24,993 bases of DNA from sequence record NZ_CP065281.1, one strand, 5' to 3'. The notes under the pieces are model-generated. The model ran no database searches. It was not told where the DNA came from and was given only the letters and a program-made list of their open reading frames with translations. The translations under genes were made by a program, and so were the position numbers. This DNA comes from a plasmid. Positions 1-24,993 of this stretch are shown one piece after another. How positions within the stretch are numbered: the stretch's first letter is position 1; each line of letters opens with the position of its first letter.

Positions 1-1089
1 ATGTGGACCAGTCGCGCCGGCTGGCTCGACGGACTGTCGCGCTGGGTGCACTCGCCCGCGTTCGGACAGCTGTGCACTGAGGCGCGGGTGTCGATCACCA
101 CGGCCACGCTGTTGTCGATCGCCACGGTGATGGCCGAGCACGCCGATCACGGCACCGGCCGCCACGTCGCGGTCACCCGCGCGACAATCGCCGACAAGGT
201 GGGCTGCGACGTCCGCACCGTGACCGCCGCCTGGCGCGTCCTGAGGGTCTCCAGATGGGCCGTGGAAGCGCAGCGGGGCCACGGTTCGACAACCACCCCC
301 AGCGTCGGCCGCCGACCCTCGGTGTACCACCTGGTGCCGCGTCGCGAAGCCCGTCCAGCGACCCCACCACTCGTGCATGATTTCCACCTACCGCCGTCAG
401 GCGGTGTTGGTTGTTCTTCTCCCGTAGGGAGTTACTCACCAAGCGGGCGCGCGAGCGCGCCCGCCAACCGATGCTGCGACAAGACACGACAAGCCCGGCC
501 GCGGCGCGCTACCGCGCGACCGCTGGCCACCCAAAAACTGGCCGCGGGACTGGTCGCGCTCACCCATGGTCTCGACCGTGCCCACATCGGTGCCATCTGC
601 GATGCACTCACCGGAGCCGGGATCGACCCCGCGGTGTGGTCCGCGCGTGCGGTCAACGACGCCCTCAACGCCGACATGCGCGCCCGAGGAACGACCTGGC
701 CCGACCACATCGCCAACCCCGGCGCGTTCCTCGCCAGCCGGTTGCGACGGCTGTCCTGGGCACCCCCCGAGACGGCGCCGACAAAGGCCGGCGGCTGCGC
801 CGCCGCCAGCATCGACCAGACGCCGCGCCCGGTGGTGCTCACCGATGCAGCGCGGGCCCGGATCACCGCCGCCCGAGAAGAGATCCGCCGAGTGCTCACC
901 GACCGCGCCCAACGCAGCCGTGAGGAACACACCAGCAGCACGCCCGCCACGTCGTCGCGGCGCGACATCGAGCTGCCGGTCCAGACACGGCACGGCGGCG
1001 CGATGAACCGACTCGCAGCAGACCACCGCGCGGTCCGCGGCGACGCGATGGAGCGCACCGTAGAACCTTCGGGCCGACGACGCACCTAG
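1..1089 (+). CDS. HTH DNA-binding protein, 5' end outside window; possible plasmid replication or transfer regulatory protein
   Basis: ORF is open from position 1 with high GC3. N-terminal segment TATLLSIATVMAEHAD...VTRATIADKVGCDVRTVTAAWRVL looks like a helix-turn-helix. A low-complexity linker at nt 370-440 contains a hairpin (CCGCC-GTCA-GGCGG) followed by a T-rich run. No family is confidently recognised. Confidence 0.4.
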   Translation: MWTSRAGWLDGLSRWVHSPAFGQLCTEARVSITTATLLSIATVMAEHADHGTGRHVAVTRATIADKVGCDVRTVTAAWRVLRVSRWAVEAQRGHGSTTTPSVGRRPSVYHLVPRREARPATPPLVHDFHLPPSGGVGCSSPVGSYSPSGRASAPANRCCDKTRQARPRRATARPLATQKLAAGLVALTHGLDRAHIGAICDALTGAGIDPAVWSARAVNDALNADMRARGTTWPDHIANPGAFLASRLRRLSWAPPETAPTKAGGCAAASIDQTPRPVVLTDAARARITAAREEIRRVLTDRAQRSREEHTSSTPATSSRRDIELPVQTRHGGAMNRLAADHRAVRGDAMERTVEPSGRRRT

Positions 1090-1119
1090 CGGTGGCGAAC
1101 CGCCGCGCTGATGTTGCGG

Positions 1120-1330
1120 CCAGACGCGACTCTCAGCACCCCACCAGCGCCCTCTTCGTCGCTTCTCACTCACGTCTTCCGCAATGCTTCCCGCTTCTCT
1201 CCCTACCCCCTCGCTGTTCCATCTTCGCCCGCTCGCGCATCTCCGATGCCCTCTTCACAACCCCCTGACCGTCAGTACTGATCTACTACCATAACGATAC
1301 GGCACATTTGCACAAGTTTGTGCGATGCTG
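1120..1330 (+). promoter_or_regulatory. candidate oriT / relaxase promoter region: polypyrimidine tract followed by inverted repeats
   Basis: A strongly C+T-biased strand runs about 1120-1262. It is followed by CTGAC-C-GTCAG (1265-1275), direct GCACA repeats, and the inverted repeat GCACAA-GT-TTGTGC (1310-1323) in a locally AT-richer stretch immediately upstream of the relaxase gene. MobF oriTs typically lie upstream of the relaxase. Confidence 0.3.
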
Positions 1331-1405
1331 ATGGTGCCGGTTCCGTTCGGGGTGGTCTTCTTCGTGATTTCGGGCTGGGTCGGGCCGGGGAGGAGGTGGG
1401 TAAGG

Positions 1406-4312
1406 GTGTTGACGGTGGCGAAGTTGTCGCTGTGGTCGGTGAACTATTACAACGACACCGCGCGGGCAGTCGGCGACGCCGTGGCGGACCGGCAGAAAGC
1501 CAACGGAGGGTTGGCCGAGTACTACGCCGAACGTGACACCCGCACCCCCGTCTGGACGTGCGCGGGGGATGTGTCTGCGGTCGCGGAGTTGGTTGGTTTG
1601 AGTGCCGCTGAGCGGTCCGGTGGGGATGCTGATCCGGATGTGGTGGCGCGCTGGCTGGACGAGGGTGTGGCGCCGTCTGGGGAGTGTGGTCGGGCGCATG
1701 GCAAGGGCGGGGTGCACGGGTTCGATTTGACGTTTTGCGCGCCGAAATCGGTGTCGTTGGCTCGGGTGTTCGGCGGCGATGTGGGTGATAAAGCGGTCAC
1801 TGCGGCGCACCAGACGGCGGTCGCGGAAGCTTTGGAGTACCTCGCCGCGCATGCCGGCTACACCCGGGTGCACAACCCGGTGACGGGAGAAAAAGACCTC
1901 CAGAAGTTGCCCGGTTTGGTGGCCGCGGCCTATCAACATGAGACCTCGAGGGCGGGGGATCCGCACCTGCACACCCACGTGTTGGTGCCTAATCGGCAGG
2001 CCCGCGCTGATGGCCGGTTGGTGTCGATTGACGGCACCAGTTTGTTCCACGAAGCCCGCGCGGCGGGGATCATCTATCAGGCCACGCTGCGCCACGAACT
2101 GCACCGCCTGATCGGGGTGGAATGGGGTCCGGTGGACGCCCGCACGGGGATGGCCGAGATCGCCGGTATCGATGCGACAACGATCGCTGCCTGGTCGACG
2201 CGCAGCACGGCGTTGCGGGAGTGGGCGGCGAACAATCTGGCCGTTGTTGATGGCGCGGCGGGGCTGTCGCAGGCGCAGTTGGCAGCCGCGCAGAAGGCCA
2301 CGAGACCGCGTAAACCGGAGTCGCTGTCCTGGACCGAGTTGCGGGCGCAGTGGCGCGCCGATCGGCGCGGTCTGGCGGTGTCGCGCACCGCGCAACAAGA
2401 AGCCCGCATCGCGCGCGAACACGCGGCCCGAACGGCGGCAGCGCGCGTCAGCCGCAGCGGCATGGTGGTGGATCGTCGCGCGGTGGCGGCGATGGCCGCG
2501 CGCGCCGACAAAGCTGCGCTCACGCGGGCGGATCTGGTCGAGATTATCGGCGCGCAACTACCCCTGATCGTCGACAGCGGAGCCGGTGAGGATGGGGCCG
2601 CGTCGATGCCGCGGCAGGTCATCGAAGAGTGCGTGGATGCAGTCGGGATGCGGCTGACTGGGCCGCGGCGCGCGCATCAACGCGAAGGCTCAGAGCGGTT
2701 CACTGTCGACCTGATCCTGGCTGAAGAACGTCGCGTGTTCGATCTCGTCGACGCCACCAATGTGCGGGCGATGTCGTGGGTGCGCCCGGAGCACACCGCC
2801 ACCGCGTTGGGGCTGTCCGAACAGCAGTACCAGGTGGTCGCGGCGATCGCGTCCACACCACAGCTGGTGGTGCCGCTGTCGGCGCCGGCCGGGGCGGGCA
2901 AGACCACCTCGATGCGGGCGTTGCGCACCATCGTTGAACACCGCAGTACGGCGCGGATGATCGTGATCGCTCCGACCGGGAAAGCCGTCGATGTCGCCCT
3001 CGCTGAGGGCGCCGCGTCGGAGGGATACACCATGCACGCCGCACTGAGACGGCTCGCTGACGGCCAGTTGGAGTTGGGGCCGTTCGATGTCGTCGTGGTT
3101 GATGAAGCCGGCATGGTCGGCACCGATCAGTGGCGCCAACTCTTTGCCGCGACGACGGCGGCCGGGACGAAGACCGTCCTGGTCGGCGACGCTCACCAGC
3201 TAGCGCCGGTCAAAGCGCGCGGCGGGATGTTCGCTCAACTGTGTGACGAGCTGCCCTGGACTCAACGCCTGACCGAGGTGTGGCGCCAGCACGACCCCAC
3301 CGAACGCGCCGCGTCCCTGGCGTTGCGCGACGGAGGGCCCGCGCCGGTGCGCCGCGCGATCGACTGGTACCGCAACCACGACCGCCTGGCCTGTGGGGAT
3401 CAGGTCACCATGGCCGCCGACGCCCTGGACGCCCACCAGGCTGACCTCGCCGCTGGGAAAGATAGCCTGCTGTTGGCCGACACCGTCGAGATCACCGACG
3501 CGCTCAATCGCCGGGTCCACGACCACACTGTCGCTGAGCGCACCCGCCAAGAGCTTGAGGCGGCGACAATAACCGGGGCGCGCGGTCACCACATCACTGT
3601 CGGCGACGTGATCGTTACGCGCAGCAACGATCCCACCCTCACCGTCTACGCCCCCGATGACCGCACCCGCGTCCTGACCGGGGCGCCGGTGCGCAACGGG
3701 CAACGCTGGCAGGTCATCGCCGTCGATGACACTGCCGAGCATCCCCGCATCGCAGCCCGCCGACACGGTGACCAAGCGTGGGCCGTGTTCAGCGGTGACT
3801 ATCTGCGTGAGCATGTGCAGCTCGGGCACGCGGTCACCGTGCACACCGCACAAGGCGTCACCGCCGACACCACCCACGCCGTGCTCGCTGATACCGCCAG
3901 CCGCAACCTGGCCTACGTCGCACTCACCCGCGGCCGCCAGGCCAACCACGCTTTCCTTTACCACCGCGCGATCGGGGAAGGCGACCACCAACACCGTGAT
4001 CTTTCTGACGGGGTGCACCTTGCCTACCGCGGCACACCCACTCAGGCCGCCCGGGCGCTGCGCCAAGTCATCGGTCGCGACGAGCGGGCCCGCACGGCGC
4101 ACCGCACCGCCGCCGACACCCCCGCGCACGAGCTGCCTGAGCGGGTTGCCTCCCTCGTCGCAGAACACCACCGCGCCGTCACCGCCAGATTGAGCAGTCA
4201 CCGCAAAATTCAACGCAGACAACAGGATCGAGCCCTCGACCGCGCCCTAGGACTCGACCACAGCCAATCCCAACACCAGGGAAGGGATCAGGGCTATGAC
4301 CTCAGCCTCTAA
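1406..4312 (+). CDS. traA: MobF (TrwC/TraA-type) conjugative relaxase with C-terminal helicase domain
   Basis: Proposed GTG start at 1406 lies 6 nt after GGAGGAGGTGGG; the track ORF begins at 1325. The N-terminus has LAEYYAE (catalytic Tyr pair) and the His triad DPHLHTHVLVPN. The C-terminal half has Walker A (SAPAGAGKTTS) and Walker B (VVVVDEAGMV), as in TrwC/TraA relaxase-helicases. Confidence 0.85.
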   Translation: MLTVAKLSLWSVNYYNDTARAVGDAVADRQKANGGLAEYYAERDTRTPVWTCAGDVSAVAELVGLSAAERSGGDADPDVVARWLDEGVAPSGECGRAHGKGGVHGFDLTFCAPKSVSLARVFGGDVGDKAVTAAHQTAVAEALEYLAAHAGYTRVHNPVTGEKDLQKLPGLVAAAYQHETSRAGDPHLHTHVLVPNRQARADGRLVSIDGTSLFHEARAAGIIYQATLRHELHRLIGVEWGPVDARTGMAEIAGIDATTIAAWSTRSTALREWAANNLAVVDGAAGLSQAQLAAAQKATRPRKPESLSWTELRAQWRADRRGLAVSRTAQQEARIAREHAARTAAARVSRSGMVVDRRAVAAMAARADKAALTRADLVEIIGAQLPLIVDSGAGEDGAASMPRQVIEECVDAVGMRLTGPRRAHQREGSERFTVDLILAEERRVFDLVDATNVRAMSWVRPEHTATALGLSEQQYQVVAAIASTPQLVVPLSAPAGAGKTTSMRALRTIVEHRSTARMIVIAPTGKAVDVALAEGAASEGYTMHAALRRLADGQLELGPFDVVVVDEAGMVGTDQWRQLFAATTAAGTKTVLVGDAHQLAPVKARGGMFAQLCDELPWTQRLTEVWRQHDPTERAASLALRDGGPAPVRRAIDWYRNHDRLACGDQVTMAADALDAHQADLAAGKDSLLLADTVEITDALNRRVHDHTVAERTRQELEAATITGARGHHITVGDVIVTRSNDPTLTVYAPDDRTRVLTGAPVRNGQRWQVIAVDDTAEHPRIAARRHGDQAWAVFSGDYLREHVQLGHAVTVHTAQGVTADTTHAVLADTASRNLAYVALTRGRQANHAFLYHRAIGEGDHQHRDLSDGVHLAYRGTPTQAARALRQVIGRDERARTAHRTAADTPAHELPERVASLVAEHHRAVTARLSSHRKIQRRQQDRALDRALGLDHSQSQHQGRDQGYDLSL

Positions 4313-4706
4313 CACGTCGCCCGTGCTCGACGCCGACCGCATCGACGCCACCGCCGAGCGCATCGCCACCGACTGGGGACACCACGGCCACAGCACCATC
4401 ACCGCGATAATCACCGAGCTCTACGCTGAACTAGCCCATTTCCCAGCACATTTCAACCCGCAACAACGCGACGCCATCATCACCGACGCCGCCGACACCA
4501 CCGCCAGCGAACTCACCACACTGCTCGACGACCACATCTACCAAGAAGCCGACCAGCCACCGGTCACCGAATACGGCTGGGTCATGCACACCGACGACCG
4601 CCACGCCGCCGTCGTCGCCGCCCTCGCCAGCCACCTCACCTGGTGGCTCACCGAGCAACTCAACGACTTCATCGCCGACCGCGACGCCGCGCCGGGCGGT
4701 GACTGA
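4296..4706 (+). CDS. hypothetical acidic protein, co-transcribed with relaxase (17-nt overlap)
   Basis: 136-aa ORF with high GC3 whose start overlaps the relaxase 3' end. No recognisable domain. Confidence 0.5.
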   Translation: MTSASNTSPVLDADRIDATAERIATDWGHHGHSTITAIITELYAELAHFPAHFNPQQRDAIITDAADTTASELTTLLDDHIYQEADQPPVTEYGWVMHTDDRHAAVVAALASHLTWWLTEQLNDFIADRDAAPGGD

Positions 4707-5083
4707 TCTTCCCGTCGGGGCGTGTCCAGCCGCCCACCTGCATCTACGACGCTAGACTTGCCGCCATCTGGTGTGATCGTCGCGCGCCAAAACAGCCTCG
4801 GGAGTAGGCGCCTTCAAAAGTTCCGCGGTCCGTGTGCGCCTGTCGCGCACTCAAATACGCTGTTTCATGAAACACTAAAAGGGCGCTATCCGTGCGCCCA
4901 AAATCAACACCGCGACGCGCGCCCCGCACTAGTCTGCGCGGGAAACAAGCCCCTTCCCAGGGGCGGGGCGCCACACCCTAGTTTTAGGTCGTAGCAGCAG
5001 TAACCACGCTGCCGCCTCATCCATGACTTCCATTGCGGTGCAATGTATCCGCAATGGAATGACGCTCCCTGTGAGTGTCAACG

Positions 5084-5109
5084 GCCGGGTTCATCAACCC
5101 GGCTTTTTT
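5084..5109 (+). terminator. rho-independent terminator
   Basis: GCCGGGTT (5084-5091), loop CATC, AACCCGGC (5096-5103), then TTTTTT (5104-5109). Confidence 0.5.
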
Positions 5110-5188
5110 CATGTCCACCCACCGGTGGACTCTTCAGAAAGCTGCCTTTCCCAGTGGAGTGCGGCTTTGCCGTAGGAGGTAACGACAC

Positions 5189-5332
5189 ATGGACGTAGTC
5201 ACGCACGCCTGGGCTCTCGTCTGGCTCTTGGTACCACTGATCTACATCGCTATTCTCGGGCGCCGTGATGAGCCCGCCCAACGCCTCGAGGCGTTAATCA
5301 AAGCCCTCATCGACCGTCGCCCGAGACGCTGA
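5189..5332 (+). CDS. 47-aa single-TM small membrane protein (micro-ORF below the six-frame track cutoff)
   Basis: GGAGGT (5175-5180) lies 8 nt before ATG 5189. Translation is MDVVTHAWALVWLLVPLIYIAILGRRDEPAQRLEALIKALIDRRPRR, with a hydrophobic helix followed by a basic tail. The ORF sits between two plus-strand terminators. Confidence 0.45.
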   Translation: MDVVTHAWALVWLLVPLIYIAILGRRDEPAQRLEALIKALIDRRPRR

Positions 5333-5420
5333 ACCAGCCCCCTGGCATGCCCGAAAGGTCTCTGATGTCGTAGCTCCACGCGTCATCTGACGCACGCCTC
5401 CGCTGCAAGACTGCCTCTTG

Positions 5421-5461
5421 CCTCGCAGGTCGAGCACCAGCTCGACGAGCGGGGCTTTTTT
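5421..5461 (+). terminator. rho-independent terminator (imperfect long hairpin plus T6)
   Basis: CCTCGCAGGTCGAGC-ACCA-GCTCGACGAGCGGGG, then CTTTTTT (T-run 5456-5461). Confidence 0.45.
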
Positions 5462-5705
5462 ATGCCCAGAACGAGACCGCCTACTGTTCGGCCACGTGAC
5501 CGCCGCGCTGCGATACCGTCGCCGCAAATCGATCAGGGACTCGCTCGACGATTCGGAGCTGACACCGACCGTCGACCTACGGATTAAAAGTCCGTAGCTT
5601 CAGCCTGCGACGCAAAATGTCAGAGTATGCGCTGGTGAGCGGCGTAGCATACGAGCCGCGGGCATTTCACCTGAACCGGGCCCCAATATATAGGAGTCTC
5701 TCGGG

Positions 5706-6803
5706 GTGCCCACAGCAGAGGAATGGCGGTCATTGGCCGCTACCGGCATCGTCGAACTCTTGGAGACTGAGGGGGCGGCCACTCAGCCGGGTATGGAGGC
5801 CAAGCTGGCGGACGCGAAGTACGCCAAGTTTGACAGTCCAATTCATCCTCATCACCTGACGACTGCGCGCAACCGATTGCTTGATGCCGGGGTGATCGAG
5901 CGCATCAACGAACGGACGCGAGGTGGTCAGATAGTGGCCACTTTTGTCTTGGCGGATCCGTCGAAGGCGGTCTTGCGGATTGCTGGCCGGAAGCGTCTTC
6001 TGCACCGTCGCTATCTGAGCTGGAGTAGTGCCGCTGCGACTGAATGGGGTGCGCCACCCATTCCGGCGGCGCTGGAGCGGGTTATTCATCGCTCGCTGTT
6101 GGAGGCGGCGCCCCGCGGTTATCACCTTCTGCGCCCTGATGGAGGGGAAGTGGGGCAGATAGCAGGGAGGCCGGTCCCTGGTGGAAGCCTGGACAACGCG
6201 GCCTTTCACACCGGGGTGGGGGTCGATGGTTTGCCGGGCACCACAAAGCTGATGCCCATCGAGGCGAAGAACGTGCGCCAGTGGATTTACCCGCGAACGC
6301 AAGAGCTGTATCAGCTTCTTGATAAGTCTGCACGCCTGCGCGTGGCGAATCCGGACCTTCCAGTAATGCCCATCTTCGTGTGTCGGCGGGTGCAATTCTT
6401 AACGGGAAAGATGGCTCAGCAGTTGGGTTTTCACGTTATCCAAACGTGGCGGCAGTACGTCAGGCCGGCAGTCGCCCACACTGATGAGGATGCGCGGAAG
6501 TTCGAGGAACTTAACACCGAACTGTCGTACAACCTTGAACTTCATGAAGACAGTGTCGAGCCGATGGTCAAGCAGTTCACGGGAGTCATCCCGAAGCGTT
6601 GTGACGATGCGGCCGCGCGGTGGGGGCTCTTTGTTGCCCATCCTGATGTCCCAGATTTGGTCCATCGCATGCGCGATGACGGGATCAGCAATGACGAGCG
6701 TTATGACACGCTTGGTGAGCTCGCGGCGGCGGCGCGGGAGGTGTTCAGCGAGGACGTTGACTGGTTCCACGACGATGACCATGGAGAGCATCCTGACATC
6801 TGA
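5706..6803 (+). CDS. hypothetical protein with N-terminal wHTH-like region and a restriction-endonuclease-like (Mrr_cat / PD-(D/E)xK-type) motif
   Basis: GTG 5706 is preceded by AGGAG (5692-5696). The motif GVGVDGLPGTTKLMPIEAKNVRQW has the D...ExK arrangement of Mrr-like nucleases. The N-terminus HLTTARNRLLDAGVIERIN is wHTH-like. GC content is lower than in the flanking DNA. Confidence 0.6.
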   Translation: MPTAEEWRSLAATGIVELLETEGAATQPGMEAKLADAKYAKFDSPIHPHHLTTARNRLLDAGVIERINERTRGGQIVATFVLADPSKAVLRIAGRKRLLHRRYLSWSSAAATEWGAPPIPAALERVIHRSLLEAAPRGYHLLRPDGGEVGQIAGRPVPGGSLDNAAFHTGVGVDGLPGTTKLMPIEAKNVRQWIYPRTQELYQLLDKSARLRVANPDLPVMPIFVCRRVQFLTGKMAQQLGFHVIQTWRQYVRPAVAHTDEDARKFEELNTELSYNLELHEDSVEPMVKQFTGVIPKRCDDAAARWGLFVAHPDVPDLVHRMRDDGISNDERYDTLGELAAAAREVFSEDVDWFHDDDHGEHPDI

Positions 6804-6852
6804 CTCAGAGCGTATTCGACTGTACTGCTTTATATTTCAGGTTACATCTCGA

Positions 6853-7674
6853 TTAGTTGGTGGATGGATGTGTCACCGTAGCGACATCTAGTCGGCGGTG
6901 CACGAGCGACAGTGCCGTCGCCAGTTCGAGCAACTGGGTGTCGGTCACCGCTCGTAGGGCACGCGGATCGTGAGCCACCGGGTTCCTGAACATGCCGGCG
7001 AGGCCTTTGATGAGGTTGGCGAAGCCTGTTTGTTCATCACGATCGGTTTGGGAGGCCAGGTTGTTGATCGCAATGACTGGTGCCCCTGACTTCCCGAGGG
7101 ACAGTGCCGCATCGATCAGCGGGGCACCGTCGCCGCTGAGGCCCGACATCTGCCGGACTCGTTCGAACACGCTTTTTGTTGCTTCCAGGGAGGCGTGAAA
7201 GTTGTTCTTTTTGAGCAGCTCCACGGTGCAGTAGCGCAGCACTTCGCCGTGGGTGTCTCGTCGTCGTAGCTCTGCCCGCAATGAGGTGGCGTTGCGCGAT
7301 GCCTCGTCCAGGGTGGCGGACCGGGGGCCGCGGTGCACTTTGCCGGTGTCTTCAACGCGGAGGCCGACGAAGGTCAGCACCTCATCGAGCTGGTCTTGGC
7401 GCAGCGTGAACAGCTCGGGCCTGCCGATGTAGTTGGCGGGGTTCATCGCGTGCGTGATGAACGTGATGATCCGCTGCGGATGGCCATCGGTGTTCTGACG
7501 GCGGACGAACGCCTCCTCCAGCCGCTTCCACTTCGTCAGACCGGCGCCGGGATCGTCCATATCAAGACGGCCTAGCAGCTGACCAATCTCGTATCCGGTG
7601 AGGCCACCATGGGTGTCAGCAAGCACTTGGGCGACTCCCGTCAAGACGCCGAGATTCCACGAAGGTTCAGGCAT
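6853..7674 (-). CDS. HEPN-domain protein (Abi_C / TIGR02391-like), putative abortive-infection or toxin RNase
   Basis: Proposed start ATG 7674 (MPEPSWNLGV...); the upstream part of the track ORF overlaps the resolvase gene in another frame. The C-terminal LIKGLAGMFRNPVAHDP carries the Rx4H HEPN motif. Overall layout resembles the Abi_C-terminal family. Confidence 0.6.
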   Translation of the reverse strand: MPEPSWNLGVLTGVAQVLADTHGGLTGYEIGQLLGRLDMDDPGAGLTKWKRLEEAFVRRQNTDGHPQRIITFITHAMNPANYIGRPELFTLRQDQLDEVLTFVGLRVEDTGKVHRGPRSATLDEASRNATSLRAELRRRDTHGEVLRYCTVELLKKNNFHASLEATKSVFERVRQMSGLSGDGAPLIDAALSLGKSGAPVIAINNLASQTDRDEQTGFANLIKGLAGMFRNPVAHDPRALRAVTDTQLLELATALSLVHRRLDVATVTHPSTN

Positions 7675-8251
7675 TCTGTTGCCTTGCTTCACTATTGGCG
7701 ATATATCGATAGGCAGTGGCCCGTCCAATCCCAAACGCGGCAGCAAGCTCGGGGACCGGTTCACCGGTAGCTGCCAGGCGCCGCAGCTGCTCCTGTCGAT
7801 CGGGGCTGAGCTTTGTAGGCTTTGTCGCCGGTAGTTGCCGGGAACGGCGTGAATGCCGGGACGCGGCGCGGCGCTCCCGGCCGAGCTCGAGTTCGAGTTC
7901 CGCGAGGGTCGCCATGATGGCTGCCACGGCGCGGCCCGCAGGAGTGGCGGTGTCGACCCCCTCCCGCAGCGTGCGCAACATGATCTGGCGTTCACCGAGA
8001 TCGGCGATGGTGCGAGTGACTTCGGCAACCGAACGGCCCAGCCGGTCAACGGCCGCCACAACAACCGTGTCCCCGGCTCTCGCGTAATCCAGCATCGCAG
8101 CGAGTCCTGGGCGTTCCGTCCTGGCTGACCCTGAGAGCTTGTCGGTAAAAATTCGGCTCTCGCCGACGCCGGCAGCTGCGAGCGCGGTCAGTTGTGCGTC
8201 GAGGTCCTGGCCGGTGGTGCTGACTCGGGCGTAGCCGATGATCGCCGTCAT
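7667..8251 (-). CDS. serine recombinase (resolvase/invertase family)
   Basis: N-terminal IIGYARVSTTGQDLDAQ (catalytic Ser motif) and C-terminal HTH (GIGRATAYRYI). Its 3' end overlaps the HEPN gene start by 8 nt. Confidence 0.85.
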   Translation of the reverse strand: MTAIIGYARVSTTGQDLDAQLTALAAAGVGESRIFTDKLSGSARTERPGLAAMLDYARAGDTVVVAAVDRLGRSVAEVTRTIADLGERQIMLRTLREGVDTATPAGRAVAAIMATLAELELELGRERRAASRHSRRSRQLPATKPTKLSPDRQEQLRRLAATGEPVPELAAAFGIGRATAYRYIANSEARQQNA

Positions 8252-8259
8252 GCGATGAC

Positions 8260-8390
8260 TGTCTCACCGGACTCCGACAGTTCAGATCTGAGACACGCAG
8301 TGTGAGACAAGAAACGAGACACTGCGACCTGGCGCTGTGCGACCGCAGCGTTTGGCCGCGTGGGCTGTCTCGTTTCTTTAGATACGAGAC
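8260..8390. promoter_or_regulatory. res-like recombinase binding region
   Basis: Lies immediately upstream of the resolvase start. TGTCTCA (8260-8266) and TGAGACA (8289-8295) are 7-bp inverted arms. GTCTCGT (8367-8373) and ACGAGAC (8384-8390) are inverted arms with a 10-bp spacer. There are additional GAGACA direct repeats. Confidence 0.4.
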
Positions 8391-8430
8391 GGGGATAGTG
8401 CAGGCGCACGCAACGGCGGTGCGCCAGTCG

Positions 8431-11400
8431 CTACCGCTGGGTGGTGGGTTGTTGTTTTCGGGAAGCTAGGTGGGGCCACCAGCTGGCTTCGCGCAGGAGT
8501 GTGGCGATGGCGGGCACGGTGAGGGTGCGCACGAGGAAGGTGTCGAGTAGCAGTCCGAAGCCGATGATGAGGCCGGCTTGGACCATGATCGCTACCGAGC
8601 CGACCATGAGTCCGAACATGCTGACGGCGAAGATGAGGCCAGCGGAGGTGATGACGGCGCCGGTGTTGGCCACGGTGCGTAGCACGCCGACGCGGATGTT
8701 GCTTCCCGATTCTTCGCGTAGCCGGGACACGAGCAGCATGTTGTAGTCGGCTCCGACGGCGACGAGGATGATGAAGGCCAATAGTGGTACAGGCCAGGCG
8801 ATTTCGTGTCCAAGAATCCATTGGAAGACCAGGACGCCGAATCCGATGGAGGCGAGGTAGTTGAGTAAGACGGTGCCCAGAAGGTAGATCGGTGCCAGTA
8901 CCGCGCGCAGCAGCAGGACCAAGATGATGCCGACGATGACGGTGGTGGCCAGGGCGAGTTGGGCGAAGTCTGCCCAGAGGAATCGTTGGATGTCGGAGTT
9001 GACGGCGGGGAAGCCGGCGACCGAGACGGTGGCCTGGGCCAGTGAGGTGTTGGGTCGTGCGTTCTCGGCGGTGGTGGTGATGCGGTGGGCGAGGTTCATG
9101 GCGTCGACGCTGTAGGGGTCGTAGCTGGTTTCGATCATGAATCGTGCGGTTTTGCCGTCTGGTGAGAGGAATTGTTTGGCGACGTCGGTGAATTGGCGGT
9201 TCTCGAAGGCGGTGGCGGGTAGGTAGAAACCGCTTGCTGAGTCGGAGTCTTGGGCGGCGCGTGCGGAGTTCTGGAGCTGGGTGGCGATCTGGTTCATTCC
9301 GGAGAGCATTTCGATGTTGCTGTCGGCCAGGGTGCGCACACCGGTGGCCAACGCTTGGGCGCCGGAGGCGAGTTGGCTGATTCCGTCTTGGAGGCGGCGC
9401 AGGTTGGCGGCCAGGTCCGCGGGGTTTCCAAGGGCACCGAAGGCGTCCTCCAGTGAGGTGACGGCGTTCTGCACGGTGGCAAGGGTGTCGGCGACGGTGG
9501 CGTTGCGGGCGGGGTTGTAGCGGTCGCCGAGGTCGGCGATCTGGGTGAAGAATCCGTTGTTGCGCAGGGTGGTCAGGATGTGTACCTGGTCGCGGATTTG
9601 GGCGCATTGGGGTGTGGTGGCACACCAGGGCGAGGTGTTGAGGGCGCCGACGAGTGGGTCGAGCATTGTGATCGCGTGGTCTGCTTGGTCGGCTAGGGGG
9701 CGGATGCCTGGCCCGGATTGGATGGCCTGATCGACGGCAGGGGCGGTCGCTGAGAGCTGTTGGAGCAGGGGCCGGAACTGGTTGACCTGAGTGCCGGCGG
9801 ATTGGGCTTGTGTGAGGATTCCCGCCAGGGGGGCCAGGGCGGTGCGCACGCTGGTGTCGAGTTGAGCGAGTCCGCCGGCGAGTTGATCGGCGCCGTCGGT
9901 GAGTTTGGTGAGGTCGTCGCGGCGGGCGTTGCCGTCGGCGACCGCGCCGGCCATCTTGTCTCCGATTTGGCCGTTTTGCCAGGCCAGTTGCGCTTGATCG
10001 AGGCGTTCCCCGGTGGGGCGGGTGACTCCGGAGACTGTGGTGACACCGGGAACCTGGGAGACGCGGGAGGCCATTTCGTCGAGGTCGGCCAGTCCCTTGC
10101 CGGTACGCATGTCGGTGGGGTTCTCCACGACCAGGAATTCGGTGATGACGGCGTCTTTGCGGAAGTGGCGGTCCAGCAGCTGGTAGCCCTGGTTGCTGGC
10201 GGTGGTGGCGGGTTGGCCTTTGCGGTCGTCGTAGCTGATCTTGATGGTCGCGGCCACCGCCGATAGGGCGAGCAGGATGACGAGGCTGACGATCAGCAGT
10301 GGCACCGGACGGCGCACCACCGCTACGGCGACACTGTTCCAGTACCGGCGGGTGCGATCGGATTTGGGTTCACCGATGCCGCGTTTAGCTGCCAGTGCCA
10401 GTACCGGCGGGAGCAGGGTGACGGTGGCCAGGAAGCCGACGAGAACCGCGATGGCGCATGCCGGGCCCAGGGCGGCGAATACGCTCAAGCGGGCGAACAC
10501 CATGGCCAGAAAGGCCAGTGCGACGGTGGCTGCGGAGGCCAGGATGACACGGCCGATGCTGGCGGTGGCGTGGATGATGGCCTGTTCGGCTGGTACCTGT
10601 GCGCGGCGCTGTTCGTGGTAGCGGCTGATGAGGAACACGGTGTAGTCGGTGCCGGCGCCGAGCAGGATCGCGGTCATGAACGCGACGGTGAATTGCGAGA
10701 CCGGCATGCCCATCTCGCCTAGCGCCGAGAGCACACCGCGCCCGACGGCCAGGCTCAGTCCGATGACCAGCAGCGGCAGCAGTGCGGTGAACACCGACCG
10801 GTACACGATCAGCAGGATCAGGGCGATCATCGCGGCGGTGGCGATCGAGATCAGCAGCAGATCATGCTCGGCGGCCGCGATCATGTCGCTGAACGTCGCC
10901 GGCGGCCCAGTCACCTGTGCGGTGGTCGACGAATCGGCGAACACTTCGGCGGTGAGGTCCCGCACCGATTCCACGGATTCGGCCGCGGCGGGGTCGCCGA
11001 GCGTGCCGGCCACGCCCACCGGTAGGTACCACGATCGGCCGTCGGCGCTGACGGCTTGGGTTTTGGTGACCGGGTCGGCCAGCAGGTCCTGTACCAGCAA
11101 GACGTGCTCGGTGTCGGCGCGCAGCTGTTGCACCAGGCGGTCGTAGCGCTGTCGGGCCGCCGGGGTGAGCCCGGCAGGGTCTTCCATAGCGACGAACAGC
11201 AGTGTTTTCGAGCCTTGCTCCCCGAACGCAGCGCTCATCCGCTCCACCGTTTGCAGCGACGGCGCATCGCGCGGAATCAAATCGACCGACTGCTGGCGCA
11301 CCACCGTCTCCAACTGGGGAAACAGCACCGCCAAGACGATCGCGGCGCCGAGCCAGGTGCCTATCGTCAATGCTTTGTGCCGCACTGTGAATCGGCCCAA

Positions 11401-11517
11401 CGCGGCCAGCCGGGCGCTGTACTCGCGGCTGTGTGCGAGATCGACGGAAGAGCTCTCACGCCGCGCAGTGGGGGTGGCAGGTGCTCGCGTCGAGGAGCCT
11501 GTCGTGCGGTCGGTCAC
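8431..11517 (-). CDS. mmpL: MmpL-family RND membrane transporter
   Basis: Protein of about 1028 aa with 12-TM RND topology and two large periplasmic loops, typical of MmpL (LGRFTVRHKALTIGTWL...). Proposed GTG start at 11517 lies after GGGGAGG; the track ORF is extended to 11601. Confidence 0.85.
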   Translation of the reverse strand: MTDRTTGSSTRAPATPTARRESSSVDLAHSREYSARLAALGRFTVRHKALTIGTWLGAAIVLAVLFPQLETVVRQQSVDLIPRDAPSLQTVERMSAAFGEQGSKTLLFVAMEDPAGLTPAARQRYDRLVQQLRADTEHVLLVQDLLADPVTKTQAVSADGRSWYLPVGVAGTLGDPAAAESVESVRDLTAEVFADSSTTAQVTGPPATFSDMIAAAEHDLLLISIATAAMIALILLIVYRSVFTALLPLLVIGLSLAVGRGVLSALGEMGMPVSQFTVAFMTAILLGAGTDYTVFLISRYHEQRRAQVPAEQAIIHATASIGRVILASAATVALAFLAMVFARLSVFAALGPACAIAVLVGFLATVTLLPPVLALAAKRGIGEPKSDRTRRYWNSVAVAVVRRPVPLLIVSLVILLALSAVAATIKISYDDRKGQPATTASNQGYQLLDRHFRKDAVITEFLVVENPTDMRTGKGLADLDEMASRVSQVPGVTTVSGVTRPTGERLDQAQLAWQNGQIGDKMAGAVADGNARRDDLTKLTDGADQLAGGLAQLDTSVRTALAPLAGILTQAQSAGTQVNQFRPLLQQLSATAPAVDQAIQSGPGIRPLADQADHAITMLDPLVGALNTSPWCATTPQCAQIRDQVHILTTLRNNGFFTQIADLGDRYNPARNATVADTLATVQNAVTSLEDAFGALGNPADLAANLRRLQDGISQLASGAQALATGVRTLADSNIEMLSGMNQIATQLQNSARAAQDSDSASGFYLPATAFENRQFTDVAKQFLSPDGKTARFMIETSYDPYSVDAMNLAHRITTTAENARPNTSLAQATVSVAGFPAVNSDIQRFLWADFAQLALATTVIVGIILVLLLRAVLAPIYLLGTVLLNYLASIGFGVLVFQWILGHEIAWPVPLLAFIILVAVGADYNMLLVSRLREESGSNIRVGVLRTVANTGAVITSAGLIFAVSMFGLMVGSVAIMVQAGLIIGFGLLLDTFLVRTLTVPAIATLLREASWWPHLASRKQQPTTQR

Positions 11518-11535
11518 CGAACCTCCCCAGTCGAC

Positions 11536-11577
11536 GATACTATCGGTATCGCTACGCTTTACGCTACAGCATGTAGC
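11536..11577. promoter_or_regulatory. palindromic operator-like elements upstream of mmpL
   Basis: GATAC-TATCG-GTATC (11536-11550), direct CGCTAC repeats, and GCTACA-GCA-TGTAGC (11563-11577), in a locally AT-richer stretch between the 142-aa gene and mmpL. Confidence 0.3.
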
Positions 11578-11619
11578 ACAAGGGCTGGCGGGGTGGATCA
11601 ATCCGGCTGGAGCGGGCCT

Positions 11620-12048
11620 CTAGCGCCGGTTCACGATGTTGGTGTCATCGCCCTCGGGGATGTCGTGCCGCACCACGCGGACTCGCCCCTGGGGTAGGCA
11701 GGCCATGTAGCCGTGTCGTTTCCCGTACAGCTCCCATGCGGTGACCTGCTGGTCGGGGTCAACGTCGATGCGATGCCCGCGAGAGAAGCTCAAATGCAGA
11801 CCCCCCTCGTCATCGGACCAGGCCTGGGTGCACACAGCGCCGGCCAGATTCAGCAGCGGGCGCTCCTGCATCGAGATCTGCAGCGGGTCGATGACAACCG
11901 TCTCGGCGGGAAAACGCTCGATCGCGGGCAGGGTGAGCGTCAGGGGGCGCGAGATGACGACCTCGTTGTAGTCGTCAAGGTCGAGCACAAGGCCGTCACG
12001 CACAGAGACACGTTGCACGACACAGTCTTTGATCCATTGGGTGTACAT
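11620..12048 (-). CDS. hypothetical soluble protein (not MmpS-like; no TM helix) upstream of mmpL
   Basis: Strong SD (AAGGAGAAAGTC-ATG). 142-aa ORF with high GC3 and no hydrophobic segment. Confidence 0.6.
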   Translation of the reverse strand: MYTQWIKDCVVQRVSVRDGLVLDLDDYNEVVISRPLTLTLPAIERFPAETVVIDPLQISMQERPLLNLAGAVCTQAWSDDEGGLHLSFSRGHRIDVDPDQQVTAWELYGKRHGYMACLPQGRVRVVRHDIPEGDDTNIVNRR

Positions 12049-12123
12049 GACTTTCTCCTTCGACGCAGCGGCGAGTCGTCACATAAGAGTACGACAAGTA
12101 GCGCTGCGCTACTGGCAGTATCG

Positions 12124-12792
12124 TTACGGTGTCTGGGGGTGCCGGGTGGCGCGGTCGACGACTCGTCGGGTGGCCCGGTCGATGCGATCGCGGGCATCGG
12201 CTGCTGACAGGCGCCCGCTGACGACGGCGAGGAGGTTGGCCAGCCAGATGTCGGAGATGATGCTGGCGACATGCAGGTGTGCCGGTGTGGGTTCACCGGC
12301 ACTGAGGGTGCGGGCCAGCAGGGTGGTGATCGTAGCGGCGGCGAGGTCGAGCTCGGTGGCGGCGCGGGTGTCGGCCACGGCGAAGGCGCGGGTCATGGCA
12401 TCGGTCAGCAGCGGGTCGCGCTGCCACCGCTCGTGCAAATGGGTGGTGAGTCGGTCCAGTCGTTGCGTCGGTGTGCCCGGACCGCCTGTCCAGTCACCCG
12501 CGACGTCGAGGCGCTGAAACTCCCGAGTCAGCGCCGCCACCAACAGATGAGTCTTAGCCGGATAGTAGCGGTACAGCGTGCCCACAGCGATGCCCACGCG
12601 TTCGGCGACCGTTCGCATGCGGACAGCGTCATAACCGCCGGTTCGAGCAATAGCCAACGCGGCGTCCAGGATTGCGTCGCGGCGACCGGCCGACGCGCGC
12701 GAACGCGACCCGGCGGGGTCGGGGTCGGGGGCAACAGAGCTCTCCCGATAGCGCAGGGGTTTGCTGCTCAGCGAGGTGCTGGCGGCGGTCAT
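12124..12792 (-). CDS. TetR/AcrR-family transcriptional regulator
   Basis: N-terminal HTH RRDAILDAALAIARTGGYDAVRMRTVAERVGIAVGTLYRYYPAKTHLL. ATGA overlap with the upstream thioesterase gene. Confidence 0.85.
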   Translation of the reverse strand: MTAASTSLSSKPLRYRESSVAPDPDPAGSRSRASAGRRDAILDAALAIARTGGYDAVRMRTVAERVGIAVGTLYRYYPAKTHLLVAALTREFQRLDVAGDWTGGPGTPTQRLDRLTTHLHERWQRDPLLTDAMTRAFAVADTRAATELDLAAATITTLLARTLSAGEPTPAHLHVASIISDIWLANLLAVVSGRLSAADARDRIDRATRRVVDRATRHPQTP

Positions 12793-13304
12793 GGCGTGTG
12801 ACCGGCATCGCCGCCGTGGCGCGAGAGCTGCTCGAAGATCCCGCCGAAACCGCTGATGTCACCATGAGCGGCGAAATGCGCGGTGTCGACCGCGATGAAC
12901 ACTGCGCTCGCGGTGAACCGGGTCACCCCCGTGCAGGTCCCCGTCGCCGCGACATGCAGCGCCCGCCCCTTGCGGGCGCTGATGTGCGCGGTGATCCGGT
13001 GGGGCTGGTGTAAGGGCACTGGCTGCAAATACTCCACGGTCAACGTGCGAGTCACCGCAGGCGTGCCGGCGATCCACAGCGTGAAGCCCAGCACGTCATC
13101 ACAGGCGGCCGCGACCGCCCCGCCATGCGCCAAGCCCGGCGCTCCGATGTGACGCTCATCGAAGGTCACATCGGCATACACCGAATCGGCTCGCCGGTAG
13201 ACCTCCAGGCGCAGGCCGTGTGGGTTGGCCGGGCCGCACCCCATGCACGTCGGGGTGTGAGAAGGAAGCCGTTCCGGCGATACTGCACTGTCTGGCACAA
13301 GCAC
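12789..13304 (-). CDS. PaaI/hotdog-fold thioesterase
   Basis: APGLAHGGAVAAACDDVLG core of the PaaI/4HBT family, plus an N-terminal CMGCGPANPHGL motif. Paralog of the 14946-15479 gene. Confidence 0.8.
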   Translation of the reverse strand: MLVPDSAVSPERLPSHTPTCMGCGPANPHGLRLEVYRRADSVYADVTFDERHIGAPGLAHGGAVAAACDDVLGFTLWIAGTPAVTRTLTVEYLQPVPLHQPHRITAHISARKGRALHVAATGTCTGVTRFTASAVFIAVDTAHFAAHGDISGFGGIFEQLSRHGGDAGHTP

Positions 13305-13357
13305 GCTCCCGCTACATCTAGTTTCGCTGCGATACTCTTAGTACCACAGCTGGTAGA

Positions 13358-13373
13358 ATGTCGTGCGCGACAT
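13358..13373. promoter_or_regulatory. 16-bp perfect palindrome, candidate TetR operator in divergent intergenic region
   Basis: ATGTCGTGCGCGACAT (13358-13373); an adjacent TACCA-CAGC-TGGTA (13342-13355) lies between the divergent thioesterase/TetR operon and the second TetR gene. Confidence 0.4.
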
Positions 13374-13394
13374 CGCCTGAAACCGACCGCCGAG

Positions 13395-14063
13395 GTGACC
13401 CCGTTGAGCGACAGCCGTCAGCCATACCTACCCGACGATGACGACATCGACCCGCGGCGGATACGGTCACGCAACCGGTTACTGGATGCTGCGGCGACAC
13501 TTCTGAGCACAGGAGGAGTCGAAGCCGTCACCGTCGATGCTGTCACCAAAGCATCCAAGGTTGCCCGCACCACCCTCTATCGGCACTTTCAGAGTTCGTC
13601 GCATCTGCTGGCCGCCACGTTCGAGCGGCTCCTGCCGCAGGTAATCACACCAGCGCCCACCAGTGGTTGCCTGCGCGATCAGCTGATCGAGCTGCTCAGC
13701 CGCCAGGCCGCCCTGCTCAACGACGCCCCGCTGCACATCACCACCCTGGCATGGCTCTCACTCGGGCCGACCGGCACCAAAGACGACACTGACGATCCCC
13801 ACACATCCGGGGCTCTGCGGGCCCGAGTTGTCGACCAGTACCGACAACCCTTCGACGCCATCCTCACCAACGCGAAAGCTCGCGCCGAACTCGGCAGCAT
13901 CGACTGCGAACTCGCGATCTGCCAACTCGTCGGACCTCTCGTGTTCGCACGAATGACCGGACTCCGCACGATTACTCGCGACGACTGCACAACCCTCGTC
14001 GACGACTTCCTCGCCGTGCACCGCCAACCCGCTGTCCCGTCAGACGTGGTGGGCGCTGTCTGA
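13395..14063 (+). CDS. TetR-family transcriptional regulator
   Basis: HTH RNRLLDAAATLLSTGGVEAVTVDAVTKASKVARTTLYRHFQSS. Proposed GTG start at 13395; the track ORF from 13125 overlaps the opposite-strand gene. Confidence 0.8.
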   Translation: MTPLSDSRQPYLPDDDDIDPRRIRSRNRLLDAAATLLSTGGVEAVTVDAVTKASKVARTTLYRHFQSSSHLLAATFERLLPQVITPAPTSGCLRDQLIELLSRQAALLNDAPLHITTLAWLSLGPTGTKDDTDDPHTSGALRARVVDQYRQPFDAILTNAKARAELGSIDCELAICQLVGPLVFARMTGLRTITRDDCTTLVDDFLAVHRQPAVPSDVVGAV

Positions 14064-14332
14064 GGGGACGGAAAAGCCAACCCGGCGAATAAGGGGTCGA
14101 GTTGGCCGCGAGACTCGAAGGTGACCGTCGAGCACGGCATCAGCGCCAGTGCGGCAGACGAAACTGCATGCACTTGCGAACCCCGTGACCGGAAGGCTGG
14201 CCACGGTCTCGATGAGTTCGGTACGGCGCTCGGCGCTGCTGCCGTGCCAGTGCAGCTTCGCTTCCCCGATCCGCAGACCGTGGAGTGTCTTGACGCGCGG
14301 TCGTGCTTCACGTGTGCCGGTTCTGACCGCTA

Positions 14333-14440
14333 GTCGTGCGCGAGCAGCACTACAGGACGGCGGTCGTCGCGGTCGTAGATGTCGGCGGCCAGGGTGATGC
14401 CATCTGTGGTTCGAAACCGCTGCAGCGCAACGGATGTCAT
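14333..14440 (-). pseudogene. N-terminal remnant of an alpha/beta-hydrolase-like gene
   Basis: Short ORF MTSVALQRFRTTDGITLAADIYDRDDRRPVVLLAHD-stop resembles a hydrolase N-terminus up to the HG-box position and is then interrupted. The downstream frame is not coherent. Confidence 0.3.
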
Positions 14441-14489
14441 GGAGCGGGCGTGGGACTGTCGGGCCGCGCAGGACAGGTGCTACGGGTGC

Positions 14490-14939
14490 TCACCGTCCGT
14501 CGCCCGCAGGGCTCACGATGGTGACTGTGCCCTGCGCCGCGCAGACGGCCTTGCCGCCGTTGGTGATGTCGATGCGCGCCACCCCGCTGCGCTTTCCGAG
14601 CGACACGATGTCGGCCACGGCGATGCAGACGCCGTTCGATACGGGTCGCAGCAGGTTCAGCTTGAATTCGGTGGTGGCGACCCACGATCGCGCCGGGATG
14701 ACGGGGTAGAAGACGACGCCGAGGCAGTGGTCGACCATCGCGGACAGACATCCGCCGTGCAGGTTGCCGAACGGTGTCAGCAGGTCCTCGCGGGTCGCCA
14801 TCTCGGCTACCAGACGGCCGGCGGTGAGTTCGACGTGTCGGAAATCCAGGAAGGTCGACAGCCCGCCTGCCGTGTTGGCCGATTGGCGTAGCTGGTCGGC
14901 GATCTCGGCGTCGAAGTGCGTGAATGTCACGGTTGGCAT
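14490..14939 (-). CDS. hotdog-fold (PaaI-like) thioesterase
   Basis: NLHGGCLSAMVDHCLG motif in a 149-aa protein. Confidence 0.75.
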   Translation of the reverse strand: MPTVTFTHFDAEIADQLRQSANTAGGLSTFLDFRHVELTAGRLVAEMATREDLLTPFGNLHGGCLSAMVDHCLGVVFYPVIPARSWVATTEFKLNLLRPVSNGVCIAVADIVSLGKRSGVARIDITNGGKAVCAAQGTVTIVSPAGDGR

Positions 14940-14945
14940 GGCCTG

Positions 14946-15479
14946 TCAGTCCTCACGGTCGTTGTGATCGTTGCGCTCGGTCGACGCTCCTTGTCGAGCG
15001 AATCGCGCGAGCATCTCGCCGAATGCCCCGAGGTCGCCGTGCGCGGCGAAGTGCTCGGCATCGACCGCGATGAACGTCGCCGTAGCGGTGAAGCGGACGA
15101 CGCCGTCGTGTCCGGTCCCGGTGGCGCTGACGTGCAGTGTCCGTCCCTCGTGGTCGTCGACGCGCGCGACGATGCGGTGGGATTGATACAGCGGCACCGG
15201 TCGCAGGTAGCCGACGGCCAGATCGCGGGTGACGGCCGGGGTGCCGGCGATCCACAGGGTGAAGCCGAACAGGTCATCACACGCTGCGGCGATCGCGCCG
15301 CCGTGCGCGAGCCCCGGTGCTCCTGCGTGCTTGTCATCGAACACCAGATCGGTGTAGACCTCGTGCCCGGACCGGAACACCGTCATCTGCAGGCCGTGGG
15401 GGTTCTCGGGGCCGCACCCCATGCACGTCGGGGTGTGCGGCGGCAACTGCTCCGGTTCAAGGCTCACCGCCCCGCTCAT
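14946..15479 (-). CDS. PaaI/hotdog-fold thioesterase (paralog of 12789-13304)
   Basis: APGLAHGGAIAAACDDLFG and CMGCGPENPHGL motifs; about 65% identical by eye to the other copy. ATGA overlap with the MFS remnant. Confidence 0.8.
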   Translation of the reverse strand: MSGAVSLEPEQLPPHTPTCMGCGPENPHGLQMTVFRSGHEVYTDLVFDDKHAGAPGLAHGGAIAAACDDLFGFTLWIAGTPAVTRDLAVGYLRPVPLYQSHRIVARVDDHEGRTLHVSATGTGHDGVVRFTATATFIAVDAEHFAAHGDLGAFGEMLARFARQGASTERNDHNDRED

Positions 15480-16180
15480 CGGGTGCTCTGTTCCGTCGAG
15501 GAGTCACACTGCGTAACGTCGTCAGCTGTGTTCGGGCGGCGCCGTGTGGTCGCGGGCGGCCGGCCGGGTGCCCAGATTCCGAGGATGAGTGCGCTGACGG
15601 CTGTGATCGCCGAAAGCGCCAGGGCGGCGTGACTGTTGCCGTGCACGAAAGCCGCTCGGGCGATGTCGGCGACGTGCTCAGCGGAGGGACCGGCGTGCTG
15701 GGCGACCTGAAGTGCTGCGGCCAGCGAATCCGAGATCGGCTCGCGCGCCGGGGGCGCAACCGTGGCCAGGGCGGGTTCAATGCGATCGGCGTATCCGGCG
15801 GCCAGAACGCTGCCGGCGATGGCTACGCCGACGGCGGCGCCGATCTCGCGGCTGGCGTCGTTGACCGCGGCGGCCACGCCGTGTTTCTCCACCGGTGTTG
15901 CCGCGACGATGGCGGTGGTCGCGGGTGCGGTTGATCAGCCCCAGCCCGGCACCCATGGCCAGTAGGGGCCCGAGGAAGTCGGGGTAGGTGGCCTCGACGC
16001 CGAGACGGCTGACCAGGTAGAGGCCGACGGCGATGAGCAGCATGCCGGGGGCGGTCACGACGCGCAGGCCGTACCGCTCGGCGAGCCTGGGCGCGATCAG
16101 AGAGATGACGACGATGGGGACGATGAGCGGGGTGAGCGCCACAGCCGATTGAAACGGCGCGTAGCCGACGACGAGCTGAA
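15476..16180 (-). pseudogene. DHA2-family MFS efflux transporter remnant (5'-truncated, frameshifted)
   Basis: The C-terminal half of a DHA2 MFS (FFLLVQYLQLVVGYAPFQSA ... STAPATTAIVAATPVEKHGVAAAVNDASREIGAAVGVAIAGSV) is split across two frames with a shift near 15930-15937. The N-terminal roughly 250 aa are absent. Confidence 0.7.
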
Positions 16181-16270
16181 GGTACTGCACCAGAAGGAAG
16201 AACTGCCGATGCGGCTGGGTTCGACGCGGCGTGGGCTTCGGAGTTCTATCACCGCTCCGGATCGATCTCC

Positions 16271-17161
16271 ATGGCCGCGCTGGCGAACCGTACGCAGAAC
16301 TGTCGGATTGGGTCCTCCATTCTGTACGGCGTCGGACGAAGCCCCCTGGTTCTAGCCACCGAGGCTCGCGATCTCGACGAGCTCTCCAACGGTCGGCTGG
16401 TACTCGGCATCGGTAACGGAACCCAACGCATGATGAGCGACTGGCATGGCGTGTCCGACACCTCTGCGCCCGCGCTGCGGATGGAGGAACTCGTCGCGCT
16501 ACTGCGCCGCATCTGGAACCTCCACGAAGGTCCAGTGCGCCACCACGGCCGCTTCTACACGATGGACCTCGTTCCGACCGGCGACGTGCCACCCCTGCCC
16601 CGGCCGATCCCGATCGTCACCGCCGGCGTGCGTCCCCGTATGTGCGAAGCAGCCGGCAGAGTGGCCGACGGCCTTGCCGGACATCCGCTGTTCACGACCA
16701 CCTACGTCCAGGAAGTCGTCCGACCGGCCATCGCCAAGGGCGCCGCACACGCCGACCGCGACCCCGGCGACGTCGAAGTCATCTCCATGGTCATGTGCTC
16801 AATCCACGACGACCCCGAAATCGCCAGACGCGAACTGGCACAACAGATCGCGTTCTACTCATCAGTCAAGTCCTACGGGTCCATGCTCGACGTGAATGGC
16901 TTCTCCGCTGAGGGCCGAGCCATCCGGGACGCATTCGCCCGACGCGATTTTCCGGAGATGTTCGCCGCGGTGTCCGACAAGATGATCGACGCCATGGGCG
17001 TGGCCGGAACGGCAGACCACGTGCGCGACGGGCTCAAGCGCTACGAAGGCGTGCTCGACCACATCATGCTCTACTCGCCATCAGTCGGCCTCACCCCGGA
17101 GCGCGTACAAGAGAACCTCAACAGCCTCATCCAAGAATGCTCGCCACGCGGAACTTCTTAG
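16271..17161 (+). CDS. LLM-class (luciferase-like) F420-dependent oxidoreductase, apparently 5'-truncated
   Basis: LDELSNGRLVLGIGNG and the downstream LLM pattern are present, but the family N-terminus (about 50-60 aa) is missing. A short out-of-frame ORF MGFGVLSP at 16231 may be its displaced N-terminus. Confidence 0.6.
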   Translation: MAALANRTQNCRIGSSILYGVGRSPLVLATEARDLDELSNGRLVLGIGNGTQRMMSDWHGVSDTSAPALRMEELVALLRRIWNLHEGPVRHHGRFYTMDLVPTGDVPPLPRPIPIVTAGVRPRMCEAAGRVADGLAGHPLFTTTYVQEVVRPAIAKGAAHADRDPGDVEVISMVMCSIHDDPEIARRELAQQIAFYSSVKSYGSMLDVNGFSAEGRAIRDAFARRDFPEMFAAVSDKMIDAMGVAGTADHVRDGLKRYEGVLDHIMLYSPSVGLTPERVQENLNSLIQECSPRGTS

Positions 17162-17616
17162 GCCACACGGTAACTTTCGACGTCCCCCGTTCGGACAACC
17201 GCCCAGCCCACCAGACCGCCGACCACGAAAAACCCACCGGCCCCAGGACAGCCCGCCCAGCCCGGCGGCGCGGGACATGTCAACCACACCAACTCAACAT
17301 CAAAACCCGCTCCCGCGATCTAGCGCTCAAAACCCGAGCTAGAGAACCCGCGCAAGTGGGCTCCAGGACCGCGGCATCGAACTGCGCTCCCTCACGAAGC
17401 CATCGATACCAGCACTACCGGCGGCGTTCCCCGAAAATGAGGTCGAAGTGATTCACGTGGAAGCCGAGCCCGACCCGGATGACCTCGATGTCGGCTACGC
17501 CCAGCTGGCGTCGGAGTTCAACAGCGAGACCGCCGATGGTGAACGTCAGGCTGCGCGGGACCGCTATGCGGGTCGGACTGGAGAGGCGGCGTAGAGAAAA
17601 CTCGCCGGCCGCGTGT

Positions 17617-17913
17617 TCAGATCAGCCGGGGATCGCCGTCTTCGTCGAGGATGATGTGCCGTTCGGCGCGCTGGAGTGCGTCGAGGGCGAGGTCTATCTC
17701 GTGGACGGCGAGATCGGTGATCCGGCTGGGGCCGAGGACGATGATCTGATCAGCGTGATCAGCGCCGCCGTCGGCCGCCAGACCGACGTACTCCGCGTTG
17801 GGGGCGACGACGAACTGCAGATCCCAGCCGATGACGCCTCCCACCTCGCGCGCGCGTCGGTCGAGAGCTTGCACGTCGTCGTCGGTCAGCACGTGATGCC
17901 CCTCCCCCACCAT
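17617..17913 (-). CDS. putative toxin partner of Phd/YefM antitoxin (family unassigned, acidic)
   Basis: Start overlaps the antitoxin stop by 1 nt (TGATG). No similarity to RelE/YoeB/ParE/Doc/PIN recognised. A plus-strand antisense ORF with equally high GC3 overlaps it, so coding strand is uncertain. Confidence 0.35.
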   Translation of the reverse strand: MVGEGHHVLTDDDVQALDRRAREVGGVIGWDLQFVVAPNAEYVGLAADGGADHADQIIVLGPSRITDLAVHEIDLALDALQRAERHIILDEDGDPRLI

Positions 17914-18146
17914 CAGGCGTTGTCGGCGGCTCTGCGGCGCAGCGTGTTCAGCTCGTCGAGCAGCTGCTCATAGCGCTGAAGGGACATGACGACGGCGGCA
18001 GGCTTACCGGCGGTGTCAGCCAGGACGACGTTGCCGCCACTGGTGGCCACCTGATCGATCAGGCGCTGATGCAGCTCGCGGACCGGGATCAGCTCACTGG
18101 GAACGGCTTGCGCACCGCCGAGGGCCTCAACGGTGGTGCGAATCAT
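17913..18146 (-). CDS. Phd/YefM-family type II antitoxin
   Basis: VRELHQRLIDQVATSGGNVVLADTAGKPAAVVMSLQRYEQLLDEL matches the Phd/YefM fold pattern. Likely start ATG 18146 after AAAGGTG; the track gives GTG 18155. Confidence 0.8.
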   Translation of the reverse strand: MIRTTVEALGGAQAVPSELIPVRELHQRLIDQVATSGGNVVLADTAGKPAAVVMSLQRYEQLLDELNTLRRRAADNA

Positions 18147-18177
18147 GGGTTTCACCTTTCGGAAGTGGGTCGGTCTG

Positions 18178-18214
18178 GTGTCCCCTCGGCCCGTCTGTCG
18201 AGCCGAGGGGACAC
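18178..18214. promoter_or_regulatory. perfect 13-bp inverted repeat upstream of TA operon (candidate operator)
   Basis: GTGTCCCCTCGGC (18178-18190), 11-bp spacer, GCCGAGGGGACAC (18202-18214). No T-run follows on either strand. Confidence 0.4.
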
Positions 18215-18233
18215 CGCCGAATCCGGTTGATGC

Positions 18234-18668
18234 TCAACCGCGTTCGGTGACCGTGGTGTTGGGGTGACGTGCGGCCGTGGAGCCCTTCACGAACTTGCCA
18301 GTGATGGCACTGCGGTGATGGGTTCCGCTGCTGCGGTTGGCGCCCCGTTCGGTGACCGTGGTCTTGGGGTTGCGCGCCGCGGTGGACGCCTTGACGTAGC
18401 GACCGGTGGTCGCGCTGCGGTGATGGCCCTTGGCCATTGTCTTGTCCTTTCGGTTTGTCCGGCCCGGTGTTGAGCCGGATACCGATCTATAAGTGCGCTC
18501 GTCGGCTCTATCCCTGAAGTCCCCGGAATCGTTTCGGTCGGCCTCGGCGGCGCGGCGTGCCAGGGCGTCGCCCTCGGCGGCGGTCACCGACCTGCGTGCG
18601 ACTCGGGCGGTGCGGGTGCCCAACGAGCTGGCGTTGATCAGTGCGGTGAGGTGCTTGATGGTGGTCAC
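18234..18668 (-). CDS. hypothetical protein with C-terminal tandem 33-aa repeat; possible anti-sigma/partner of upstream sigma gene
   Basis: GTGA start/stop overlap with the sigma gene. The C-terminus has two copies of HHRSATTGRYVKASTAARNPKTTVTERG, and the underlying roughly 100-bp DNA is tandemly duplicated. An alternative shorter gene (ATG 18438, SD AAGGA) encodes only the repeats (67 aa). Confidence 0.45.
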   Translation of the reverse strand: MTTIKHLTALINASSLGTRTARVARRSVTAAEGDALARRAAEADRNDSGDFRDRADERTYRSVSGSTPGRTNRKDKTMAKGHHRSATTGRYVKASTAARNPKTTVTERGANRSSGTHHRSAITGKFVKGSTAARHPNTTVTERG

Positions 18669-19488
18669 GACGTCCTCTTTCGGTTTCGGAGTTGGCGGAG
18701 TTGGTGGCCGAGGAGGTTTTCCACGCTCTTGGCGTCGCGCAGCCCCAGCTTGTCGGCGATCTCGCGCTGGGTGAAGCCGTGTTCCTGCAGGAACAGTGCT
18801 TGGCGCGCCCGGTCGGTGGTCAGCAGGGCCATCGCTTCGGCCACGGTGTCGTTGGTGACGATGGTCGCCTCGATGCCCTTGATGACGTCGAACTCGTCTT
18901 CGGGGAGTTCGTCCATCGGCGTGGTGGCCTGCTCAATTCGTTCAAGTTCGGCCCGCAGTGCGCTGCGGTAGATGTTGGCGAGAGGCACTGGCCGATGAAG
19001 AAGGTGCCCAGCGACGCCCCACCCGAGGACTGCCAGCGGTGGGTCTTGAGCACCTTGTCGCGGAAGTAGTTCAGCGCGGCGACCACGGTGTCGGTGGCGA
19101 TGTCGTCGATGGTCTGGTCGTCGGGCCAGCCCTCGATGCGGCCCAGACCGTAGCCGGTCAGCTTCTTGGCCTTCACGTAGATGGTGCCGTGGCGGATCCA
19201 GGCGCGCAGCACGCCGAGGCCGTAGCGGGTCAGTTCGCGGGAGAACCGCGCCCACAGCCGGCCGGTGAACTGCTCCAACTGCAGCGCCAGCACCAGCTCC
19301 TCATCGGCTTGAAGACGCCGCAGTCGTTCCAGCTGTTCCAGCTCGTCGGCCAGTTCGGCGGCCAGATCAGGGTCGTCGAGCCAGGCACCGACCAAGCCCT
19401 CGTCGACGCGATGGATGTCGCCCTGGTTGTCCGGTTGTAAGCGCGCGGCATCAACGGGCGGGCCGGGGCGGCGTGCCGGTCGATCCAT
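18665..19488 (-). pseudogene. sigma-70-family RNA polymerase sigma factor, frameshifted
   Basis: The N-terminal part (frame of 18820-19488) and the C-terminal part with a clear region-4 HTH (ARQALFLQEHGFTQREIADKLGLRDAKSVENLLGHQLRQLRNRK; frame of 18665-19255) are in different frames. The junction is near 18990-19005 (GTFFIGQCL / LANIYRSAL). Confidence 0.55.
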
Positions 19489-19902
19489 GGCTACATCTCC
19501 AGGAGGCGAGAAAGAGACAACCGATCCCTACGGTTGTCGCTTCCTCTTAAGTCCGCGCGTACCGCGAACCCCTGAAACCTGGAGAAAGTTTTTTTCCAAG
19601 CGAGCGGTCGCGGCCCGTGCGCTCGCCATTGTCCCAGGTCGACCCGACAATCCCCCGCATCCGGAAGAGGGGCTGCTGACGCCCCTGGGGCCGCTGGACC
19701 CGCCACGTGCGGCTCCTCGCGTGATGAGGTCGGTGCACCCGGTGTCTGGCATGGAAGAACGCCGCGAAGTGAATCGACGGAAGCGGGGCGCGGGTGGGGC
19801 ACCAAAGAAAAAAACCCCGGCCGCGTCATGGCTCCAGGCCAGAGAGGCGGTGTCCGGGGACTTCTGCCAGTTATGTTACCTCGGACCACGAAAAGGAGTC
19901 CA

Positions 19903-20673
19903 GTGGTAGAGACCCCCCAGCAGGCAGAGGTGCGTCGCGCCGCTGCGCTCGATCGAGCCATATCGACCCCGCGCTACGCGTCCTATCTGAACGCCGCCGG
20001 CCAAGACGCCGACCGTGCCCGCAAGCTCTACGTCTGGGACCGTGACCTTTCGACAGCCATTCTCGCGGACCTGGCCATCGTCGAAGTGGCGTTACGCAAC
20101 GCCCTACACAACGCGCTGACCGGCACCTACGGACCTGAGTGGTACCAGAACATCGCCCTCGATGACCGCTCGATGAAGCAGGTCGAACGAGCCTGGGGCT
20201 ATCTCCGCAATCCTCGGCAAGGCCACCCATCGACACCTGGGCGAGTGATCGCGCAGTGCACCTTCGGAATGTGGGTCAACCTTCTCGATGCCGGCGGCTA
20301 CGCCGGCCGGGAGCCCCGCCGCGTCCACGCCGACTACGAGCAGCTGTGGCGATCGACGCTGCGCTCTGCATTCCCCGGTGGGCGCATCGAAGCACGAAAC
20401 GACCCAAGCCCCCACGCGAGCTTCACCAGGACGTGGGTTCACTCCGTCGCCAAGACCGTCAACGTTCTACGCAACCGGGTCGCCCACCACGAACCCCTGC
20501 ACAACGGATTCCCGTTGCCTGGCCAGCGGTCGGGTCAACAGCAGCCGAACCGCCTCACCGCCGCCGAGGGCGTCGAGGCCTACATGAAGCTCACCCGCAT
20601 GATCGACCGCAACCTCGCAGAGTGGATCGCCAACAACACCAAGGTCACGACCCTGCTGGCCACACGTCCATGA
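19903..20673 (+). CDS. Abi_2 family (AbiD/AbiF-like) abortive infection protein, HEPN-type
   Basis: GTG 19903 after AAGGAG. The protein has ISTPRYASYL ... LYVWDRDLSTAILADLAIVEVALRNALHNAL (the Abi_2 signature) and a C-terminal NVLRNRVAHHEP (Rx4H). Confidence 0.75.
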   Translation: MVETPQQAEVRRAAALDRAISTPRYASYLNAAGQDADRARKLYVWDRDLSTAILADLAIVEVALRNALHNALTGTYGPEWYQNIALDDRSMKQVERAWGYLRNPRQGHPSTPGRVIAQCTFGMWVNLLDAGGYAGREPRRVHADYEQLWRSTLRSAFPGGRIEARNDPSPHASFTRTWVHSVAKTVNVLRNRVAHHEPLHNGFPLPGQRSGQQQPNRLTAAEGVEAYMKLTRMIDRNLAEWIANNTKVTTLLATRP

Positions 20674-20710
20674 GCCTCGCTGGCAATACCGCCGGAGGGG
20701 CCGAGACCAC

Positions 20711-20770
20711 TGTACATACATACATGATTTCTTACATGTAAGTCTGCATGTAGACATGTTTGCATGTAGC
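20711..20770. promoter_or_regulatory. iterated TACATGTA/TGCATGTA motifs: candidate par operator/centromere (parS-like)
   Basis: TGTACATA, TACATGA, TACATGTA (perfect palindrome), TGCATGTA x2 and ACATGTT, all within 60 bp immediately upstream of parA. Confidence 0.45.
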
Positions 20771-20787
20771 CCGGTAAGCTTCCCGTC

Positions 20788-21594
20788 ATGACTGTTTCGG
20801 CAGATAAGCAGTGCGAAATCCTGGCCGTGGCGCTGCAGAAGGGCGGCGTCGGCAAGACAACCACCACGATCAACCTCGGCGCGAACCTGGCCGCGATGGG
20901 TCTACGCGTCCTCGTAATCGACATGGATCAGCAGGCGCACAGCACCAAGGGGCTGGGCATCGAACTCGACGCCGAGGACGCGTCCATGTACGAGGTTCTG
21001 CACCCGGACCGGGCGACGCGCGTCCCGTTGGCCAAGGTCATCGTTCCGACGCAGTTCGGCATCGACGTCGCGCCCGGTCATCTCGCGCTCAAGGAGCTCG
21101 AGCGAACCGGGCTCGGATCGGGAGGCCAGCTGCGGCTAGCGCGCCAGCTCGACGACATCGAGGGCTACGACTTCGTGCTCCTGGATTGCCCGCCGGCATT
21201 GGGGGAGCTGACCACCGCAGCACTCGCGGCGGCCGACTACGTGCTGGCCGTCCTCAAGGCCGGCCCCGACGAGGTGGACGGCCTGGTGGAGCTGGGCAAC
21301 TCGATCCTCGACGTTCAGGAGACCCTCAACCCCGACGTGGAAATCCGGTACGTGCTGCTGGCCGACTTCGACGGCAACCCGAAGGCGAGCAAGGACGTGC
21401 GCAGACAACTGCGTGCCGACTGGGGGGAGTGGTCTGACGGCGGGGCCTACCTGGGCGAGATCCCGCACACGGTGCGGGTGGTGGAAGCCAAGGGCAAACG
21501 CGTACCGGTCAACGTGCACGCCCCGACCAGCACGGCGGCGGTGGCCTACCGCGAGGTCGCCGAACGCATCGCGGCAAGGCGGCACGCAGCATGA
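20788..21594 (+). CDS. parA: ParA/Soj-family partition ATPase
   Basis: Deviant Walker A KGGVGKTTTTINLG, with ParA-like length and layout. Confidence 0.9.
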   Translation: MTVSADKQCEILAVALQKGGVGKTTTTINLGANLAAMGLRVLVIDMDQQAHSTKGLGIELDAEDASMYEVLHPDRATRVPLAKVIVPTQFGIDVAPGHLALKELERTGLGSGGQLRLARQLDDIEGYDFVLLDCPPALGELTTAALAAADYVLAVLKAGPDEVDGLVELGNSILDVQETLNPDVEIRYVLLADFDGNPKASKDVRRQLRADWGEWSDGGAYLGEIPHTVRVVEAKGKRVPVNVHAPTSTAAVAYREVAERIAARRHAA

Positions 21595-21998
21595 ACGCCG
21601 CATCGAAACCCGCCGGATTGCAGGTCGGCTCCACCCGTCCGCTGTCGCGGGCAGAGCGACGCGCCCAAGCCGCACGGGTCACCGCCGACGAAACCCCCGT
21701 CAACGAAACCGCGCCGGCCGCGCCGGAGCCGCAGAACCCCGGTATCCCGCCCGCGCCCGTGGTGGCATCACCCGGTGGTGAGCAGAAGACTCAGCCGGCC
21801 GAGCCGGTTCGGCTCAAAGCCCGTCAACGCAAGGTGAAGAGTCCGTTCGCCACACAGCTGCACGCGGGAACCCTCGCGCGGCTCGAATGGATCAAGGCGC
21901 ACGGATACGTCATCACCGACACCGTCGACGAGGCCATCAACCGCTACCTAGACGACGCCGGCATTCCAAAACCGGACCGCAACGACCGCATGCCCTGA
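21591..21998 (+). CDS. ParG-like ribbon-helix-helix centromere-binding protein (type Ib partition partner)
   Basis: ATGA overlap with parA. Disordered N-terminus plus C-terminal RHH-like KVKSPFATQLHAGTLARLEWIKAHGYVITDTVDEAINRYLDDAG. Confidence 0.6.
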   Translation: MNAASKPAGLQVGSTRPLSRAERRAQAARVTADETPVNETAPAAPEPQNPGIPPAPVVASPGGEQKTQPAEPVRLKARQRKVKSPFATQLHAGTLARLEWIKAHGYVITDTVDEAINRYLDDAGIPKPDRNDRMP

Positions 21999-22091
21999 GG
22001 GTGGCGCACGCCGCCCCCTAAGGGGCTGACGCAAAGTTGTCTTGATTCTCTCGTCGACGCTTCCAGTCATCCGCTGAGGCTCGCGCGCCGT

Positions 22092-22126
22092 GGAAGTGCT
22101 TCCAGCACTGCACTTCCTTTGTTGTG
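22092..22126 (+). terminator. rho-independent terminator downstream of par operon
   Basis: GGAAGTGC (22092-22099), 10-nt loop, GCACTTCC (22110-22117), then TTTGTTGTG. Confidence 0.5.
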
Positions 22127-22467
22127 ATCTGACCGTAACCACACGAGTTGTCGGGATTCCGGCCCCCAAGGGGTCATTAGAGGCCGTGACACCAACCCTG
22201 ACAACCCGCTTCTCGCGGTGCCGTGCATTCGGCGATCGGCCGCTGCACCCCGCAGGTCTATACCTGCTCAGGCGAGACCTGGAACTGCCGCCACGCCACG
22301 CGACGGAAACCAGCTCTCGGGCCGGTACTTCCCCGGTGTACCGGAACCACGACGAGAAAGGTGTGGCCAGTGCCCTGTAAAGCACGCTATGCCAGCGCAG
22401 AAGAAGAGAGCGGGACGACAGCCAGCTCCAGGAGCCATCTCCTGACCACCGAACAAGGAGACGCCCA

Positions 22468-22689
22468 ATGAGCGAATCCATCCTGATCGTCGTGGCCATC
22501 ATCGTCGTGGCGATCATCGTCCTGGCGATCACGGTCCTGGGCCTGGCGATCTGCGTGCTCGCGGGTTACCTGGCCCGCATTCCCGACTGCAAGGTCACCA
22601 TCGGCGAAGTCGGCCGAGCGATCGGCGCCATCGTCGGGGTGGGCTTCGAAGCGGTGGCCACGATCATCACGTCCGTGCGCCGACCGTGA
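22468..22689 (+). CDS. 73-aa hydrophobic membrane protein with internal 15-bp tandem repeats
   Basis: AAGGAG lies 7 nt before ATG 22468. Translation begins MSESILIVVAIIVVAIIVLAITVLGLAICVLAGYLARI; the DNA carries three or four tandem copies of ATCATCGTCGTGGCC-like 15-mers at 22486-22545. Confidence 0.55.
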   Translation: MSESILIVVAIIVVAIIVLAITVLGLAICVLAGYLARIPDCKVTIGEVGRAIGAIVGVGFEAVATIITSVRRP

Positions 22690-22887
22690 GAAACCCCGGC
22701 TCATGGGGGGCAGCGGACTTCCTCGGCCTCGATTGTGGCGAAACGGTGGGTGGTGGCCGTCAAGGCCGTACCGCCGCTGCGCGGTCGACCTACCGGTCGA
22801 GCCTGGACAGCCACCACCCACCGCGCAAACGGGCCAGTACGAGGAAGCTGCGGGCGAGAAACGCTGGCCAGGCTCCGGAATGCCGAG

Positions 22888-23115
22888 CTACTCGGCCGGG
22901 GGCACCCCGGCCCGGTCCAAGAACTCGTTGAGCGCCGCATCCACGATGTCGGTGACCGCGTACCCGCGGTCCTTCAACACCTCCACGCGCTGCTGCGTGC
23001 CCGGACGCACATAGGTGTTCAACGGCACCTTCTGCTGCCGCTTACGCAAGGGCAGCGCGCTACCGGCAGCGTCGGCCGCGCCGCCGTCGAGAGCATCCCC
23101 AGCCGAATCGGGCAT
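22888..23115 (-). CDS. small RHH DNA-binding protein, paralog of the ParG-like C-terminal domain
   Basis: KRQQKVPLNTYVRPGTQQRVEVLKDRGYAVTDIVDAALNEFLDRAGVP aligns by eye with the ParG-like protein RQRKVKSPFATQLHAGTLARLEWIKAHGYVITDTVDEAINRYLDDAGIP. Confidence 0.55.
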   Translation of the reverse strand: MPDSAGDALDGGAADAAGSALPLRKRQQKVPLNTYVRPGTQQRVEVLKDRGYAVTDIVDAALNEFLDRAGVPPAE

Positions 23116-23176
23116 GCACGCATCCTACATGCATACCTAAAAGTAGTTTGCATGCAAATTGCTTGCATGTATGCAC
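23112..23176. promoter_or_regulatory. second cluster of TGCATG-type motifs in divergent promoter region
   Basis: GCATGCA, TACATGCATA, TTTGCATGCAAA (perfect 12-bp palindrome, 23148-23159) and TTGCATGTATGCA, located between the RHH paralog (minus) and the 23198 gene (plus). Confidence 0.4.
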
Positions 23177-23197
23177 GCACGCTCTTACAGTGAGGGC

Positions 23198-23488
23198 ATG
23201 GAAATCCTCGGCACGGTCCAAGACGACGTGAGTGCGGTCCGGGACTTCGCGTCCCAGGTCCGTGCGCTGTGTGCGCAGCTGACAGCCAATCCGTTCAACA
23301 CCCCCGCCGCAGAGAAGCTCCTCGATCTGCTCCTGGAGGACGCCCCGGCAGTGGATCTCGCCTTCGAACGAGTGTTGCGGTCGGTGATCCACGGACCCGC
23401 ATCGACCGGCGCCCCGATCCTGGACATGCTCGGCGGCCCACGCTGCACCGACCCGAATGCCGCACTCGTCGTCGGCGCGGCGGCCTAA
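23198..23488 (+). CDS. hypothetical protein
   Basis: ORF with high GC3 (MEILGTVQDDVSAVRDF...). Start uncertain; an in-frame ATG at 23159 lies within the motif cluster. Confidence 0.45.
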   Translation: MEILGTVQDDVSAVRDFASQVRALCAQLTANPFNTPAAEKLLDLLLEDAPAVDLAFERVLRSVIHGPASTGAPILDMLGGPRCTDPNAALVVGAAA

Positions 23489-23499
23489 AGTCGGCCCTG

Positions 23500-23820
23500 A
23501 TGAGCGCACCCGCACCGCCGCCGAAGCCAGGCTCCACCGAGCACTGGCAGGCATGGCTGCAGCGGTACGGCGGTGACTACACCGATGACGCCGAGCGCCG
23601 CGCCGCCTACCAGGACTTCACGACGAACCTCGACACCATCCAAGCCGTCTTCTCCCAATCCGATGACATGCACGTCGCCGGCTACCTCGAAGCCCACGAA
23701 CGGGTGGCCAGCGGCGACGCAGACAGCCCCGACGACGCCGAGACATGGGTTCCAGGCGATCTCACCGGCCACGCGCGGGCGGACTGGCTCGAAGGCTTCC
23801 GCTCCCACTTCGAGCCGTAG
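23500..23820 (+). CDS. hypothetical protein
   Basis: ATG 23500 (MSAPAPPPKPGSTEHWQAWLQRYGGDY...) follows the stop of the previous gene. High GC3. Confidence 0.5.
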   Translation: MSAPAPPPKPGSTEHWQAWLQRYGGDYTDDAERRAAYQDFTTNLDTIQAVFSQSDDMHVAGYLEAHERVASGDADSPDDAETWVPGDLTGHARADWLEGFRSHFEP

Positions 23821-23917
23821 GCCCAGCCCTGGGGAGGAAGCGGTCGGAATCGTGACACCACGCTTTCCGGCCCGCACCCTACGACCTCGCCGTGTGCACT
23901 CCTGCACGTCCGAGACC

Positions 23918-24241
23918 ATGCCGCCACCCGTCGATCCCGCAATTCAGCGCACTGTCCAGGCGGTCTACACCACAGACCTCGGGCTACCCGAGGACTGGAC
24001 CACCGACCAGCGGACCGAGTTCATCCGCGACGAGGCCGACCGAATCACTTGGATGGCCCGTGCCCACGCCGCCACTCTCGGCGACCTGAGCATCCGCGAC
24101 TGGACTTGCCGACACCACGGCCAGATGCCAGACCCACTGACGCAGACTGCATTACGCACCGAGGCCCGCGCCCAAGCCGTGCGCCAGGTCCTCAGCACGG
24201 AACTGTACGAACTCATCCCCACCGAGGTCGACGACTGGTGA
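23918..24241 (+). CDS. hypothetical protein
   Basis: Internal ATG of the track ORF (MPPPVDPAIQRTVQAVYTTDLGLPEDW...) with high GC3. The upstream part of the track ORF is low-complexity. Confidence 0.5.
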   Translation: MPPPVDPAIQRTVQAVYTTDLGLPEDWTTDQRTEFIRDEADRITWMARAHAATLGDLSIRDWTCRHHGQMPDPLTQTALRTEARAQAVRQVLSTELYELIPTEVDDW

Positions 24242-24348
24242 TCGCGCACCACGCGTTATCTGGAACGGACCTCAAAATTCACACCAGTACCACCCGCCTC
24301 GGCGTGTCCTGATGCTGAATCACCGATCGGGCTGGAAGGGTCAACGTC

Positions 24349-24558
24349 ATGCCAGCTCACGCAAAAGGCGAACGCAAGGCATACACCGTTCGCCCACCCA
24401 TCGAAGCCGTTCCGCTCCTAGAGGAGAAGTTCGCGCAGTCGGGCGTTTCGTCCATGGCGCAGTACATGGCGGACCTTCTCGCCATCCACGCCGGCCGACC
24501 AGACCTGGTGCGTGAACTCGGAAAAGTCGACAAGGAGGTTCTGCCGCTGGCGATGTGA
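24349..24558 (+). CDS. small RHH-like (CopG/Arc-type) DNA-binding protein
   Basis: GGAAGGG lies 7 nt before the ATG. KAYTVRPPIEAVPLLEEKFAQSGVSSMAQYMADLLAIHAG fits a beta-strand/helix/helix pattern. Confidence 0.5.
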   Translation: MPAHAKGERKAYTVRPPIEAVPLLEEKFAQSGVSSMAQYMADLLAIHAGRPDLVRELGKVDKEVLPLAM

Positions 24559-24993
24559 TCACCCCGCCAGGACCTAAAAACCTCTGCTGGTCGGACAGGG
24601 GTCTTGGCATACGTGACATCTGAATAGCCGGTGTGCGGATTACCCCGCTGACATGACGAAGGCCCCGCGTTAGCGAGGCCCTTGTCTGAGGTTTTGAACC
24701 GAGCGCCAACTCGGTTCGGGGTCCGCACCCGATATCCCCGAAGGGACTTTGCTCTGAAAGGCAAGTCTCACGGTAGCGCACGCCTGTCCGGCGTACCAGA
24801 TACGCCGCGCATCCAGTGTGCGAATCGTGACCTCATCAGCGCCCGATCACATCGGGCGAGCAGTACGCGGCCGACACCGCTCGGCGCGGCTGTAGCTCCT
24901 GCTGCTCCCAACCCCCATGTGGCTCGTGCGCACGCCAATGAGCGTCGTCGTGACTGGGTGACGCGTGCCGGCTCCTGCGCACCGTCTGCGCCG

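Follow-up and report, generated by a model that had tools for sequence, protein, structure and literature searches.

The PD-λ-3 system has been validated as acting by abortive infection (PMC9519451; PMC13190303), and its validated region from E. coli ECOR28 is listed as ‘Nuclease, HEPN’ (Vassallo et al. 2022; PMC9519451 supplement). An E. coli locus of 2759 bp, judged by its identical length, is probably the cloned PD-λ-3 region; it encodes a small protein, a TIGR02391 HEPN protein and an Mrr_cat nuclease, and this E. coli block stays together in 31 genomes. The HEPN family concerned, Ymh (PF09509/TIGR02391), includes solo proteins and fusions and occurs with restriction-modification (R-M) operons (Anantharaman et al. 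2013, PMC3710099). In Tn3-family transposons, toxin genes, in one case a HEPN gene, are placed at the res site and the resolvase gene (Lima-Mendez et al. 2020, PMC7157771). The locus described here had originally been predicted to hold a novel pairing of a HEPN protein with a restriction-like nuclease. This concept is already present in PD-λ-3, and the Ymh family is known to accompany R-M operons.

The locus lies in a 24,993-nucleotide stretch of plasmid DNA (NZ_CP065281.1), hereafter the window. It comprises a gene for a putative nuclease (ORF A), a HEPN gene and a gene for a small serine resolvase, and all three are found where the original prediction had placed them (Table 1). ORF A and the HEPN gene are indeed convergent, and the start of the HEPN gene is overlapped by 8 nt by the resolvase stop codon (AATGCCTGA). 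The anticipated drop in GC content and GC3 is also real. ORF A (0.60/0.67) and the HEPN gene (0.62/0.73) lie below the flanking relaxase (0.68/0.80) and MmpL (0.65/0.81) genes, and the ParA gene is likewise higher (0.67/0.86). The spacer separating the two convergent genes contains no significant hairpin (z-score 0.08) and has no Rfam match, and no terminator or RNA element was found between these genes or elsewhere in positions 4300-8600.

Table 1. Features of the ORF A-HEPN-resolvase block and its edges, in window coordinates.
Feature	Position	Strand	Description
Left edge of the block, ORF A 5' region	5615-5705	+	AGGAG ribosome-binding site; start of similarity to L003/L001
ORF A	5706-6803	+	365 aa; winged helix, PD-(D/E)xK nuclease and C-terminal helical domain; unannotated family
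AT-rich spacer (ORF A/HEPN gene)	6804-6852		49 nt, separating convergent stop codons
HEPN gene	6853-7674	-	273 aa; N-terminal helical and C-terminal Ymh-type HEPN domain, R230-N-P-V-A-H235
Small serine resolvase	7667-8251	-	194 aa; Pfam Resolvase 2.5e-35, HTH_7 1.8e-07
res-like site	8258-8391		Six TGTCTC/GAGACA half-sites; right edge of the block
Outermost palindrome	8366-8390		TGTCTCGTTTCTTTAGATACGAGAC; part of the res-like site

The HEPN protein matches the PADLOC profile PD-Lambda-3_B over its full length (PDLC03987, E 3.2e-72; residues 11-267 aligned with positions 12-265 of the 270-position profile). Its C-terminus had been expected to be a TIGR02391-like HEPN domain carrying RNPVAH, and this assignment is borne out by scores above the family cut-offs for PF09509 (Hypoth_Ymh; 109.2 bits, cut-off 25) and TIGR02391 (96.9 bits, cut-off 39.45), as well as by confirmation of the four-helix HEPN fold and the Rx4-6H motif. 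RNPVAH (Rx4H) is invariant among the homologues, as are the polar residues E164, K167, R174, E214 and Q215. A PD-Lambda-3_B-type protein from E. coli is 44% identical and has the same two-domain layout and a common RNxxAH motif. Because the PD-Lambda-3_B match is full-length, a role in defence or abortive infection is plausible for the HEPN gene.

The locus resembles PD-λ-3 in encoding a Ymh HEPN protein with the same two domains and in having a PD-(D/E)xK nuclease gene adjoining the HEPN gene. However, PD-λ-3 carries PD-Lambda-3_A (~159 aa) immediately upstream of B, whereas the gene upstream of HEPN in the window is the overlapping serine resolvase. No PD-Lambda-3_A was found in the window, either by PADLOC on four proteins or by a tblastn search of the whole window with the E. 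coli A protein (E<1). The window likewise contains no recognisable antitoxin or PD-Lambda-3_A partner for the HEPN protein. In HEPN-MNT toxin-antitoxin pairs an adjacent MNT antitoxin is expected, but no MNT nucleotidyltransferase gene lies beside the HEPN gene, whose only neighbours are the resolvase gene and ORF A. The R-M association described for the Ymh family fits the restriction-like neighbour seen here, and the profile matches and conserved Rx4-6H motif place the protein within that family. In contrast, the N-terminal domain is of the PD-λ-3_B type rather than AbiJ-NTD, AbiTii or paraMORC, and coupling to a plasmid resolvase is not described in the Ymh survey (PMC3710099).

ORF A had been predicted to join a winged helix to an Mrr-like nuclease with a GVDG...IEAK motif. 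The model of this protein (pLDDT 94) is confident, and it comprises a winged helix (residues ~1-85), a PD-(D/E)xK core (~118-250) with the αβββαβ fold and a C-terminal helical domain of ~110 residues. Across 44 sequences, down to 33% identity, the invariant residues are E124 in the first helix, D163 within LDNAA, E186 and K188, the last three of which lie where core strands two and three end. Both folds and the invariant IE186AK188 motif thus agree with the original prediction, but GVDG falls in a variable loop that is not conserved, and the predicted catalytic aspartate, judging from the alignment and the model, is D163. The label ‘Mrr-like’ holds for the general PD-(D/E)xK fold and not at the level of sequence, since neither Mrr_cat (PF04471) nor Mrr_N matches ORF A in Pfam (E<=1).

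Searches with ORF A returned no sequence match in Pfam (E<=1), NCBIfam, PADLOC, PHROG or PDB, and PDB searches with the protein alone or with its family profile gave noise only. No precomputed Pfam domain is present in any of the 88 homologues of ORF A, and no CARF, SAVED or SRA sensor domain was found in the protein. Foldseek searches against the PDB revealed no global structural match, with domain-level matches only (E>1e-3, TM about 0.2); the best of these include the repair nuclease NucS/EndoMS. The combination of a winged helix with a PD-(D/E)xK domain is shared with Mrr/type IV enzymes, NucS/EndoMS and the nuclease domains of Can2 and Cap4, and ORF A adds a helical tail of its own. The family to which it belongs comprises about 900 clusters at 50% identity, is frequent on actinobacterial plasmids, also travels on other mobile elements and is without annotation.

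A relationship between ORF A and the PD-λ-3 partners was considered and rejected, as hhalign with the family profile gave probabilities of 0.2% for the Mrr_cat protein and below 1% for PD-Lambda-3_A. A PADLOC scan of 44 ORF A family members also produced no PD-λ-3 match. The nuclease of PD-λ-3 is an Mrr_cat protein encoded downstream of the HEPN gene and in the same direction, whereas ORF A is convergent, differs in architecture and has only the general fold in common with it. Moreover, BLASTP and HMM comparisons showed no relation between ORF A and the partners of Ymh genes in Rothia, Cupriavidus, Agrobacterium, Streptomyces, Dietzia and M. aubagnense, and these partners are mutually unrelated.

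The resolvase has a Pfam Resolvase catalytic domain followed by a C-terminal HTH_7 domain, and clustered inverted half-sites lie upstream of its gene. Four copies of TGTCTCRYWTCT with <=1 mismatch, among them the palindrome at 8366-8390, occur inside positions 8284-8391, and no further copies at this threshold exist elsewhere in the 25 kb window. The half-site cluster is conserved in five plasmids, being kept in the related loci L001, L003, L045 and L046. As had been suspected, these repeats mark the edge of an island: the half-sites span 8258-8391, and homology to L001, L003 and L046 stops right after the 8366-8390 palindrome. On the left, similarity to the window begins at ~5615 (L003) or ~5631 (L001), and sequence further upstream is unrelated across three contexts.

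The ORF A-HEPN-resolvase block is found as one unit with identical ends in at least three contexts. This 2.76-kb segment (5615/5631-8390) recurs with different flanks on M. abscessus plasmids and an M. iranicum scaffold, as expected of the recombinase-linked cassette that the original prediction had envisaged. Searches of the left edge and of the intergenic region revealed no further res-like site, and so cassette exchange mediated by the resolvase accounts for the right boundary only. As in Tn3-family transposons, a toxin-type gene that is distinct from ordinary passengers lies directly at a res site and resolvase gene, with regulation that is likely linked to res. However, the toxin-antitoxin genes of those transposons are usually upstream of the resolvase gene, whereas the HEPN gene here is downstream and overlapping. 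The window locus also lacks both an antitoxin and a Tn3 transposase and belongs to a plasmid resolution locus.

The recurrence of the intact block in three different flanks, the separation of the two stop codons by 49 nt and the similar low GC3 of the two genes are all in keeping with ORF A and HEPN forming one two-component defence system. Such a system would be a lineage-specific analogue of PD-λ-3, in which a nuclease that senses or cuts DNA is combined with an RNase. Additional precedents are the PD-λ-3 region itself, in which a Ymh HEPN protein and an Mrr_cat nuclease are paired in a block that stays intact across those 31 genomes, and Cupriavidus pMOL28, in which a Ymh gene is followed by a Shedu nuclease gene. 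Nevertheless, we consider this reading unlikely. The genes are convergent and so are not co-transcribed, and the sequence of ORF A is unrelated to either PD-λ-3 partner. Elsewhere, the genes adjoining Ymh include AbiD, AbiV, Shedu and RES-Xre. These families act as self-sufficient systems, which fits clustering within islands rather than partnership.

Profile searches covered 45 loci carrying ORF A and 24 carrying the HEPN gene, and the two genes occur together in only four of each. All four cases are the same DNA block, with at least 85% identity, and the pairing that had been proposed is accordingly confined to them; outside this immediate lineage the two genes essentially never co-occur. 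ORF A homologues are solitary in the other 41 loci and have no recurrent neighbour. Among 118 proteins flanking them in 34 loci, Pfam revealed nothing recurrent except Resolvase, which was found three times, and PADLOC classed about five of these same proteins as defence-like, a weak enrichment.

The resolvase gene is followed by the HEPN gene in the window and in six further contexts (L001/L002, L003, L045, L046, L057 and L067), seven in all, with 72-100% identity between the HEPN proteins. Four of these relatives (L045, L046, L057 and L067) retain both genes and lack ORF A, which further argues against a two-component system. Locus L046 has only positions 6872-8390 in common with the window and carries an AbiD/PD-T4-5-like gene in place of ORF A. 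The corresponding position is occupied by a RES-Xre pair in L057 and by other genes in L067. Locus L045, with 97.7% identity to the window, encodes an identical HEPN protein, and positions 4422-6716 are deleted from it, with GAGCTC microhomology at the junction. Misassembly of L045 is an unlikely cause of the missing gene, given that the junction has only this 6-nt microhomology and that the 3'-terminal 87 nt of ORF A are retained.

Because sister plasmids keep res, resolvase and HEPN while ORF A is deleted or replaced, comparison of these sequences indicates that the conserved unit is a translationally coupled resolvase-HEPN operon and that ORF A is facultative and stand-alone. The two genes thus appear to be neighbours and not a fixed pair, and neither seems to depend on the other. 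The best explanation as a whole, to which we assign a probability of roughly 0.55, is that the region is an accessory segment beside the multimer-resolution site of a mycobacterial plasmid (MOBF, ~25 kb) and holds two functionally separate modules, namely a res-resolvase-HEPN operon and a facultative ORF A nuclease in a variable slot. Against this explanation stand the lack of a recognisable antitoxin or PD-Lambda-3_A partner that could keep a solo toxin silent and the weak enrichment of defence genes around ORF A. ORF A and HEPN may also cooperate in this particular lineage, since the block moves as a unit, the genes have similar low GC3, and PD-λ-3 and pMOL28 provide precedents.

In the first of these two modules, the res site is followed by the resolvase gene and the overlapping HEPN gene, both presumably transcribed from a promoter embedded in res. 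Family membership suggests that the HEPN protein is most likely a PD-λ-3_B-type (Ymh/TIGR02391) RNase serving as a toxin in abortive infection or addiction. The Rx4H site would be kept silent by the N-terminal helical domain until phage infection, plasmid loss or a similar trigger occurred, whereupon the enzyme would cleave cellular RNA and growth would stop. Translational coupling to the resolvase gene in all seven contexts might instead reflect a protein that is not toxic and that assists or regulates the resolvase or its res site, akin to HEPN-fold regulators such as MtlR. We regard this role as very unlikely, however, because the Rx4H motif and the five polar residues are invariant, most family members are without a nearby resolvase, and the family includes PD-Lambda-3_B, a validated abortive-infection component.

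In the second module, ORF A would be a stand-alone DNA endonuclease whose catalytic residues are predicted to be E124, D163, E186 and K188, and would most likely act as a restriction-like, single-gene system that cuts foreign or competing DNA. The position convergent to HEPN would be a variable slot for toxin or defence genes, and this would explain why ORF A and HEPN lie side by side. On small (18-25 kb) actinobacterial plasmids, ORF A homologues adjoin ParA, resolvase or MobF genes, and a serine resolvase gene is within 5 kb in 13 of the 45 loci. These neighbours, together with the structural match to NucS/EndoMS, could point to a nuclease with a housekeeping role on the plasmid, such as a structure-specific enzyme aiding replication, conjugation or multimer resolution, rather than to a conflict gene. 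Such a function seems quite unlikely, however, given that the sister plasmids L045 and L046 have the same backbone and lack ORF A, that toxin or Abi genes fill the same slot in sister plasmids, and that many homologues lie on chromosomes among unrelated housekeeping genes.

A broader proposal is that ORF A founds a widespread family of single-gene defence or exclusion nucleases of mobile genetic elements, and that the res-resolvase-HEPN unit is a resolvase-regulated solo HEPN toxin marking a res-side hotspot on mycobacterial plasmids at which genes such as ORF A, AbiD-like and RES-Xre are swapped; at present we hold this to be doubtful. Regardless, the model of ORF A offers a well-defined entry to a nuclease family of considerable size that Pfam, NCBIfam, PADLOC and PHROGs leave unnamed. 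The locus also cautions that co-occurrence should be tested before adjacent conflict-type genes are taken for one system. Should the solo PD-λ-3_B-type HEPN protein be active when coupled to the resolvase, this anti-phage RNase family would work without its E. coli partners, and a HEPN RNase would be wired into plasmid or transposon resolution modules, like the toxin-antitoxin genes of Tn3 transposons. Such activity would be relevant to the stability of plasmids and to resistance against phages in mycobacteria, and the M. abscessus plasmids on which this block recurs are among those concerned. In Rhodococcus, a 65%-identical HEPN gene lies beside a resolvase gene inside a TniA/TniB-type transposon.

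The original prediction described a convergent gene pair beside a serine resolvase with res-like repeats, lowered in GC content and altered in codon usage. The gene layout, the repeats and the lower GC and GC3 values of ORF A and the HEPN gene than of their flanks (GC 0.65-0.68, GC3 0.80-0.86) therefore confirm this observation. The stop codon of the resolvase gene and the start of the HEPN gene overlap by 8 nt (AATGCCTGA). Four copies of the 12-mer TGTCTCRYWTCT (≤1 mismatch) lie within 8284-8391, and a scan of the whole window at the same threshold found none outside this interval.

Features of the locus and its flanks, with base composition
Feature	Position	Strand	GC	GC3	Remarks
ORF A	5706-6803	+	0.60	0.67	365 aa
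Spacer ORF A/HEPN					49 nt, AT-rich
HEPN gene	6853-7674	-	0.62	0.73	273 aa; convergent to ORF A
Serine resolvase gene	7667-8251	-	0.66	0.69	194 aa
res-like half-sites	8258-8391				six TGTCTC/GAGACA; upstream of resolvase
Relaxase gene (flank)			0.68	0.80	
MmpL gene (flank)			0.65	0.81	
Abi gene	19828-20673	+			AbiD/Abi_2-like
ParA gene (flank)	20788-21594		0.67	0.86	

The assignment of the RNPVAH-bearing C-terminus to the HEPN fold holds. This protein matches Pfam Hypoth_Ymh (PF09509, 1.5e-31) and TIGR02391 (9e-28), and is covered over its whole length by phrog_6297 and by PADLOC PD-Lambda-3_B (3.2e-72, profile positions 12-265 of 270). R230, N231, A234 and H235 are invariant among 34 homologues down to 41% identity, which include E. 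coli proteins and Agrobacterium and Cupriavidus plasmid proteins. Ymh is a HEPN family with a conserved Rx4-6H motif, and its genes are known as solos and with R-M operons (Anantharaman et al. 2013, PMC3710099).

ORF A has no match in Pfam, NCBIfam, PADLOC, PHROGs or PDB sequences. Its confident AF2 model (pLDDT 94.2, pTM 0.91) comprises a winged helix (approximately residues 1-85), an αβββαβ core and a C-terminal helical domain, in agreement with the proposed wHTH-like N-terminus and restriction-endonuclease-like domain. Invariant residues in 44 homologues (33-87% identity) are E124, D163, E186, K188, N189, R191, Q203 and K207. Of the proposed GVDG...IEAK motif, the IEAK part is thereby retained, while GVDG falls in a variable loop; because D163, E186 and K188 are invariant, the predicted nuclease motif is LD163NAA...IE186AK188. 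In an exhaustive profile search of sequences clustered at 50% identity, 910 cluster representatives scored E≤1e-3 and 360 of these reached E≤1e-30; almost all of the 910 are ~350 aa long and match along their full length. ORF A thus belongs to a sizeable, unannotated winged-helix PD-(D/E)xK nuclease family. The original finding is real and its fold calls are largely right; what is new, modestly, is this family and a solo PD-λ-3_B-type HEPN coupled to a resolvase.

The pairing of a HEPN protein with a restriction-type nuclease had been proposed as a candidate novelty. PD-λ-3, which works by abortive infection (PMC13190303), was picked from ECOR28; the selected region is 2759 bp long, has three ORFs and is listed as "Nuclease, HEPN" (PMC9519451 supplement). 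A plasmid locus in E. coli, also exactly 2759 bp long, encodes PD-Lambda-3_A (159 aa, 2e-100), PD-Lambda-3_B (1e-179) and a 477-aa Mrr_cat protein, and 31 of the 5426 complete E. coli genomes have it intact as one unit. We infer that this is the PD-λ-3 system because of its identical length and near-perfect profile matches. Given this gene content, a Ymh HEPN adjoining a restriction-type nuclease is therefore an already known composition. The window shares the B component with PD-λ-3, but no A component was found in it, ORF A does not match Mrr_cat, and the ORF A and HEPN genes form no co-directional operon; the window was thus rejected as a PD-λ-3 system. As with the TA genes of Tn3-family transposons (PMC7157771), a toxin-type gene is placed at res/resolvase, although the gene order differs and the HEPN gene has no antitoxin.

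To assess the two genes as one module, as originally proposed, loci were drawn from genomes, plasmids and metagenomes. In profile searches of 45 loci with an ORF A-family gene and 24 with a Ymh-HEPN gene of the window's type, the two occur together only in four (L001-L004, including an M. abscessus plasmid), all of which carry the window's DNA block at 85-95% identity. No ORF A homologue of ≤66% identity in the 45-locus survey has a HEPN neighbour, and no Pfam family save Resolvase (three times) recurs among 118 proteins flanking such homologues. PADLOC marks just ~5 of these 118 proteins as defence-like.

Natural variants also separate the genes. Locus L045 is 97.7% identical to the window over MmpL-resolvase-HEPN, with an identical HEPN protein, and has window 4422-6716 deleted at a GAGCTC microhomology, so that the final 87 nt of ORF A remain. 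An M. aubagnense plasmid has only 6872-8390 (res, resolvase, HEPN) in common with the window, and a convergent AbiD/PD-T4-5-like gene occupies the ORF A slot. This slot holds a convergent RES-Xre pair in L057 (HEPN identity 72%, resolvase and HEPN abutting) and other downstream genes in L067 (HEPN identity 85%, resolvase overlapping HEPN). Outside the window's relatives, Ymh HEPN partners are variable and all of conflict or defence type: PD-Lambda-3_A and an Mrr_cat nuclease in E. coli, a Shedu nuclease in Cupriavidus pMOL28, an Abi gene in Dietzia, HEPN_RiboL-PSP and HEPN_AbiV in Gordonia, and a TniB-like ATPase and resolvase flanking the HEPN gene in a Rhodococcus transposon. ORF A is unrelated to the partners tested, which represent six contexts (E. 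coli, Rothia, Cupriavidus, Agrobacterium, Streptomyces and mycobacterial-type Abi) and are likewise unrelated to each other except for the two Abi proteins.

From co-occurrence, natural variants and variable partners, we therefore conclude that res-resolvase-HEPN is the conserved unit, and that ORF A and the HEPN gene are no obligate pair and lack evolutionary coupling. The site facing the HEPN gene convergently acts like a slot with variable content. We favor, at a probability of roughly 0.55, a res-resolvase-HEPN module plus an independently acting ORF A nuclease. The resolvase and HEPN protein would be co-expressed from the res region, and the latter may be an RNase for abortive infection or addiction, with its N-terminal domain gating the Rx4H site. 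ORF A would be a DNA endonuclease that acts on its own when mobile elements and phages are in conflict. A lineage-specific cooperative pair appears unlikely. The remaining probability falls to the HEPN protein being a regulator or ORF A having a housekeeping role.

The proposal of a recombinase-linked mobile cassette is borne out, as the block from 5615/5631 to 8390 is found again, with identical ends and different flanks, in plasmids of M. abscessus (85.7% identity) and an M. iranicum scaffold (94.6%). Its right end is in every comparison the outermost res-site palindrome, where resolvase crossover would produce mosaics. Left ends vary among block types and a scan of the whole window revealed no second res-like site; thus, resolvase-mediated recombination accounts for one block boundary only.

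Several other loci carry related genes. In L039 and L042-L044 (Rhodococcus and metagenome contigs, positions 400-6510), the order is integrase, hypothetical, rve/Mu-transpos_C transposase, TniB-like AAA_22 ATPase, 65%-identical Ymh HEPN and resolvase. The HEPN gene thus lies inside a transposition/resolution module, and the element looks like a transposon. In Rothia (L058/L059) and Gordonia (L061/L062), Ymh HEPN and variable neighbours lie directly downstream of the ychF GTPase gene, which suggests a chromosomal integration hotspot in Actinobacteria. M. parascrofulaceum (L019) and M. intracellulare plasmid CP012887.2 (L063) have a resolvase that shares 80% identity with the window's, no HEPN gene and, 2.6 kb from the resolvase, a distant ORF A homologue (32% identical) divergent from ParA. 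In mycobacterial plasmids, the par/res region repeatedly carries ORF A-like genes, whether or not the HEPN gene is there. An unannotated 171-nt stretch of Mycobacterium phage phiGD24-3 (MW314854.1, 2501-2671), antisense to annotated gene 91, encodes the first 56 ORF A residues at 72% identity. It is apparently left over from an ORF A-like gene in an M. abscessus prophage.

The M. aubagnense plasmid (CP122999.1; L046 10141-11448) aligns unbroken over window 24609-24992 and 1-914, across the rep gene, which suggests that the window is a whole circular plasmid (~25 kb) encoding Rep, a MobF relaxase and ParA and carrying MmpL/TetR/P450 cargo. Just upstream of ParA lies a second HEPN-type abortive-infection gene, whose product shares 58% identity with an "Abi family protein" of a Dietzia plasmid and 32% with the M. 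aubagnense protein replacing ORF A; the Abi-ParA arrangement is also present in the M. abscessus plasmid L001 (15975-17678). Between a relaxase-linked 136-aa gene and the block, ~0.9 kb (4707-5600, GC 0.60, lower) holds no convincing ORF and ends with hairpin CTACGGATTAAAAGTCCGTAG at ~5584-5604. This region is conserved in the M. abscessus (~85%) and M. pallens (~83%, window ~4995-5475) plasmids and could be an oriT or another backbone element.

Follow-up and report, generated by a model that had tools for sequence, protein, structure and literature searches.

Two independent autoregulated modules, whose DNA-reading RHH proteins share ancestry, are the probable explanation for two clusters of similar 8-bp boxes on a mycobacterial plasmid. 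The window (the whole stretch of DNA analysed, 24,993 bp) is an apparently complete plasmid of the pMM23 family, and shares ~93% identity with pMM23 across the region; this family, which includes pMM23 of M. marinum and the M. abscessus ATCC 19977 plasmid, has hosts in Mycobacterium, Mycobacteroides, and Mycolicibacterium. The features of the two modules are as follows.

Cluster A, 20713-20768, no strand: five boxes, proposed par centromere and operator
Predicted parA -10, 20775-20780, plus strand: TAAGCT hexamer, 7 nt 5' of the ATG
parA, 20788-21594, plus strand: 268-aa Walker-type ParA, KGGVGKT
parG-like adaptor gene (product ParG1), 21591-21998, plus strand: 135 aa, C-terminal RHH domain
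rhh2, 22888-23115, minus strand: 75-aa stand-alone RHH protein, strand KVPLNTYV
Cluster B, 23115-23179, no strand: five boxes (23115, 23126, 23149, 23164, 23172)
Predicted rhh2 -10, 23122-23127, minus strand: TAGGAT, 6 nt 5' of the ATG
Predicted g96 operon -10, 23186-23191, plus strand: TACAGT, 6 nt 5' of the ATG
g96, 23198-23488, plus strand: 96 aa, first gene of the operon facing rhh2
g106, 23500-23820, plus strand: 106-aa conserved hypothetical protein, second operon gene
g107, 23918-24241, plus strand: 107-aa conserved hypothetical protein, third operon gene

One box family at two clusters

The 8-bp palindromic box TRCATGYA has seven matches in the 24,993 bp, as against 0.69 expected, and none of 100 whole-window shuffles reached this number. 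Six of the seven lie within the two clusters (20733, 20745, and 20761 in cluster A; 23126, 23149, and 23164 in cluster B), and when the pattern is relaxed to allow a CGTG or CACG core, just two extra sites appear window-wide (23115 and 23172), both in cluster B. Dinucleotide-preserving shuffles of each cluster separately gave 0.04 expected boxes for cluster A and 0.12 for cluster B, compared with three observed in each (P < 5e-5 and P = 1.5e-4, respectively). The enrichment thus survives correction for local composition, and the proposal of the earlier note that one box family occurs at both clusters is borne out; the clusters themselves exist as it had described, with bounds redrawn from 20711-20770 to 20713-20768 (A) and from 23112-23176 to 23115-23179 (B). 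Both clusters sit in AT-rich intergenic islands. A lone TGCATGCA at 14165 was weighed as a possible third site but rejected, as a single box is compatible with chance at 0.69 expected. A search of 20000-24993 against Rfam and a search of a phage collection gave no match, and nothing specific was found in the literature on pMM23 partition, on the box sequences, or on mycobacterial RHH adaptors.

The partition operon and the divergent rhh2 module

ParA matches the Pfam families AAA_31 (1e-39) and CbiA (1e-21), as well as NCBIfam partition ATPase models, the latter under their curated cut-offs; it is of type Ib size and has no N-terminal DNA-binding domain. The adaptor is encoded directly 3' of parA, with a start that overlaps the parA stop (ATGA, 21591-21594), and the gene arrangement is the same in all orthologous loci. 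In ParG1 itself, a Pro/Ala-rich linker connects the N-terminal motif (GLQVGSTRPLSRAERR) to the C-terminal RHH domain, whose strand is KSPFATQL. Together with the repeat array adjoining the operon, these are the features of known type Ib systems, in which centromere/operator repeats lie 5' of parA and the RHH adaptor has a flexible tail (PMC3074162, PMC7308502).

Cluster A is composed of 14 tetramers that share one 4-bp register (TACA TACA TACA TGAT TTCT TACA TGTA AGTC TGCA TGTA GACA TGTT TGCA TGTA), with box starts at 20721, 20733, 20745, 20753, and 20761 (spacing 12, 12, 8, 8), and the sister plasmids that were compared have this architecture 5' of parA as well. A scan for the sigma-70 consensus and for terminators found no promoter. 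A TANNNT hexamer, conserved among orthologs, is located 6-7 nt 5' of each of the parA, rhh2, and g96 ATG codons; at parA its distance to the ATG is constant in all orthologous loci, while the neighbouring bases vary. The parA transcript is probably leaderless, and the last two boxes of cluster A span about -35 to -20 of the predicted promoter. Cluster A most likely serves a type Ib ParA/RHH partition operon as both centromere and operator. In the mechanism that we propose, dimers of the ParG-like RHH adaptor would bind the five-box array at 20713-20768, which overlaps the -35 and spacer of the putative leaderless parA promoter and could thereby serve as plasmid centromere and autorepression operator at once, and the disordered ParG1 N-terminal tail (STRPLSRAERR) would stimulate ParA. 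If so, this defines a probable centromere and operator for a widespread mycobacterial plasmid family.

Cluster B fills the 82-bp gap between rhh2 (GC3 of 0.87) and the divergent three-gene operon. Its boxes are TGCACGCA (23115), TACATGCA (23126), TGCATGCA (23149), TGCATGTA (23164), and TGCACGCA (23172), with a TTTGCATGCAAA palindrome at 23147-23158, and the five-box layout is kept in 17 distinct orthologous regions, as well as at a 71%-identical M. septicum ortholog. The boxes at 23115 and 23126 overlap the rhh2 start codon and its predicted -10, while those at 23164 and 23172 are located at about -34 to -19 of the predicted g96 promoter, which is the geometry seen at parA. Cluster B is most likely RHH2's own operator, situated at the divergent rhh2/g96 promoters. 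In RHH2, as in an RHH repressor, the RHH domain (about residues 29-72 of 75) makes up almost the whole protein, and the N-terminal motif GL..STRPx[ST]R[AE]ERR, present in long members of both subclades of the family, is absent, which makes RHH2 appear to be solely a DNA-binding protein. It is a tail-less relative of adaptors from another subclade than that of ParG1. Its proposed role is to occupy the five boxes at 23115-23179 and to repress two targets, the divergent g96-g106-g107 operon and its own putative leaderless promoter.

This operon points toward a CopG-like gene and rep. The Pfam, NCBIfam, and PHROGs collections gave no informative match for g96, g106, g107, or the CopG-like protein. 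The predicted structure of the g96 product is a helical hairpin, for which Foldseek returned non-specific matches only. For g107, the plus strand is favoured over an overlapping minus-strand ORF because of its codon-position GC (GC1/2/3 of 0.69/0.50/0.80 vs. 0.52/0.65/0.82 for the minus-strand ORF) and because plus-strand homologs, 72-97% identical, occur in sister plasmids.

Kinship, distribution, and box preference of the two proteins

ParG1 and RHH2 are identical at 23 of 49 positions (47% over 49 aa, E = 5e-15), in agreement with the earlier suggestion that the two DNA-binding domains are paralogous, and it is because their RHH domains are homologous that the boxes at the two clusters would be alike. 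The RHH label is not obvious, since neither protein matches any Pfam, NCBIfam, or PHROG model; a Pfam search at E <= 10 with both proteins and 20 family members also gave no match, and neither belongs to the ParG model in the strict sense. The family is small, with some 84 clusters among 1.84 billion representatives, and has no Pfam model. The assignment was established through family profiles. The A2 family profile, searched against the PDB, had three solved RHH proteins as its top matches: 2KEL (E = 7.4e-5), 2K9I (0.0021), and 9KKD (0.012), i.e., the small RHH regulators SvtR, ORF56 of pRN1, and a CopG-family protein. In hhalign comparisons, the family profile matched ParG (1P94) with E = 1.3e-4, placing LNTYV opposite VNVNF, and the narrower A1 profile matched omega (1IRQ) with E = 0.0033. 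The hhalign match to CopG was weak (E = 0.36), and that to Arc lay elsewhere in the protein. A match of the A1 profile to the repeat protein BurrH in the PDB was spurious, and the matches of A1 to RHH proteins there were weak, which the wider A2 profile resolved. In the AlphaFold model, two helices come after an extended N-terminus; fold searches using the monomer model found nothing.

The two proteins belong to different subclades, as reflected in their strands (KVPLNTYV in RHH2, KSPFATQL in ParG1), and RHH2 does not appear to be a copy of the resident ParG-like protein. Full-length members of RHH2's subclade, referred to here as NTY-strand adaptors, are encoded 3' of their own ParA. The modules of the two proteins are also distributed separately. 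RHH2, cluster B, and the divergent operon constitute a backbone module that, in 16 fetched loci, stands beside an unrelated cassette of a 240-aa ParA (ParA2) and its adaptor; in these 16 loci no ParG1-type gene was found, and the repeats 5' of ParA2 are of a different family from TRCATGYA. Conversely, other plasmids have parA, parG, and cluster A without RHH2, and in these ParG-only plasmids TACATGTA-type boxes lie 5' of parA in the same layout. Each pairing of box cluster and RHH protein thus persists in relatives that have one module only. This distribution shows that partition cassettes are exchanged at one fixed spot of a conserved backbone, a finding of relevance to plasmid incompatibility and to the building of stable mycobacterial vectors.

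These results revise what the earlier note had made of the two clusters. Its reading of two operator-like sites, of one box family and each adjacent to one of two related RHH proteins, is supported, but the idea that they form a single split partition/incompatibility system is not: the RHH2 module persists beside an unrelated par cassette, and the proteins differ in subclade, tail motif, and box preference. Control of the genes at 23198-24241 by the partition repressor, also suggested there, is likewise unsupported in view of the retention of cluster B, RHH2, and the operon in plasmids without a ParG1-type gene.

The box variant follows the protein. At the inner half-site positions, A:G counts are 46:18 for ParG1-type sites, 31:54 for RHH2 sites, and 3:39 for the sites of NTY adaptors, whose par operons are flanked by TGCATGCA arrays on both sides. 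A pooled Fisher test of box variant against subclade gives 4e-9, a value that ignores the relatedness of the plasmids; within this window only, the counts are 5:2 vs. 2:4, which is not significant (P = 0.29). The subclades differ at two strand residues predicted to face the DNA, A/Q in ParG1 and N/Y in RHH2. There is thus a trend for ParG1 to prefer TACATGTA and for RHH2 to prefer TGCATGCA, and it suggests a compact hypothesis of protein-DNA specificity, whereby two residues of the strand are matched to a single symmetric base pair. Under our proposal, these residues and the inner symmetric box positions (TACATGTA-rich vs. TGCATGCA-rich) would partly insulate the two circuits. Both clusters also carry the hybrid boxes TGCATGTA and TACATGCA, so this insulation may be weak, and cross-binding by ParG1 and RHH2 at either hybrid box is possible.

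Alternative readings and known systems

The hybrid boxes allow for a single network, in which ParG1 would act on cluster B (as a second centromere or in control of g96), or RHH2 on cluster A to tune par, or both. Along with the shared 8-bp box family, this reading is consistent with the two abutting boxes at about -35 to -20 of both the parA and the g96 promoters, with the box arrays on either side of NTY-type par loci, and with the precedent of pSM19035, where a single RHH protein governs copy control, partition, and toxin-antitoxin promoters (PMC4627068, PMC3074150). Nevertheless, we regard it as unlikely: cluster B and RHH2 are unchanged in plasmids with another par cassette and no ParG1-type gene, the layout of cluster B has no systematic difference between ParG1 and ParA2 plasmids (nor was any ParG1-driven signature seen in cluster B when plasmids with and without ParG1 were compared), and the predicted DNA-facing residues differ, with box preference tracking subclade. 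An arrangement under one omega-type regulator likewise does not fit the presence of two subclades and the persistence of cluster B without any ParG1-type gene.

A more speculative extension, to which we give rather little credence, is that RHH2 is a domesticated, tail-less centromere binder of the NTY type that now forms a specificity pair with ParG1, the A/Q vs. N/Y residues switching between TACATGTA and TGCATGCA. The order of boxes, g96, parA, and parG from which it could have come still exists in one locus (L047), where a g96-like gene opens an NTY-type par operon. If true, such a pair could insulate the two circuits, or RHH2 could silence or destabilise competitor plasmids that use a TGCATGCA centromere. 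The latter role leads to a distinctly improbable reading, in which RHH2 is an anti-partition or incompatibility factor that coats the TGCATGCA centromeres of competitors without activating ParA, and cluster B autoregulates its dose. RHH2 does have the strand residues of the NTY adaptors with their centromere-like TGCATGCA arrays, it is without the adaptor N-terminal motif, and both plasmid types (RHH2-bearing and with NTY-type par) occur in Mycolicibacterium and Mycobacterium; yet its tight coupling to a conserved divergent operon is explained by a simple repressor role, and the module has decayed, via frameshift or promoter loss, in four loci (L048, L041, L005, and L006). That the boxes are not RHH sites, and are instead chance AT-rich promoter features, generic promoter elements, or host-factor sites, as their location in AT-rich islands might suggest, is very improbable given the local shuffles (P <= 1.5e-4 per cluster), the zero TRCATGYA boxes in seven other AT-rich islands of the window, the tracking of boxes with the RHH family (another repeat family replaces them 5' of ParA2), and the variant that follows protein subclade.

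In mechanistic terms, the preferred reading of two separate modules remains that of a standard type Ib partition operon and a standard small autorepressor. The former resembles parFGH of TP228 (ParF, ParG, parH) in its small ParA-type ATPase, after which comes a small adaptor whose N-terminal tail is disordered and whose RHH domain is C-terminal, and in its short, degenerate, in-phase boxes with tetramer periodicity, which lie 5' of the operon and act there as centromere and operator (PMC7308502). It differs in having no Pfam ParG match, in its 8-bp palindromes (TRCATGYA) in place of the TP228 ACTC tetramers with AT spacers, in the long Pro/Ala linker of its 135-aa adaptor, and in its Mycobacteriales host; a further, tail-less paralog with an operator of its own is absent from TP228. 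Also similar is the actinobacterial type Ib ParA/ParB system of pCXC100 (Leifsonia xyli), in which the adaptor (~139 aa, its C-terminal RHH domain preceded by a long flexible region) also escaped detection by sequence motifs, and the centromere is ~90 bp directly 5' of parA, with abutting short repeats and cooperative dimer binding (PMC3074162). Its repeats are nine direct 9-bp units (AGNTGGAAA) rather than palindromic 8-mers, and PDB profile searches at E <= 10 found no detectable sequence similarity. The delta/omega system of pSM19035 shares an RHH adaptor that doubles as a repressor and repeat arrays before several maintenance promoters (PMC4627068, PMC3074150), although there one protein reads all sites, whereas here there are two paralogs, of different subclades and each by a site of its own, and the second module is also found on plasmids that lack the first. 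In their proposed roles, RHH2 and cluster B are also reminiscent of MetJ, CopG, and Arc, small RHH dimers on short palindromic boxes that overlap their own promoters. The metboxes of MetJ are likewise abutting 8-bp boxes. RHH2 differs from these regulators in matching no Pfam RHH model and in having partition adaptors as its nearest relatives.

Box clusters and predicted promoters

The 8-mer TRCATGYA has seven matches in the window, six of which fall inside two clusters, one before parA and the other between rhh2 (encoding RHH2, a 75-aa RHH protein) and the divergent gene g96; only 0.69 matches were expected, and none of 100 shuffles reached seven. Because both clusters are located within AT-rich intergenic islands, each was also shuffled separately with dinucleotides preserved, which gave 0.04 (cluster A) and 0.12 (cluster B) expected boxes vs. 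three observed in each (P < 5e-5 and 1.5e-4, respectively). The boxes are absent from the seven other AT-rich islands of the window, and the proposal of the earlier note that one repeat family occupies both sites is upheld. When the core is relaxed to CGTG or CACG, just two sites are added window-wide (23115 and 23172), both in cluster B. The sole TRCATGYA outside the clusters, a lone TGCATGCA at 14165-14172 between the TetR gene and the next ORF, is consistent with chance, given the 0.69 expected.

Features of the two box clusters and adjacent genes
20713-20768: cluster A, 14 tetramers in a single 4-bp register
20721, 20733, 20745, 20753, 20761: starts of the five cluster A boxes (spacings 12, 12, 8, 8)
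20788-21594, plus strand: parA, with an Abi gene immediately upstream
21591-21998, plus strand: ParG-like adaptor (ParG1), 135 aa
22888-23115, minus strand: rhh2, start at 23115
82-bp gap between rhh2 and g96: filled by cluster B, five boxes
23115: cluster B box 1, TGCACGCA
23126: cluster B box 2, TACATGCA
23149: cluster B box 3, TGCATGCA
23164: cluster B box 4, TGCATGTA
23172: cluster B box 5, TGCACGCA
23198-23488, plus strand: g96

Mycobacterial promoters have a -10 element of TANNNT, and leaderless mRNAs are frequent. The hexamer TAAGCT occurs six bases past the last cluster A box, and the parA ATG follows 7 nt after it. Among the sister plasmids compared, the five-box layout before parA is largely kept (some outer boxes are degenerate), and the hexamer remains TANNNT at a fixed distance, with variable adjacent bases. 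From this conservation and the promoter background, we infer a leaderless parA transcript, with the last two cluster A boxes placed over the -35 region and spacer. By the same logic, promoters are predicted for rhh2 (TAGGAT, 6 nt, ATG) and g96 (TACAGT, 6 nt, ATG), and both hexamers are TANNNT across 17 distinct orthologous regions. Relative to the g96 start, the abutting boxes at 23164 and 23172 cover approximately -34 to -19, and this placement matches that at parA.

The RHH proteins and their subclades

The ParG-like protein and RHH2 share 47% identity over 49 residues (E = 5e-15), in agreement with the suggested paralogy of the adjacent DNA-binding proteins. Neither is matched by Pfam, NCBIfam, or PHROG models, and only 84 related clusters were present among the 1.84 billion representative proteins scanned, indicative of an undescribed small RHH family. 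The AlphaFold monomer of RHH2 has an extended N-terminal part followed by helices at 38-49 and 56-69 (pLDDT 64); fold searches with this monomer found nothing, which is unsurprising because the RHH ribbon forms only as a dimer. When a 59-sequence alignment of the related clusters (the wide family profile, A2) was used against PDB sequences, the best three matches were all RHH proteins: SvtR (2KEL; E = 7.4e-5), ORF56 of pRN1 (2K9I; 0.0021), and a CopG-family protein (9KKD; 0.012). In hhalign comparisons, A2 matched ParG (1P94, sequence verified; E = 1.3e-4), with LNTYV of RHH2 aligned to VNVNF of the ParG strand, and the narrower profile A1 aligned in register with omega (1IRQ, verified; E = 0.0033). 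On these profile matches, we accept the assignment of both proteins as RHH, as the earlier note had it. The strand in the family alignment follows the pattern hydrophobic - variable - T - variable - hydrophobic, and its two variable positions line up with the alternating polar residues in the strand of ParG, which suggests that the residues at the variable positions probably face the DNA. One 219-aa representative protein (P0045) is matched by the family profile at two separate places, and is possibly a single-chain RHH that arose by tandem duplication.

In the fetched loci, every family member belongs to one of two groups, delineated by the strand. Group P (K[SNG]PF[AS]TQL) includes the ParG-like protein of the window, and its ParG-like members always come immediately after a ParA with 70-99% identity to that of the window. 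Group N (KVP[FL]NTY[VIL]) includes the 75-aa RHH2 proteins along with full-length proteins of 107-115 aa, and these full-length adaptors come after a ParA 57% identical to that of the window (L010, L011, L016, L044, and L047). The long members of both groups have in common an N-terminal motif, GL..STRPx[ST]R[AE]ERR, which RHH2 lacks. Together, the different strand group and the missing motif argue that RHH2 did not arise by recent duplication of the resident adaptor, and instead belongs, as a tail-less form, to the sister subclade. Stimulation of the ATPase is a function of the flexible N-terminal tail in both ParG and omega (PMC7308502; PMC3074162); on that analogy, RHH2 would bind DNA but be unable to drive ParA. 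A further tail-less derivative is encoded on a Nocardia farcinica plasmid (L017 2456-2722): this 88-aa protein (strand KKQFGTQL) is related to the ParG1 subclade, stands alone, and is paired with another kind of partition system, its gene being divergent from an operon of parA and a ParB-N-terminal-domain gene; no TRCATGYA boxes occur near this gene.

For CATG-centred boxes, the inner base of both half-sites was tallied, with position 2 read directly and position 7 as its complement. The tally, A:G, is 46:18 for group P sites, 31:54 for RHH2 sites, and 3:39 for sites flanking full-length group N adaptors (pooled odds ratio 7; Fisher P = 4e-9, only indicative as shared ancestry is ignored); the contrast within the window alone, 5:2 vs. 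2:4, is not significant. Group N par loci carry TGCATGCA arrays upstream of parA and again immediately downstream of the adaptor gene, for example TGCATGCA-agta-GGCATGCA-tata-TGCATGCA in L010. The trend fits the hypothesis that A/Q pairs with A:T, and N/Y with G:C, at the symmetric inner box position, a testable rule that ties two strand residues to one base pair. Cross-binding between the clusters is possible, since both window clusters contain hybrid boxes.

Distribution and likely roles of the two modules

A tblastn map of 48 loci delineated a conserved backbone comprised of RHH2, cluster B, g96, g106, (g107), the CopG-like gene, and rep, beside which is one of two partition cassettes.

Partition cassettes beside the backbone
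Cassette 1, ParA1/ParG1 with cluster A: window, pMM23, L020-L024, L029, L039/40, L046
Cassette 2, unrelated 240-aa ParA (ParA2) with 142-aa adaptor: L003-L006, L019, L030-32, L034, L035, L037, L038, L041, L042, L048

Upstream of cassette 2 there is a different repeat family (TAACGYT/TAAAAC) and no box array. Cassette 2 plasmids searched as full records (e.g., djl-10_3 and the M. aubagnense plasmid) have a single gene of the RHH family, and the five-box cluster B is retained where the region is intact; conversely, ParA1/ParG1 with cluster A occurs without RHH2 in plasmids of M. avium, M. paragordonae, SMC-8, and others. One-module plasmids of both kinds suggest that each box cluster travels with its adjacent RHH gene, independent of the other module. 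This separate travel is the main argument against two readings offered earlier, namely that the partition system is split and that the partition protein controls the g96 operon (23198-24241), as RHH2 and cluster B are kept beside an unrelated partition cassette. In one isolate, Mycobacterium sp. pW049, an intact RHH2 and a five-box site occur on each of two contigs, a weak argument against cluster B as a strong incompatibility determinant.

The most likely meaning of this two-module arrangement is an ordinary one. Module 1 would be a type Ib partition operon with a candidate centromere/operator: it has all testable type Ib features and resembles TP228 parFGH (PMC7308502) and the characterised actinobacterial case, pCXC100 parAB (PMC3074162), in its way of working, although it falls outside the Pfam ParG family. 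Module 2 resembles a small RHH autorepressor, and would be independent and paralogous, with its own candidate operator; the proposed use of a tail-less adaptor relative as a regulator is new. Similar arrays precede several maintenance promoters in the omega system of pSM19035 (PMC4627068), but that system has one protein, whereas the window has two paralogs. We found no paper analysing the partition locus of this plasmid family or these boxes.

A Mycolicibacterium sp. plasmid contig (L047 480-1902) has a par operon that begins with a g96-like gene (82 aa), followed by parA and an NTY-type (group N) adaptor, with TGCATGCA boxes before the g96-like gene and before parA. Speculatively, the divergent rhh2/g96 pair may have descended from such a locus via parA loss and adaptor truncation. 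No family models match g96, g106, or g107; g96 is modelled as a helical hairpin, whose structural neighbours are all non-specific, and codon-position GC favours all three as plus-strand genes.

Cassette 2 (L003 6394-7850, L005 1712-3170, L006 6442-7890) occupies the position of window 20674-21998, and unrelated cassettes at the same backbone position amount to cassette swapping. The 142-aa adaptor, too, looks RHH-like at its C-terminus (KVSIYLDD...VVRLALNRLAEQL); the annotations of djl-10 and M. aubagnense give this adaptor just 70 aa, though the 142-aa frame is intact. A single conserved TGCATGCA is present ∼200 bp upstream of ParA2 (L003 7736, L005 3057, L006 7776; TGCACGCA in L004), within the interval that separates ParA2 from a divergent 183-aa gene, and could be a lone RHH2 site or chance. 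The slot after g106 is variable: the window (23918-24241) and many sisters have a plus-strand 107-aa gene, and in pMM23 and pGD25-3 another gene, of 127 aa and annotated in the opposite orientation, takes its place (L001 6420-6803, L005 482-865). In several plasmids (L048 2380-2650, L041/L005, L006 5986-6161), the rhh2 module has decayed, by frameshift, by an insertion in the strand (NIYVRPRPG), or because the promoter and g96 are lost, and is therefore dispensable.

Plasmid context

Region 20400-24600 is ∼93% identical to pMM23 (Mycobacterium marinum M) and the 23-kb plasmid of Mycobacteroides abscessus ATCC 19977, with weaker matches in ∼20 further mycobacterial plasmids and no phage matches. 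The first base of the window is the ATG of rep and the last is 435 bp past the CopG-like gene; these genes are equally spaced across the origin of the circular pMM23 record, so the window, at 24,993 bp, most likely represents the whole of a circular plasmid. Other genes encode a MobF/TrwC relaxase, an MMPL transporter with a TetR regulator, and a luciferase-like monooxygenase. Over the circular junction (24349-24993 and 1-1089), 435 bp upstream of rep, is the gene for a third small protein (69 aa); its homologs in relatives are annotated as CopG/RHH or toxin-antitoxin. The intervening gap has several inverted and direct repeats (e.g., 24551-24560 with 24845-24854, and 24702-24755), and may contain the origin. 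A 470-bp stretch (21999-22467), which separates the adaptor gene from that of a 73-aa predicted membrane protein and is kept in pMM23, has no convincing ORF or Rfam match; it opens with a GC-rich hairpin, GCCCCCTAAGGGGC, and includes the direct repeats AGTTGTCTTGATTC and AGTTGTCGGGATTC, 111 bp apart.
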